A stretch of DNA of 64,000 bases from Planctomycetota bacterium. Lineage in GTDB: Bacteria > Planctomycetota > SZUA-567 > H5-PLA8. The stretch is taken from contig JBBRPR010000002.1 in assembly GCA_038227875.1 (NCBI GenBank), positions 192,001-256,000 on the forward strand, in the 5' to 3' direction. Below, in pieces: positions 1 to 64,000 of the stretch. The notes below the pieces were generated by a model. It was not told where the DNA came from. It saw only the letters and a program-made list of their open reading frames with translations, and made no database searches. The translations under genes were made by a program, and so were the position numbers. Position 1 is the stretch's first letter. Each line of letters opens with the position of its first letter.

Positions 1-41
1 AATCGTGTCTTATCGCTAGTTTCAAGAGCCAAGAGCCGACC

Positions 42-980
42 TCAATAACTTCTCCACGGGTACAGCACCTTCATGTTTTTCAGCCGGTTGTAGGGCGATG
101 GATCGAGTAGCGTCGTGTCGGGCGAACCACTGGCGAGCACGCCGCTGCCGGTGCCACCGTTGATGCGCGTGATGCGCGAGAGTGTCAGCGTTTCGCGCTT
201 GTCGGAATCGCAGACGGTGATCGTGCAGCGGATCGCTTTGGGCGGTGGCGCGAAATAAGCGGACGTCAGGTTCGGCAGATTCTTGAACGTGTGTTCCACG
301 TCGTCCCAATACGCGACTTCAAAGTCGAGCACGTCCAGTGTCGGGAGCGAGCGGCCGTGGCCGGCTTCGTCGTCGGCGATGTCGCCGCTGCCCCATTCGA
401 AGCCCGGACACGTGGCCTTCGCGGGCGTATCGTGGCCGGCGCTGGTCACGGCCCAGTGGACCTGCGAGAGATAGCCGGACGTGTTGCCCTTGGTCACGTC
501 GGCAAGAAATTGCGTGCGCGGCCATGAGCTGTCGGAGCTTAGCGCGTTATGTCCCATCGCGCAAAGATTCACTTCCGCCGCCCAGGTGTAATTGTAGAGA
601 CACATGTTGAGGTAGTGGCTGCCCATCGTCGTGTTCGACGAGAACGACGGCATGCGCAAGTACGTCAGCTCCCCGCAATGGCGCTGCGAAGCGCCGTAGC
701 GCGTCGCTGAAACGGCCGGCGTGAACGGATCGGTGTCGTTGAATTGTCCGTGTTTGATGCCAAACTGATTGCCGCGCGTGTCGTAAACGGCCGAATTGAT
801 TTCCGTCTCGTAGTAATCGAGCATCATGCGCGCCGCTTCGTAGACGGCCAGTTTCCGCTCGATGCGAACGGTGGTCTTCGTGACGAGCCGAAAGACCGGC
901 ACGACCATTGTCATCAGACCGAGACAGACGGTGACGACGACCATCATCTCTATCAGTGTGAACCCGCGACGCATGTTCAT
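42..980 (-). CDS. Prepilin-type N-terminal cleavage/methylation domain protein (GspJ/PilW-like pseudopilin)
   Basis: MNMRRG/FTLIEMMVVVTVCLGLM class III signal peptide (G/F, E+5, hydrophobic helix); ATG at 980. Confidence 0.8.
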   Translation of the reverse strand: MNMRRGFTLIEMMVVVTVCLGLMTMVVPVFRLVTKTTVRIERKLAVYEAARMMLDYYETEINSAVYDTRGNQFGIKHGQFNDTDPFTPAVSATRYGASQRHCGELTYLRMPSFSSNTTMGSHYLNMCLYNYTWAAEVNLCAMGHNALSSDSSWPRTQFLADVTKGNTSGYLSQVHWAVTSAGHDTPAKATCPGFEWGSGDIADDEAGHGRSLPTLDVLDFEVAYWDDVEHTFKNLPNLTSAYFAPPPKAIRCTITVCDSDKRETLTLSRITRINGGTGSGVLASGSPDTTLLDPSPYNRLKNMKVLYPWRSY

Positions 981-1022
981 GTCAGAAAAACTCCGCACCA
1001 CCGCCTGGTCCAAGAGCCACGA

Positions 1023-1556
1023 CTAATTCAACTTCAACATGTACTGCGTGTAGCGGAAATGCCGCTTGGAACCTTTCAGATGCAAGTCCAGCGTCACGCG
1101 CGTGACTGGCAGCGCAGTGCCGGCGTTTTCGACGGGCGCGGGGCGGCCGAGGTCATCGGTGCCGACGCCGATGGTCTTGAGCTGCGTGGTGTCGACTTTC
1201 CATTCGTAGCGTTCGATGTCGCCGAAGTTTTCATAGGCATCGCCGGCGGCGTGGGCGAAATCGCGGTAGTTGCCGGTGTTGCCGTTGAGCGGTTCCTGGC
1301 GGGCGGTCATGTATGCGCTGCCGTCGAGCAGATCTGTGGCCGGATCGATCTGGTCGCGCCGAAGTTCCGCGAACTTCGACGCCGATAGATGAATCGATGC
1401 GTCTTGAAAAATCACCAGCGCCGCGGAGTCGATGCCCACCGGCATCGCGGCCATCACGCCAACGATTCCGATCAGGAACACGAACATCGCGATCAAGACT
1501 TCGACCATCGTTAAGCCGGCTCGTGCGCGTCGTCGAAGTGTGGGCAACTTCCGCAT
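1023..1556 (-). CDS. Prepilin-type protein (PilV/GspI-like)
   Basis: RARAG/LTMVEVLIAMFVFLIGIVGV prepilin motif. Confidence 0.8.
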   Translation of the reverse strand: MRKLPTLRRRARAGLTMVEVLIAMFVFLIGIVGVMAAMPVGIDSAALVIFQDASIHLSASKFAELRRDQIDPATDLLDGSAYMTARQEPLNGNTGNYRDFAHAAGDAYENFGDIERYEWKVDTTQLKTIGVGTDDLGRPAPVENAGTALPVTRVTLDLHLKGSKRHFRYTQYMLKLN

Positions 1557-1574
1557 AAACTCTCCGGCCGGTCG

Positions 1575-2381
1575 TCAGTTGGTCGACGGGAACGTATCGA
1601 TGCGATTGGGAATATCTTTGGGGCTCGCCAGCGGAACTCCGCCGATCGACTTCATGTTCGTGCAGATGACCTTCGGACGGAAATAGCCGGTGTACCAGCT
1701 CCCCGTCATCTGAATGACGCAGTGATGTCCGGTGGACGTTTCGAAAATCAGCACGTGATCGAAACCGCCGTAACCATTCCACAAAGGCTTGCAGCCGGTC
1801 TGGTCGAAGATGCTCTGATGGCGCAGGATCTCGCCCATCGCATCTTTTTTGTAGCAGGTCCAGCCCGGGCCGCCGTAGTTGAAGTCGAGCTTCGTGTGAT
1901 CGAAGCTGCCCACCACCACGCGTACGCCATCGGGAATCGTCAGCGCTTCCGGCGTCATCGGCACGTCTTTGAAGCGGTACGGATACCAGGCGTTGGCCGC
2001 GCCATAGTGATTGGACGCGGGAATGTCGGGCATGTACGGGACGCCTGCGGTGCCGCCATCGAGCACGGTCCAGATTTCGATATGGCCCTTGTCCGGCAGC
2101 ACGCCGGGCATCGGCTTGGGATTGATGCCGCCGAAGTCGTCGCCGAACATCACCGCGACGAGCCGGCGTTCGTTGATTGCTGTGACGCGCGCCTGCTTCA
2201 GTGCGGAGAGGACCACCTTTGTCGTTTGGTCGAGCTTCGAAGACTTCGCGAACATCGAGAACGATGGCACGGCCATCACCGTCAGCAGCATCATGATGAA
2301 CAGCACCAGCAGCAGCTCGACGACCGTGAAGCCCGCAACGGTTCCGGAGCGGCGGCTATTGTTTGCCGGGCAATAAATCAT
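1575..2381 (-). CDS. Prepilin-type protein (GspH/FimT-like)
   Basis: AG/FTVVELLLVLFIMMLLTVMAVPSF followed by LKQARVTAI, typical of GspH/FimT. Confidence 0.8.
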   Translation of the reverse strand: MIYCPANNSRRSGTVAGFTVVELLLVLFIMMLLTVMAVPSFSMFAKSSKLDQTTKVVLSALKQARVTAINERRLVAVMFGDDFGGINPKPMPGVLPDKGHIEIWTVLDGGTAGVPYMPDIPASNHYGAANAWYPYRFKDVPMTPEALTIPDGVRVVVGSFDHTKLDFNYGGPGWTCYKKDAMGEILRHQSIFDQTGCKPLWNGYGGFDHVLIFETSTGHHCVIQMTGSWYTGYFRPKVICTNMKSIGGVPLASPKDIPNRIDTFPSTN

Positions 2382-2931
2382 CGCCGTTACCTCCGTCGTC
2401 CTTGCGGTTGAGACCGAACGAATACAGTTTGCAGACGTACGAGGAGATCAGCAGGCGCTCGCCGGCCGCCATGGATCGGGTCGGGTCGTAGCCGGGCGGG
2501 ACATCGAGCTTCTGCGCTTTGCTCAAGTCTTCTTGCGCGATGCGCTCGTAATGCAGCGGCTGGCCCCATTCGTCGATGATCAGTCCCTTGCTGGTTTCGG
2601 AGGTGTCGAACTTCAGCAGCGGGCCCATGTCGACGGCGGAGTAGACTTCGCCGTTGGCGGTATTCGGGGTGTTGCGGAAGGTCGTGGTCATGAAAAAATT
2701 CAGCGCGGCGTTGCCGGTCATGGAGCTGTACGAGTCGGGCGGATAGGCGTGGTACTGGAGCTTGTACGACTCCAATCCGTTGAGCACTTTTTCAAGCAGC
2801 GTCTTGGTCTTGTTGCGGCGCGCGCTGTCGCGCAGATGAGCGGCGCCAGCAAAGATCGCGGCCATCAAAAACACCACCACGCCGATCACGATCAGCAGTT
2901 CCATCAGCGTGAAACCTTTCGAATGACGCAT
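2356..2931 (-). CDS. GspG-like major pseudopilin
   Basis: KG/FTLMELLIVI; YKLQYHAYP, DEWGQP and LYSFGLNRKDDGGNGDD resemble the T2SS G C-terminal motifs (DPWG, YSxGxDG); ATG at 2931. Confidence 0.8.
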   Translation of the reverse strand: MRHSKGFTLMELLIVIGVVVFLMAAIFAGAAHLRDSARRNKTKTLLEKVLNGLESYKLQYHAYPPDSYSSMTGNAALNFFMTTTFRNTPNTANGEVYSAVDMGPLLKFDTSETSKGLIIDEWGQPLHYERIAQEDLSKAQKLDVPPGYDPTRSMAAGERLLISSYVCKLYSFGLNRKDDGGNGDDLLPGKQ

Positions 2932-2981
2932 GGTGCTTTTTCCTTGGCGAGATTGTTCCGCCGCGATGGGCGTAATTAAAA

Positions 2982-2996
2982 GCAACTGATGCACCA
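2982..2996 (-). promoter_or_regulatory. Candidate sigma54 -24/-12 promoter for the pseudopilin operon
   Basis: Minus strand TGGTGCATCAGTTGC = GG-N10-GC with TTGC, about 50 bp upstream of the ATG at 2931; a sigma54 activator gene is adjacent and divergent. Confidence 0.6.
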
Positions 2997-3123
2997 GCTT
3001 GGCACCCTAAAGCTGAATTCGGTAGAGTGTTATATATAAAGGGTTTAACGACCATTTCATATTGCCTTGTAAATCCCTCTTGCATTTTGACTCCATTTTG
3101 AGTCTAATTTGCGCTTAACGATT

Positions 3124-4437
3124 ATGTCTGACCAAAGCGTCTCCACCCACTGCGTTATCTGCGATCGGCCGATCGAGGTCGCCGCGCTCCGCCAAGGCAG
3201 TATCGAGCGGACGCCCGATGGCTTCGTCTGTTCGCACTGTTTCGCGCGCAACTCGACGTCAACGCTCGCGCCGAATCTTCCCGCCGAGGCCACTGGCGTG
3301 CGCCGATTGTTTGGCTCCGATGCGATCAAGCACGTGCGCCAGATCCTGCTCCAATACGCGGCCGTCGACGCGCCGGTTTTCATCTCCGGCGAAACCGGTT
3401 GCGGCAAGGAACTCGTCGCCCGCGCGCTTCACGAAGAAGGCCCGCGCCGGCGCCAGCCATTCGTCGCGTTCAATTGCGGCGCGATCAGCGATACGCTGCT
3501 GCAGTCGGAACTGTTCGGCCACCGCAAAGGCGCATTCACCGGCGCGCTGTATGCGCACGACGGTTATTTCATTCAGGCCGGCGGCGGGACGGTGTTGCTC
3601 GATGAAATCGGCGATACGTCGCCGCAGATCCAAGTCGCGCTGCTGCGCGTGCTGGAGACGCGCATGGTCCGTCCGGTCGGCGCCGAACGCGACGTGCCGA
3701 TCCAATGCCGCATCGTCGCGGCCTCCAATGCGAATCTGGAAACGCTCTGCGATCAGAATCGCTTCCGCCGCGATTTGCTTTACCGGCTAAAGCAGCTGGA
3801 AATCCACATCCCGCCGCTGCGCGAACGGGTCGAGGACATCCTGCCGCTGACGCAACATTTCCTTCGTCGCGACCGCGGTGAAAACTACCCGATCTCGATC
3901 AAGGCCGAGCTGGCCGCGCACCTGAAATCGCGCGCGTGGCCCGGCAACGTGCGCGAACTGCGCCACGCGGTGGAGCGCATGGCGCTGCTCTTTCCGCACT
4001 GCGTCAACTTCGGCCTGGCGGAATTCGAAGGCCGTCAGCGTCCCGCCAGCGACGACACGGAAGCTCCCGCCGCGCCGCGCAGGCGCTTGCTGCGCGTGCC
4101 GCAGAATCTCCCGACAACGACGTCGGCTTCCGGAACTCCCGGCGCCTCAAAATCGCAGACGGCGCTGTTGAAAATCGAAACCGCCACCGAATCGGCCGCC
4201 GCCATCGCGCAGATGCTCGAAAACGGCGCGGGCCGCCTGCGGCGCATCGACCGCGTGCGCGCTCTTTTCCGGGAGCACAAAACATTGACGCGTGCCGAAC
4301 TCATCCAGATCGTCGGCGTCGCACCGAATACCGCCAGTACGGATTTGCAGCAGTTGCTCGACGAGGGATTCATTACGCGCGTCGAGCCGACGGCCTCGCC
4401 GCGCACGCATTATTTTACGTTGAAGGAAAAAGAGTAA
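3124..4437 (+). CDS. Sigma54-dependent transcriptional activator (bEBP) with N-terminal Cys4 zinc ribbon and C-terminal winged HTH
   Basis: GETGCGKE Walker A, ELFGHRKGAFTGA, LLDEIG, WPGNVREL; N-terminal CVIC...CSHC; C-terminal LTRAELIQIVGVAPNTASTDLQQL. Confidence 0.9.
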   Translation: MSDQSVSTHCVICDRPIEVAALRQGSIERTPDGFVCSHCFARNSTSTLAPNLPAEATGVRRLFGSDAIKHVRQILLQYAAVDAPVFISGETGCGKELVARALHEEGPRRRQPFVAFNCGAISDTLLQSELFGHRKGAFTGALYAHDGYFIQAGGGTVLLDEIGDTSPQIQVALLRVLETRMVRPVGAERDVPIQCRIVAASNANLETLCDQNRFRRDLLYRLKQLEIHIPPLRERVEDILPLTQHFLRRDRGENYPISIKAELAAHLKSRAWPGNVRELRHAVERMALLFPHCVNFGLAEFEGRQRPASDDTEAPAAPRRRLLRVPQNLPTTTSASGTPGASKSQTALLKIETATESAAAIAQMLENGAGRLRRIDRVRALFREHKTLTRAELIQIVGVAPNTASTDLQQLLDEGFITRVEPTASPRTHYFTLKEKE

Positions 4438-4471
4438 TCCCAACTTAAGTGCGCACATCGAGATTCACTTT

Positions 4472-4561
4472 TTCGACATTCGACATTCGACATTCGACAT
4501 TCGACATTCGACATTCGACATTCGACATTCGACATTCGACATTCGACATTCGACATTCGAC
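4472..4561 (+). repeat. Heptamer tandem repeat (TTCGACA), 12 full copies plus a partial one
   Basis: Perfect tandem array between two convergent genes. Confidence 0.95.
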
Positions 4562-4568
4562 GTTCCCG

Positions 4569-5924
4569 TCATTCCGTCAGCTCAATGAACCCCAACGACA
4601 ACCAGCGGTCGCTGAAATTCTCTTCGACTGAGAAGCTGACGCGCGTCTCGCCGCTTTCGGGATCGACGATGCCGGCGGCCAGTTCCAGCACGCCGGGCTT
4701 GAAGCCCTGCGGCAGCGGAATGTCGCGGGTGATCCAGATGTCGCCGGGCAGCCACGCGCGCGGATCGACGCCGTCCAGGAGGAGAATTTCCTCGCGGTCG
4801 CCCTGGCGCAGGCGCAGCGCGAAATCGTAGTGGCGGTAGAGCGGCGCGACGCCGATGTTCTCAATCCAGCTCGTGAATTTGAACGTGCCGTTGGCCTTCG
4901 CCGTCGACTGGTAGCACGCCTGTCGGAAGACAAAGTTGTAGCCGAGGTGCGCGCAGAACTCTTCGATCTGGTCGAAGACGCGCGGCGGAATCGCGACGTA
5001 CTTCGGGTTGAAATACGAGGCGTGGTACTTCAAGCCCTGCTGCAGCAGAAACGGAATGTCGAAACCGCGTTCGTTCCAGACTTTTGGCGAATGGAACGTT
5101 TCCAGCAGCACCGGCGCGGTTTTCCAGACGTCGGAGGCCTGGCCTTCGGCCACTTCGCGCGGGTAGAGATCGAACATGTGGTTCCAGCTCACGTCTTTGG
5201 TCACGGCCGGGCTGCCGCGCTTGCTGATGTCGCCGAACGCGTCCGCGCGCCAGCCGGCGCCGGTGGGAATCGCCGTCGTCAGCAGGTTGAAGTCGGTCAG
5301 GCTGAAGCGGAACGAATTGGGAAACGCCTGCTGGTAAACAGCGGCGAATTGTGCGGCCTGTTCGACGCTGCACGGCAAACCGCCTTCGCCCCACGGACCG
5401 ACGAAGGACATGTCGAGTCCTTCGAACTGCGGATGCCGATCGAAGCGGCTGCCGAGTTCGCGCAACAGTGTGCCGAAGCACTGCAGGTATTCGGCGCTGT
5501 CGTGGTTGGGCCGCAACGTGTCCGGATGGCGCGGCACACCGCGTTCGACGGGGTATTTGCTCGCGTACCACGCCGGCAGTTGCGGTGCGCCGCGGCCGCC
5601 GTAGGGCATGATGCGCACGATCAGCGTCTGTCCAGTGCGGCGGCAGGTATCGAGCGACTTCTCAATCGGCGTGAAGTCGAAGCGATCTTCCTCGGGCTGC
5701 AGCTCCGCCCAGAACCAGCGGAAGTAGGCGACGGTACAGGGGAGATAACCCTCCGCGACGTAAAGATCCGCGGCGGAAATATGAGCGTGAATCGAATCCA
5801 GTTCCTGCGAGAGGACGAAGAGCGGATCGCCATTGAACGCGTGGAACGTACAGCAGCCCCGATGCGGGTTGGCCAGGAACTGCTTCGTCGGCGTGAGTCG
5901 AACCTTGCGAAATGGCTCGGACAT
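4569..5924 (-). CDS. DUF4832-type protein with a glycoside-hydrolase-like TIM barrel
   Basis: NPHRG, YFRWFWAELQPEEDRFDF, GPWGEG, LGYNF and WIENIGVAPLY motifs. Confidence 0.7.
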   Translation of the reverse strand: MSEPFRKVRLTPTKQFLANPHRGCCTFHAFNGDPLFVLSQELDSIHAHISAADLYVAEGYLPCTVAYFRWFWAELQPEEDRFDFTPIEKSLDTCRRTGQTLIVRIMPYGGRGAPQLPAWYASKYPVERGVPRHPDTLRPNHDSAEYLQCFGTLLRELGSRFDRHPQFEGLDMSFVGPWGEGGLPCSVEQAAQFAAVYQQAFPNSFRFSLTDFNLLTTAIPTGAGWRADAFGDISKRGSPAVTKDVSWNHMFDLYPREVAEGQASDVWKTAPVLLETFHSPKVWNERGFDIPFLLQQGLKYHASYFNPKYVAIPPRVFDQIEEFCAHLGYNFVFRQACYQSTAKANGTFKFTSWIENIGVAPLYRHYDFALRLRQGDREEILLLDGVDPRAWLPGDIWITRDIPLPQGFKPGVLELAAGIVDPESGETRVSFSVEENFSDRWLSLGFIELTE

Positions 5925-5976
5925 GCTGGTTTCCCCTTAGAGATACGTTCCGTACGCAGGATATCACGCTAACGTG

Positions 5977-5991
5977 GCAAACATTATGCCA
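5977..5991 (-). promoter_or_regulatory. Candidate sigma54 promoter upstream of the DUF4832 gene
   Basis: Minus strand TGGCATAATGTTTGC, close to the consensus TGGCAC-N5-TTGC; 53 bp upstream of the ATG. Confidence 0.7.
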
Positions 5992-6204
5992 AGTTTCTCA
6001 AACGTGAACAGACGGGATCGGGGACCGGGCATCAGGCATCGGTCGTTAGGTGCGCGCGATTAGAGAAGGGTGCGGCCTTTCGAAGATAATTTTTACACTA
6101 CTTCAAAAAATAACTCAATGCATCGGCGCACATGTTCAAGCCGTCTGCACTCACTGACCGATGCCAGATGCCCGATCCCATCCGTTCGTTCGTACGTCCG
6201 TTCG

Positions 6205-7293
6205 TCACTTCGCCGGCATCGTGGTATTCGTGGGCTTCGTGTCCTTGTTGAACAGCGGCTGTAGCTCCTTGACCATGCCGTCGATTTTGTCGAGCGTGTC
6301 GAGATAGGTCTTGCGCTTCTCCGGATCGACGTACTTCATGCCGTCGAGCTGCGAGCGGCCATTGGAAGCTTCGTCCTGCGCTTCCTTCATGAAGCCGAGC
6401 ATGCGGGCGCGCTGGGTTTCGAGGCTGTGGAGCGTGTATTCGGCGTTGCGGCGCAGGTCGTCGAAGGAATTCTCTTCCTTCTGCTTCATGATCTCGGCGC
6501 GCTTGGTGGGATCTTCCGGGAGCTTCTCGGGCTCGGCTTCAATCTGGCGCAGAGCCGACGCCGCGCGGAGCATCACCTCCGGGCGGTCGTCTTCTTCGAT
6601 CTGGTAGAGCGCTTCGGTGGCGGGGCGTCCGAAGGCGACCACGGCCTTTTCGGCCGCGCCGCGCTTTTCGATGTCTTCGCTCTGCAGATCGACCATCGCG
6701 GCGGCGATCTTCTTGCCGACATCGTTGGGATCGTAAGTCATACCCTGAATGTAAACGGCGCCTTGCTGCTTCTCGCCGGAGAAAAGCAGCACGTCAACGG
6801 CGCGAATGTCTTCGACCGAAGCGACGGGCACTTCGAACTTCCAGCCGCTGGCTTCCGTCTTCCAGACTTTCTCGCCGACGGCGAATTCGACTTTGTTCCA
6901 GCCTTTTTTGAGCGTCAGGATTTTCGATTCGTGCCACTGGTACGACGCGGTGGTGCAGAGCGCCAGGCCCAGCTGCGGCGGTTTCTCGTCGTCGCTATAG
7001 ATGGAGAAGGAAATTTTGCCTTTCGGATCGATGCCGAAGCAGGTCATGTGCTTGAACGCGGTCTTGTCCTTGGTGCCGCCGCCGAAGACCAGCTTGAGCA
7101 GCTTGCGCGCGTCGGTGGAGCCGCGTTCGACGGTGCCGGTGTTGCCCCAGCCTTCCAGCGACCAGGCGCAGCGTTCCATGCCCGGTTTTGGATTGTCCGG
7201 ATTCTGCGGCACGTCGAGTCCGAAAACCGGCGCGGCCAGTACGAGCGCCGTGATGAGCAAGGCAGTGCGGGGGATATGGGCATGTGTTTTCAC
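6205..7293 (-). CDS. Secreted hypothetical protein (possible carbohydrate-binding beta domain, HEAT-like repeat, coiled coil)
   Basis: GTG start with GGAGG RBS; signal peptide; LQSEDIEKRGAAEKAVVAFG and PEVMLRAASAL HEAT-like segments. Confidence 0.6.
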   Translation of the reverse strand: MKTHAHIPRTALLITALVLAAPVFGLDVPQNPDNPKPGMERCAWSLEGWGNTGTVERGSTDARKLLKLVFGGGTKDKTAFKHMTCFGIDPKGKISFSIYSDDEKPPQLGLALCTTASYQWHESKILTLKKGWNKVEFAVGEKVWKTEASGWKFEVPVASVEDIRAVDVLLFSGEKQQGAVYIQGMTYDPNDVGKKIAAAMVDLQSEDIEKRGAAEKAVVAFGRPATEALYQIEEDDRPEVMLRAASALRQIEAEPEKLPEDPTKRAEIMKQKEENSFDDLRRNAEYTLHSLETQRARMLGFMKEAQDEASNGRSQLDGMKYVDPEKRKTYLDTLDKIDGMVKELQPLFNKDTKPTNTTMPAK

Positions 7294-7416
7294 AAAGGAC
7301 CTCCTGTAACTAATACTCCCCGGACCTGCTTCCGTTTAAACCGCAATCGTGCAGGGCACGTCACCGTGCGAATCGTCCCGTAGTGAACCGTCCGGGTTCA
7401 AAACTCGGTCCAGATC

Positions 7417-8493
7417 TTACGAGCGCATCAACCCGAACTTGCCTTCCGTCCACCCTTTAAGCACATGCTTCAAGAGCAGCTCGCGAGCAGGCGCGGCGGA
7501 TTTTTCGGTCAGGCGCGCCAGCGCCGTCTTCACCTCCGCGGCGACTTCGCGTTCGAGGGATGCGGCGGCGGCGTCATCCATCAGCGAGGCTTCCGTGAGC
7601 AGGCTGCGGAAAATGCGCAGCGGATCGCGCATATTTTTGATCTCCGCGGCGGCGTCGCTCGACGGTGCGGTGCCGGTGGCCAGCGCCTTGCTCGCTTTCG
7701 GTGCGGCGGGGACTGCCGCTTCGATCAGCGTCGCGCCTTTGCTCTCGCGGGCGCGGTTGAGCGCGGCGGTCACAGCCATGCGCACGTCGGAGACGTTCGA
7801 GCCGTCGACGAGCACGCCGTCGACGCCGTAGTGCTGCGCCTGATTCAAGACGCGCCCGCGGTTGCTGCTGCGCGGCGTTTCGATTTCGGGAAAGACGTAG
7901 ACGATCGGCAGCTTCCACGCCGTGGTGAGATTCAGCGACTCGTGGAACGAACCTTTCGCCAGATCGTTGGGCGTGCAGAAACAGAGCACCGCCTGAGTCT
8001 GGCGGTTCAAACGCGACGCCAGTCCCGCACCGATGGCCAGCGCCATGCCGCCATTGAGGACCGCGCTGGCCGTGGACGGGGCCGGGATTGTGGAGGGCGG
8101 GGGAGTTGCGCCATTCGTGTGCGCTTCGGAACGCGCCGGCGGCAGCCATTCAGAAACGGCGGCGGCGACCGAGCCGGTGCGCGCGATGATCAGGCCGTGG
8201 CGCCATTCATCGCTGAAGACGAAATCATCGGGCTTCAACACGGAGCACGCGGCGACGGCGATGGCTTCGCGGCCGGGCGCGGGCGGCACGGGCGCGCCGT
8301 CCTTGCGCGTGAGACGGATCAGCGCTTCGTCGAGGCGGCGGATCGTGAGCATGCGGCGGAAGATCAGCGCCGCTTCATCGTCGGAAAAGTCGAGCGCCGT
8401 GACGAAGAGGCTGCCCACGGCTTTCGCACGCGAGACGCGGCTGGGCAGCCGCGGTTTGCGTGGAGACTTTTTCTTTGAGCTCGCGGCCGCCAT
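7417..8493 (-). CDS. Degenerate TPP-dependent dehydrogenase E1 alpha-like protein
   Basis: RRMLTIRRLDE, GREAIAVA, ALAIGAGLA, GSFHESLNL..WKLP, VDGSNV, RDPL; the GDG...NN TPP motif is missing. Confidence 0.75.
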   Translation of the reverse strand: MAAASSKKKSPRKPRLPSRVSRAKAVGSLFVTALDFSDDEAALIFRRMLTIRRLDEALIRLTRKDGAPVPPAPGREAIAVAACSVLKPDDFVFSDEWRHGLIIARTGSVAAAVSEWLPPARSEAHTNGATPPPSTIPAPSTASAVLNGGMALAIGAGLASRLNRQTQAVLCFCTPNDLAKGSFHESLNLTTAWKLPIVYVFPEIETPRSSNRGRVLNQAQHYGVDGVLVDGSNVSDVRMAVTAALNRARESKGATLIEAAVPAAPKASKALATGTAPSSDAAAEIKNMRDPLRIFRSLLTEASLMDDAAAASLEREVAAEVKTALARLTEKSAAPARELLLKHVLKGWTEGKFGLMRS

Positions 8494-8516
8494 CGAAAAA
8501 TTCCTGTTCTGCTGAC

Positions 8517-9431
8517 TTACAATCGAATCGTCTGTCTCGACTTCTTTGCCGCGTGGTGCGTGAAGGCTTTCGGCAGTTCGTTGATCAGGTCGCTGGCGAT
8601 CAGCGACCACACGCCCAGCTTCGACGCCACAACGTCGCCGGCAAAGCCATGAAGATACACGCCCAGGCACGCGGCTTCGAATGTTTTCAAGCCCTGCCCG
8701 ATCAGCGCGGCAATTATCCCGGTCAGCACATCGCCGGTGCCGCCGGTGGCCATGCCGGGATTGCCGGTGGAATTTTGATACAGGCGCTCGCCGTCGCAGA
8801 CGAGTGTAATCGCGCCTTTCAGCACGACCACCGCGCCGGACAGCCTGGCGCATTCCAGCGCCGCTTTGGCGCGATCGGCTTGCACGGCGGCGATGCTCGT
8901 TTTCAGCAGCCGCGCCATTTCACCGGGATGGGGCGTCAGCACGAATTGCGCGTTCGGGCGCTTGAGCTTCTCGACGCGGCCGTCGGCGAAGGCGTTCAGT
9001 CCATCGGCGTCGAGCACCGTTGGCTGCAGCACGCGGGTCGCGAACTCGCGTATCTCCTCGAGCGTGTCGGCGTGGCTGGCCATCCCCGGCCCGCAGACGA
9101 AGACGTCGGCCCACTCGTCGGCGCCGCCCAATTTTCGCAGCGACTTCTTGGTGATCGCGCCGGAGGCGTTTTCGTTCAGACCGTTGGTCACGCATTCGTA
9201 GGTCTTGATCGCGACGATATCCCAGATCGAGGCTGGCACGGCGATGCGCACCAATCCCGCGCCGGAACGGTACGCGGCGCGAGCCGAAAGGCACGGCGCA
9301 CCGGACATGCCGCGCGAGCCGCCGATAATCGTGATTTTGCCGCAGTCGCCCTTGTTCGCGTCGTCCGCGCGCATGGGTAGCGGCGGAACGGACACGACTT
9401 TCTTGAGGCTGGCGACGTCGGCCGCGGGCAT
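8517..9431 (-). CDS. nnrD: ADP-dependent NAD(P)H-hydrate dehydratase
   Basis: NKGDCG, GGSRGMSGA, GAGLV, DADGL, LTPHPGEMARL, GNPGMATGGTGDVLTG. Confidence 0.93.
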   Translation of the reverse strand: MPAADVASLKKVVSVPPLPMRADDANKGDCGKITIIGGSRGMSGAPCLSARAAYRSGAGLVRIAVPASIWDIVAIKTYECVTNGLNENASGAITKKSLRKLGGADEWADVFVCGPGMASHADTLEEIREFATRVLQPTVLDADGLNAFADGRVEKLKRPNAQFVLTPHPGEMARLLKTSIAAVQADRAKAALECARLSGAVVVLKGAITLVCDGERLYQNSTGNPGMATGGTGDVLTGIIAALIGQGLKTFEAACLGVYLHGFAGDVVASKLGVWSLIASDLINELPKAFTHHAAKKSRQTIRL

Positions 9432-9437
9432 GGTCGG

Positions 9438-10091
9438 TTAGACGCCGCGCGCCGCGCGGATGGCGGCGGTGAAGTGCTTGGCGACTTCCGTCATGCCGGC
9501 CCAGTCCTTGGCCTGCAGGCGTTTCTGATCGAAGAGCGCGCCGCCGGCTCCGACCGCGAAGGCGCCGGCCTTCAGGAATTCCCCGACGTTGCGTTCATCG
9601 ACGCCGCCGGTCGGCATCAGCGGGATGCTCGGGTACGGTCCGCGCAGGCTGCGGATGTACGCCGGGCCGCCCACGTTGGCCGGGAAAATTTTGACTGCAT
9701 CCGCGCCCATGTCCCACGCGCGCAGCACTTCCGTCGGCGTCAGCGCGCCGGGGAGCATCGGGACGCCCAGCCGCTTGGCCGCGCCGATCACCTTTTCATC
9801 GGTGTTCGGAGCGATCAGGTAGGTCGCGCCCGCGTCGACGGCATCTTCGGCCTGTTCGGGGGTCAGGACAGTGCCGGCGCCCAGCAGCACGCTTTCGCCC
9901 AGATCGTGTTTGACGCGGCGAATCACACTCGGCGCACCGGGCACGGTGAAGGTTACTTCGACGGCGCGAATGCCGCCTTCGACGACCGCGCGAATGCCGT
10001 TGACGGCCTCGTCTTCCGTCTCGCAGCGGACGACCAGGACGCAGCCAAGTTCGCCAATCCGTTTGAGAATCGCTTTACCGTTTCCGCTCAT
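9438..10091 (-). CDS. eda: KDPG/KHG aldolase
   Basis: GGIRAVEVT, GAGTVL, PGALTPTE, VKIFPA, PTGGV. Confidence 0.9.
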   Translation of the reverse strand: MSGNGKAILKRIGELGCVLVVRCETEDEAVNGIRAVVEGGIRAVEVTFTVPGAPSVIRRVKHDLGESVLLGAGTVLTPEQAEDAVDAGATYLIAPNTDEKVIGAAKRLGVPMLPGALTPTEVLRAWDMGADAVKIFPANVGGPAYIRSLRGPYPSIPLMPTGGVDERNVGEFLKAGAFAVGAGGALFDQKRLQAKDWAGMTEVAKHFTAAIRAARGV

Positions 10092-10212
10092 GGGCGTCTC
10101 CTCGTGGGGTGGGGTGCAGGCGGTACTTTTACCACAGGGCTGACGCTGTGAGTAGCGTTGAATTTTCGCGATCCTGCGACAGCGCATGAGCAAGGAAATT
10201 CAGCCCAACCAC

Positions 10213-10241
10213 TTGACTTAGTGTCAATAATACACTATAGT
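10213..10241 (+). promoter_or_regulatory. Sigma70-type promoter with an overlapping inverted repeat
   Basis: TTGACT-17 bp-TATAGT; TTGAC-N5-GTCAA palindrome at 10213-10227; AAGGAG RBS before the ATG at 10271. Confidence 0.7.
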
Positions 10242-10270
10242 GAAAGTGGATACTTAAGGAGACGAAGATC

Positions 10271-11524
10271 ATGCTTGGACTACGAACGATCAAACAAGGC
10301 GACAAGGTCATGGTGTGGAGCAAATCGGGGCGCGCGGAGATTGTCGACGGGCCGCGGCGCATGCTGCTGATCGGCCAGACGGTCGAACCCCTGCGGCGCG
10401 TCTCGGCGACGCCGTCTCAATACCTGGTCGTGCGCTTTAAAGATGGGCGCAAGGAACACGTCCGCGGACCGGCTTCGGTCTGGTTCGATCCGATTCAACA
10501 CGACGCCATTGCCGTGGAAGAGGCCATTGCCATTGACGGCAACGAAGCGCTGGTGGTCTACCGCCAGGATGCGCAGACCGTCGCCCGCCGCGTGGTGAAA
10601 GGGCCAGAATTATTTGTGCCGCAGGCGAACGAGTGGTTGCATCAGTTCTCCTGGCACGGCACTGCGCCGGTGGCAGCGGGAGTGGGAGGCACGCGCGGCG
10701 GCACCGCCGGCGGCGTGATCCACCGCAAGATTCCCTCGGCGCTCAAGTTTTTCAAACTGCGCGTCATTCCCGATCAGCTCTACTTCGACGTGGAAGACGT
10801 ACGCACGGCCGACGACGCCCTGCTGCTGGTCAAGCTGATGCTCTTCTTTGAGCTCACCGACTTCGACGTGATGCTCGACCAGACGCACGACCCGATCGCC
10901 GACTTCATCAACGCGGTCAACGCGGACATCGTCGATTTCGTCGCGGCGCATACGTTCGACGCGTTCAAAGAGCAGACCGAGCGGCTGAACGACCTGGCCA
11001 CGTACCCGCAACTGGCGCAGCGCGCGGAGCGGATCGGGTATCGCATCAACAAGGTGATCTACCGCGGTTACCACGCCAGCGAAAAGCTGCAGACCATGCA
11101 CGACGATGCGATCGAGATGCGCACCAAGCTGCGTCTGGAAGCGGAGACGGAAAATCAGGCGCAGACGCTCGCTGACCTGAAACTGCAGCGCGAAACCGTC
11201 CGCTCAGTCCAGCGCCGCGAGTTGGAGACCGAAGACGCCGCACATGCCAATCACATGCTCAAACTCAAGCACGACGAACTCCTCCGCCAGCGCGAATCGG
11301 ATCGCGAACAGGAATTGAAAACCAAACGCCTGAGCTACGAACTGGAGACCGAGCACCAGCGGGCGCTCAACGGCGAGCGCGCGGCATTTCTGACCACGAT
11401 GAAGACAATGCAGGTGGACCTCACGAAGTACCTGGTCGCTCAGTATCAGAACCCCGATCGTGTTATCCGCGTGGATAGCAACGGAAACGGAAAGACGCCA
11501 CCGCAGTTGCATCTGCATGAGTGA
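10271..11524 (+). CDS. Major vault protein-like / SPFH shoulder-domain protein with C-terminal coiled coil
   Basis: Three short beta repeats ending in V(D/R/K)GP; VRTADDALLLVKL and FVAAHTFDAF match the MVP shoulder pattern; long charged helix follows. Confidence 0.6.
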   Translation: MLGLRTIKQGDKVMVWSKSGRAEIVDGPRRMLLIGQTVEPLRRVSATPSQYLVVRFKDGRKEHVRGPASVWFDPIQHDAIAVEEAIAIDGNEALVVYRQDAQTVARRVVKGPELFVPQANEWLHQFSWHGTAPVAAGVGGTRGGTAGGVIHRKIPSALKFFKLRVIPDQLYFDVEDVRTADDALLLVKLMLFFELTDFDVMLDQTHDPIADFINAVNADIVDFVAAHTFDAFKEQTERLNDLATYPQLAQRAERIGYRINKVIYRGYHASEKLQTMHDDAIEMRTKLRLEAETENQAQTLADLKLQRETVRSVQRRELETEDAAHANHMLKLKHDELLRQRESDREQELKTKRLSYELETEHQRALNGERAAFLTTMKTMQVDLTKYLVAQYQNPDRVIRVDSNGNGKTPPQLHLHE

Positions 11525-11554
11525 GTTGGGTGACGACGGCGCACGCTCGCGGAA

Positions 11555-13339
11555 TCAGGACGCGCCTTTGGATTGCAACACGAGGTCGTCGCAAAACAAT
11601 TTTTGCAGCCCTGCATAGCCCACGGGCGGATCCTTCTGCCAGGGGATCAGCGCGGTACGATGGGCCTGATCGTGGCTGACTTCAAGAATATAGGGATGTT
11701 CACACTGCTGGCGCTCCACCAGCAGCGGATCGGTCAGTTGCAGCGGGGCGAGGCTTTGGTTGACGACCCAGGCGTACGGTTCAATGCCCGCCCGGCGCAG
11801 ATCTTTTTGAAGCTGCGCGGCTTCGTGAACTGGCGTGGCCTCGGGCAGGGTCACAATCAAGACACGCGTGAATTCAGGATCGCGCAGCCGTGGCAGCAGT
11901 TGCTCCACCGATTCGGGCATCTTGCTAGCCTGGCGCGTGACTTCCCGGTGATACGCCAGCGCCGCATCCAGCAGCAGCACGGTGTGGCCCGTCGGCGCGG
12001 TATCGAGCACGACAAACCGATCTTTTCCAGCGGCCACCGCATCGGCGAAGGCGCGAAAGACGGCGATTTCCTCCGTGCAGGGCGAGCGCAGATCTTCAGC
12101 GAGCAGCGCCTGGCCCTGCTCGTCCAAACCGGCTCCCGCCGTTTGCATGACTTCGGCCGAATAGCGTGCTGTCTCCGCCTTCGGATCGATGCGGCTGACG
12201 GAGATGTTGGGATGAACATCACTGGCGATCGTAGCGACCACGTGCGCGGCGGGATCGGTGGTAGTCAGCAGGACGTGATGCCCCAGACGCGCGAGTTCGA
12301 TGGCGATGCCGGCGGCCACCGTGGTTTTTCCCACGCCGCCTTTTCCCATGGTGAGGATCACCCCGTGCCGATGCGCCGTCAGGCCGCCCATAAGCGCGCT
12401 CAGTCCGGCCGGCAGGTGAATTGCAGTCGTTTGAATCGTCTGATCACTTCCAAGGGGTGAAATTTCCCCAATGGTGCGAAGGGCCGCGATGCCGAGGAGT
12501 CCGTGCCTGGATAAAGGAATCAGCGTTCGTGGAAGATCGCGGAGCGCGTCCGGGAGATTGGCTAACGCCAATGCACCCCGCCGCTCCATCGCCACGGCCA
12601 CGGCGTCATTCTGATCGGTCGCATGAAAGACGGCGTTGACCAGCAGATGTTGATTCGTGACGTGAAGTGCAGACAGTTCCGCGCTGGTTCGTGCCGCCTC
12701 GCGCAGCGCGCTGGCCTCCGGGCGGGCGACCAGCACCAGTGTCGTCGACTTTGGATTGGCCAAGGCCTCGACGGTCTGACGGTACAGCGTCTGCTCCGCC
12801 TGCAACCCCGCCAGCGGTCCAAGACAGGATGTCCCGGTGGTATTGGTTTTCATGAACCCGGACCATGCAGAAGGCAGGGTCAGGAGCCGCAGCGTGTGTC
12901 CGGTGGGAGCCGTATCAAACAAGACGTGATCAAAGTTTGCTGTCGCAGACGGATCGCCGAGCAGGTGCGAGAACTCGTCGAACGCCGCAATTTCCAGCGT
13001 GCACGATCCTGAGAATTGCTCCTCCATGCTTTTCACGGCTGCAGCCGGAAGGAGCGCGCGGTATGGGCCGACCATCTTTTCCCGATACGCAGCCGCGGAT
13101 GCTTCGGGATCGAGATTCATCGCAAAGAGTCGCGGCACCGCTGCGATGGGCGTGGGTTGGGGACCGAGTTTCACGCCCAGCACTTCATCCAGGTTGGACG
13201 CCGGATCGGTGGAGACCAGCAGCACGCGCTTTCCCGCGTCGGCCAATCGCACCGCGCTGGCACAGGCCAGGGAGGTCTTGCCGACTCCGCCTTTGCCGGT
13301 GAAAAATAAATGACGCGTGGGATTCTGAATCAAGTCCAT
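11555..13339 (-). CDS. arsA: Arsenical pump-driving ATPase
   Basis: Two GKGGVGKT P-loops, two DTAPTGHT signatures, metalloid-binding Cys in SGSCT, TSCLGPL and SPCTEE. Confidence 0.95.
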   Translation of the reverse strand: MDLIQNPTRHLFFTGKGGVGKTSLACASAVRLADAGKRVLLVSTDPASNLDEVLGVKLGPQPTPIAAVPRLFAMNLDPEASAAAYREKMVGPYRALLPAAAVKSMEEQFSGSCTLEIAAFDEFSHLLGDPSATANFDHVLFDTAPTGHTLRLLTLPSAWSGFMKTNTTGTSCLGPLAGLQAEQTLYRQTVEALANPKSTTLVLVARPEASALREAARTSAELSALHVTNQHLLVNAVFHATDQNDAVAVAMERRGALALANLPDALRDLPRTLIPLSRHGLLGIAALRTIGEISPLGSDQTIQTTAIHLPAGLSALMGGLTAHRHGVILTMGKGGVGKTTVAAGIAIELARLGHHVLLTTTDPAAHVVATIASDVHPNISVSRIDPKAETARYSAEVMQTAGAGLDEQGQALLAEDLRSPCTEEIAVFRAFADAVAAGKDRFVVLDTAPTGHTVLLLDAALAYHREVTRQASKMPESVEQLLPRLRDPEFTRVLIVTLPEATPVHEAAQLQKDLRRAGIEPYAWVVNQSLAPLQLTDPLLVERQQCEHPYILEVSHDQAHRTALIPWQKDPPVGYAGLQKLFCDDLVLQSKGAS

Positions 13340-13364
13340 GGTGATTGCCCTCGAGCGGGTGCGT

Positions 13365-13727
13365 TCAAGCGCAGCTGGACCCGCCACAGCAGGGACTTGG
13401 TTTCACTGCAGCCGCGGCGTAGACGTTGCCGGTAGTCCACAGTTGCAGTGTTTCGCGCGATGGATACGTGCTCTTACTGACCAGCTCTCCATTTAGAATA
13501 ATCAACGGCAGGCAATCGATGCCTTCCGTCTCCAACAGACGATGAACGGCAGGGTTCCCGGTGAAGGCTGTGGGATTCTGAGCCAGATTGTAACGTTCAA
13601 CCGTGTGCCCTTGAGCTTTGAGCCATTCCAAATCAGCTGCGAAGCGGGGCAGCACAGGATCGACCTGGGGCCCGCAGACGCCGCTCGAACAGCACATGGG
13701 CTTGTCATAAATCTGAAGAGTGATCAT
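13365..13727 (-). CDS. arsD: Arsenite metallochaperone
   Basis: YDKPMCCSSGVCGPQVD, RYNLAQNP, YPSR and C-terminal CCGGSSC. Confidence 0.95.
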   Translation of the reverse strand: MITLQIYDKPMCCSSGVCGPQVDPVLPRFAADLEWLKAQGHTVERYNLAQNPTAFTGNPAVHRLLETEGIDCLPLIILNGELVSKSTYPSRETLQLWTTGNVYAAAAVKPSPCCGGSSCA

Positions 13728-14889
13728 GGGCGGTCTCCTCAACATTCGAATCGTCGTTCAACTGATTAAACGGATGCGCGGCATCCGTCGAAACAGCAGA
13801 CTGCGGCATGCGGCCAGCGAAGGATTGATTCTGGTACGAATGCATTTTCAGCACCAGGGTGCTGCGGGCGATTTTCAGAATCTTGGCCGCCTCCGTTTTA
13901 TTCTGGTAGCACTTCTTCATCACGCCCAGGATGTGCCGCATTTCCACGTCCTGCAGCGAGTCCGACTTTTCGTCGGGCAGATTACAGACGAAGGGAATGC
14001 CCAGTTCCTCGGCTTGAATTTCACGGCCCTCGGCGAAGATCAACGCCTGTTCAATCAACGCGCGCAATTCACGGACATTCCCCGGCCAATTGTAGGCCAG
14101 TAAGACGCGTTCGGCCGCGGGCGAAAACGTATGCATGGCCTTGCCTTGCGGATTCAGAAAGTGATGCGCCAGCGGCAGGATATCTTCATGCCGTTGGCGT
14201 AGAGGTGGAACGTTCAGCGTGATGGTGGCGACCCGGTAGAACAGATCTTCGCGGAAGGTCTTGGCCCTGATGCATTCGCGGAGATCCTTGTTGGAAGCGC
14301 AGATGATCCGCGGGCTGACCTGCACATCCCGGTCGCAGCCCACGGGATGAATGATTTTTTCCTGGATCGCGCGCAACAGTTTCGTCTGCAGGTCGAATTC
14401 CAGATCGGCAATCTCGTCGAGGAAAAGCGTGCCCTGGTCGGCTTCGACAAACGAGCCATGGCGTTCGTGGTCGGCGCCCGTGAATGCACCGCGTTTGTGC
14501 CCGAACATCTCCGATTCAAAGAGATTGGCGGGTATCGCCGAGCAGTTTCGCGCGACGAAGGCCTTGCCCGCGCGCGCCGATTCCCGATGCAGCAGCAGTG
14601 CGATGCACTCCTTGCCGCTACCGGTTTCGCCTTGAATGAGAATCGACGCATCGCTGGCCGCGGCTTTCTTCGCGCGCTCAATTAAATTCAGCATGCAGGG
14701 GGAGACGGCGATCAGCTCCCCGCTGGATTGTGCACCTGGATTGACCGGCAGTCGCGGTTCGGACTTGGAATGCCGGTGGGTGGCGGGCTCCACGTCCACG
14801 CGCTGCACCGGCGAATTTCGTTCCACGTCGGGCTTAAAATCGGGTAATCGCCGTGTCCGTGGTGTGGCGATCGACTGTGTAGGCAACAT
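13705..14889 (-). CDS. Sigma54-dependent activator (Fis-type HTH, no recognisable sensor domain)
   Basis: GETGSGKE, EMFGHKRGAFTGA, LFLDEI, WPGNVREL, NKTEAAKILKIARSTL; its 3' end overlaps the arsD start. Confidence 0.9.
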   Translation of the reverse strand: MLPTQSIATPRTRRLPDFKPDVERNSPVQRVDVEPATHRHSKSEPRLPVNPGAQSSGELIAVSPCMLNLIERAKKAAASDASILIQGETGSGKECIALLLHRESARAGKAFVARNCSAIPANLFESEMFGHKRGAFTGADHERHGSFVEADQGTLFLDEIADLEFDLQTKLLRAIQEKIIHPVGCDRDVQVSPRIICASNKDLRECIRAKTFREDLFYRVATITLNVPPLRQRHEDILPLAHHFLNPQGKAMHTFSPAAERVLLAYNWPGNVRELRALIEQALIFAEGREIQAEELGIPFVCNLPDEKSDSLQDVEMRHILGVMKKCYQNKTEAAKILKIARSTLVLKMHSYQNQSFAGRMPQSAVSTDAAHPFNQLNDDSNVEETAHDHSSDL

Positions 14890-14978
14890 CGCTGCCTCCC
14901 TCCGCCTTTGGCGCTCATAAGATCGACGATTCGATAGACGTACACATCTGCAATCACAATGTAACGGAAATAAATGCC

Positions 14979-14993
14979 GCATCGGCCATGCCA
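14979..14993 (-). promoter_or_regulatory. Candidate sigma54 promoter for bEBP-arsD-arsA
   Basis: Minus strand TGGCATGGCCGATGC = GG-N10-GC; palindrome TGGAAT-TTC-ATTCCA about 100 bp upstream (15088-15102). Confidence 0.5.
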
Positions 14994-15143
14994 CGATCGC
15001 AAAGATTGTGGAATCGCACAAGTGGCGTAGTCGTTCAGTCTTGTGTCTTAACAGGTTTTCATTCTAGAAGAGTACTTGTACTAATTCTGGAATTTCATTC
15101 CACGATATGCGAATTTTGACTCTGTTTTACGGGTAATCCCGCA

Positions 15144-16454
15144 TTAAAAGTCGAGGCGGAAGTCGTGGCCGAGGTAGCGGGCGCGAGCGTCAGGATTTGC
15201 CACGATTTCGCGCGGCGGGCCGTGAATCCAGATGGTGCCTTCGTCCATAATATAGGTGCGGTCAGTGATCGTCAGCGTTTCACGCACATTATGGTCGGTC
15301 AGCAGCACACCGACGCCCTGGCTCTTCAGGTCTCGCAAAATGCCCTGAATTTCGCTCACCGCGATCGGGTCGATGCCGGCGAAGGGTTCGTCGAAAAGCA
15401 CCACGCGTGGCCGCAGGGACATGGCGCGCGCGATTTCCAGGCGGCGGCGTTCACCGCCGGAGAGCACCGACGCCATGCTCTTGCGGACGGTGTTCAAGCC
15501 GAGGTCGGAGATCAGCGATTCGAGGCGATCCAGGCGCTTTTTCTTGTCGCGTTCCTGCAGTTCCAAAATGGCGAGCAGATTTTCTTCGACCGTCAGCCGC
15601 TGAAAAATACTGGGCTGCTGCGCGAGGTAACCGATGCCGCGGTTGGCGCGTTCGTACATCGGAATGCGCGAGATGTCGCGGTTTTCGTACATGACCTTGC
15701 CCTGGTCCGGGTGGAGCAGGCCCATGATCATGCGGAACGTCGTCGTCTTTCCGGCTCCGTTGCGGCCCAGCAGTCCCACGATTTCACCCGCGCCGACTTC
15801 GATGTCCACGCCACGCACGACTTCGCGCTTGCCGAATTTCTTGCGCAACCCCGTCGCCGACAGCACGGCCTGCGGCGGAGCCGAAGGAATCTGCGCGTTG
15901 ATCTTCTGCCAGTTCATGCCCGACGGCATCGGGATGATTCCCGAGGCCAGCGGCATGTACGTCGACGGAATGCGGTTGAGCTGGCCGGACCCGGACGCCG
16001 ACAGCGTCGCCGGCATCGATCCAGACAGCGCCGGCAGATGAGAAGCCGACGCGACCGCTCCGCCGCTGGCGAAAGTGGCCATCGGGATGCCATCGGAAGG
16101 AAGCGGAGCCGACGGCCCGCCAAACGGAGAATCGGGTTCCGGCGCGAGGCGGCGCGACGACGCGGGATTCGCCGAGACCTGTGCAGCCGGCGCCGGCGGA
16201 ATCTGGATGACGGTAACCGGAGGTTCTTCCACCGGAGGGATTGGCGCGGGCGCAGGAGTCGTCACCGCGGCGTGAGTGCCATTGCCGTTTTTCGGCTCAG
16301 TCGGATCTGACGATGCCGGCGGTTCGGGCGTGAGCGGAACGGCAGTGGGCAAAGGCTCCCCAACGGGCAGCGTCTCCCCGGCCGGCGACGTCTCCCCAAC
16401 GGGCGCTTGCGCGTCCGATGGCACTGTCGTTTCCGAGGCCGATGAATCTGCCAA
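15144..16454 (-). CDS. lptB: LPS export ABC transporter ATP-binding protein with a long Pro/Ala-rich N-terminal extension (start uncertain)
   Basis: GLLGRNGAGKTT, PMYERANRGIGYLAQQPSIF, LSGGERRRLEIAR, DEPFAGIDP, TDHNVRETL, YLGHDF. Confidence 0.9.
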   Translation of the reverse strand: MADSSASETTVPSDAQAPVGETSPAGETLPVGEPLPTAVPLTPEPPASSDPTEPKNGNGTHAAVTTPAPAPIPPVEEPPVTVIQIPPAPAAQVSANPASSRRLAPEPDSPFGGPSAPLPSDGIPMATFASGGAVASASHLPALSGSMPATLSASGSGQLNRIPSTYMPLASGIIPMPSGMNWQKINAQIPSAPPQAVLSATGLRKKFGKREVVRGVDIEVGAGEIVGLLGRNGAGKTTTFRMIMGLLHPDQGKVMYENRDISRIPMYERANRGIGYLAQQPSIFQRLTVEENLLAILELQERDKKKRLDRLESLISDLGLNTVRKSMASVLSGGERRRLEIARAMSLRPRVVLFDEPFAGIDPIAVSEIQGILRDLKSQGVGVLLTDHNVRETLTITDRTYIMDEGTIWIHGPPREIVANPDARARYLGHDFRLDF

Positions 16455-16488
16455 ACCCGTTACGCTCCCTTAGGTTCCCGAATTGACC

Positions 16489-18207
16489 TTACCTTATAAT
16501 CCGGGCGCGGGACGGTGGCCATGCAATAAATGAGGCCCGCCCCACTAAATTCTCGCGCGGCACAAACCCCCACACGCGCCCATCAGAGGAAGACGGCGAA
16601 TTGTCGCCGAGCATCAAATAATATCCCTTCGGAACCGTGGCGTCGTAGCGCCCGTCCTCGTCAATGCTGCGCAAGTTCTGCTGGTTGCTGGTGATGGAGT
16701 TTCGATCCGTGCGCCAGCGGTCTTCGCGTTTGAGCTGCATCCACTTCGTATTTTCGAACTGCGGCTTGATCATCGAGGTGTGATGAAGGTCGCGATAAAG
16801 ATCCAGTTTCGTCACGCTGCCCTTGAAGCCGTCGAAGCGGACATGCGCCACGTTGTCGATGCCTTCGACCACCGCGCCGGGAATTTCGAAGTCGATCAGC
16901 CGCCGCTCGACTTCAACGCCGTCGAGCGATGCGATCACCGTCGCATCAACATAAGCCAGCGACAGCTTGTGTGCGCCCGGGCTGAGCGTCGTGGCTTTGG
17001 TCACCGGATGCACGGACGCCGTTTCCGCCGCAGCCGCGCCGCCGATCGTCCAGGACGCGCAGTGCAGCGAGTTGCCCGCTTCGATCGTGATCGTGCCGGG
17101 CGTCTGGACGTCGAGGTCCATGTCGATGCGCAGGTCGCCGACGGTCTTGTCGCCGCCATAGAAAAACTTCGCGCTGCCGGCCGTCATGATTGGACCGGAA
17201 GTGGCGTCGATGGAAATGGGAAACATCACCTGCTTGCAATTGGGACACTGCACGCCTTCCCACGTATGGAAAATGTAGGAAGTGATGTTCTCCGACTTTT
17301 CGTTGGGGTCGCGGAAGAGCGTGCCGTCGTGGCTTTTCAATTCGGGCAGATGCGCCGCGGGACAATCCTTGTGCGTGAACGGCCAGCGCCCCTGTTTCAA
17401 ATAAACGTTGCTGACGCGGTAGAGGTAATTCAAATCCACTTTGGCCGTGCCGTCGAGCACCACGGACTTCGCTTTCCGCTCGATCCCCGGCGTGCCCGTG
17501 TTCGCGCCGCTCCACGGAAACGAAATCCGCGCGCGCTCGTCTTCCGGCGCATCCTTGTAGACATCGCCGGCCCAGGCCATCGCCACGGGATACCACAAGA
17601 TCTCCTGCACTTCCGGATCGACCTGCCATTTGCGGATGATCTTGTAGACGTCCTTGCCTTCAGCCTCGGTCGCTTTCTCGTCGCGCAGCCAGAGGTCTCC
17701 GCCGGCGATCTTGATGTGATCGCCCGGCAGTCCGCAGAGGCGTTTGATGTAATTGATCTTCTCCGATTTTCCCGACGCCGAGCCGCCGGCCCAATCGGTA
17801 TCGTATTGAAATACGACGACGTCGAAACGCTGCGGCTCACCCGCGACCGCAGTGCGCGCGTACGCCAGTCCAAATGCCAACGCAACACCAAAGAAGATCA
17901 GCCCGCCAATAATCCGCGAGCGCCAGCGCAAGTACGACCGCGAAGCGAAGAACCCCACGAGAATAATAACCAGCGCGCCCGCGCCAATCGCCAGAGTCAT
18001 TCCCGGCGCCGCGTAGGCGAGCTTGTTGGTGAGGATGCGATCGCCGTAATCTTCGTGCCCAAACAGCGTCGGCTCCATCGACCCCGACGGAATCTTGAAC
18101 GGCTCAGCGATCAGGAACCGCCCATAAAGAATCGCCGCAATCAGGAGCACCAACGCAAACGTGGAGTCCCAGAAAGGCGCGGATTTGGAGTCATTATTGT
18201 CGGTCAC
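16489..18207 (-). CDS. lepB: Signal peptidase I, long form
   Basis: FKIPSGSMEPTL (catalytic Ser), NYIKRL (catalytic Lys), MLGDNSPSSSDGRVWG; directly downstream of lepA. Confidence 0.93.
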   Translation of the reverse strand: MTDNNDSKSAPFWDSTFALVLLIAAILYGRFLIAEPFKIPSGSMEPTLFGHEDYGDRILTNKLAYAAPGMTLAIGAGALVIILVGFFASRSYLRWRSRIIGGLIFFGVALAFGLAYARTAVAGEPQRFDVVVFQYDTDWAGGSASGKSEKINYIKRLCGLPGDHIKIAGGDLWLRDEKATEAEGKDVYKIIRKWQVDPEVQEILWYPVAMAWAGDVYKDAPEDERARISFPWSGANTGTPGIERKAKSVVLDGTAKVDLNYLYRVSNVYLKQGRWPFTHKDCPAAHLPELKSHDGTLFRDPNEKSENITSYIFHTWEGVQCPNCKQVMFPISIDATSGPIMTAGSAKFFYGGDKTVGDLRIDMDLDVQTPGTITIEAGNSLHCASWTIGGAAAAETASVHPVTKATTLSPGAHKLSLAYVDATVIASLDGVEVERRLIDFEIPGAVVEGIDNVAHVRFDGFKGSVTKLDLYRDLHHTSMIKPQFENTKWMQLKREDRWRTDRNSITSNQQNLRSIDEDGRYDATVPKGYYLMLGDNSPSSSDGRVWGFVPRENLVGRASFIAWPPSRARIIR

Positions 18208-18223
18208 TGAGTGGCTCCGAACA

Positions 18224-18326
18224 AATCATCACTCATCATTCATCACTCGTCATTCAGTATTCAGTATTCAGAATTCAGTTTTCGACATTCGACATTCGAC
18301 ATTCGACATTCGACATTCGACATTCG
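18224..18326 (+). repeat. Compound heptamer array: TCATCA(C/T)-like, then ATTCAG-like, then (TTCGACA)x6
   Basis: Seen directly in the lepB-lepA intergenic region; perfect copies at 18281-18322. Confidence 0.9.
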
Positions 18327-18328
18327 CG

Positions 18329-20152
<1,824 letters not shown>

Positions 20153-20371
20153 TTGGATTTCTGTTTTTCTGCGTTTAATGAAACGCGCCCGGCCAACAGC
20201 CGGGCGCAACGGAAAACATTAACTCTACCCGAAGACCCACCGGAATGCCATAGCGCGTCTTGCGATTGCGTCCTCTCCCCCTGTGCGAATCACAAAGAAG
20301 AACTAGTGTCCCCCTCGTTTGAAGTCTGCGCCCATCGGCAGATGTCGTCCATGCAGCTTGCACTCAAGAGA

Positions 20372-20533
20372 GGGTGCCACTTCGTCTCGCCGTTGAGACC
20401 CGTGCGAGAGAGACCGGGGTGAGGGGATCTGCGTGGATCGTCAAAAGGCCCACTGCGTTTGCAATTTGGACCCCTGACGTACGTCTTGCAATCCAACCGC
20501 TGGAGTGTGCCACTGGTGGCTCGACCACCAGTG
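20372..20533 (+). repeat. REP/MITE-like hairpin element, copy 1
   Basis: GGGTGCCAC..GTCTCGCCGTTGAGAC, CTGCGTTTGCAATT and GTGTGCCACTGGTGGCT..CCACCAGTG; the same blocks recur inverted at 45438-45542. Confidence 0.7.
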
Positions 20534-20644
20534 TCGACTTCACGAAGGAGGCTGCCAGTTCGATGCGCTCCGATCACGCGACTTCTCTCCTTTGGTGGAG
20601 AGAAGGGAAGCCGAGCGATTTTGAGTCCCGGCGTCAGACCGTCC

Positions 20645-20726
20645 GCCCCAACCGGGGCAAAATCTGAAAGCCAGGGGCAACGCCCCTGGAATTGACACCC
20701 GTGATTTTCAAAAGCTCTGAAAGAGC
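20645..20726 (+). repeat. REP-like triple-hairpin element
   Basis: Hairpins GCCCCAACCGGGGC, CCAGGGGCAACGCCCCTGG and GCTCTGAAAGAGC. Confidence 0.6.
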
Positions 20727-20948
20727 GAAATGCCGCCACCGATCCGCGAAACAGGACGATGTCTAATAAGGGTTGCGCCCCAGTCTGGAGCACCGCGCCA
20801 AACCAACCCGCACGGCCCCCGCCCGCCAACCATCGCTCTCGTCTTGCTCCGGAAGTTGGGTGCCATGCGTCTGAGGCCGTTTTCAGACGCATGCGTCGCG
20901 AATTGCACTTTAAGCGCGACTGTGGTCACGCCAGTATACAAATTTGAG

Positions 20949-23900
20949 TCAATAGTATTGCATGACTACATTGAAGCCGTCTTTAGGATTTCCCATTACA
21001 TAGAGCCTTCCAGAGTCCCCGAACATCCATCCAGCTTGATCGTTGGAAGGTATTTGAACAACCAAGGCCTCTTCGCTCTCCACATTTTGAATCCAATTCG
21101 CCCAGCCACCAAGCTTCAAGCCAGGCGACGGTTCCGCTCCCCAAATACAGGTTTCGTTTCTCACAGGCGCTTGCGGTAGTCGCGCGTCAAATTCCAAGTG
21201 CAGTAAGTCCCGCAGTTCGGACCATATTGGTAATTCGTCATGGATTACCGGCTTCAAAGTTAGCCTGCGTCGAGATTGGCTTGGTTCGGGTGCTCGGCCG
21301 GTCTGTTCACAAAACTGTTCGAGGCCGTCCGCAATATTTAACAATTGTACGATCGGACGTGTCGCGGAGTGTTGTTCCCACCAATCGTCACTCCAGAAAA
21401 TGGTCAGCAGCGATCCCGGCGGCGCGTCAAATGGAGCGGCACCGGCGGCCACGGCAGGATCAAGCGGGAGCTGCGCGACAAATCGAAGTCGCACATCGTC
21501 GCTGCACGGCCATTCGAAACCTATGGGAAGCCATGGCAATTTTCCCCATGCGCCTTCGGTGGGTGAAGGTGGGTCTGTAGTCCATACTGGTTCAAATATG
21601 CACGCTTTTCGCCTGCACGATTGGACCGCTAAGTTGATTTCCTGCTCCGCGTCCTTTGTGCTGCCACCTGGTGCCGAAGGCGCTGGGACTAACTTGTATT
21701 TCTCTTCAAGACACGACTCGCCACTCTCAAGCTGGACCAATTCCGCGGGTGGTAATTCTTCCGTCCGCCGGAGCGACCCGCTTCCGCCAACGAGCAGTCC
21801 TCGCGGTGTTTCAAAGTGCGCCGTTTCGGCGTTTACCACCGACCGGGCTAGAGACGATAAAATCTCGCTTTCGCCCGCGTCGAGCCACGACGGACGCGGA
21901 TTGTACGGAACGACGCGCACGTTGCTCCGACAAAGTTCTTCTGCTTCACCACAGGCCGCCTCGGTAAGCGGCCGGTGAATGACGACCGCCTGCGGAATTG
22001 CCTTCTGTACTTCCAGTGTATGAAATGCCAGCGGCGGCAAGCTTACGACATCGCCTTCGCACGGGCGCGGTAACAACGCGACGAAGCCAGACGCCTTTTC
22101 GGCGGTGATCAGCAAAGGCCTGCCGGGCGGTGCTTTCAACTTGGTGAGGATTCTGGAGGGAATCAGCGCTGTTCGTTCTTCAATTCGCTCCGACATGACG
22201 ACTGCAGATCGCGCGCTAAAATCGACACGCTTTTCCTGCCAATCATTTCCTGCATGCCCGCACAGAAGACGGCTTATATCGACCAGTCGTCGTCCCTCAC
22301 TGAGCTGCATGGTTTTTTCGCTGAGCAACGAGTTTGCAAACAATCCGTCGCATACCAACTGCAATTCACGCTGTTCATTGATCAGAATGACCTGTGGTGC
22401 TTTGAGCTCAATCAATTTCTTCAGGCGATTGTTGCGATTGATGACAATTCGGTAGAGCTCATTCAAGTCGGAGGTCGCCCAATTGCCGCTCTGAAGTTGT
22501 ACCAGCGGTCGAAAGTCGGGTGGAATCACCAGCACATGTTGTTGAATGATGCCGAGCAGCCCCTTGCGGACCCCGAGATCTACGCCCTCAAGCAAAGCAC
22601 GAATCGCAACTGCCCCGATTCCCAAATCTTGAATACCAACGCCGGTAACAGGGTTCTTCGCATCTGCAAATTCGAACGCTCCTGATTGCGTGCGAATCAC
22701 CCGCTGTTTGCATTGCACTACATTTTCGATGTCGGCTTTCGAAAATTTCAAGGGCGCCAGAAGTTCTTCAAGAACGGAGGGTGTATCCATGCGCCAGAAG
22801 AATGGCACAATCGGTTGAGCGAGCGCAATATGGCCGAATCGATTGCGTCGCGCGCCGCGCTCAGGCCCAAATATACGTTCACAAAACAATGCGTCTGGAG
22901 TTGGTTTGAGTGTGGCATAGTTGAGCGTTTCCGGCCGCCAAACTTCGCCCGATGAACGCGCCAGCAATTCGTCCCGAGTCGCGACTCGAACCGTGACTTC
23001 CACGTGATCGCCGTCGCGCTCCAGCGAGGGGTATAGGCCCATGCCCCACAGGTACACTTCCACCTGCCTCAGACTCTCAGGCATTCCTGCTTCGGGAAAT
23101 CCTACATTGCTGCGATAGGCCCCGCGTAAGAGTTTGCGGCTACTCATATCATCGCATTTCAAGCTAGTGAATTCGGTCACGTTGGCCATCATTCCGCGCT
23201 CGCGCAGCCAGCGGATTTGGCTCACTGACACTTCAAGTCCACCACTGCGCGACTTGCCGCCCAATGGTCGGCAACTGATCAATGAATATGGGCCGATTCC
23301 CCGTGCATGCAAGAATTCACTCGCCGTGGTTTCGGCTTTGCCAATCGCCAGGCGTCGGACCTCACCTGCTTTCAGGCCGGCAAGTCGTGTTCCCAGTGCG
23401 TCAAGTTCAATGTCAACGCCGTCACCGAGCGATACGTCAACGCGAGACACAATGCCCAATTCTGATTCACCCCAGATCAGGACATCGCCAGGATTGATTT
23501 CGCGCTCCAGAACGAGACGAACTTTCACTTTGCCGCGAATCTTCGCCGAAGTAGTGCGCGGAAGATCGCGGCGCGAGAGCACCTCCACGGTGTCAATCTT
23601 GGAGCCGTTTGATCCGGGAGGAGCTTCCAGACTATCGCTGCATACCCGCTGCATGCCTGACGGAACCTTATCCTCTCCCTTGAGGGCGTGGCGGACGTAT
23701 ACCACGCTGGCGAGCACGTCGCCTTCATTGACGAGTGCGCCCTGCGGCATACAGCCCCGGTCATCCAGTTTTGCAAGCTGCGCGGCGGTGAGAAAAGGAT
23801 TGTCCTTTGCCAGACGATGAAATCCATATTCCGTCTTCGCCAGCTCCACTTCGCAATCAAACTCATGCTTGGACGCAAAAATTCGGGCGTCAGTGATATG

Positions 23901-24119
23901 CGGCGACAGATGAATTCCCGTTCCTGCGGCTCGCGTCGATCCACGAACATTCAAGTAGGGGCAACCATTCAGAGAGTTGTTTGACAAGTTTACTAAGCTG
24001 GCGATTCGCATAGAGCCCTCTTCGCGCAATAGTCCCATCGTGCGTTGAAGATGGGCTAGTCGATATTGACTTGCTACGCTGTTGTCGCCCACTTTTAGCT
24101 TAAAATTATGAACTCGCAA
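20949..24119 (-). CDS. Chimeric protein: degenerate RNA polymerase beta (flap and C-terminus) plus beta-prime (N-terminal clamp) plus a DUF1963/YwqG-like domain; predicted catalytically inactive
   Basis: HARGIGPYSLISCRPLGGK, LKCDD and PESL (RpoB-like); GEVWRPETLNYATLKP, LFCERIFGP, GHIAL, IPPDFRPLVQL, SDLNELYRIVINRNNRLKKL and KRVDFS (RpoC-like); PWLP..WP..LRFVAQL, KLGGWANWIQ and WMFGDSGRLY (DUF1963-like). TTG start is uncertain. Confidence 0.8.
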   Translation of the reverse strand: MRVHNFKLKVGDNSVASQYRLAHLQRTMGLLREEGSMRIASLVNLSNNSLNGCPYLNVRGSTRAAGTGIHLSPHITDARIFASKHEFDCEVELAKTEYGFHRLAKDNPFLTAAQLAKLDDRGCMPQGALVNEGDVLASVVYVRHALKGEDKVPSGMQRVCSDSLEAPPGSNGSKIDTVEVLSRRDLPRTTSAKIRGKVKVRLVLEREINPGDVLIWGESELGIVSRVDVSLGDGVDIELDALGTRLAGLKAGEVRRLAIGKAETTASEFLHARGIGPYSLISCRPLGGKSRSGGLEVSVSQIRWLRERGMMANVTEFTSLKCDDMSSRKLLRGAYRSNVGFPEAGMPESLRQVEVYLWGMGLYPSLERDGDHVEVTVRVATRDELLARSSGEVWRPETLNYATLKPTPDALFCERIFGPERGARRNRFGHIALAQPIVPFFWRMDTPSVLEELLAPLKFSKADIENVVQCKQRVIRTQSGAFEFADAKNPVTGVGIQDLGIGAVAIRALLEGVDLGVRKGLLGIIQQHVLVIPPDFRPLVQLQSGNWATSDLNELYRIVINRNNRLKKLIELKAPQVILINEQRELQLVCDGLFANSLLSEKTMQLSEGRRLVDISRLLCGHAGNDWQEKRVDFSARSAVVMSERIEERTALIPSRILTKLKAPPGRPLLITAEKASGFVALLPRPCEGDVVSLPPLAFHTLEVQKAIPQAVVIHRPLTEAACGEAEELCRSNVRVVPYNPRPSWLDAGESEILSSLARSVVNAETAHFETPRGLLVGGSGSLRRTEELPPAELVQLESGESCLEEKYKLVPAPSAPGGSTKDAEQEINLAVQSCRRKACIFEPVWTTDPPSPTEGAWGKLPWLPIGFEWPCSDDVRLRFVAQLPLDPAVAAGAAPFDAPPGSLLTIFWSDDWWEQHSATRPIVQLLNIADGLEQFCEQTGRAPEPSQSRRRLTLKPVIHDELPIWSELRDLLHLEFDARLPQAPVRNETCIWGAEPSPGLKLGGWANWIQNVESEEALVVQIPSNDQAGWMFGDSGRLYVMGNPKDGFNVVMQYY

Positions 24120-24224
24120 CCCCGCAGCGTTCGCGAAGTCTCTCAGGCCGACTGAAGTGTGTCGATCCTACTTCAGACCATAGGCAAGCCCCGACACGCG
24201 CCCCCGTACCTTTCTGCACATCAT

Positions 24225-24600
24225 GTATTATAAAATCTTTTTTACTAAAAGTACAGAAAACACTTGACTTTTGCGTTTCTCGACCGCTTATATACTATAG
24301 AGAAATATGAAAATCGTCCGTTACGGCCTCGCTTCGCTACCTGCACATAAAGCCCCGGCCACCTAATCTTGGGCCTGCCCTCAAACGCGTTCCAGCGGCT
24401 CCTGAGCGCCTCCACAGTCCAAACCCGAATCCAATGGCCACCCGCACGCGGAATGCTCCACAGCCCCGAGAAACGCGAGGAAACGGCTGCCACCTAGTGC
24501 ATCTACTGAGAATCCAGTATTATAAAATCTTTTTAACTAAATTCAAAGAAAACACTTGACTTTTGGGTTCGAGAGTTGCTTTATATTATAGGAAAATATG
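24225..24600 (+). repeat. Two AT-rich imperfect ~85-bp direct repeats (24225-24309 and 24517-24600)
   Basis: Shared blocks GTATTATAAAATCTTTTT, ACTAAA, AGAAAACACTTGACTTTTG, TATAG and AAATATG. Confidence 0.85.
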
Positions 24601-24897
24601 CGATGCCCCGTCTCATGCCAAACCGCGCTCTCTTTACGTATTGGCGCCCTTGGTGCCATGTGATCGCAGCACCGACCAAGCCTCGCTCTACCACCACAAC
24701 CCTACTCAATGTGCACCCAGGAAGGAGACCCCAACCCTGTAACATTTGGTAACATTCTGTAACAGTGCACGGAGAATATCCCATCACGCCAAATCACAAT
24801 TCCGCACGCGCCGGTGCCCAACTAATCCGCAATCCGCAATCCGCAATGCAGTTAATCCCCGTCCGCGTATAATCGAAAGCCTCTGCGAGGAGAATCT

Positions 24898-26031
24898 ATG
24901 CGCCCGTTTGCCCTTCTACTGCTGAGTCTACTCTCCCTGTCCCCGGCCTGGTCAGCGGACACCGAACCCAACACGCCTGAAGTTGCCGCAAAAGTCGCCG
25001 AGGCGGCGAAACAACTTCCAGAACAGTACACCAATCGCCCGCTGCTTTTCCTGCCGATGCTCGACGCCCCGAAACAATTGAAGGGCGATCTCTCCGATCC
25101 GATCTGGGAGAAGGCCACGCCGTTCAATCTGCAGAGCATGGTCAAAGGCGAACTGGTGCCGCCGAAGTTCGTGACCGCGGCGCGGATGTTCTGCACCAGC
25201 GACGCCATCTACCTCGGTGTGAAGTGTGAAGACCCCGACCCCGCCAACGCCACCGTCAGCAATCCGGCCGCGTGGCAGAACGACTCACTGGAATTCTTCC
25301 TCTTCCCCGGCGAGAGCTGCAAAGGCGGGAAGCTTTACTACCAGATCTGCGTGGATGCCTCGAAGAAGATCGAGTTCTACCACACGCACCTCTACCCGAA
25401 GAATACGTTCGGCGGCCGCAGCGAACCGTGGAAGCCGGCGGGGGTCGAATGTGAAATCACCAAGGACGCCAAAAGCTGGACGCTCGAATTGAAGATCAAG
25501 TATTCCGACATGGTGCTGCCTGATGAAGTGAAAGAGAAGCGCGCGATCTGGCGCATGGACCTCTTCCGCAACCGCGTCGCGCGCGGCAACATTTCCGCGC
25601 AGAGCATGGCCTGGGCGCCGACGGACGCGACCGGCAGCTACCATCTCTGCGGACGCTACGGCTACCTGCTTCCCGCCGCGCTGGTGAGCACCGACGTGAT
25701 CGGCACGGTGCTGGCCAACGCCAAGGGCGCCACGACGACCGACACGCCGCCGGCGCAGGAACTCTCGCGCGAAGTCACCGAACTGATCGGGCGGCTGGGC
25801 AACGACGACTACAATGTCCGCAACACCGCGATGCTCAACCTCAACACGATGGTCGAAGAGAAGAAGCTCGGCCGCTTCATCCAGACGCAGTTAAAGAAAA
25901 CACTCTCGGAAACGGAGGACTCGGAAGTAAAAATGCGCTCGATCAAGGTCTTGAAGACCTGCTATTCGTGGCTCAATCCCGACGACGACACGCCGCCGGT
26001 CAACAACAACGACTGGCAGGCCAAAGAATAG
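24898..26031 (+). CDS. Secreted protein with a CBM9/DOMON-like sugar-binding domain and C-terminal HEAT-like repeat
   Basis: Signal peptide; LKGDLSDPIWEKA, IYLGVKCED, WQNDSLEFFL, WTLELKI, WRMDLFRNR; LGNDDYNVRNTA. Confidence 0.7.
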   Translation: MRPFALLLLSLLSLSPAWSADTEPNTPEVAAKVAEAAKQLPEQYTNRPLLFLPMLDAPKQLKGDLSDPIWEKATPFNLQSMVKGELVPPKFVTAARMFCTSDAIYLGVKCEDPDPANATVSNPAAWQNDSLEFFLFPGESCKGGKLYYQICVDASKKIEFYHTHLYPKNTFGGRSEPWKPAGVECEITKDAKSWTLELKIKYSDMVLPDEVKEKRAIWRMDLFRNRVARGNISAQSMAWAPTDATGSYHLCGRYGYLLPAALVSTDVIGTVLANAKGATTTDTPPAQELSREVTELIGRLGNDDYNVRNTAMLNLNTMVEEKKLGRFIQTQLKKTLSETEDSEVKMRSIKVLKTCYSWLNPDDDTPPVNNNDWQAKE

Positions 26032-26037
26032 TCCGGT

Positions 26038-26967
26038 TTAAGACTTGAGTGCGTCGGCGCCGATCCCCACGGCGCCCATCAGCGCCGCGTAATCTCCCAA
26101 CGCCGCCGGAACCACGCTGCTTTTGCCTTCCAGAAAATGCGGCAGGAACTGTTCGACCTTTTTCCGCAGTGGCACGAATAACACGTCTCCCGCCAGCGAA
26201 ACACCACCGCCAATGACCACACGTTGCAGATCGTACGCACAAATCGCCATTCCCACGCCGCGCGCCAGATGGCTGGCGGCCGTGTCGCGGACGGCCACCG
26301 CCCAGGCTTCGTTATTCCGCGCCGCATCGAAGACGGTCTTGGCGGTGAAGTTCTCGGGAATCGGCTTCCCCAGCTTTTGCAGCGCCCGTTTGCCTTCGCG
26401 CGCGATCCCCGGGCCGCAGGCGAGCGCTTCGAGATTGCCGGGCTTCCCCGCCGCGTACTGCGGCGCGTCCGGGGAGTCATCGAGCACGAACTGGCCGAAC
26501 TCCGCGGCCATGCCGTGCGCGCCGCGGAAGAGTTTCCCATCGAGGATCACGCCGCCGCCGATCCCGGTACTGACGGTGAAGTACGCCATGGTCGGAAACC
26601 CGCGCCCGGCGCCGTACCGGAATTCGCCGACCGCGCCGGCATTGGCGTCGTTTTCCACGCGCACGGGAACGCCAAACGCCTTCTGGAGCTCCGCCGAAAG
26701 ATTGATCGATTCCCACCCGGAGACATGCATGGAAAGAATCTTCCCAGCGTTGTCCACAGGCCCGCCAAACGAGACCGCGACCACGCGAATCGGCGTGGCG
26801 CTCCTGGCGACGCAGGCCTGTCCCGCGGCGACGAGATGCGCGAGCCATTCCTGCCCGCCCTTCGAACCGCCGCGCTGCAAGGTTGTGACTTCGCCCCGCG
26901 TGCCGTCGGCCTGAGCCAGACAGCAGCGCCCCTGAGTGCCACCGATATCGAACGCGAGAATTTCCAT
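26038..26967 (-). CDS. ROK family sugar kinase
   Basis: FDIGGT, VENDANAGAVGE, STGIGGG, AEFG, VVIGGG. Confidence 0.9.
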   Translation of the reverse strand: MEILAFDIGGTQGRCCLAQADGTRGEVTTLQRGGSKGGQEWLAHLVAAGQACVARSATPIRVVAVSFGGPVDNAGKILSMHVSGWESINLSAELQKAFGVPVRVENDANAGAVGEFRYGAGRGFPTMAYFTVSTGIGGGVILDGKLFRGAHGMAAEFGQFVLDDSPDAPQYAAGKPGNLEALACGPGIAREGKRALQKLGKPIPENFTAKTVFDAARNNEAWAVAVRDTAASHLARGVGMAICAYDLQRVVIGGGVSLAGDVLFVPLRKKVEQFLPHFLEGKSSVVPAALGDYAALMGAVGIGADALKS

Positions 26968-27056
26968 GGTTTCAAATGGCAATTAAACGCGCTGGTTTCA
27001 AAATGGCAAGTGTCGGAGCAGGCGGACAGCGGGATTCGGGAATCGGGATTCGACGT

Positions 27057-27437
27057 ATGGCGCACTTCAATGTTCCTCTGAACTTACCTCACGCCGCGAC
27101 GGTGGCGACGCGGTTGCTCTACCATATCAATCGTGTCCAGCCGGATGCCGCCAAGGCGAAGCCCGCCGCGGAACTCGCAATGGATCTGAGCGACTGCCTG
27201 CGCCCGTACAAGATGCAGGACGAGAACCCGCCCGAAGCCGAAGGGAAGAAAGTCGCGCAGGAAGCCGCGCGCATCGCCCGCTTGCTCGTCGACGAAATCG
27301 CGCGCGGCGGCTACGGCGACGACCGCCTCGGCCAGGCGATTCGTAATCTGTTCGAATGCCTGGAACTCGGCGAGGAAGGAGCGAAGCAGTCCCTGCGCGC
27401 TGGAGAGAATCCCGACTCAGCGCTGCGGGCCGTCTAA
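27057..27437 (+). CDS. Hypothetical protein
   Basis: 126-aa ORF with host-like codon usage, followed by a terminator-like hairpin. Confidence 0.65.
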   Translation: MAHFNVPLNLPHAATVATRLLYHINRVQPDAAKAKPAAELAMDLSDCLRPYKMQDENPPEAEGKKVAQEAARIARLLVDEIARGGYGDDRLGQAIRNLFECLELGEEGAKQSLRAGENPDSALRAV

Positions 27438-27443
27438 AACGAA

Positions 27444-27468
27444 ACTGCCTCGCGCAAGGCGAGGCAGT
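27444..27468. terminator. Hairpin, probable bidirectional terminator
   Basis: ACTGCCTCGC-GCAAG-GCGAGGCAGT between convergent genes (end of atpD). Confidence 0.7.
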
Positions 27469-27492
27469 CTCGGAACAGAATGAACAAGGACT

Positions 27493-28947
<1,455 letters not shown>

Positions 28948-28966
28948 TCATTCAGTTGCGTTGACT

Positions 28967-29455
28967 CTACTTCGCCGGCTGCGCAGGTTGCGCGGGTTGT
29001 GCCGGTTGACCTTGTTGCGCCGCCTTGGCCGCCGCTTCCAACTCCGCCAGAAACCGCTTTCCGTCCGTGGAGTCGATGTCCAGAAACTTGAAATCGCCTT
29101 CGGTCTTCGCGATGGTGACAACGTGGTTCGGATAGGTCGTCTTCGTTCCGCCAGCGCCGCCTTCGGGAGCGGCCTCCTGGTACAGCACCACCACCCGCTT
29201 GCCCTTTTCTTCCTTGATGATCTGCTGAATCTTGATCTTGTATCCCGACCCGTTCTTCGGTCCGGCGAACACCGCCACCACCGTTTCCTTCTCGAAGTTC
29301 ACGCCCGGCATCTGGTCTTCGCGACCGCCGTCGGCCGTCCACACGTTCACCATTTCCCCGCGCGACTGAAAGACCAACTCCGCCGGCGACTGATGATTAC
29401 CCCACGAGACCGCATGAACGATACTGACCAGCACCCAGACGATTGCCATGGCCAT
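28967..29455 (-). CDS. PrcB C-terminal-like exported protein inside the atp operon
   Basis: VNFEKETVVAVFAGPKNGSGYKIKI...TYPNHVVTI; hydrophobic N-terminus; QPA repeat tail; AAGGAG RBS. Confidence 0.65.
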   Translation of the reverse strand: MAMAIVWVLVSIVHAVSWGNHQSPAELVFQSRGEMVNVWTADGGREDQMPGVNFEKETVVAVFAGPKNGSGYKIKIQQIIKEEKGKRVVVLYQEAAPEGGAGGTKTTYPNHVVTIAKTEGDFKFLDIDSTDGKRFLAELEAAAKAAQQGQPAQPAQPAQPAK

Positions 29456-29479
29456 GCTCCTTTTCCCTTGGGGAAAGTG

Positions 29480-30400
29480 TTACAGGGCGTTGGCTCCGCC
29501 GACAATTTCGGCGATTTCCTGCGTGATCTTGCCCTGTCGAGCACGATTATACTCGCGGCTGAGATTTTTAATCATGTCATCCGCGCTATCCGTCGCATTT
29601 TTCATTGCCAGGCGGCGCGCCGCGTGTTCGCTGGCCGTACTTTCCAGCATTGCCGTAAAGAGGGACATCTTGACCACCAGCGGAAGCACTTGTGCAAGAA
29701 TCGTCTGCGGATCCGGATGGAACAGATATCCCGCTCCCGTTGCAGGACCCGCTTTCGCTTCCACCGCGACGGCCTTCTTCGCGTTCCTGTCGCCGTCGGA
29801 ATCGCTGTTGCCCTTCAGCGACGAGAGCGGCAGCACCATCTCTTCCTTCGGCGCCTGCGTCGCGGCGCTCTTGAACGACGAGTAGACGAGATAGACTTCG
29901 TCGAGTTCGTTCTTTTCGTACGCGGCGATCAGCTTGTCGGCAATCGCTTCGGCGCGCGAGTAGGCCGGCTTGTCAGAGACGCCGATGAGCCGTTCGGCGA
30001 TCGGCAGGTTCATGTATTTGAACGCGCCGATGCCCTTCTTGCCCTGCACGATGAATTCGAGATCGCGGCCCTTGGCTTTCAGATCGGTGATCAGATTCCT
30101 GGCCACGCGCAGCAAGTTGGAATTGAACGCGCCGCACAGTCCGCGGTCGGCGGTGAGGACGATGACGACGGCCTTCTTGGGCTGGGCATGCGGCACCAGC
30201 AGCGGGTGCTGCATCGCGCCGCCAGCGGAGGCGACGCTGCCGATGATCTCTTTGAGCTTGCTGGAATACGGCCGGGCAGCCAGTGCGGCGCCCTGAGCCT
30301 TGGCCAGCTTGGCCGTCGAGATCTTTTCCATCGTCTTCGTAATCTTCCGCGTGTTGCGGACCGATTTACGACGGCGAACGAGTACGCGTGTATTGGCCAT
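29480..30400 (-). CDS. atpG: F1 ATP synthase gamma subunit
   Basis: KITKTM, TADRGLCGAFN, ASEHAARRLAMKNATD, YNRARQGKITQEIAEIVGGA. Confidence 0.98.
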   Translation of the reverse strand: MANTRVLVRRRKSVRNTRKITKTMEKISTAKLAKAQGAALAARPYSSKLKEIIGSVASAGGAMQHPLLVPHAQPKKAVVIVLTADRGLCGAFNSNLLRVARNLITDLKAKGRDLEFIVQGKKGIGAFKYMNLPIAERLIGVSDKPAYSRAEAIADKLIAAYEKNELDEVYLVYSSFKSAATQAPKEEMVLPLSSLKGNSDSDGDRNAKKAVAVEAKAGPATGAGYLFHPDPQTILAQVLPLVVKMSLFTAMLESTASEHAARRLAMKNATDSADDMIKNLSREYNRARQGKITQEIAEIVGGANAL

Positions 30401-30511
30401 TGGTTATTTCAACGTCCTGTTTTGTATCGCCCCACTTACTGCTTGAGTCCCGCCAGAATCTGCAGCGGAACTCTCCCTCTTTGCACACACTCCATTCGAA
30501 ATTGCATTACT

Positions 30512-32296
<1,785 letters not shown>

Positions 32297-32309
32297 GTTT
32301 CAAATTCTC

Positions 32310-32894
32310 CTACGATTTCACCACGGAGTTGACAAGGCCTGTGTTTTTGACTTCTTCAATCTTCTCAATGATCCGCTTGAGCCGGTGCGAGACCGACGCG
32401 TCCCAGTTGAGGTCCTGATGCGTGACCACGATGCCACCCATCAGATCGGGCTGAACCGTTTCGACGAGCGTGATTTTCTGGTTGAGCTTCTTCTGCAGTA
32501 CGGCGGAGAGCTTTTCCAGTTCGCCGGCTTCGAGCTTGCGCGCGGATGCGACTTTGATTTCCGCGATGCCGGCCTTGGCGTTGGCGTGGTCGTGGAAGGC
32601 GTGGACCATCTGGTCGAACATGCCGATGCGGCCGTGATCGATCGCCAGGCACAGCAGATTCAGCACCATCTTGCCAATGCCGGACATGCCGGCCGTCAGC
32701 ACCTTGCGCTTGGCGTCAAACGGAATCGTCGGCGATTCCAGGAACAGCCGCAGCTTCGGTTCCGTGCTGAGCGCCTTGGCCATCGCGTTGAGATCCGACT
32801 CCACGTCAGCAATCGCACCGGTTTCGGCGGCGACGTCGTAGAGCGCTTCGGCGTAGGCGTGGGCGATGCTCAGTCCACCAGTTGTTGTTGCCAT
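32310..32894 (-). CDS. atpH: ATP synthase delta subunit
   Basis: AHAYAEAL, FLESP, LMGGIVV; position in operon. Confidence 0.92.
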   Translation of the reverse strand: MATTTGGLSIAHAYAEALYDVAAETGAIADVESDLNAMAKALSTEPKLRLFLESPTIPFDAKRKVLTAGMSGIGKMVLNLLCLAIDHGRIGMFDQMVHAFHDHANAKAGIAEIKVASARKLEAGELEKLSAVLQKKLNQKITLVETVQPDLMGGIVVTHQDLNWDASVSHRLKRIIEKIEEVKNTGLVNSVVKS

Positions 32895-32930
32895 GTCTTC
32901 TCCGTACCCGTACAGCCTTCAGTAAAGACT

Positions 32931-33452
32931 TCAGTTCGCTTCAATGCGCTGGATGGCTTCTTCAATGAAGCGGCGGTGGTCCTCGGTCTTGATCTCGCGT
33001 TCGATCACGCGCTGGGAAATGTCGGCGGTCAGGTCGACGACCTTGTTGCGAATCTCTTCAACGGCGGCCTGCTCGGCGAGCAGGATTTCGCGCTTGGCGC
33101 GTTCCAGCGACTTGGCGGCTTCTGCGTTGGCTTCCTTCAGGATGTCGGCCTTGACCAGCTCGACGTCGCGCTTGCCTTCGGCGACGATCTTGGCGGCTTC
33201 GTCCTTGGCGGCGTTGATGCGCTTTTCGTACTCAGCCATCTTGGCCAGCGCTTCGCGGTTCTTGGTCTCCGCGTCGTCGATCTTCTTCTGAATGTTGTGC
33301 TCGCGCTCTTCCAGCGCGTGCATGATGGGACCCCAGGCAAATTTCCAGAGGATCGCCAACAGTCCGAAAAATACCACGAACGACCAGAGCAGAACCTGGC
33401 CTTCAGGGTTGAGGAAGTCCGGCAACAAACTTTCTGCCAACATCATCGCCAC
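32931..33452 (-). CDS. atpF: ATP synthase Fo b subunit
   Basis: TM helix, KFAWGPIMHALEERE, long coiled coil. Confidence 0.93.
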   Translation of the reverse strand: MAMMLAESLLPDFLNPEGQVLLWSFVVFFGLLAILWKFAWGPIMHALEEREHNIQKKIDDAETKNREALAKMAEYEKRINAAKDEAAKIVAEGKRDVELVKADILKEANAEAAKSLERAKREILLAEQAAVEEIRNKVVDLTADISQRVIEREIKTEDHRRFIEEAIQRIEAN

Positions 33453-33510
33453 AACTCAATCTCCAGAAAACGTGCGTCCATGCGTTGCATCAAAAACAAA
33501 CGTCAAAGAT

Positions 33511-33538
33511 GGCTGGCGGGTTTTGAAGCCCGCCAGCC
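33511..33538. other. Intercistronic hairpin between atpE and atpF
   Basis: GGCTGGCGGG...CCCGCCAGCC stem. Confidence 0.6.
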
Positions 33539-33545
33539 GATCCAG

Positions 33546-33818
33546 TTACTTCACGGAAGTGCTAAAGGTCGGAGCAGGTTCAACCCAGTTATCCTTCGTG
33601 ACCTTGTTGCTGGCCAGAAGGAGAACGATCAGCGCGAAGAACGTGAATCCTTCGATCAGCGCCGCGAGCACGATGGCCGCGCCGCGGATGTTGCCAGCGG
33701 CTTCCGGCTGACGCGCGATTGATTCAACCGCGGAAGCCGAGAGCTTGCCGATGCCGTACGCCGCACCAGCGACCAGGATGGCGACGCCGATACCGATACC
33801 GAAAATTGCTAAACCCAT
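33546..33818 (-). CDS. atpE: ATP synthase Fo c subunit
   Basis: ARQPE loop, AALIEG ion-binding Glu; short C-terminal extension. Confidence 0.95.
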   Translation of the reverse strand: MGLAIFGIGIGVAILVAGAAYGIGKLSASAVESIARQPEAAGNIRGAAIVLAALIEGFTFFALIVLLLASNKVTKDNWVEPAPTFSTSVK

Positions 33819-34033
33819 TGAAAACTCTCCTCACCGTTCTCTGCCTTGGAAGGCAGTCGTTCCCCGTACACGCGGCCGATGGCGAATCGCCATTCTAAAA
33901 TACTCTGACTTACGCAGAGCTTTCTGGCCACTCCACCGGCACTGTTCCGTGGCTGCGACGGCTTGGACAACGCCGGCGACTTCTGCCTCGGGGCGCATCC
34001 CGACAGGGGACGCACCGGCCGGAAACTGAACTC

Positions 34034-34966
34034 TTAATGCTCCGGATGAACCGCCGCGCCGATGAACACCACCGCCAGCAGCGTGAACACGTACGCCTGG
34101 ATCAGACAGACCAGAATTTCGAGCACCGACACGCCCAGCGCCAGCGGCACGCCCAGGAACAGCAGCGCTCCACTGATCGCGCCCAAACCCAGCAACTGCG
34201 AGATGATCAAATGTCCTGCAATCATGTTGGCGAAGAGACGAATTGAGAGCACGAAGCACTTGATGATCGGTCCGAGGATTTCCAACACGAACATCAGGGG
34301 CCACATCCAGAACGGCGTGCCCGGCGGAACGAGATGGACGATGTAGTTGATCGGCCCCTGATTGATCATGCCCAGGATCCAGACCAGCGCGTAGATCGAA
34401 CCGCCCATGACCAGCGTGACGCCGAAGTTGCCGGTGACGCCGCCGAATTCCGGAATCATGCCCATGAAGTTGGCGATCAGCAGGAAGAAGAAGTAATTCA
34501 CGAAGAGAGGCGTGTAATGAGCCAGATGATGTCCGCCGACCGGCTCGACAATTTCATCGCGCACGAACAGGAACAAGGCTTCGACCACGTTCGCCAGCGG
34601 GCCGCTCGGCGCGCGGTTGGCGTGCAGTCCAGCGAGCACGCGTTTGGCGACGGTCATCGCCACCACCAGGAAGATGATCGCGACGACGGTCAAGCCCATC
34701 ATGTGCTTGGTGAATTCAAGTTTGATCGGACCAATCGCGGCGGGCTCGTACGTTGCGTACTCCGATTTCACGTGACCGTGTTCGTCGTACGGATAGGAGA
34801 TGACCTTGCCGTCCTTGCTGTAGCCGATCAGCACCTTGTCGAGGATGTGATGCATCGGATCGGCGGGCGCTTCGTGCTCCGCGTGTGCGCCTTCGTGAGC
34901 GCCATGCTCGCCATGTCCCGGACGTTCGCCCGGACCCGCTTCCGCTCTTTCTTCAGCTTGCGCCAT
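34034..34966 (-). CDS. atpB: ATP synthase Fo a subunit
   Basis: ANFMGMIP, LSIRLFANMIAGH, IQAYVFTLL; His-rich N-terminus. Confidence 0.96.
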   Translation of the reverse strand: MAQAEERAEAGPGERPGHGEHGAHEGAHAEHEAPADPMHHILDKVLIGYSKDGKVISYPYDEHGHVKSEYATYEPAAIGPIKLEFTKHMMGLTVVAIIFLVVAMTVAKRVLAGLHANRAPSGPLANVVEALFLFVRDEIVEPVGGHHLAHYTPLFVNYFFFLLIANFMGMIPEFGGVTGNFGVTLVMGGSIYALVWILGMINQGPINYIVHLVPPGTPFWMWPLMFVLEILGPIIKCFVLSIRLFANMIAGHLIISQLLGLGAISGALLFLGVPLALGVSVLEILVCLIQAYVFTLLAVVFIGAAVHPEH

Positions 34967-34988
34967 TACTCTCAGTTCCTGTTTTCTG

Positions 34989-35417
34989 TTACTGCTTTAA
35001 GCTCGACTTTGAAAACGTATCTTTCCCAAACAGAAATTTTGCCAGCCAGGCGGCTTCCGCGAACATTCCGACCAGGTAGACACCGGACATGGGAAGCAGC
35101 GCGGCCGCCGGAAATTTCGCAAAGACGGCCATCAGGGTCAGCGCCAGGACCAGCATCAGCGCCATGCGCAGCAACAACCCCGCGCCCCACCACTTCCAGA
35201 ATCCCCCTGTTGCCTCCGGAGCGGCTCCGATGGCGGCCAATTTCACCGCGAACGGCAACCCCACCAGCGCCAGCACCAACCCCGCTCCCACTCCTGAGAA
35301 GTACGGCGCGCGGATCTCTGCGCCGAACTTTCCGATCAAACCCAGCTCACAGATTCCCGCGGCGAGAGCGGCTGAAAGTCCGGCCGCCATCAAACTCACG
35401 AGAACCAACCCCTTCAC
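34989..35417 (-). CDS. Four-TM membrane protein, AtpI-like
   Basis: GTG start overlaps the upstream stop codon; four hydrophobic segments; lies just before atpB. Confidence 0.6.
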   Translation of the reverse strand: MKGLVLVSLMAAGLSAALAAGICELGLIGKFGAEIRAPYFSGVGAGLVLALVGLPFAVKLAAIGAAPEATGGFWKWWGAGLLLRMALMLVLALTLMAVFAKFPAAALLPMSGVYLVGMFAEAAWLAKFLFGKDTFSKSSLKQ

Positions 35418-35668
35418 ATTGCATCCTTTAGAAACTTGTACATGGCCGCAGCCACGCCGATCGATGCCGTTACTGCCAAACCCCACGGCGTCCAGCCAAA
35501 CTTCCGGTCCAACCACCAACCCAGCAGCACAAACGCTCCAACTGTGCCCGTCAACTGCGTCCCCATGCCCAGATAATGCCACAGGTCCTTATCGCTGCCG
35601 TACTTACCGCCTTGATCACCACTGCCCTTGGGAGGCGTCTGAGGCGGTTGCGGATCGGGTTGGACCAT
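35414..35668 (-). CDS. AtpZ/AtpI family protein
   Basis: LGMGTQL...LGWWLDRKFGWTPW motif; first gene of the atp operon. Confidence 0.85.
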   Translation of the reverse strand: MVQPDPQPPQTPPKGSGDQGGKYGSDKDLWHYLGMGTQLTGTVGAFVLLGWWLDRKFGWTPWGLAVTASIGVAAAMYKFLKDAM

Positions 35669-35974
35669 TCGTCCGCCTCCGGTTCCGTCTCCCTTCGCCC
35701 GATTTTTTGTATCGGAACGACACAATCACAACAGAATCCCAACCCTAATAGCAATGGGTTGCCCAATCATGCCGAAGTGTTGAAGATTCAGAGAGATTGC
35801 TTATGCGCAGCAGGTGCGGAGTCAAGTGAAAGTAAGTCGGGCTTCGTGCGATGAATTCTTCTCCTCGCTTTGAAAATTCGAGCTCACAGTGGGTTGCGTT
35901 CAACTTACTCGCGGCAACGCTGATTTGCAACGCGAAGACCTTTAAGAATCCATGTTTATGATCAAAGAATCACC

Positions 35975-36089
35975 GGTTCTAATCTCACGCAAAGCCGCAA
36001 AGTCGCTAAGAACGGCAACTAACAGATTCATGATAACAAATTTGTTGATGTACTTTGCGGCTTCGCGGCTTTGCGTGAGATCAAGAACC
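35975..36089. repeat. Inverted-repeat MITE/REP-like element with an AT-rich core
   Basis: Arms ATCTCACGCAAAGCCGCAAAGTCGCTAAG and CTTTGCGGCTTCGCGGCTTTGCGTGAGAT, built from 9-bp subunits. Confidence 0.75.
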
Positions 36090-36254
36090 CCATACGTGCG
36101 GCGATTAACCGACCAAAACAAATGGACTTCGCTGGAACTTCCATAAACTCGTATCATAGTGGGGCGAAATAATATGGGACTCTGACGCGACCAGTCCTGT
36201 GGTGTGTTCGTGTGTTCAGTTCAACCAAAATGGATCACAGTGAGGAGAGGTTGT

Positions 36255-38093
36255 ATGCGCATGCAGCACGCCTCTCCGCAGCCTCGTGCTTTCCGCTTTT
36301 GGATTGTCGGCGCGGTCGTGGCCTGCCTGACGTTTAGTGTCGCCGCCGATGTCGTCCATCTCCGCAACGGCAAGACCCTCCGCGGCGAAGTGATTAAAGA
36401 GGATGAGGAATTTGTCGTCGTCCGCGTGCCCTACGGCGAAGTGAAGTTACGCGCGTCGGATGTAGAATCGATCGACCGGCAGTCGGCCGTCGAGTACCAC
36501 ATGGATCTCGGCCGCCAGATGCTGCAGGAGAAGCAGTTCGACCGCGCCATCCGCGTTTTCGAAGAAGCGTACGCCGCCAACAAGACCTCTCCTGAAGCCA
36601 AGCGCGTACTGGCCAACGCGTATTCCACCGCATCCAAGCAATACCGGACGCTCAACCGCTACCGCGAAGCGCGCGAGGTCCTGGAGAAACTGCAGAAGCT
36701 CGATCCCAATTCCGAACTGGTCGCGCATTCGGCGGCCAGCGATCTCTGGGAGTTGCGCAAACTCGAGCAGAATCTCGCGCAGAAAATGGAAGAAGCCCGC
36801 GCCACGGCGCAGGCGAAAAACTGGACTCTGGCGATCGCGCAGTTCGAATTCATCATGAGTCTCTCGCCGGACGCGCGCGCCACGGTCAGCGCGGATCTGG
36901 CGCAGTGCTACGTCGGCCGGGCCTCGGACGAAGCACAGGCCAAGAAGATCGCCGATGCCACCCGCGACATCGAAAACGCGTTGAAGCTCGACCCCACGCT
37001 CGCCGACAAACTGGAAAAGTTCTACACGTCCTGCGCGCTGCCGGCGGTGCTGGTGGCGTTGGAGCACAATGACCTCGCCAATGCGCAGACGGATTTGAAA
37101 CGCGTGCTCGCGTTTGCGCCGACCAACCGCAACGTGCTGTATGTCGCCGGGCGGCTCAACGAAGCGCTCAGCCAGATTCCGCAAGCCGCGGAGTACTATG
37201 CGCGCGCGCTGGGCACGCGCGTCGGCAACCCCACGCCGGAGTTCGTCGCCGATCTGCGCCGCAAGCTCGAAGCCGATCTCGACATCCACCAGAACCTGTG
37301 GAAGGTCGACACCTCGATCTCCGAAATCGCCGGCTACGCTGCGGCCACCGACGGTCCCGCTGAGAAACTCGAGACCGAAAACTTTATCATCATGCACTAC
37401 AACAAGAACCTCGCCGATCACGTCGCCGAGACGGCCGAATACCACCGCACGCGCATCCTTTCCGAGCTGGGATTCAGCACCTCGTGGAAGGGTAAGGTGA
37501 AGATTTTCATCCATCGTTCGCAGGTGGAGTACACCACGCGAACCGGCCAGCCGGAATGGACGGGCGGCTGTTCGAAGTACAGCAGCCTTGGCGGACAGAT
37601 CACGGAACTGCAGATCCATTCGTGGCAGACGTCGCCGCGATTGCTGAAGTCGGTCCTACCGCACGAGATTACGCACTGCATCGTTTACAGCAATCTGCCT
37701 GATCCCGGAAACTTGCCGCGCAGCCTGCACGAAGGCTTCGCGGTGCTGATGGAGCCGCCGTTCCGCCAGGATTACTTCAACGACTTCCTCCGCTCGCGGA
37801 TGAAGAGCCAGGATTTCATTCCGCTGACGGATCTGATCTCCGCGCGCGACTACCCGAAGGACCCGGAATTTTTCTACGCCGAAGGCTTCGCGATCATCGA
37901 GTACCTGACGAAAACCAAGGGCCTTCCCGCGACGACGTCGCTGATCAAGGACGCGACGACGCCGGGCTATGCCGCGGTGGAAATCCTGAAGCTCTCCGGC
38001 GCCAAGTCGCTGGATGATCTCGAAACGGATTGGCGCGCGTGGATCATGAAGCTCCCGGAAACGCGGGGGTTGGTGGACAAGCCGGCGAAATAG
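36255..38093 (+). CDS. Secreted TPR-repeat protein with C-terminal peptidase MA-like zinc metalloprotease domain
   Basis: Signal peptide; DVVHLRNGKTLRG N-terminal domain; TPR-like helices; HEITH...HEGFA. Confidence 0.75.
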   Translation: MRMQHASPQPRAFRFWIVGAVVACLTFSVAADVVHLRNGKTLRGEVIKEDEEFVVVRVPYGEVKLRASDVESIDRQSAVEYHMDLGRQMLQEKQFDRAIRVFEEAYAANKTSPEAKRVLANAYSTASKQYRTLNRYREAREVLEKLQKLDPNSELVAHSAASDLWELRKLEQNLAQKMEEARATAQAKNWTLAIAQFEFIMSLSPDARATVSADLAQCYVGRASDEAQAKKIADATRDIENALKLDPTLADKLEKFYTSCALPAVLVALEHNDLANAQTDLKRVLAFAPTNRNVLYVAGRLNEALSQIPQAAEYYARALGTRVGNPTPEFVADLRRKLEADLDIHQNLWKVDTSISEIAGYAAATDGPAEKLETENFIIMHYNKNLADHVAETAEYHRTRILSELGFSTSWKGKVKIFIHRSQVEYTTRTGQPEWTGGCSKYSSLGGQITELQIHSWQTSPRLLKSVLPHEITHCIVYSNLPDPGNLPRSLHEGFAVLMEPPFRQDYFNDFLRSRMKSQDFIPLTDLISARDYPKDPEFFYAEGFAIIEYLTKTKGLPATTSLIKDATTPGYAAVEILKLSGAKSLDDLETDWRAWIMKLPETRGLVDKPAK

Positions 38094-38227
38094 GCAAGGA
38101 AGTCTTCGCTATGGACGCGACTCACGAAACGTTGGACGTCCTTTACTACGGGCACCATCCTCTGCTCGGGTAAAACGAACAATCCCTTTCCATCGACAGA
38201 GCCGGCTGAACATTCTACGATGCGTAT

Positions 38228-39478
38228 ATGCCTGATCACCTGATCGTCCTGCTCGCGTTTCTGATTTTCTTCGCCATCCATGTGCTGCTGGAGCGCGTGT
38301 TGTCGCTTCTGAATTCGCGTTACATCTACGCGCGGCGCGCGACCGTGCCGGAGGCGGCGCGGGAGATCATGACTCCGGAGACGTACGCCAAAAGCATCGA
38401 GTACGCGCTGACGCGCGCGCGGTTTGGGCATGTCGCGGCGTTCATCGGAGCGGGGGAGACGCTGTTTTTTCTCTTCAGCGGCTTCATTCCGATGCTCCAC
38501 GACTTCATCCGCTCATTTGGATTTGAGCCGCTGACGGCCGGCGTGCTGCTGATCGGCGGGTACGGGCTGACGGCGATGTTCCTGAATCTGCCGCTGCAAC
38601 TGTATTCGACATTCCGGATCGAAGCGCGCTTTGGCTTCAACACGACGACGCCGAAAACGTTCTGGCTCGACCGGATCAAAGGACTGGCGATTGGGCTGGT
38701 GCTTGGCGTGCCGCTGCTCTACGCACTGATCGCGTTCATTCTCTTCAGTGGGCCGCTCTGGTGGCTGTGGGCGGGGCTGGCGGTGATTGCGTTCCAGGTC
38801 GTGATGATGATTCTCGCGCCGATCATCATCATGCCGCTCTTTAATAAATTCACGCCGCTGCAGGACGGTGAATTGAAAACACGCCTGGAACAGCTTGCTC
38901 AGCACTGCGCCTTCGCGGCAAGTGGCATTTTCGTGATGGACGGATCGAAGCGGTCGGCGCATTCCAACGCGTTCTTCACCGGGTTGGGAAAAGGCCGACG
39001 GATCGTGCTCTTCGATACGCTGATCGCGCAGATGAACACCGAGGAACTCGCGGCGGTGCTCGCGCACGAGATCGGGCATTACAAGAAGAAACACATTTTG
39101 AAGACCGTCGCGATCTCGTCGGTGTTGACGTTCGTCGGGTTTTTCATCTTAAGTCTGCTGCTCGACTGGAAGCCGCTCTACGCTGCGTTCAATGTTGGCG
39201 CGCCGGCGAAGTCGGTCGGGCTGCTGGTGTTTCTGCTGATTTCCGGAGACTTCACGTTCTGGGTCGATCCGTTTTTCAGTGCGCTTTCGCGCAAGCACGA
39301 ATACGAGGCCGACGCCTACGCCGCCGCGCAAACCAGTGCCGCGCCGATGGGTTCGGCGCTGCTGAAGCTGACTGAGAAGAACCTCGGCACACTCAACCCG
39401 CACCCGGTCTACAGCGCGTACCATTATTCGCACCCGACGGTGCTGGAACGGATCGCGGCATTAAAAAGCACATCATAA
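38228..39478 (+). CDS. M48 family metallopeptidase (Ste24/CAAX-like)
   Basis: PLFNKFTPL, DGSKRSAHSNAFFTG, AHEIGH, EYEAD, YSHP. Confidence 0.93.
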   Translation: MPDHLIVLLAFLIFFAIHVLLERVLSLLNSRYIYARRATVPEAAREIMTPETYAKSIEYALTRARFGHVAAFIGAGETLFFLFSGFIPMLHDFIRSFGFEPLTAGVLLIGGYGLTAMFLNLPLQLYSTFRIEARFGFNTTTPKTFWLDRIKGLAIGLVLGVPLLYALIAFILFSGPLWWLWAGLAVIAFQVVMMILAPIIIMPLFNKFTPLQDGELKTRLEQLAQHCAFAASGIFVMDGSKRSAHSNAFFTGLGKGRRIVLFDTLIAQMNTEELAAVLAHEIGHYKKKHILKTVAISSVLTFVGFFILSLLLDWKPLYAAFNVGAPAKSVGLLVFLLISGDFTFWVDPFFSALSRKHEYEADAYAAAQTSAAPMGSALLKLTEKNLGTLNPHPVYSAYHYSHPTVLERIAALKSTS

Positions 39479-39597
39479 GCACGTGTGCTTCCGTAGAAGG
39501 AGGGCAATCTCCTGAAATTCGCGCCCGACTATTGCCTCGCGGCGGTCCGGCGAGTATGACTAAGCGATCAGACAATCATGCGTGAGAGGCGACGCCT

Positions 39598-39873
39598 ATG
39601 GCCAATGCCCGACCCACTCCCGACGACTTGTGTACCTTGATCGAGAAGGAAAAGACCGAACTGTGGCCGGAGTACACGCTCTACGCGTACGTCACCGCAC
39701 GTCTGGACGAAGAGAATGAAACCGTCGTGATGGTGAAAGGCTATTCATCGCGCGACTTCGCCAAGCAGGCCGCGGCCAAGGACAAACTCTATTATTTTCC
39801 CCTCTTCAAAGAACCCAAGACCGGCGCGAAGTGGCCGGGCGTGGATGAAGTGTGGGATTACATCACGTACTGA
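39598..39873 (+). CDS. Hypothetical protein
   Basis: 91-aa ORF with GAGG RBS and host-like codon usage. Confidence 0.65.
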   Translation: MANARPTPDDLCTLIEKEKTELWPEYTLYAYVTARLDEENETVVMVKGYSSRDFAKQAAAKDKLYYFPLFKEPKTGAKWPGVDEVWDYITY

Positions 39874-39917
39874 ACGACGAATCCAAAATTCAAAAACGCA
39901 CGCGGAAGAAAATCGAT

Positions 39918-39980
39918 GACCCTCGGGTAAATTTACCCGAGGGTCTCAGACGCAACCCTGTCGTAAATTTACAACAGGGT
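39918..39980. repeat. Tandem pair of related palindromes
   Basis: Perfect 28-bp GACCCTCGGGTAAATTTACCCGAGGGTC and 26-bp ACCCTGTCGTAAATTTACAACAGGGT (one mismatch). Confidence 0.85.
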
Positions 39981-39982
39981 CC

Positions 39983-40013
39983 TTGACTAATCATGCGATC
40001 ATCGTATGATTAG
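39983..40013 (+). promoter_or_regulatory. Sigma70 promoter with overlapping palindromic operator (probable GntR/FadR autoregulation)
   Basis: TTGACT-16 bp-TATGAT; CTAATCATGCGAT-C-ATCGTATGATTAG inverted repeat. Confidence 0.65.
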
Positions 40014-40017
40014 GTTC

Positions 40018-40704
40018 ATGGAAGCGATAATTACACCCTCGTTGGTCGATTCGGCTGTTCTCCAGCTTCGTAACTTGATTGAAACAGAGAACTTAGTGTC
40101 TGGAACGCGATTGCCGACGGAGCCGGTGCTCATGGCGCGCTTGGGTGTCAGTCGGACGGTTTTACGGGAAGCGATGAGCCGGTTGGAGCTGCTGGGCCTC
40201 GTCAAAATCAGGGCGGGGAAGGGCACTCATGTGGGCGATCCGGACTCGCTCGCGGCCGGATCGCGGTTGATCCGGACGGCGATCACATTGTCGTGCCGCG
40301 ATCTGTTGCAGTTCAACGAGCTGCGCACCGGGATTGAAAGCGAGTCGGCGCGGCTGGCGGCGCAACGCGCCACGGCCGACGAGATTGCAGCGTTGAAAAT
40401 CCGGTATGCGGAATTCGCGGCCACCGAAACGCGCGAGCCGTACGTGAAGCTCGATTGCGCGTTTCATCTGTCGATTGCAGCGATGGCGAAGAGCGAGCTG
40501 ATCACCAACGTGCTGCAGATCGTCCAGGATTTCATGGCCACGAGCATGGATCGGACCATGGCGCCTGACCCGGACTACGAGATCGGACGCACGCTGCACC
40601 GCGACATCGTTGACGCCATTGCGGCTCATGATGTGCCGGGCGCGGACGCGGCCATGCGCCGGCACATGGATGTGAACCGGCGCTTACTGGAACGAGCGGT
40701 GTGA
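40018..40704 (+). CDS. GntR/FadR family regulator
   Basis: RLPTEPVLMARLGVSRTVLREA wHTH; FCD motifs DCAFHLSIA, HRDIVDAI, MRRHM. Confidence 0.92.
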   Translation: MEAIITPSLVDSAVLQLRNLIETENLVSGTRLPTEPVLMARLGVSRTVLREAMSRLELLGLVKIRAGKGTHVGDPDSLAAGSRLIRTAITLSCRDLLQFNELRTGIESESARLAAQRATADEIAALKIRYAEFAATETREPYVKLDCAFHLSIAAMAKSELITNVLQIVQDFMATSMDRTMAPDPDYEIGRTLHRDIVDAIAAHDVPGADAAMRRHMDVNRRLLERAV

Positions 40705-40725
40705 TGAGAGTCGGAGGAGACCGGC

Positions 40726-41553
40726 ATGTTGACGGAAGCTCAGCTCAGTTGCTTTAAAACGTTTGGCTATGTCGTCATGAAACAGGTTTTTTCACCCGCT
40801 GAACTGCGAACGCTCAATAGCGAATTCGACCGAACGCTGACTGAGCAATATGCGCATCAGCCGTTCGACGGCACCAAGCGGCACTGGTCGATGTTGATGG
40901 ACGAGGCCACGCCGTTTTTCGCTGGTCTGATCGAAGACCCGCGTTTTCTGAAACCCGCGCAGCAGATGTATGGCGATTCGGTGCTGGGCATCATGGTAGA
41001 TGGCAATCGTTACGTTGGAAATACGCCCTGGCATCCCGATTCGAACTCGGCGTTGCAGTACGGCGTGAAGTTCGCGATCTATCTGCAACCGGTGGGCGCG
41101 GAGACCGGCGCACTGCGGGTGATTCCCGGCAGCCATCGTCTGCCGCTGGAACAGAACGCGGAGTTTGCCGCGGGCGTCCAGAAGCTGCCGATCACGGAGG
41201 TTCCGGCCACAGTGCTTGCATCCACGCCGGGCGATGTGGTCGCGTTCGACCTGCGGCTCTGGCATGGCTCGTGGGGCGGGCAGACCGACCGCCGCATGTG
41301 TACGATCGTCTACTACAACGATCCGCAAACACCCGAAGAGATCGCCTATCTACGTCAGCAGGCGGTGGACAATATCAACAACGCGGTGGCGTCCTTCGAC
41401 GCGAAACGAAAATACTTTTTTTCGCAGCACTGGCTGGCCAACGCGCAGCGCAACCCCGACCGCCAGCGTTGGATCGACCGGTTGCGAGAGCTGCATTATT
41501 TCGACGCGCCAGGGATCGTCGAGCCAGCGGAGAACGTCGTCGCGGCGCGCTGA
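40726..41553 (+). CDS. Phytanoyl-CoA dioxygenase (PhyH) family Fe(II)/2OG oxygenase
   Basis: FKTFGYVV, WHPD, GALRVIPGSH, PGDVVAFDLRLWHGS. Confidence 0.88.
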   Translation: MLTEAQLSCFKTFGYVVMKQVFSPAELRTLNSEFDRTLTEQYAHQPFDGTKRHWSMLMDEATPFFAGLIEDPRFLKPAQQMYGDSVLGIMVDGNRYVGNTPWHPDSNSALQYGVKFAIYLQPVGAETGALRVIPGSHRLPLEQNAEFAAGVQKLPITEVPATVLASTPGDVVAFDLRLWHGSWGGQTDRRMCTIVYYNDPQTPEEIAYLRQQAVDNINNAVASFDAKRKYFFSQHWLANAQRNPDRQRWIDRLRELHYFDAPGIVEPAENVVAAR

Positions 41554-41558
41554 GTCTT

Positions 41559-41984
41559 TTACGTCAGCTCGTTCTGAAAAAACTCGATGATCTCGCCGGC
41601 CGGGCCTTTGCAGAAGGCGATGCGCACGGGCGTGACGTGCGGCTTGCTTTGAATGTCGATGCTCTTGGGTTCCATCGTTACGATCGCTCCGGCGGCGCGG
41701 GCGCGGTTGAGGGCGGCGTCGCAGTCGGTTGTGCGCAGCGCGAAATGCAGAATGGCACCTTCCGAAGGCGGCGGGGACTCGGCTTTGCCGCCCGCGAAGA
41801 TCTCCATGTAATCGCCGTTGCCGGCATCGAGCATGATCGCGCGGCTATTGCCTTCGCCCCACGTGATCTTGGGCGTGAAGCCAAGCGCGTCGGTGTAGAA
41901 TTTCACCGCGGCATCAAAATCGGCGACCCGAATCGCCACATGATGAAACCCGCCGCCGCCGATCACCGCATTCTTGCCAGCCAT
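41559..41984 (-). CDS. VOC/glyoxalase family protein
   Basis: FHHVAIRVADFDAAVKFYTDALGF, HFAL, GPAGEIIEFF. Confidence 0.9.
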   Translation of the reverse strand: MAGKNAVIGGGGFHHVAIRVADFDAAVKFYTDALGFTPKITWGEGNSRAIMLDAGNGDYMEIFAGGKAESPPPSEGAILHFALRTTDCDAALNRARAAGAIVTMEPKSIDIQSKPHVTPVRIAFCKGPAGEIIEFFQNELT

Positions 41985-42045
41985 GTTAAGCGCCTCCCCG
42001 TCAGTAGCGCGTGTGCGCCGTTTCAATTTTGAATTTTGAATTCGA

Positions 42046-43578
42046 CTACGGCGTTTCCGCCACTTTTTCCGGCGGCGGCAGACGCCGCGCTTTTTCCAGC
42101 AGGCGTTCGGCCATGCGCGGGCGCTTGCCGGCTTCGGCCATCGAAACGGCGGCCTGCGTCACGCCCAGGCGGCGCGCGAGTTCGGCCTGCTGCAATCCCA
42201 GTTCACGGCGGACGTGGCGGAGCAGTTCAGCGGCGCCGGGCGGATTGCCGCCCGATTCCATGCCGGGAAGCTGCGGCGGTGGCCGCAGCGCCTTGGGCGT
42301 CTGGCGCGCGAGTTCGTTGAGCTCCGATTGCACGAACTCCGCGGCGTGGCTGGCGCTGCCGAGAATTTCGCGCAGAAATTCCGGCGGCGCGACCTGCCAC
42401 ATTTCTTCGAGCGGCTCCGGCGGCGCGCTGGGCGCTCCGGCCTTCAATTCCAGGTGCGCGCGCTGCACGCGGCGGTTGGCGCCTTTGCCCTGCGCGGGAA
42501 GCTCGCCGGATTCCTTCGCTCCAGTCAGGGGCGCGGCGCGGTAGCGGTAACGCTCGGTTTCGAAGCTGCTGATGTAACCCTGTTCGACCATGTGGCGCAG
42601 CGAATTTTCGATGCGCTCCAGATGTTCGTAGCTCGTGTATTCGTCTTCCGTCAATCCCGCCATGCGCAGGAACGACCGCGCGCTGAGCTGCAGTGGCTTG
42701 CCGCCGTTGAGGCGGAATTTGATCGGCAGATGGACGCCCAGCGTCAGCGTCAGGCCGTGGGTGCGCGCGTTTTCGCGGGAGAGTTTTTTGAGCTGCAGCG
42801 TGTACAGGTATTTCGTGCGCCGCGATCCGGCGGCGGCGGCGTTGAACAGATGCGGGTTGAAGCGGAGAAAGATTTTCTCGTTGGTGGTGATCCGCTCCTT
42901 CAGGCGCTGGCCGTCGGCGACGGATTCTTCCCACGATTCGGCGGAGGCTTCGTCCTGGAGCAGCTTCACTTTCAGCGTTGCACCGCGGCGCGCACCGAAG
43001 CGGCGTTCCTGGACGATGGTCAGCGAGCAGAGCAGCGTCACGATCTCGCGCGCTTCCTTCAAGTGCTTGGCGGTGTGATAACCTTTGCCGAGCACGCGGT
43101 TGGCGCGCGAGTAGCCGAGGATGTCGAGATGCCGGTTGGCATCAAAAATGAAGCCGCCGGGCTGGCCGCCGGCGACGCTGGCCTGTTCTTCGGCGGCAAT
43201 CAGCACGCCGAGCAGATGCTTCAATCCCGCGGGGCCGAACTGCCGCTTGATCAGCATGCTGAGCTCGCCTTCGTTCCAGAGCGGGTCGTCGTCGAACAGG
43301 CTGACGCTCGTCCGCGCTTCGCTCTGCCGTCCGGAATAGACGATGTACGTGCGGATGCGTGCGGAGCGGACGTTGCCGTCGGCGTCGGGGCGGTCCTGCT
43401 GATCGGAGAGCACCGCGGCGAGATCGGCGCGGCGCGCGAGGCCGGAGAAGACGGGCATCAGGCCGAGGAATAGTGTGGTTGAAGGCAGTCGAAACGTTCC
43501 CGATTCCCCGGCGCCAGCCGCAGGAGTAGTCTCAGCCCGGTCGGACGGGCCAGCCAGAAAGGTTTCGCCCTCATTCAT
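42046..43578 (-). CDS. Uncharacterised protein with C-terminal XRE-type HTH
   Basis: LRHVRRELGLQQAELARRLGVTQAAVSMAEAG; the ~440-aa N-terminal region is unassigned. Confidence 0.7.
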   Translation of the reverse strand: MNEGETFLAGPSDRAETTPAAGAGESGTFRLPSTTLFLGLMPVFSGLARRADLAAVLSDQQDRPDADGNVRSARIRTYIVYSGRQSEARTSVSLFDDDPLWNEGELSMLIKRQFGPAGLKHLLGVLIAAEEQASVAGGQPGGFIFDANRHLDILGYSRANRVLGKGYHTAKHLKEAREIVTLLCSLTIVQERRFGARRGATLKVKLLQDEASAESWEESVADGQRLKERITTNEKIFLRFNPHLFNAAAAGSRRTKYLYTLQLKKLSRENARTHGLTLTLGVHLPIKFRLNGGKPLQLSARSFLRMAGLTEDEYTSYEHLERIENSLRHMVEQGYISSFETERYRYRAAPLTGAKESGELPAQGKGANRRVQRAHLELKAGAPSAPPEPLEEMWQVAPPEFLREILGSASHAAEFVQSELNELARQTPKALRPPPQLPGMESGGNPPGAAELLRHVRRELGLQQAELARRLGVTQAAVSMAEAGKRPRMAERLLEKARRLPPPEKVAETP

Positions 43579-43727
43579 GAATTTCGTATGTTAGTGCGAA
43601 TTTGCAGGAAAGGAAAGGGGGGGAATGACGAATGTCGACTAGCGAGTCAGGAAGCGCGAATGTTGAAACGAATGAACGTCGAATGTCGAGCGATGAAACT
43701 CGACATTCGACATTCATCATTCGACAT

Positions 43728-44291
43728 TCAATTGATTCGGCCGAGGAACTCGCCGTCTTCGGTGCGGATCTTGACCTTGTCGCCCTTTTTGATGTGGCCG
43801 GGGACTTTGACTTCCGCTCCGGTTTCGACGGTGGCGAGCTTGAAGACGCTCGTGGCCGTGTCGCCGCGCGCCGCGTCGGGCGTGTCGGTGACGGTCAGTT
43901 CGACGAACTGCGGCATTTCGATGCTCAGCGCCCGTTCCTTGTGCGTCAGGACGTTCAAGCGCGCATTGGGGACGAGGAACTTGATCGCTTCGCCGACGAG
44001 ATCCTTGGAGAGATTGATCTGGTCGTAGGTTTCCGGGTTCATCAGCACCAGCATGCCGCCGTCGGTATAGAGGTACTCGTATTCCTGGCGGATGAGCATC
44101 GCCTGCTCGACGTTGTCTTCCGGCGAGAAGCGCTGATTGTAGACGTTGCCGCGTTCGAGATTCTTGAGCAGCACCTGGTAATAGCTGCGCAGATTGCCGC
44201 GGGTCTGCAGGTCCTTTTTGAAGACGATCCAAATTTCGTTGTTGAAGATGATCGCTTCGCCCTGCTTGATTTCATTGAACTTGACTGGCAT
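43728..44291 (-). CDS. efp: Elongation factor P, non-canonical loop
   Basis: EYLYTDG, MNPETYDQI, RGDTATSVFKLATVETG, VPGHIKKGDKVKI. Confidence 0.9.
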   Translation of the reverse strand: MPVKFNEIKQGEAIIFNNEIWIVFKKDLQTRGNLRSYYQVLLKNLERGNVYNQRFSPEDNVEQAMLIRQEYEYLYTDGGMLVLMNPETYDQINLSKDLVGEAIKFLVPNARLNVLTHKERALSIEMPQFVELTVTDTPDAARGDTATSVFKLATVETGAEVKVPGHIKKGDKVKIRTEDGEFLGRIN

Positions 44292-44571
44292 GACCTGCTC
44301 CTTCCATCCCACTACGAAAAAACGACCCGCGCACACGCGCGGGGGTCGGGGAATCAACTCGGGTGGAAAAGTATACACGAGGCCACTTTGCACGGCAAGG
44401 AGCGCCGCGCGCCGCGGGGCGGCGAGGGGTCAGGGGCCAGGGGCCAGGGGTCAGAGATGGGAATGGACGCGTGCGGGAGTTTGCGGTTCGCGCGGTGGGG
44501 CGAGTAGGCAGAAGGCAGTGGGTAGGTGGCACAAGACTTGGCGATTACGTTCAGAAGGGTAGGATGAGGGG

Positions 44572-44814
44572 ATGAATGTTTCGGTGAAACTGTTTGGGGC
44601 GGAGGCGAAGGCGGCGGGCTTGCGCGAAGTATCTGTGGAGATTGGCGAGACCACGTGCCTGGCGTTGCGTGATGAACTGGCGCGGAAAATTCCGGCGCTC
44701 GCGCCGCTGCTGGAGAAATGCCGCTTTGCGGTGAATCATGAATTTGTGGAATTGGATCGGACGCTGGTGGCCTCGGATGAGATCGCGTTGATCGGGATGG
44801 TTTCGGGCGGATGA
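44572..44814 (+). CDS. moaD: Molybdopterin synthase sulfur carrier
   Basis: VKLFG, RFAVNHEFV, C-terminal VSGG. Confidence 0.9.
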   Translation: MNVSVKLFGAEAKAAGLREVSVEIGETTCLALRDELARKIPALAPLLEKCRFAVNHEFVELDRTLVASDEIALIGMVSGG

Positions 44815-45278
44815 GCGTCACGGTAAAAATCAGCGATGGGCCGTTGCCGGCATCGGCCGAACCGTGGAGTTTCCCCGGCGCGGGCGCGGTGCTCTGTTTC
44901 GACGGCATCGTGCGGCCCAGCGAAGACGGCCGTCCGATCGTGGGGCTCGATTACGAAGCCTACGAACCGATGGCCACGCGGATGCTCACGCAAATCGCGC
45001 AGGAACTGTTCGAGCGGCATGCGCTGCTGGCGATTCGCGTCGAGCACAGCCGCGGACACGTGGGGAATGGTGAAGTCTCGTATCGCCTGCGGATCGCGAG
45101 CAAACACCGCAAGGAAGGCATCGCGGCGCTGGATGAGTTCACGGACCGGTTGAAGAAGGACGTGCCGATCTGGAAGACCGCGCGCGCGCCTCTGAGTGGC
45201 GAGGGGTCAGGCGCGGCGGGCCGCGAGGGGTCAGGGGTCAGGGGCCAGGGGTCAGAGTTGGGCGATCGCAGGGAGTAG
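44811..45278 (+). CDS. moaE: Molybdopterin synthase catalytic subunit
   Basis: GAVLCFDGIVR, LDYEAYEPMA, HRKEG, LKKDVPIWK; ATGA coupling with moaD. Confidence 0.92.
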   Translation: MSVTVKISDGPLPASAEPWSFPGAGAVLCFDGIVRPSEDGRPIVGLDYEAYEPMATRMLTQIAQELFERHALLAIRVEHSRGHVGNGEVSYRLRIASKHRKEGIAALDEFTDRLKKDVPIWKTARAPLSGEGSGAAGREGSGVRGQGSELGDRRE

Positions 45279-45437
45279 GCGCGCGTGGAATTCGCGCGGT
45301 GGAGAGTATGCGGATGGCAGTGGCGGACAACTGCAGGTCCTGAGAGTTGGGCTGATCGCGCTGTTTCTGCAACGTGCGCGCTTGCGAATCAGGATATTCA
45401 ATGCCTCACGAACCTTCGATGTCGGTCCGCGAGTTCG

Positions 45438-45542
45438 CACTGGTGGCTAAACAGCCAGCCACCAGTGGCACACAACTGCGGCCTCAATTGCAAACGCAGA
45501 GTCATTCCCGCACCCGTCTCAACAGCGAGACGTGTGGCACCC
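45438..45542 (-). repeat. REP/MITE-like hairpin element, copy 2
   Basis: Reverse complement shares three ordered blocks with 20372-20533. Confidence 0.7.
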
Positions 45543-45641
45543 GGCGTGGGATTTGGCGCAAGCTGATGGCGAACTGTTCCTGACTACTGATTCTGCCTAC
45601 TCGCTGCGAAAATTCCTTACGCAGCTCCGTGCCCGTATCCA

Positions 45642-45695
45642 CCCCTGACCCCTGACCCCTGACCCCTGACCCCTGACCCCTGACCCCTGACCCCT
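45642..45695 (+). repeat. Heptamer tandem repeat (CCCCTGA), about 7 copies
   Basis: Seen directly; inverted related arrays at about 44426-44454 and 45227-45255. Confidence 0.9.
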
Positions 45696-45710
45696 CGCGC
45701 GTCAGCGCGC

Positions 45711-48230
45711 TTACTGGCGGAAGACGTAGATGCGGTAGAGCGCGAGGATGTCGTCGCGGGTGTTGGTGAATTCGATGGCGATGGATTTGATTGACATGCC
45801 TGAAATGAATTTTCCACCTGGCGAGACTTCGACTTTCTTCAGGCGGCCCGGCGGAAGAGTGACGGGGAGTTCCTTCCATTTGTCGTCTTTGTCCTGAAAT
45901 TTCACCACGGCATCGCATTCCGTCGTGGCGCTGTATTCCAGGACGATGCGGCCATTGGGGCCGGGGCTGAGGAGGTTGTCGGGGGCTTCGAAGCTGAGCG
46001 TTTTCGAGTCGGTCTGGCCGTCGACCCAGGGCAATTTACCGGTGAAGAATTTAATCGTGCGTGGCGACCACTTGACGCGAGGGTCGGTGCCCGCGGAATT
46101 AAAGAGCAGCAGTGCGCCGGCGGGCATCGGCGGGAGTTCGTTGGGGCCGATGAGCTGCTTTTTGAATTCCTGCTTCAACGTCTGTTCGCCATTCTGGATC
46201 GCCCGGTCAAGACCATCAAGGCGCGGGCACCAGGTTGCGTTGTACGTGTCCTTTTCGGCGACTTCGCGTTCGAGTTCATCCAGCCGCGACTTGGCGCGCG
46301 GGTAGTTGCGCTGCTGCGTCAGCGTCTCGACTTGCGTCGCGCCTTCGTTCAACGCGGCTTGAACGGCGGGGACCACCGGCGGGTTGACGACGGCGGGGAT
46401 CACGGGCGGCGGAGGAACCGGCACGACTGGCGTCACGGGTGGCGGCGGCGTGGGAACGACCGGCGTGACCGGGAGTTTCGTGTCGACCACCGGAGATGTG
46501 GAATTGCCCGTGGTCGTGGCGGTGTGGGTTGAATCATTGGAAGCGGCATCGGATTTTTTGCCGCTGAACGCAAAATAGAGGACCACCGAGCCGAGCACAA
46601 TGGCCGCGGCGATGGCGCCACCGATGACCTGGTAATTGAGTCCCGCGGACTTGGCCGGAATGGCGGCTGCATTTTCTGAGCTCTCACTGGCCGGCGCGGC
46701 TGCCGCCGCAACCGTGGGCGCAGTTTCCGTCTCCGACGGCGGCACCGGCTGGGATTCCTTGGAGACCGGACGCCTGCGTGACTGCGGCGATAGATTCACG
46801 TCGTCGACGACCGGTTCGCGTTCCTGAGCGACAGGGCCCTGGCCCGATTTCCGCGTTGAGACGCGTGCGCTTTCATTGGGCGCGACGGGATCTCGTTTGC
46901 CGGTGGAGCGGCCTTCGCGCTCGGCGACCGGTTCGCGCTTGCCGGTCTGTCGGCCTTCGCGCTCCGCGACCGGTTCTCGCTTACCCGTCTGCCGGCCCTC
47001 GCGCTCTGCGACGGGTTCCCGTTTTCCTGTCTGGCGGCCCTCGCGTTCCGCGACCGGCTCGCGCTTGCCCGTCGCGCGTTTGCTCGGAGCACTCGCTTCG
47101 CGCTCGTCGCCGACGGGTTTGTATTTTCCAGTGCCGACGCGCAGCGAACGCATGCCGATCGACGAATGAATCGGATCGAGCGCGGGACTGGAAGGCGCTT
47201 TGCCCGCGGCGACGTGCTCGAGGTCTTCGACCAGCTCCGCGCAGTTCAGATAGCGGTCGTCGGCCTTCTTGGCCATCATGCGCGTGATCACTTCGATCAA
47301 GCCCTGCGGACAATCGGGGCGCAGGTCCGCGGGGTTGGCGAGTTGATCGTTGAGATGCTTGGTCATGATCACCACGGACGTCGGGCCGTCGAATGGCGTG
47401 CGGCCCGTGATCAGGTGATAGAGAGTGGCGCCGAGCGAATAGATGTCCGTTCGGCCGTCGATGGCCTGATCGCCGCGCGCCTGTTCGGGCGAAATGTAAT
47501 GTGGCGTGCCAACGGTGACGCCCGCCTGCGTGTTGAACGACGAATCGGCTTCGCCGATTGTTTTCGAGAGACCCATGTCGAGAATCTTGATCAAGCCGTC
47601 GCTGGTGGCGACGAGATTGCCGGGCTTGATGTCGCGGTGGATGGTGTTGTGTTCGTGTGCGTACTGCAGGCCGCGCGCGACCTGGATGGTGATCTGGATC
47701 GCGTCGTAAATGTCGAGCTGTTTCTCGCGGCGGAGGCGTTTGTCAAGCGGCTCGCCGTCGCAGTATTCCATCACGTAATACTGGTAGCCCTTATTTTCGC
47801 CGACGTTGAAACCGGCGACGATGTTGGGGTGGTTGAGGCGGCCGAGCGCTTGCGCTTCGCGGCGGAAGCGGCCGAGGAATTCCGGGTTCGTGGAGAACTT
47901 GCGGCTGAGCACCTTCAGCGCGACCTTGCGGTAGGCGACGGTGTCTTCGGCCAGGTAGACGGAACCCATGCCGCCTTCGCCGAGCTTCTTGATCAGCTTG
48001 TAATTGTCGAGCTGCTGGATGCCGGACGATTGGGCTTTGAGTTTTTTCTCGACTGTCTCGCGCTGAGCGGTGGTGATGATGCCTTCGCGGACCATCACTT
48101 CGGAAATGGTGGAGGCGGTGCCGGTCTGCGAACCTTCGTTCAAACGCTTACGGGCGGCTGCGATTTGCGCGTCCGTCGCCATGCCGGTCTGGAGCACGTA
48201 TTTGACAAATGTTTCGTCGCTATTCGCCAT
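45711..48230 (-). CDS. Membrane-anchored Hanks-type Ser/Thr protein kinase
   Basis: LGEGGMGSVY, VALK, HRDIKPGN, DMG, GTPHYISPEQ, DIYSLG; one TM helix; Pro/Val-rich linker. Confidence 0.93.
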   Translation of the reverse strand: MANSDETFVKYVLQTGMATDAQIAAARKRLNEGSQTGTASTISEVMVREGIITTAQRETVEKKLKAQSSGIQQLDNYKLIKKLGEGGMGSVYLAEDTVAYRKVALKVLSRKFSTNPEFLGRFRREAQALGRLNHPNIVAGFNVGENKGYQYYVMEYCDGEPLDKRLRREKQLDIYDAIQITIQVARGLQYAHEHNTIHRDIKPGNLVATSDGLIKILDMGLSKTIGEADSSFNTQAGVTVGTPHYISPEQARGDQAIDGRTDIYSLGATLYHLITGRTPFDGPTSVVIMTKHLNDQLANPADLRPDCPQGLIEVITRMMAKKADDRYLNCAELVEDLEHVAAGKAPSSPALDPIHSSIGMRSLRVGTGKYKPVGDEREASAPSKRATGKREPVAEREGRQTGKREPVAEREGRQTGKREPVAEREGRQTGKREPVAEREGRSTGKRDPVAPNESARVSTRKSGQGPVAQEREPVVDDVNLSPQSRRRPVSKESQPVPPSETETAPTVAAAAAPASESSENAAAIPAKSAGLNYQVIGGAIAAAIVLGSVVLYFAFSGKKSDAASNDSTHTATTTGNSTSPVVDTKLPVTPVVPTPPPPVTPVVPVPPPPVIPAVVNPPVVPAVQAALNEGATQVETLTQQRNYPRAKSRLDELEREVAEKDTYNATWCPRLDGLDRAIQNGEQTLKQEFKKQLIGPNELPPMPAGALLLFNSAGTDPRVKWSPRTIKFFTGKLPWVDGQTDSKTLSFEAPDNLLSPGPNGRIVLEYSATTECDAVVKFQDKDDKWKELPVTLPPGRLKKVEVSPGGKFISGMSIKSIAIEFTNTRDDILALYRIYVFRQ
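46881..47072 (-). repeat. Coding 42-bp repeat, TGKREPVAEREGR(Q/S), about 4.5 copies
   Basis: Visible in the translation of the kinase juxtamembrane region. Confidence 0.9.
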
Positions 48231-48451
48231 GCGTAACGTGACACCCACCCGATCGCCAGCGCTAATACTGCCTGAAAGATCGATCTCGTGCAAGGCGGAT
48301 GACTTAGAGACGACAGCTTTTCCCTGCGCGAGGTGCGTTCCACGCTTAAATACACCGCAGACTTTCACAGAAGCTATTGTTTTGAAAGAAGTTAGGCACG
48401 TGTGCGCAAGAATTTCCGAGTGTTGTTGTACCTCTTATACACAATTCAATA

Positions 48452-48967
48452 TTAACGCGGAGCGCGTTTGCGAATGGCTTTGGCGGGCACTCCGGCATAC
48501 ACGGTTCCGGGTGGAACGTCTTTGGTGACGACCGCTCCGGCGCCGATCGTGGCGCCTTCGCCGATCGTTACACCGCACAAAATCGCAACATTCGATCCGA
48601 TCGCGGCGCGTTTGCAGATGTGCGTGGGTTCGCATTTCCAGTCGCCGGGCTTGACGGGGCTGCCATCGGGAAGCACGGCGGCGGGATAGCGGTCGTTGAT
48701 GAACGTGACGCCATGTCCGATGAAACATTCGTCGTCGATCGTCACGGCTTCGCAGATAAACGTGTGGCTTTGAATTTTACAGCGCTTGCCGATTACCGCG
48801 CCTTTTTGAATTTCGACGAAGGCGCCGACCTTCGTTCCATCGCCGATGCTGCAGCCGTAGAGATTGACAAACGAAAAGATGCCGACGTTTTCACCGAGCA
48901 CCACGTCGGGTGCGATGCGGATGAAATTTTCGCGGTCGTAATTCGCATCGCGTTTTGGATGAGCCAC
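48452..48967 (-). CDS. Hexapeptide-repeat acyltransferase (nucleotide-sugar N-acetyltransferase-like)
   Basis: IGKRCKIQSH, FIGHGVTFIND, IGAGAVVTKDVP, AGVPAK. Confidence 0.88.
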   Translation of the reverse strand: MAHPKRDANYDRENFIRIAPDVVLGENVGIFSFVNLYGCSIGDGTKVGAFVEIQKGAVIGKRCKIQSHTFICEAVTIDDECFIGHGVTFINDRYPAAVLPDGSPVKPGDWKCEPTHICKRAAIGSNVAILCGVTIGEGATIGAGAVVTKDVPPGTVYAGVPAKAIRKRAPR

Positions 48968-49065
48968 GTGAATCGCTACTCCCCTAAATATGCCCAGGCA
49001 TGAAATGCTGCTTCCTGCCCGCTTAAGTGTCGTCAGACGAAGTGAAAGGTTACCACCGGGTGAAG

Positions 49066-49830
49066 TCAGCGCTTCCGCACGACATCATCGGCGGCATAAT
49101 CGTAATGGCCGGCTTGAGCATAAAAGCCAAAGAGTCGCTTTTGTTCCTCGGTCAATCCGGCGATCACATCCGGCGAGAGGCTCTTGGTGTAATCCCACTG
49201 CGGCCGCACCCACGGACGGCTGTAGAAGGCATGAATGGCGCGGCGCGGTTTGCTGGTTTTGTTGGCGCTGCCGGCATGCCAGAGTCCGCCATTGTACGCG
49301 ATGAGACTGCCGGCGGGCGCTTCGAGATAAATAGCTTCCTTCTCGATGGCGTCGCGGTCCATCTTGCCCTTGATCCACATGCGATCCTGGCTGCGCGGCA
49401 CGATTCGGGTGCAGCCGTTTTCGCGGGTGAAGTCATCGAGGCAATGCAACGCGTTGATGTAGAGCACCGAGCCGGGAATCGTTTCGTTCTGATCGATGTG
49501 GAGATCCTGCTTCACGCCACCGGGTGTCATCGTCAGACCATTGAGGCTCGCCAGAACGCAGTTCTCGCCCAGCAGCATTTGCATCAAGGGCAGCACGCGG
49601 GGATTTAAAGCAAACGAACGGAACCAGGCGTGCTTCTGAGGCAGCAGGTAGGCCACTTTGTAGGTGGTGTTGTGCCAGCCGCGCTCCGGGCCAATTTCCT
49701 TTTCGCGTTCGAAGATTTCTTCCAGCGCGGCGTTGGTGGTGTCGAGCTGCGTGCGATCGAGCGCATCCGGGAGGATCGTGTATCCCTGGGTGCGCAACTC
49801 GTCTGCATGGACTTCCAGCGTTCGGGCCAT
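49066..49830 (-). CDS. PhyH family Fe(II)/2OG oxygenase
   Basis: LHID, LDDFTRENGCTRIVPRS, LWHAGSAN. Confidence 0.88.
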   Translation of the reverse strand: MARTLEVHADELRTQGYTILPDALDRTQLDTTNAALEEIFEREKEIGPERGWHNTTYKVAYLLPQKHAWFRSFALNPRVLPLMQMLLGENCVLASLNGLTMTPGGVKQDLHIDQNETIPGSVLYINALHCLDDFTRENGCTRIVPRSQDRMWIKGKMDRDAIEKEAIYLEAPAGSLIAYNGGLWHAGSANKTSKPRRAIHAFYSRPWVRPQWDYTKSLSPDVIAGLTEEQKRLFGFYAQAGHYDYAADDVVRKR

Positions 49831-49835
49831 TTTCT

Positions 49836-50963
49836 TTACGCCATGGCGGGAGATTTGACATGTGCCACGCCGGCCGGCGCCGTGGCCGTGGATTGATTAC
49901 GGACCAGTGAGACAGGCATGAACTTGCGTTCGGCCTTGGTCACTTTTCCGGTCATCAATTCCAGGAACTGACGGGCGGCAACGCGGCCGGTTTCGGCATA
50001 GTCGACGAACGTGGAGGTGATGAAGCGGCCGGGTTCGAATTCCAGATTGTAGTTGCCGAATCCGCCCGTGACGCTGATGTCCTCGGGAATACGATAGCCG
50101 AGCTTTTTCAATTCCTGAATGAACGAGAGCGCCGAACCATCCGTGTTGGTCACGAAGGCCGTGGGCGCTGGGCGGCGGCCGAGGACGCGCAGCAGCATTT
50201 CCTGGATCGCCTCCGGCGAGCGGCGGCCGTATTCCTGAATATCCAGCGAGAGCCCGGCATCCTGCATCGCGACGCAGTAACCTTTCAGGCGTTCGTCTTC
50301 GATCAGCGTCAACGAACTGTTGTTGTGAACCTTGCTGACCATCAACGGGCGCAGGAAGGTGATGTGTTTGTGGCCCTGCTCGATCAGGAGCTTGGTGGTC
50401 TGGAAGGTGCCGAAGACGTTGTCGAAGACCACCGACGAGACGCCGTGGCGGTAGCAGTCGTGGTCGATGGAGAGCAGCGGCAGGCGCATTTCCAGCAGTT
50501 CAAAGATCACGCGGTCGGCGTCGACTTCGAACAGAACCAAACCGCCGAGCTTGAGTTTGGAGAGCTCGGTCTCCAGCGCCAGGCGGTCGAGCTGGATCAG
50601 CGAACAGGGAATCAGCGTGAACCCGGCGGTCTGCAGTTCGGTCGTGAGTGTATCGAGAATGGGTTTGGGGTAGGGCATGCCTTGCAGGTATTCCGGAGGT
50701 CCGGAGTGGAGCAGCCCAATGCGGTGTCCGCCACTGCCGGGCTTGAAGGCCTGCGACTTGATGAACAGGCCAGTGCCGCGCTTGGCTTCGATCATGCCTT
50801 CGGCGCTGAGCGCATGAATCGCCTTCTGCACGGTCTTGGTGCTGACGTTGAAGCTCTTGGCCAGCGACCGGATGGTGGGTAGCGTTGTTCCGGGCTCGTA
50901 CTGGCCATCCAGAATACGCTGGCGAAGTTGTCGTTTGATCTGCTGACTTGGGGACAGTTGCAT
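49836..50963 (-). CDS. GntR wHTH plus LacI-type sensor regulator (AraR-like)
   Basis: LPTIRSLAKSFNVSTKTVQKA; DNVFG, LIEQGHKHI, RLKGY, IPEDISV. Confidence 0.9.
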   Translation of the reverse strand: MQLSPSQQIKRQLRQRILDGQYEPGTTLPTIRSLAKSFNVSTKTVQKAIHALSAEGMIEAKRGTGLFIKSQAFKPGSGGHRIGLLHSGPPEYLQGMPYPKPILDTLTTELQTAGFTLIPCSLIQLDRLALETELSKLKLGGLVLFEVDADRVIFELLEMRLPLLSIDHDCYRHGVSSVVFDNVFGTFQTTKLLIEQGHKHITFLRPLMVSKVHNNSSLTLIEDERLKGYCVAMQDAGLSLDIQEYGRRSPEAIQEMLLRVLGRRPAPTAFVTNTDGSALSFIQELKKLGYRIPEDISVTGGFGNYNLEFEPGRFITSTFVDYAETGRVAARQFLELMTGKVTKAERKFMPVSLVRNQSTATAPAGVAHVKSPAMA

Positions 50964-51252
50964 GGCTCACCTCAAAGAATCACGCTTATTGTACCTGTGG
51001 TACTTCTCTATACGCTACAGCGCTCCAACTTGTGGAACTTTCTTGGAAAACGCCGATTCACAGTAAGATGCACCTCGTAGAACTTAAACTATCGGGACTG
51101 CAATTTCAATATAATACTCGACTTACAAAGCCAATTTTCCGGGTAGCACACTTGCGCTTTTCTGTTGTTCTTTCTCCCCGCGCTGTAGCACACCGTCAAG
51201 AATAGACGAAGTCGGTGGCCAGCGAGCATTTACGGAGTAGATTGAGCCGGCG

Positions 51253-52146
51253 ATGAGTTCCTTTAAATGTGCGTTTTGTGGCTCTCCTTTGTCCGTCCCG
51301 GACACTGGGGTGAAGACCATCGTCTGCCCCAATTGTATGGGTACACTGCCGCTGCCGTCCGAACCTGTTGGTGACGGTCCGCTGGCCGAGTTGCCGAACG
51401 CGCAAAAGGGTTTCCCGTTCATTCATATGTTGCTCGTCGCGCCCCTCGCGATCCTGTTCTTAGGTGTGCTCCTTCAGATGTGGTTGTCCAGGCAGTGGGG
51501 CGCGGCGGCTATCGCAGTGGTGCTGGGAGGAACTGCCGCCGCCGTACTGTTGATCCGCATGCGCGGCCGCTGGACGCTTTTTCGCGTGCTTTGGATCATG
51601 GCGCTTTCGGGCGTGTGGGTCGCGGCCAATTATCACGTGGGTATGCGGAAGCAGTGGGTACAGCGCACGTTCGCTCCGGTGCAGACGGAATTCGCCGGAT
51701 ACGTGCCGCCCCCTTCGCGAGTGGTAACCGCGTCGCGGTTGATTAAGCTCAAGCTTTTTCCGCTCATTCTGCATGGCCGCGGAAAGACGCGCGTGGAAAG
51801 TAACGCGCCGACGCTTCCGATTTCTTCGGAAGACTTTAAGCTCTACGAGGAATTGCCCCCAACTCTGAAGGCCGCGAACGCAGCCGAAGTTCAATCGGTG
51901 GTGGTTGTGAATTGGGGTTGGGACGCAACGACCCGCGCTGGAACGTGCGACATCACCGTGGTCGAACGTAAGACGCGAATGATTCTGGCGGCGACGAAGT
52001 TGACCCATGCGGACACGTCGGCTGAAGCGCACGGTCCAGATTGGCGCGGTGTGCAGCCTTCAGTGAAAGAGGTGTTGAGTTATCTGGAGAAGCTGGGCAT
52101 CGAGGCGGAACGCACACCGCAACCTGAAGCGACTGGGACTGATTGA
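51253..52146 (+). CDS. Membrane protein with N-terminal zinc ribbon
   Basis: CAFC...CPNC followed by three hydrophobic segments. Confidence 0.65.
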   Translation: MSSFKCAFCGSPLSVPDTGVKTIVCPNCMGTLPLPSEPVGDGPLAELPNAQKGFPFIHMLLVAPLAILFLGVLLQMWLSRQWGAAAIAVVLGGTAAAVLLIRMRGRWTLFRVLWIMALSGVWVAANYHVGMRKQWVQRTFAPVQTEFAGYVPPPSRVVTASRLIKLKLFPLILHGRGKTRVESNAPTLPISSEDFKLYEELPPTLKAANAAEVQSVVVVNWGWDATTRAGTCDITVVERKTRMILAATKLTHADTSAEAHGPDWRGVQPSVKEVLSYLEKLGIEAERTPQPEATGTD

Positions 52147-52224
52147 ACAAGATTTGACGATTGGACTGTGACTTGCCGTAACCGTACGACAACACGTTGG
52201 CACACACTGGAAAAACGAACTTAC

Positions 52225-55200
52225 ATGTCGATCCGCGTCGCTCTAAACCACCGTACTGAGTACAAATTTGACCGCTTTGTAACTTTGTCGCCACATACGG
52301 TCCGACTTTCACCAGCCCCGCATGCGCGGACACCGATTTTGAGCCGGTCGCTGTCGATCAAGCCGACGAAGCATTTCATCAACATTCAACAGGACCCGTA
52401 CAGCAACTATCTGGCGCGGATCGTATTTCCCGAGCCTGCGAAAGAATTGGTCATTGATGTCAGCATCATTGCGCAAATGGTGGTGATCAATCCGTTCGAT
52501 TTCTTCGTGGAAGAGTACGCCGAAAATTACCCGTTCACCTACGAGAAGGTGCTCGAACGCGAACTGAAGCCGTTCCTCGAAACCGAACCCCCGACGCCCA
52601 AACTGGCCGCCTTGCTGGAAACGATTCCGCGTCAGAAAAAACGCACGATCAATTTCATCGTCGACATCAATCAGCTGCTCCAGAAGGAGATCCAATACCT
52701 GATCCGCCTGGAACCCGGGGTCCAGGCGTGCGAAGAAACCCTGATGCTCAAATCCGGCTCCTGCCGCGATTCGGCGTGGCTGATGGTGCAGGTCCTGCGC
52801 AACCTGGGGATCGCCGCGCGGTTTGTATCGGGTTACTTGATCCAGCTTACGCAGGACATCAAGTCGCTGGATGGTCCCAGCGGTTCCGCGACGGACTTCA
52901 CCGATCTTCACGCCTGGACGGAAGCGTACCTTCCCGGCGCCGGCTGGGTCGGCTTCGATCCGACCTCGGGCTTGCTCGCGGGCGAAGGACATATCCCGCT
53001 GGCGTGCACGGCCGAACCGTCGAGCGCCGCCCCGGTCTCGGGCGCGGTCGACAAATGCGAATCGGAAATGCATGTGTCGATGACCGTCACGCGCATTCAC
53101 GAAGCGCCGCGCGTGACCAAGCCGTATCCAGAGGAGATCTGGACGGCCATTGACGCGTTGGGAATCAAAGTCGAGTCGGATCTTAAAGAACAGGACGTGC
53201 GCCTGACGATGGGCGGCGAGCCGACGTTTGTGGGCATCGACAATACCGACAACGACGAATGGAACACCGCCGCCGTTGGACCGACCAAGCGCTTCATCGC
53301 CGGAAATCTGATCAAGCGGCTGCGCAGCCGTTTCGCGCCGGGCGGTCTGCTGCATTACGGACAGGGCAAGTGGTATCCCGGCGAATCGCTGCCGCGTTGG
53401 GCGCTGGGCTGTTACTGGCGCAAGGACGGCGAACCGATCTGGAACGATCCGGAGCTGATCGCCAAGGAAGATGCGAACGAAGGTTTCGACGCCGCGCGCG
53501 CATCGCACTTTATCCGCGAGCTGGCGCAGCGGCTGGATGTCGACCCGGCCTGTTCGATTCCCGGCTACGAAGACGTCTGGCAGTACATGCTCGCCGAACG
53601 CCGCCTGCCGGCGAACGTCGATCCGCTCGACAATCGTCTTGACGATCCCGAGACGCGCAAACGACTCAGCAAGGTTTTCGATCAGGGACTCGAAAAAATC
53701 ATCGGCTACGCGCTGCCGCTGGAACGGCGCTACTTCAACGACAGCACGCGCTGGGCGACGGGACGCTGGTTCTTCCGGCGCGAGCACCTTTACCTGATCC
53801 CCGGCGATTCGCCGATGGGATTCCGCTTGCCGCTGGATTCGCATCCGTGGTCGCCGAAAGACGAGCGCGCGATCTATCCGCTCGATCCGCTCGCCGCCGC
53901 TCGGGAAGCGCTGCCGCCGTTCGCGAACTTGCGTCCGGGCGCCCAATTCATTCCCGGCGCGCACCTGCACCCGGGCCAACGCGCCGTGGTTGCCAACAAT
54001 CCGCGCGAATGGGCCGCGCAGCGCCTGTTCTGGCCGCGCAACGCGGGGAAACCGTACTCGGGTGCCGCGCCCGTGCCGCCGTTGCGTTCGCCAATTCCCG
54101 ATAAGAAACGCGAGCCGCAGCAGTTCGACGTGATCCGCACGGCGCTGTGTGTGGAACCGCGCAACGGCCATCTCTACATCTTCATGCCGCCGCAGCGTTA
54201 CTTGGAGGATTACCTGATCCTCGCCGCCGCGATTGAAGACACGGCCCGCGAACTGGGCACGCCGGTGGTGATCGAAGGGTACACCCCGCCGGACGACGCG
54301 CGGCTCAACGCGATTAAGGTCACGCCTGATCCGGGCGTAATTGAAGTCAACATTCACCCGGCGACGTCGTGGCAGGATCTCTCGAAGAACACGGAGATTC
54401 TCTACGCCGAAGCGCACCAGTCGCGCCTGCAGGCGGTGAAGTACATGATCGATGGCCGCCAGACCGGCACCGGCGGCGGCAATCACATTGTCATCGGTGG
54501 CGGCACGCCCGAAGACAGTCCGATTCTGCGCCGGCCCGATGTGCTGAAATCGCTGATCGCCTTCTGGCACAACCATCCGGCGCTGTCGTATTTGTTCTCG
54601 GGCATGTTCATCGGTCCGACCAGCCAGCATCCGCGCATCGACGAAGCGCGCCACGATTCGCTCTATGAGCTGGAGATCGCGTTCAAGAATATTCCCGACG
54701 GTGGCAACGTTCCGCCGTGGCTGGTCGACCGGACGCTGCGCAATCTGCTCATTGATTGCACCGGCAACACGCACCGCACGGAATTCTGCATCGACAAACT
54801 CTACTCGCCGGATACAGCCAGCGGACGCCTGGGCCTGGTCGAAATCCGCTCCTTTGAAATGCCGCCGCACGAACGCATGAGCCTCGCGCAGCAGCTGCTG
54901 ATTCGCGGCATGCTCTCCACATTCTGGAAGACGCCGTACAAGCAGAAGCTGGCGCGCTGGGGCACGGAACTGCACGACCGTTTCATGCTGCCGCATTTCG
55001 TGAAGCAGGATTTCCAGGACGCGCTGCTGGAACTCAACGACCGCGGACTGCCGTTCTCGATGGACTGGTTCCTGCCGCACTTCGAATTCCGCTTCCCGGA
55101 ACTTGGCGCTTTCGCGCAGCAGGGCATTCACGTCGAACTGCGCGCGGCGCTTGAGCCGTGGCACGTGCTGGGTGAAGAAAACAGCCCGGGCGGCGTGGCT

Positions 55201-55638
55201 CGGTACGTCGATTCGTCCGTGGAACGTCTGCAGGTGAAAGTCAAAGGCATGACCGACACGCGACATTCCGTGGTCTGCAACGGACACGCGCTGCCGCTCC
55301 ATCCGACGGGAACCAACGGCGAATTCGTCGCCGGTGTGCGCTACCGCGCGTGGCAGCCGCCAAGTTGCCTGCACCCGACGATCCCGATCGATTCGCCACT
55401 GGCGTTTGATCTCTACGACAGCTGGAACAAACGCATGGTCGGCGGTTGCACGTACCACGTTGTCCATCCCGGCGGCCTCAGTTACGAGACGCTGCCGATC
55501 AACGCCAACTCCGCCGAAGCGCGCCGCATTGGACGATTCTCCATTATCCGCCAGAGGCCCGGCGCCATGGAGGTGACGGAGCCCGAGCGCAATCCGGAAT
55601 TCCCGTTCACTCTCGATCTCAGAAAAACGATGAAATAA
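52225..55638 (+). CDS. Transglutaminase-like plus DUF2126 (amidoligase-like) protein
   Basis: GSCRDSAWL, ARFVSGY, DLHAWTEAYLPGAGWVGFDPT, LTMGGEPTF, TPDPGVIEVN, GTGGGNH. Confidence 0.92.
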   Translation: MSIRVALNHRTEYKFDRFVTLSPHTVRLSPAPHARTPILSRSLSIKPTKHFINIQQDPYSNYLARIVFPEPAKELVIDVSIIAQMVVINPFDFFVEEYAENYPFTYEKVLERELKPFLETEPPTPKLAALLETIPRQKKRTINFIVDINQLLQKEIQYLIRLEPGVQACEETLMLKSGSCRDSAWLMVQVLRNLGIAARFVSGYLIQLTQDIKSLDGPSGSATDFTDLHAWTEAYLPGAGWVGFDPTSGLLAGEGHIPLACTAEPSSAAPVSGAVDKCESEMHVSMTVTRIHEAPRVTKPYPEEIWTAIDALGIKVESDLKEQDVRLTMGGEPTFVGIDNTDNDEWNTAAVGPTKRFIAGNLIKRLRSRFAPGGLLHYGQGKWYPGESLPRWALGCYWRKDGEPIWNDPELIAKEDANEGFDAARASHFIRELAQRLDVDPACSIPGYEDVWQYMLAERRLPANVDPLDNRLDDPETRKRLSKVFDQGLEKIIGYALPLERRYFNDSTRWATGRWFFRREHLYLIPGDSPMGFRLPLDSHPWSPKDERAIYPLDPLAAAREALPPFANLRPGAQFIPGAHLHPGQRAVVANNPREWAAQRLFWPRNAGKPYSGAAPVPPLRSPIPDKKREPQQFDVIRTALCVEPRNGHLYIFMPPQRYLEDYLILAAAIEDTARELGTPVVIEGYTPPDDARLNAIKVTPDPGVIEVNIHPATSWQDLSKNTEILYAEAHQSRLQAVKYMIDGRQTGTGGGNHIVIGGGTPEDSPILRRPDVLKSLIAFWHNHPALSYLFSGMFIGPTSQHPRIDEARHDSLYELEIAFKNIPDGGNVPPWLVDRTLRNLLIDCTGNTHRTEFCIDKLYSPDTASGRLGLVEIRSFEMPPHERMSLAQQLLIRGMLSTFWKTPYKQKLARWGTELHDRFMLPHFVKQDFQDALLELNDRGLPFSMDWFLPHFEFRFPELGAFAQQGIHVELRAALEPWHVLGEENSPGGVARYVDSSVERLQVKVKGMTDTRHSVVCNGHALPLHPTGTNGEFVAGVRYRAWQPPSCLHPTIPIDSPLAFDLYDSWNKRMVGGCTYHVVHPGGLSYETLPINANSAEARRIGRFSIIRQRPGAMEVTEPERNPEFPFTLDLRKTMK

Positions 55639-55836
55639 TTTACTCCGCGCCGACAAATCGCTACAATACGTGTTCGGCGCTGGGGGGCGCATAGCAGCCC
55701 GTTGATAAACCTAAGGCCTGCGCCGTGAAACGCGTACTGCCAGGCGTTTCACGGAGAAGTTTGGCGGACTTTACTTTTTCAACGGGCTGTAAGCAGAGCT
55801 TTGACCGGCGGCGCCGGTTGAAGTTCAGGAAGAGCA

Positions 55837-58416
55837 ATGCAAGAACAGAGTCAGACGTCGCAAAATCCCAAGGACCCCGGCATTCCCAGTGCGCTCAGCG
55901 CGGAGTGGCGTGCCGACTATCATCCCGCCGCGGACGCTTATGATGAAGTTTATTCCGGACCCGGCACGTTCCGGCCGCATTGGGACACGTTCATCAAGCA
56001 GTTCGACACGCTGGGCGAACAGGAACTCAACCGCCGCTGGGAACAAGCGCGGCGCCTGATTCACGAAAACGGCGTCACCTACAACGTCTACGGCAATCCC
56101 CAGGGCATGAACCGCACGTGGGATCTCGACGCGCTACCGTTGCTGATTTCCGCCGAAGAATGGAAGCATCTCGAACGCGGCCTGGTTCAGCGCGCGACTC
56201 TGATCAACGAAATTCTGGCCGATCTGTACGGCGAACAGAAGCTGCTCCACAAGGGACTGCTGCCGCCGGAATTGATTTTCGCGCATCCCGGATTTTTGCG
56301 CGCCTGCCATCGCCTGCCTGTGCACAACCGCCAGCATCTGACGCTCTACTCCGTCGATATTGGCCGCGGCGCAGACGGACGTTTCCTGGCGATCGCCGAC
56401 CGGACGCAGTCGCCGGCTGGCGCTGGCTACGTGCTCGAAAACCGCATCGTTTTCTCGCGCATTTTTCCCGACGTTTTCAAAGCCTGTCACATTCAGCGCC
56501 TCGCGCTGTTCTTCCGGCGCATGCGCCAGACGCTCACTTCCCTGGCGCCGCACAACCGCGACAACCCGCGCATCGTGTTGCTCACGCCCGGACCTTTCAA
56601 CGAGACGTACTTCGAGCACGCGTACCTCGCGCGCTACCTGAACTACACGCTGGTTGAAGGCGGCGACCTGACCGTACGCGATGGGTGTCTTTACTGGAAG
56701 ACGCTGGGGGGGCTGCACCGCGTCGACGTGCTGTTGCGAAGACTCGATGACGACTTCTGCGATCCGCTGGAACTGCGTCCCGATTCCTCGCTGGGCGTCG
56801 CCGGGCTGGTGGAGGCGGTGCGCGCTGGCAATCTCGCCGTCGCCAATCCGCTTGGGACCGGGCTGCTGGAGACTCCGGCGCTCAACGCGTTCTTGCCGTC
56901 GCTCGCGCGCCATTTGCTCAACGACGATTTGATCCTGCCGACGGTCAGCACATTCTGGTGCGGCAAACCCGAATGGCTCAGCCATGTCGTCGCCAATATT
57001 CAGAAGATGGTGATCAAACCGACGTACCCCGGCACGGCCATCGAGCCGGTGTACTGCGGGCATCTGTCGGCTGACGAACGCAGCGCCCTGGTCAATGCCA
57101 TCAAGGCCAACCCGACTGCGTATGTGGCGCAGGAACAGGTCGCGCTTTCGACTGTTCCGGTCTGGCACGCCGGAAAACTGCAGCCGCGACAGGCGGCGCT
57201 GCGCACGTACCTCGTTGCCGCGGACAAAACGTTCGACCTGATGCCCGGCGGTCTCACGCAGATTCTACGCGAAGGCGAAACGCTGATGTTTTCGCTTCAG
57301 CACAGCAGCGGCAGCAAGGATACGTGGGTCCAGGCCAGCGGCCCGATCAGCGACTTTTCCATGCTGCAGCCCGCGGGGCAGAATCTGGCCATCAGCCGCG
57401 GCGGAAGCGATCTGCCTAGCCGCGTTGCGGACAATCTGTTCTGGCTGGGCCGTTATGTCGAGCGTGCTGAATCGATGGTCCGCCTGCTGCGCACGATCCT
57501 GGTGCGGCTCTCCGACAAATCCGTCTCGCTGGACGTCCACGAACTGCCGATCCTCATGTTTGCGTTCAAGCATCAGCGCCTGCGCGCCGAACACTTCAAT
57601 CCGGAAAAAAAGCGCGCCGTACAGGCCGACGAGCTTGGCGATGTGCTCAAGGAAACATTCAGCCCCGGCGGTCTGTACGAAACGCTGGGTCTGCTCCAGT
57701 CCGTCGCGCGGACCGTGCGCGACCGACTGTCCAACGATGCCTGGCGCGTGATCTTGAGCCTCGACGAATCCGTCTGGCCCAAGGGCCGCAACGAACGCAT
57801 TCACGAACAGATTGCGCGGCTGAATTTCATGCTCACCACGCTCGCCTCGTTTGGCGGACTGGCCAGCGAGAGCATGACGCGCGGGCAGGTCTGGCGTTTT
57901 GTCGACATGGGCCGGCGCCTGGAGCGCGCCATCAATCTCGCGCGCTTCGTCTGCAGTACAATGGTGAAATCGGATGTCGCCGAAGGTTCACTGCTGGAAG
58001 CTGTGCTTGAAGTCGCCGACAGCCTGATGACCTATCGGCGCCGTTATCTCGCGTCGCTGCAGCTGGCGCCCATTATCGATTTGCTGCTGATCGACCAGAC
58101 CAATCCGCGCTCAATGGCTTTCCAGTTGGAAGCGCTGGGCGAACACGTAAAGAATTTACCTGGAGACAGCCGCACACCCTTCTTTACGCAGCAGGAAAAA
58201 ATCGTCTTCGGTGCAACGGCGAGCCTCCGGCTGATTGATCTCGACGCCGTGTGCAAGCCTGCCGCCGAGACGGGTATCCGCCGCGATCTGGAAGCGCTGC
58301 TGGTGAAACTCGAAACCGACATGGGCAAGCTCTCCGACCTGATCACGCGCGATTACCTCAGCCACGCCCAGAGTTCGCGGCAGCTGGCGACTTTTTCACG
58401 TGAGGGCGCGTTTTGA
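55837..58416 (+). CDS. Circularly permuted type 2 ATP-grasp fused to alpha-E domain
   Basis: GVTYNVY, YFEHAYLARYL, MPGGL, SKDTWV, then SRVADNLFWLGRYVERAE and GRRLER. Confidence 0.92.
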   Translation: MQEQSQTSQNPKDPGIPSALSAEWRADYHPAADAYDEVYSGPGTFRPHWDTFIKQFDTLGEQELNRRWEQARRLIHENGVTYNVYGNPQGMNRTWDLDALPLLISAEEWKHLERGLVQRATLINEILADLYGEQKLLHKGLLPPELIFAHPGFLRACHRLPVHNRQHLTLYSVDIGRGADGRFLAIADRTQSPAGAGYVLENRIVFSRIFPDVFKACHIQRLALFFRRMRQTLTSLAPHNRDNPRIVLLTPGPFNETYFEHAYLARYLNYTLVEGGDLTVRDGCLYWKTLGGLHRVDVLLRRLDDDFCDPLELRPDSSLGVAGLVEAVRAGNLAVANPLGTGLLETPALNAFLPSLARHLLNDDLILPTVSTFWCGKPEWLSHVVANIQKMVIKPTYPGTAIEPVYCGHLSADERSALVNAIKANPTAYVAQEQVALSTVPVWHAGKLQPRQAALRTYLVAADKTFDLMPGGLTQILREGETLMFSLQHSSGSKDTWVQASGPISDFSMLQPAGQNLAISRGGSDLPSRVADNLFWLGRYVERAESMVRLLRTILVRLSDKSVSLDVHELPILMFAFKHQRLRAEHFNPEKKRAVQADELGDVLKETFSPGGLYETLGLLQSVARTVRDRLSNDAWRVILSLDESVWPKGRNERIHEQIARLNFMLTTLASFGGLASESMTRGQVWRFVDMGRRLERAINLARFVCSTMVKSDVAEGSLLEAVLEVADSLMTYRRRYLASLQLAPIIDLLLIDQTNPRSMAFQLEALGEHVKNLPGDSRTPFFTQQEKIVFGATASLRLIDLDAVCKPAAETGIRRDLEALLVKLETDMGKLSDLITRDYLSHAQSSRQLATFSREGAF

Positions 58417-59282
58417 AATACCGGATCCACCACCGCACCGCGTACGTGTACGCCGGCGGCGTGACACTCTGCCACAACATCCTGCACCTCAAGCCGCGCA
58501 AGACGCCACGTCAGACGTGCCTGTCGGCGAAGCTGTCGATTACGCCGGAACCGGCCGTGGTGCGAGAGTATCCCGACTACTTCGGCAACCTCATCACGTA
58601 TTTCTGCATCGAAGAACGCCACGAATCGCTCGACATCCTGGCGCAGAGCGAAGTCGAGGTCGCTGCGTTCACGCCCCCGCTGGTGGAATTCACGCCGCCG
58701 TGGGAGGACGTGCGCGATACGCTCAACTACAATGCGCCCGCGCATCTCGATGCCATTCAGTACAAGGTTCCATCCGATCACGTGATTCTCGACGAGACCG
58801 TCGCGGCCTACGCGCTGCAATCGTTCACGCCGCGACGGCCGATCCTCGCCGCCGCACAGGACCTGACGACGCGCATCCATCGCGATTTCAAATACGACAC
58901 GACCGCGACATCGATCAACACCGCGCCGCAGGAAGTGATGCGGATCCGCAAAGGCGTCTGTCAGGATTTCGCGCATCTGCAGATCGCGTGTTTCCGGGCG
59001 ATCGGGCTGGCGGCACGGTATGTCAGCGGCTATTTGCAGACGCGACCGGCCGGCGATCCACAGAAACTCGTCGGCGCCGATGCCTCGCACGCCTGGGTCG
59101 CGTTTTACTGTCCGGAATTTGGTTGGATTGATCTCGATCCCACGAATAACCTCGTCCCGTCGGAGCGCCACGTCACCGTAAGCTGGGGACGGGACTACGC
59201 GGATGTCAGTCCGGTAAAAGGGGTGATCATTGGCGGGGGACGGCATACGATCTCCGTTGGAGTGGATGTCGCTGCGATTTAA
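58413..59282 (+). CDS. Transglutaminase family protein
   Basis: GVCQDFAH, ARYVSGY, SHAW, DPTN, GRDYADVSP; TTG start overlaps the upstream stop. Confidence 0.92.
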   Translation: MKYRIHHRTAYVYAGGVTLCHNILHLKPRKTPRQTCLSAKLSITPEPAVVREYPDYFGNLITYFCIEERHESLDILAQSEVEVAAFTPPLVEFTPPWEDVRDTLNYNAPAHLDAIQYKVPSDHVILDETVAAYALQSFTPRRPILAAAQDLTTRIHRDFKYDTTATSINTAPQEVMRIRKGVCQDFAHLQIACFRAIGLAARYVSGYLQTRPAGDPQKLVGADASHAWVAFYCPEFGWIDLDPTNNLVPSERHVTVSWGRDYADVSPVKGVIIGGGRHTISVGVDVAAI

Positions 59283-59505
59283 GAGAGGTTTTTATTGCGG
59301 ATTTCGGATTGCGGATTTCGGATTAGATTGGCGTGCACTCAGGAGAAGTGATTCGTTTTTCAAGGACTGGAATACGTCACTGGGAGCAGGCATTGCCGAT
59401 CTAATCCTCAATGCTGTTGAATGCTGTTTCTGCTCGCAGTGTTTGGTTTTGTACAGAGTGGTGTAAAGAAGTCGAAAACACTCACGTGTGCGCCTCACGA
59501 TCAAC

Positions 59506-59520
59506 TGGCGCAGGATTTGC
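59506..59520 (+). promoter_or_regulatory. Candidate sigma54 promoter
   Basis: TGGCGCAGGATTTGC = GG-N10-GC with TTGC, 36 bp before the GTG at 59557. Confidence 0.6.
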
Positions 59521-59556
59521 CGCTGGTGTAATGCAATCATCTGTGGGGACATCTTT

Positions 59557-60987
59557 GTGAGTTTTTCGGCGTACCGGACCGACGGTTTTTACGATGAACT
59601 TTTTGAATCCGACGGGCGACCCCGCGCGACGGCGCAGATTCTCATTGACCGGCTCTCATCGCTAAGCGACCTTGAGATTGCGCGCCGCCAGCAGGACGCC
59701 GAAACCGCGTTCCTGCGAATGGGAATCACGTTCAACGTCTACGGCGACGGCGCCGGCACCGAAAAGATTTTCCCATTCGACCTGATTCCGCGCATCGTTG
59801 AAGCAAAAGAATGGGAGTGGATCGAACGCGGCCTCAAGCAGCGCATCCATGTCCTCAATCTCTTCATCAACGACATTTATCACGATCAGAAGATCATCAA
59901 AGATGGAGTCATTCCCGAAGAGATCATCAAGTCGGCGAAATCGTTCCGGCCACAGTGCCTGGGCCTGAAGCCGCCACGCGGCATCTGGTGTCATGTCACC
60001 GGTACTGATCTGGTGCGCAACGGTGACGGCACGGTTTACGTGCTGGAAGACAATCTGCGCTGCCCGTCGGGCGTCTCGTACGTGCTGGAAAACCGCCAGG
60101 TGATGAAGCGCACGTTCCCGCAGGTCTTCGAAAAGTCGCACGTTCGCCCGGTGGAGGATTATCCCAACCGCCTGCTCGACGCGCTCCATTACGTCTGCCC
60201 GAACATCGAAAATCCCTGCGCCGCGCTGATGACGCCGGGCATCTACAATTCCGCGTATTACGAACACGCGTTCCTCGCGCAGCAGATGGGCATCGAACTG
60301 GTCGAAGGCCGCGACCTGGTCGTCGCCGATGGTCAGTTGAATATGCGCACGACCAAGGGCCTGCGCCGGGTTGATGTACTCTACCGCCGCGTCGACGACG
60401 ATTTTCTCGACCCGGAAGCGTTCCGCGCCGATTCCATGCTCGGCGTCGCGGGTCTGATGGAAGTCTACAAATCCGGCCGCGTCGCGCTGGTCAATGCGCC
60501 GGGCACTGGCATCGCCGACGACAAGGTCATCTACGCCTATGTGCCGGCGATGATCAAGTACTACCTCAAAGAAGACCCGATCCTCTCCAACGTGCCCACG
60601 TACCTCTGCTGGGAAAAGAAAGACCGCGATCACACGCTGGCGAATCTCGAAAAGCTCGTCGTCAAAGCCGCCAACGAATCCGGCGGTTACGGCATGCTGA
60701 TTGGACCGAGCTCCACCGCCGCGCAGCGGGACGAATTCGCCGCCAAGATCAACGCCAATCCGCGCAATTACATCGCGCAGCCCACGCTCTCGCTCTCGCG
60801 CGTGCCGGTACTGGTCAATTCGAACTATGAAGGCCGGCATGTGGACTTGCGTCCGTACATCATTTACGGCAAAGATATTTACGTGCTTCCCGGCGGCCTG
60901 ACGCGCGTGGCGCTGAAAAAAGGTTCGCTGGTCGTGAATTCGTCACAGGGCGGTGGCAGCAAAGATACGTGGGTCCTCTTTCGATAG
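59557..60987 (+). CDS. Circularly permuted type 2 ATP-grasp protein
   Basis: [52 protein letters not shown]. Confidence 0.93.
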
Positions 60988-60994
60988 GTTTTGA

Positions 60995-62017
60995 ATGCTC
61001 AGCCGCGTTGCCGACTCTATTTTCTGGATGAACCGCTACATCGAACGCGCCGAGAACGTGGCGCGCTTCATCGACGTGAACTGGCACCTGATGCTCGATT
61101 CCGATGGCAGTGCCGCCGACGATCAGTGGCTGGCGTTGGTCAACACCACGGGGGATCACGCCGAATTCGCCAAGCACTACGACAAAGTCACCCGCGACAA
61201 CGTCATCAAGTTCCTGAGCTTTGACGAGAACAACGGAAATTCGATTCTCCGCTGCGTCCGCGCCGCGCGCGAAAATGCGCGCACCGTTCGCGATGTCATT
61301 TCGTCCGAAATGTGGGAGCAGATCAACACGTTCCATTTAATGGTGCGTGAAGCCAGTGCCTCCGGTAAGGCCCTAGAATCGCCGCACGAATTTTTCAACC
61401 AGGTCAAGAACGCCAGCCATCTGTTCCTTGGAATTACCGACACGACCATGTCGCACGGCGAAGGTTGGAACTTCGCGCGGCTGGGCCAGATGATCGAGCG
61501 CTGCGACAAGACCTCGCGCATTCTCGACGTCAAATACAACATGCTCAACGCCCGCAACACTGCCGACGCCGACGCGATCCAGTGGGCCGCGATTTTGAAA
61601 TCCGCCAGCGCGCTGGAAATGTACCGCAAGACGCACCGCCGCATCACGCCCGAGCGCGTGGTCGAATTCCTGATGTTCGATTTCGAATTTCCGCGCGCCG
61701 TGCTTTTCTGCCTCGCCGCCGCCGACCATGCGTTGCACAGCATCACGCACACGCCGCAGGGACAGGCGAAGATGCCCGCCGAGCAGCTCATGAGCGAACT
61801 TTACCGTGACCTGACGACGACCACGGTGAGCGACGTTCTAGCTTCCGGACTGCATCAGTATGTCGACGCGCTGCAGACGCGCCTGAATCAAGTCGGCATC
61901 GCCATCGACAACGATTTCTTCTCGTCAGAAGAAACGTTGCCGGTCAAGAAGTCGACGCAGATTCTGACTCAGACTCAGACCCAAGGCGCCAGCGTACAGA
62001 CCCAGAAGCAAGGCTGA
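60995..62017 (+). CDS. Alpha-E domain protein
   Basis: MLSRVADSIFWMNRYIERAEN, ARENAR, IERCDKTSRILDVKY, FPRAV. Confidence 0.93.
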   Translation: MLSRVADSIFWMNRYIERAENVARFIDVNWHLMLDSDGSAADDQWLALVNTTGDHAEFAKHYDKVTRDNVIKFLSFDENNGNSILRCVRAARENARTVRDVISSEMWEQINTFHLMVREASASGKALESPHEFFNQVKNASHLFLGITDTTMSHGEGWNFARLGQMIERCDKTSRILDVKYNMLNARNTADADAIQWAAILKSASALEMYRKTHRRITPERVVEFLMFDFEFPRAVLFCLAAADHALHSITHTPQGQAKMPAEQLMSELYRDLTTTTVSDVLASGLHQYVDALQTRLNQVGIAIDNDFFSSEETLPVKKSTQILTQTQTQGASVQTQKQG

Positions 62018-62170
62018 GCCGCACCCGTTCATCATTCATAATTCATAGATCATCGTTATCCGTTCTGTGAACACGTGCAGCAGGTTCTTCCGAACTCTGC
62101 TGTTTTCGCGTGAAAGATTCCTGCACGCCGTCCGTTCAGTACACAGACCCGACGATGCGAGGAATTTTGT

Positions 62171-64000
62171 ATGAAGAGAAACTGTGTGTTATCCGTTGTG
62201 CTGAGTGTGAGCTTCTGCTGCGGCGCGGTTTTTTGCGCCGAGGGCGAAGACTGGAATCTGCCTGCGCCTCAGCGTGTGGCAGAAGGTGAGACGCTGGCGG
62301 CGCGCGGTGAGATCGCGGGGGCCGAGCGCATTCTGCGACAGCTCGAGAACGAAGCGAAAGCGACAGGCTCGCTGGCGGAACGGACGACAGCGGAAGCGCG
62401 CGTCGACCGGCTGCGGCTGGCGGTCGCGCGCGCTCATGTTAAAGGCGGTTCGTGGCCCAATGCGCTGACGCTGCTGAATGCGATCGAACTGGAAGGCAAG
62501 AGCCCTTCAATTCAGCGCGCGATCTGTGCGGCGACGCTCGATGCGCTTAAACCACTGATGCTGGAGTCCGACGGCCAATGCGTCGCGCCGTGGACGCCGC
62601 TGGCCAACGATAAATTCGGGCCGCAGCAACCCTCAGAAGCGCTGCGCGCACCGTACACCCGCGTAGATCGCAAAGAAGCGGCGGAGCTGATCGCCGCGGA
62701 TTTGACGGCCTGGGAGCGCATTGAAACAGAGACCGGTGGCGTCCTGACCGATTCGGAAAAGGCGACGGCCGCGGCACTGAGTCCTGTGACGCGGACGCTG
62801 GTGCGCTACGCCTGGGGCGTGGTGTCGTACGAGACAGTGGCGAAGGCCATCGACGCGCTGCCCGCGGCCGAGCGCCGGCTGCAGGCGCTACGGTTGACGC
62901 AGTTACTGCTGCGCGAGCATGATCTGGCGCGCGCGGTGCCGCGGCTGCTGGATCTTGAAAAATCGGCGAAGGACGACGTGTCGAAAGCGGCGGCCGAAGA
63001 GCTGATCCGCATTTCCGTCGCGTACGAACGGCTGCGCACGAGTCTGCCGATGTGGAATCCCGGCGTCGACGCGGCGGTCAAACCGTACCTCGCCGATCCG
63101 GCTTGGGCGGCCAAGCGCGACGCGATCGTCAAGGAACTCGACAAGGCCATCGGCGCGGTCGATTTGAAGATTGTGCTCGGTGGAGAATCGGCAGCGGACC
63201 TCGAACGTGGCGATTCTGCGCCGATGGCCTCCAACCGCGAAACGAGCGACGTCGTCGTTCCCGCGGACATTCTTGCCAAGGCGGAACTCGGCGATCACTT
63301 CGAAACGATCAATCCTGACGTGCCGGATACGCACAGCACTCAAAAGGAAAAGCCGGAAGAGAAAAAGGAGACACCCGAGGAAAAAGAAGCGCGCGCGAAG
63401 CTCGACGGAGAACGCCAGAAGCGCGCTGGCGAAAAGCCAAGCCGCTACCACAAGTTGGGCTACCTCGCCGGCGTGCTGCGTAAGAATGTGCTGCTGGATC
63501 TGGATCCTAAAAAGGCCGGTTCGCGCGAGACGCGCGAAGAATACGAACTGCAGGTCGATCATCAGGAATTCATGATCGAAGCGCTCGGGCCGGATTTTCA
63601 AAAGGACACGTCGCAGGGCTTCCGGCCGCTGACGCCGGACTCGCCGCTGCGATTGGTAATTCTCTCGCGCTACCACGGTGACCTGGATGTCGATGCGCGC
63701 CGCCTGCCCAACCGCGAGGCGTTCGAGAAACTCGACGCGGGCATCAGTCCCGAAACAATCGCGCAGCTTCCGGTGGCGAAGAACTACACGGTGCCATTCG
63801 CGACGATGCTCGAAAATCTCGCGCCGTATCCGACGAAGGGCATTCATGAAATCAAGACACATGGTCTGGCGCCGGGATTTTACGTGCTGACCGCGCGTGC
63901 GCGTTATTCCCCCGTCGTCGCGGTCACGCGCCTCGCGGTGAGCGAGACGAAAGTCGTCGTCCGCCATGCGCCGAAGGAAATCCTGATCTGGACGCTCGAT
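62171..64000 (+). CDS. Large secreted protein, probably alpha-2-macroglobulin (MG domain) family; runs off the window end
   Basis: Not in the ORF track, presumably because no stop falls in the window; both ends were translated by hand in the same frame. MKRNCVLSVVLSV signal peptide; ends GLAPGFYVLTARA...LAVSETKVVVR...ILIWTLD, an MG-domain-like pattern. Confidence 0.6.
   Translation, partial: MKRNCVLSVVLSVSFCCGAVFCAEGEDWNLPAPQRVAEGETLAARGEIAGAERILRQLENEAKATGSLAERTTAEARVDRLRLAVARAHVKGGSWPNALTLLNAIELEGKSPSIQRAICAATLDALKPLMLESDGQCVAPWTPLANDKFGPQQPSEALRAPYTRVDRKEAAELIAADLTAWERIETETGGVLTDSEKATAAALSPVTRTLVRYAWGVVSYETVAKAIDALPAAERRLQALRLTQLLLREHDLARAVPRLLDLEKSAKDDVSKAAAEELIRISVAYERLRTSLPMWNPGVDAAVKPYLADPAWAAKRDAIVKELDKAIGAVDLKIVLGGESAADLERGDSAPMASNRETSDVVVPADILAKAELGDHFETINPDVPDTHSTQKEKPEEKKETPEEKEARAKLDGERQKRAGEKPSRYHKLGYLAGVLRKNVLLDLDPKKAGSRETREEYELQVDHQEFMIEALGPDFQKDTSQGFRPLTPDSPLRLVILSRYHGDLDVDARRLPNREAFEKLDAGISPETIAQLPVAKNYTVPFATMLENLAPYPTKGIHEIKTHGLAPGFYVLTARARYSPVVAVTRLAVSETKVVVRHAPKEILIWTLD

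Follow-up and report, generated by a model that had tools for sequence, protein, structure and literature searches.

What is the function of a protein that carries parts of both large subunits of RNA polymerase in one chain, yet has lost the parts needed for catalysis? This question is raised by a single ORF of 1056 aa, with no internal stops, on the minus strand at positions 20949–24119 of the window, i.e. the whole stretch of 64,000 nucleotides of planctomycetal DNA analyzed here. An initial annotation had described the product as a catalytically dead mimic of the RNA polymerase flap and clamp, joined to a DUF1963 domain, and had suggested that it serves as a decoy. Our preferred reading, to which we assign a probability of roughly 0.4, is that of a non-enzymatic RNA polymerase mimic binding sigma or NusG-type factors.

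Gene start, assembly and upstream region

The mechanical ORF extends to a TTG at 24119, 36 residues beyond an ATG at 24011 (residue 37 of the ORF, the numbering of which is used throughout). This ATG is probably the true start, because the homologues P0003–P0006 and the database gene call P0002 begin at residue 37; residues 1–34 have a pLDDT below 50 in the structure model. The gene would then cover 20949..24011 on the minus strand (1020 codons plus stop) with a product of 1020 aa, so that the frame of 1056 aa is open as annotated, while its start and length probably have to be corrected. The beta and beta-prime parts meet at residue ~373 (window position ~23003). In run X1, which is possibly the source sample and was assembled separately, a contig of 3,377 bases spans this junction and shows 0 differences to positions 20867–24243, which speaks against a misassembly.

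About 200 nt upstream of the gene start, an AT-rich, dispersed element with a perfect TATAAT (24205..24315, minus strand) is the gene's candidate promoter, judged by its sequence; this element has 40 matches in the genome. A distal copy with 86% identity to the proximal one (24512..24569, minus strand) is located 292 nt upstream of it and carries TTGAAT-16-TATAAT (10/12).

Domain architecture and structure model

From the N- to the C-terminus, the RpoB flap and C-terminus are joined straight to the RpoC N-terminus, followed by a DUF1963/TYPP end. This order, read initially from motifs, was borne out by Pfam, NCBIfam and alignments to the genome's own subunits, and the Pfam scan recovered all three expected domains. 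All features described in this section are on the minus strand. The flap-like domain (residues 71–205; 23505..23909) is matched by RNA_pol_Rpb2_6 (residues 79–225, E 1.8e-7, over the curated cut-off), by the genome's own RpoB (residues 80–175 on RpoB 796–898) and by the isolated beta-flap structures 2ly7 and 3woe (E 7e-6 and 4e-5). Its flap-tip segment is ~7 residues shorter than that of the own RpoB, is modelled as coil without a helix at 144–155 and has no conservation across the family alignment. The flap-tip helix is the docking site of sigma region 4. Since it is shortened, coil and unconserved, a grip on a whole sigma factor as in a holoenzyme is unlikely, and the initial reading of the flap is to be revised in this point.

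A beta double-psi barrel remnant (residues 206–267; 23319..23504), located by alignment to a solved beta chain, leads to the RpoB C-terminal segment (residues 268–372; 23004..23318). Here, residues 268–362 fall on the last ~95 positions of the NCBIfam RpoB models (996–1090 of 1096) and residues 270–368 align to own RpoB 1171–1269 with 34% identity; the segment also matches E. coli beta 1239–1336. The RpoC part aligns to own RpoC 40–420 over residues 365–679 with 34% identity and begins with the N-terminal clamp core (residues 373–530; 22530..23003), in which a stretch of ~114 residues following the deleted zinc finger is reduced to ~75. The lid and clamp helices (residues 531–598; 22326..22529) lie within the matches to RNA_pol_Rpb1_1 (residues 525–624, 5e-29, over the curated cut-off) and to NCBIfam RpoC models (residues 525–662); they resemble the beta-prime consensus, and the clamp helices are 46% identical to those of the host RpoC. 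Consensus and own-RpoC alignments place a degenerate rudder and switch-2 region next (residues 599–641; 22197..22325), and alignment and model a beta-prime double-psi barrel remnant (residues 642–735; 21915..22196) with predicted beta strands of pLDDT >90. A family-specific segment (residues 736–790; 21750..21914) ends in the motif PRGLL.GG(S/T)GS; its sequence alignment to the own RpoC is not significant, but in the structural superposition its end comes to lie close to the C-terminus of beta-prime. The linker (residues 791–860; 21540..21749) shows low family conservation and is partly disordered (pLDDT 54–59 in blocks around residue 800 and <50 at 799–805).

The C-terminal DUF1963/TYPP domain (residues 861–1056; 20952..21539) is supported by PF09234 at residues 861–1047 (E 1.7e-8, 35.6 bits vs. 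a cut-off of 23), in agreement with the initial assignment. It reads GGWA..WIQ where P0003 and P0005 have GGWP..W(I/V)Q; despite this exchange of P for A in the window copy, the GGxP-type motif and the conserved Q of TYPP domains (PMC4275035) were counted as present.

The AF2 model of the protein alone has a pLDDT of 87.1 and a pTM of 0.78 and contains the clamp fold. Foldseek matched beta-prime chains at E ~1e-25, and VIA-align superposed model residues 366–783 on beta-prime with Z 26.2 and rmsd 3.5 over 406 aligned residues. The aligned chain ranges end at position 1357 in E. coli, 1258 in M. tuberculosis and 1473 in Thermus, i.e. the alignment starts at the N-terminus of beta-prime and comes close to the other end of the chain. 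The model appears to retain both double-psi barrels in degenerate form, and because of these remnants the protein looks like a miniature core. Flap body and clamp are both present as first described, but the mimicry appears to extend further.

Loss of the active centre

Every catalytic and zinc motif named in the initial annotation as lost is indeed missing. Where a solved beta chain has GDKMCGRHGNKG, the protein shows GDVLIWGESELG, so that the beta motif GDK..RHGNKG is replaced, the position of the metal-binding loop NADFDGD reads LEVQKAIPQ, and a gap of 27 residues lies opposite own RpoC 100–126 in place of the Cys4 zinc finger. The KRVD.S motif is kept, the basic GKQGRF-type stretch of switch 2 and the rudder are lost, and nothing in the protein corresponds to bridge helix, trigger loop, jaw or funnel. 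As metal-binding loop, beta lysine motif, bridge helix and trigger loop are all absent, the protein cannot polymerise by the known mechanism. The RpoC equivalog TIGR02386 was not reached (169.2 bits vs. a cut-off of 963.5), nor were RpoB TIGR02013 (57 vs. 801.15 bits) and the fused beta/beta-prime models NF007172 and NF011417 (163 vs. 5372 and 129 vs. 4632 bits). As anticipated, intact rpoB and rpoC genes are present elsewhere in the genome, on contig C15.

A family of diverged relatives

The search for homologues with the same deletions yielded at least 98 proteins with the same single-chain fusion among 153 proteins examined. They are diverged (23–54% identity to the query in the 42-row alignment A2), have full-length frames and share conserved motifs. 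Neither NADFDGD nor the GDK motif occurs in any of the 98, and DxDxD is absent from the catalytic loop of 97; the zinc finger is retained in 23. The exception, P0249 with a DFDGD, was rejected as a family member with a live motif, as it looks like a corrupted true rpoBC. Among the homologue hits there are also long fused proteins of 2246–2812 aa, most of which keep the catalytic motifs.

These data bear on the reading that the ORF is a duplicate in decay or an artefact of assembly, or else that it encodes a cryptic polymerase whose active site is non-canonical. It is present once in a metagenome-assembled genome, and P0007, P0008 and P0249 illustrate that frameshifted true rpoBC can resemble such fusions. 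However, the frame is uninterrupted, the independently assembled contig is identical, 98 diverged relatives carry the same deletions and the structure model is confident; with 34% identity to the own RpoC it is not a recent copy, and no conserved acidic cluster was found in either barrel across the family alignment, which speaks against a cryptic polymerase. We regard this reading as largely refuted and its probability as minute. By the pattern of its sequences, the protein is a member of a selected family and not a decaying copy.

The family is rare and, as far as full-text literature searches show, undescribed, in line with the initial statement that no system with this architecture is known. 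Its distribution is sporadic: whether searched with the full query or with one specific to the protein family, 2 of the phylum's 401 genomes have a member, and none of 8 in the same taxonomic family does.

The C-terminal domain differs among relatives and can be TYPP, alpha-CTD, Amidase_2 or none. TYPP is found in 24 of the 98 family members and in L006, and alpha-CTD is fused in 4 of 27 proteins scanned (P0208, P0225, P0230 and P0241). In a quick tree, the alpha-CTD group falls into a clade apart from the window's group, and rows with and without TYPP are intermixed. Judged from sequence, the fusions to alpha-CTD hint at the contacts that RNA polymerase makes with regulators or DNA.

Eukaryotic TYPP relatives are dedicated chaperones. 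The protein could accordingly be seen as an assembly or quality-control chaperone, in which TYPP and an RNA polymerase-like scaffold escort omega, sigma, nascent beta-prime or similar clients. The structural alignment from the N-terminus to near the C-terminus of beta-prime would suit such a scaffold, and TYPP is predicted to be chaperone-like (PMC4275035). However, RNA polymerase assembly is universal and the family rare; also, with TYPP missing from 74 of the 98 members and tree rows intermixed, a function common to the family cannot depend on this domain. We consider a chaperone very unlikely.

Conservation of the clamp helices and predicted contact with sigma

The clamp-helix segment had been described as the best-preserved stretch, and the family alignment agrees: conservation is 0.69–0.76 at residues 526–575 vs. 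a mean of 0.50 for residues 373–790, and in the lid and clamp helices the family consensus is nearly identical to that of true beta-prime. When the complex with RpoD of the same genome (residues 118–430) was predicted, the score was 0.71, while the best of three controls reached 0.17. Of 157 solved complexes, 116 attain the mark, as do 2 of 215 mismatched pairs; these counts apply only roughly here, as the prediction used an own alignment. Different runs share at least 48% of their contacts, with a partner pLDDT of 81 or more. In the predicted interface, residues 561–588 face RpoD 361–376, which is the canonical contact between sigma region 2 and the clamp helices. As this is a textbook interface, the score may reflect recall of solved structures, and the prediction is to be read as likeness rather than binding.

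Among the 23 predicted interface residues, 15 equal the true beta-prime consensus, compared with 115 of 418 overall, and random sets of 23 residues from 373–790 were as conserved in 10 of 10,000 samples. Inside the clamp helices, interface positions are barely more conserved than others (0.71 vs. 0.66), and the signal may thus stem from fold constraint or from another clamp-helix ligand, e.g. NusG. Conservation of the lid equals that of the clamp helices and is unexplained by sigma-2 binding.

The clamp-helix tip is also the binding site of NusG/RfaH. A variant in which NusG/Spt5-family or other elongation factors are titrated rather than sigma fits the conservation data equally well, as these cannot tell the two apart; however, as the protein starts at the flap, it has no beta gate loop/lobe, the part needed for a complete NusG site, and elongation factors as the sole targets seem hardly probable to us.

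The canonical sigma-2 interface would also suit a pseudo-holoenzyme, i.e. a dead core that sits with sigma on promoters as repressor or placeholder, in some relatives together with alpha-CTD. The fusion of this DNA- and activator-binding domain to the four relatives named above favors such a role. The window protein, though, bears TYPP and not alpha-CTD, the alpha-CTD group belongs to another clade of the quick tree, the flap-tip helix that places sigma region 4 is not kept, and the DNA/RNA contacts of switch 2 and rudder are lost, so that we judge promoter occupancy quite unlikely.

Genomic neighbourhood

Across 10 family loci, no conserved neighbour gene was found, and a sigma gene lies near the family gene in only one of them (L006, where it encodes an ECF sigma and runs on the opposite strand). 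The window gene is located between clusters of dispersed repeats, in a region of 54.7–56.4% GC (20–26 kb) vs. 59–63% in the adjoining bins. Five matches on viral contigs were rejected as family members, since their coverage pattern is that of true rpoBC.

The flap body and clamp of RNA polymerase are targets of several phage regulators. Since both are present in the protein, it could be an immune or protective bait for phage proteins, toxins or antibiotics that act at clamp, flap or switch region, which it would soak up or sense via its C-terminal domain. The low GC content, the flanking repeats, the sporadic occurrence and the interchangeable C-terminal domains are all consistent with this. 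However, PADLOC-DB 2.0 returned 0 families for the protein, its two flanking ORFs and the DUF6940 neighbour of L089, no defence genes were found in the 10 loci, a recognised effector domain is absent, the flap tip as a common phage target is not kept, and the viral-contig matches look like true rpoBC. A bait thus appears unlikely.

Proposed mode of action

In the mimic that we favor, the beta flap body, both barrel remnants and the clamp would form a one-chain miniature RNA polymerase core, acting stoichiometrically and not as an enzyme. Its clamp-helix docking surface would be offered to sigma region 2, or to NusG-type factors at the same site, and captured factors would be kept away from, or in reserve for, the real RNA polymerase. 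Thereby, an anti-sigma or sigma-holder function would be made from sigma's own target. The exchangeable C-terminal domain would provide a second binding or sensing function, here a peptide-binding, chaperone-like TYPP domain which might cover the clamp helices in the protein. As a tentative generalisation, bacteria may have repeatedly pared their own RNA polymerase to a dead single-chain dummy that shows the docking surfaces for regulators, namely the clamp helices and in some lineages alpha-CTD. Such a dummy would be a transcription regulator of a new class, which acts against sigma or holds it in reserve and has an exchangeable sensor (TYPP, Amidase_2 or alpha-CTD) as its gate.

If the family binds sigma or NusG-type factors, mimicry of the target would add a so far unseen layer to the control of transcription. 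Structural and inhibitor studies would gain a natural minimal clamp module, and bacterial TYPP/DUF1963 domains would become functionally accessible for the first time. Even with another ligand, the family shows which parts of RNA polymerase fold and stay selected without the active centre.

Comparison with known systems

With RpoB and RpoC, the protein has in common the flap, the beta C-terminus, the beta-prime N-terminal clamp, the lid, the clamp helices and both barrel folds; the subunits comprise ~2700 aa in two chains, whereas the single chain here has ~1020 aa and is without the first ~790 residues of beta. Full-length beta::beta-prime fusions occur in Helicobacter and Wolbachia. These (NCBIfam PRK09603/PRK14844) show the same gene order in one polypeptide but are 2–3 times longer and mostly have the catalytic motifs, and the window protein scores 163 bits vs. 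a cut-off of 5372. Phage single-chain two-barrel RNA polymerases (YonO and crAss-like virion enzymes; PMC5467207 and bioRxiv 2020.03.07.982082) are likewise miniature (~100 kDa); these enzymes are, however, active, keep DxDxD and are very far from cellular beta/beta-prime, while the present family has clamp helices close to those of the host RpoC (46% identity) and is without the metal site. In the ESM-Atlas, viral beta/beta-prime-like proteins form the nearest clusters (score 0.80), which is a lead only.

The C-terminal 196 residues match PF09234 and connect the protein to the TYPP proteins (YwqG/DUF1963, Tsr4 and PDCD2) of PMC4275035. TYPP is predicted in that paper to be a protein–protein interaction domain, and the N-terminal fusions given in its relevant passages comprise lectin, ankyrin, BRCT, WGR, TM, LRR, PsbP, MYND and DksA/TraR, the latter as an RNA polymerase-binding zinc finger in another TYPP family; an RNA polymerase fragment is not named in these passages or in one supplement.

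As far as full-text searches of the literature show, catalytically dead paralogues of multisubunit RNA polymerase have not been described in bacteria. A precedent is TFS4 of Sulfolobus (PMC5715097), a paralogue of a transcript-cleavage factor which gave up its catalysis-related function and turned into an RNA polymerase inhibitor by mimicry; TFS4 is a small factor from another domain of life that binds RNA polymerase, whereas here the polymerase copy itself would be the mimic. To anti-sigma factors (e.g. class I anti-sigma domains; PMC7406223) there is no homology, and the proposed likeness, by analogy, would consist of stoichiometric sigma capture combined with a variable sensor, with the difference that the sigma-binding module predicted here would be a copy of sigma's own target.

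Gene structure and loss of catalytic motifs

The gene lies at window 20949-24119 (−) and comprises 1056 codons in a single frame, which bears out the uninterrupted ORF described in the initial annotation. Its likely start is the ATG at 24011: this is where the database gene call and the homologues start, and the model leaves residues 1-34 unstructured. A Pfam scan recovered the three parts expected earlier, namely the RpoB-type RNA_pol_Rpb2_6 (residues 79-225), the RpoC-type RNA_pol_Rpb1_1 (525-624), and a C-terminal DUF1963 (861-1047), all exceeding the curated cut-offs. In NCBIfam, residues 268-362 correspond to the extreme end of RpoB models and 525-662 to RpoC, with scores well under the equivalog cut-offs. 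Within the polymerase of the same genome, the protein matches RpoB regions 796-898 and 1171-1269 and RpoC 40-420, the latter with 34% identity. The proposed deletion of the beta-prime four-Cys zinc finger was recovered as a clean gap opposite RpoC 100-126 of this genome; the position of the NADFDGD loop reads LEVQKAIPQ, so this motif is replaced as claimed, and the position of the beta lysine motif reads GDVLIWGESELG.

A misassembly was considered as a source of the beta/beta-prime junction. A separate assembly of sequencing run X1, which may be the source sample, contains a 3,377-base contig that is identical over 20867-24243 and reproduces the junction, which therefore was not joined by the assembler of this genome. 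The host genome (9.3 Mb, 176 contigs, 88% complete) also carries the intact polymerase genes on another contig, C15, with a normal rpoB (1278 aa) and a normal rpoC (1415 aa).

About 37 kb from this true rpoBC, the same contig contains a stand-alone second DUF1963 frame (157023-157577 (−); 233-aa open frame, 60.5 bits).

Family of relatives and conservation

A HMMER search run exhaustively over 1.84 billion representatives returned 5103 matches at E ≤ 0.001, true beta-prime proteins included, and 254 at E ≤ 1e-30. The proteins examined numbered 153, of which 147 were the best new matches and six came from an earlier search for relatives. The search for homologues with the same deletions, recommended at the outset, thereby yielded 98 single chains of less than 1300 aa with beta C-terminal and clamp segments and with neither NADFDGD nor the GDK motif. 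NADFDGD was present in 18 proteins, which are true or full-length fused polymerases, and the other 37 without it, mostly fragments, were left out of the family count. Among the 98, P0249 carries a truncated DFDGD loop and resembles a true rpoBC that has been damaged; the remaining DxDxD strings lie at non-homologous places. Two candidates (P0007 and P0008) were rejected as frameshift artefacts of true rpoBC.

The TYPP (DUF1963) domain stands at the end of 24 of the 98 members (721-1056 aa), the zinc-finger pattern is kept in 23, and most of the remaining members have about 710-820 aa and end near query residue 790. Identity to the query is 23-54% across the 42-row family alignment; relatives with DNA sequence have about 30-36% protein identity, with synonymous sites saturated. 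In four of 27 scanned relatives (P0208, P0225, P0230, P0241), TYPP is replaced by the RNA polymerase alpha-subunit C-terminal domain (RNA_pol_A_CTD), and in another relative (L120:568-3645 (−)) by Amidase_2, a peptidoglycan amidase or PGRP-type domain. A quick tree built from the N-terminal part of beta-prime (53 of 78 rows, 25 being left out at motif-based cutting), which is provisional because of long branches, has TYPP-bearing and TYPP-less forms intermixed in one clade with a long stem (SH-aLRT 100). A second clade (98), amid true beta-prime rows and apart from the main planctomycete-named groups, is made up of the zinc-finger/alpha-CTD group.

Compared with 40 true beta-prime N-termini, the family has a nearly identical consensus in the lid and clamp helices (531-598), and has lost the rudder, the basic part of switch 2, and the catalytic loop. 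Conservation in 25-residue blocks is maximal at 526-575 (0.69-0.76; mean over 373-790, 0.50), in agreement with the earlier view that the clamp-helix segment is best preserved; values past residue 790 are lowered by the many alignment rows that do not extend that far. The most strictly kept feature is the surface that docks sigma region 2 and NusG-type factors in real RNA polymerase, and the elements handling nucleic acid and catalysis are decayed. Our analysis shows that the protein is a pseudoenzyme under selection. That it is instead a decaying duplicate, an artefact, or an enzyme with hidden activity is, all three taken together, very improbable; the open frame, the reproduced junction, the relatives with the same deletions and the replaced catalytic loop speak against these readings.

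Predicted structure and sigma factor interface

The AlphaFold2 model computed with the family alignment is confident (pLDDT 87.1, pTM 0.78), and its top Foldseek matches are beta-prime chains (E about 1e-25). VIA-align superposed it on beta-prime with Z 26.2 and an rmsd of 3.5 over 406 residues, so that a clamp fold is indeed predicted. Model residues 366-783 cover beta-prime from its first residues to near the C-terminus (E. coli 15..1357, M. tuberculosis 3..1258); since only about 400 residues are aligned over this whole span, the middle, comprising bridge helix, trigger loop, jaw, and funnel, has no counterpart. From the end points of the alignment, we read the last aligned residues as the probable returning C-terminal clamp piece of beta-prime; a local sequence alignment of residues 736-800 with the RpoC C-terminus of this genome was not significant (score 29, shuffle mean 26). 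Segments 206-267 and 642-735 are strand-rich, predicted with high confidence, and correspond by alignment to the two double-psi barrels. Because of these barrel-matching segments and the alignment spanning beta-prime, the protein looks like a miniature core that comprises the flap body, two dead barrels, and the clamp and continues into a partly disordered linker and TYPP. The original flap-and-clamp description holds for the flap body and the clamp; the flap-tip helix appears not to be kept, its segment being shorter than in RpoB, coil in the model, and without conservation, and the two barrel remnants probably have to be added. A PDB sequence search with the TYPP part gave no matches. A separate search of the ESM Atlas had a top score of 0.80 and provided leads only.

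As suggested initially, a complex with sigma70 was predicted, using residues 261-790 with the family alignment and residues 118-430 of the RpoD of this genome. The score was 0.71, with 0.17 for the best of three controls; solved complexes attain the score mark in 116 of 157 cases and mismatched pairs in 2 of 215, counts that are only rough given the custom alignment. Contact agreement between runs was at least 48%, partner pLDDT was at least 81, and the predicted interface is canonical, with clamp-helix residues 561-588 facing RpoD 361-376. The model supports RpoD binding and does not prove it; sigma/clamp-helix complexes have been solved many times, and a pass therefore indicates a surface that still resembles a sigma site and is no demonstration of binding. 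Conservation at the 23 predicted interface residues exceeds that of random sets (10 of 10,000 samples were equally high), and 15 of the 23 match the true beta-prime consensus, compared with 115 of 418 overall; within the helices, the difference between interface and non-interface conservation is small (0.71 vs 0.66).

Two other uses of this surface were weighed. A pseudo-holoenzyme that occupies promoters would draw on the canonical sigma interface and would have to do so with decayed nucleic-acid-handling elements; we consider it distinctly unlikely. Titration of NusG instead of sigma would use the same conserved clamp helices and is quite improbable as the function.

Distribution, neighborhood, and defense

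Of 401 genomes sampled evenly across the phylum, two, including this one, have a family member, and none of eight genomes of the same taxonomic family does; a whole-protein query and a family-specific query (residues 640-1056) gave the same outcome. Named records with a family gene are Planctomycetota MAGs (loci L006 and L007), and the best named matches to the true RpoC of this genome are planctomycetes as well. A scan of genome contigs with a full-alignment pattern, which also fits true rpoC, kept 80 loci with L006 and L007 as the only family members. A hand-made pattern found 89 stretches and 80 loci in metagenomes, six of them encoding family members; with an alternative alignment, 131 stretches were found and none confirmed, the 82-aa confirmation query probably being too short.

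The neighborhood of homologues, put forward earlier as a check, was inspected at ten loci (the window, L006, L007, L089, L120, L128, L131, L147, L174, L188), and neither a conserved partner gene nor a defense-system match emerged; neighbors differ and are mostly housekeeping genes, in the window lepA and genes for a signal peptidase, a CBM9 protein, and a ROK kinase. Recurrent neighbors are limited to DUF4058 (L007, L128) and a glycosyltransferase context in the related pair L120/L174. The DUF4058 gene directly adjoins the family gene in these 2 of 10 loci (L007:7052-7891 (+), L128:292-1251 (+)), in L007 on the same strand and overlapping its start. DUF4058 is a multicopy family in such genomes, and the adjacency may be due to chance. 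An ECF sigma gene lies 1.3 kb away on the opposite strand in one of the ten loci (L006).

In G104, which besides the present genome is the only one in the phylum sample to have a family member, the stop of an upstream DUF6940 gene (L089:11245-12561 (−)) overlaps the family gene start by 4 nt, which suggests an operon in this locus. The arrangement was not seen in the other inspected loci, and the DUF6940 protein has no likeness to the ORF upstream in L006. A DUF6940 search of the present genome gave no match, but neither did its control search anywhere.

A bait for phage proteins, toxins, or drugs that target RNA polymerase would display the flap body and the clamp, to which several phage regulators bind. 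PADLOC gave no matches for the protein, the two flanking ORFs, and the DUF6940 neighbor of L089; PHROGs returned rpoB- and rpoC-like profiles only, and no phage link was found, as five matching loci on viral contigs (query 80-664, 261-664, 375-664, 375-676, 531-729) look like true rpoBC. We regard this function as rather unlikely.

Repeats and composition around the gene

An AT-rich promoter-like element of about 100 nt is present twice upstream of the gene (24205-24315 and 24512-24569 (−), 292 nt apart); it has a perfect TATAAT and a conserved AAAAGTCAAGTG box, and a small palindrome follows immediately downstream. Across the genome there are 40 matches (49 candidates) on 27 contigs with 76-100% identity, most of them paired on the same strand at a distance of about 280-415 nt, the stretch between the two copies being partly conserved; the genes downstream are unrelated. 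Rfam gave no matches in window 19500-25500, element included. The element could represent either a small-RNA gene family or a mobile promoter cassette. Between the gene and lepA, the 739-nt spacer (20210-20948) is a mosaic of at least three further short dispersed repeat families, each multicopy in the genome and often near copies of the element. A 200-aa ORF at 20290-20892 is probably no gene, since it lies on dispersed repeats; it has no Pfam match and is unlike the ORFs downstream of relatives.

GC content at window 20001-26000 is 54.7-56.4%, compared with 59-63% in adjacent bins, which is consistent with a foreign origin, or with the gene and its repeat-rich flanks being under a different constraint. 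Parts of the gene (21139-21358, 23653-23930) recur as identical short contigs in two other studies, a peat metagenome (220 nt, depth 2.5) and a bioreactor metagenome (two 151-nt pieces, depth 2), which implies that this strain, or a very close one, also exists elsewhere.

Proposed function and comparison with known systems

We favor, with a probability of roughly 0.4, a stoichiometric RNA polymerase mimic that would capture sigma or NusG-type factors, because the docking surface is kept, catalytic elements are decayed, and the C-terminus may serve as a slot for binding or sensing domains, with TYPP here and alpha-CTD or Amidase_2 in relatives. A chaperone role would rest on the TYPP domain, as eukaryotic TYPP proteins are dedicated ribosomal-protein chaperones; TYPP is found in 24 of the 98 members, and such a role seems decidedly doubtful.

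Searches of the literature accessible as full text turned up no account of a catalytically dead paralogue of RNA polymerase, nor of an RNA polymerase-TYPP fusion, consistent with the initial statement that no system of this architecture has been described; the accessible portions of PMC4275035 and its supplement do not mention such a fusion either. That study predicts TYPP to be a chaperone-like domain for binding proteins, and describes one TYPP family in fusion with the RNA polymerase-binding DksA/TraR finger (PMC4275035).
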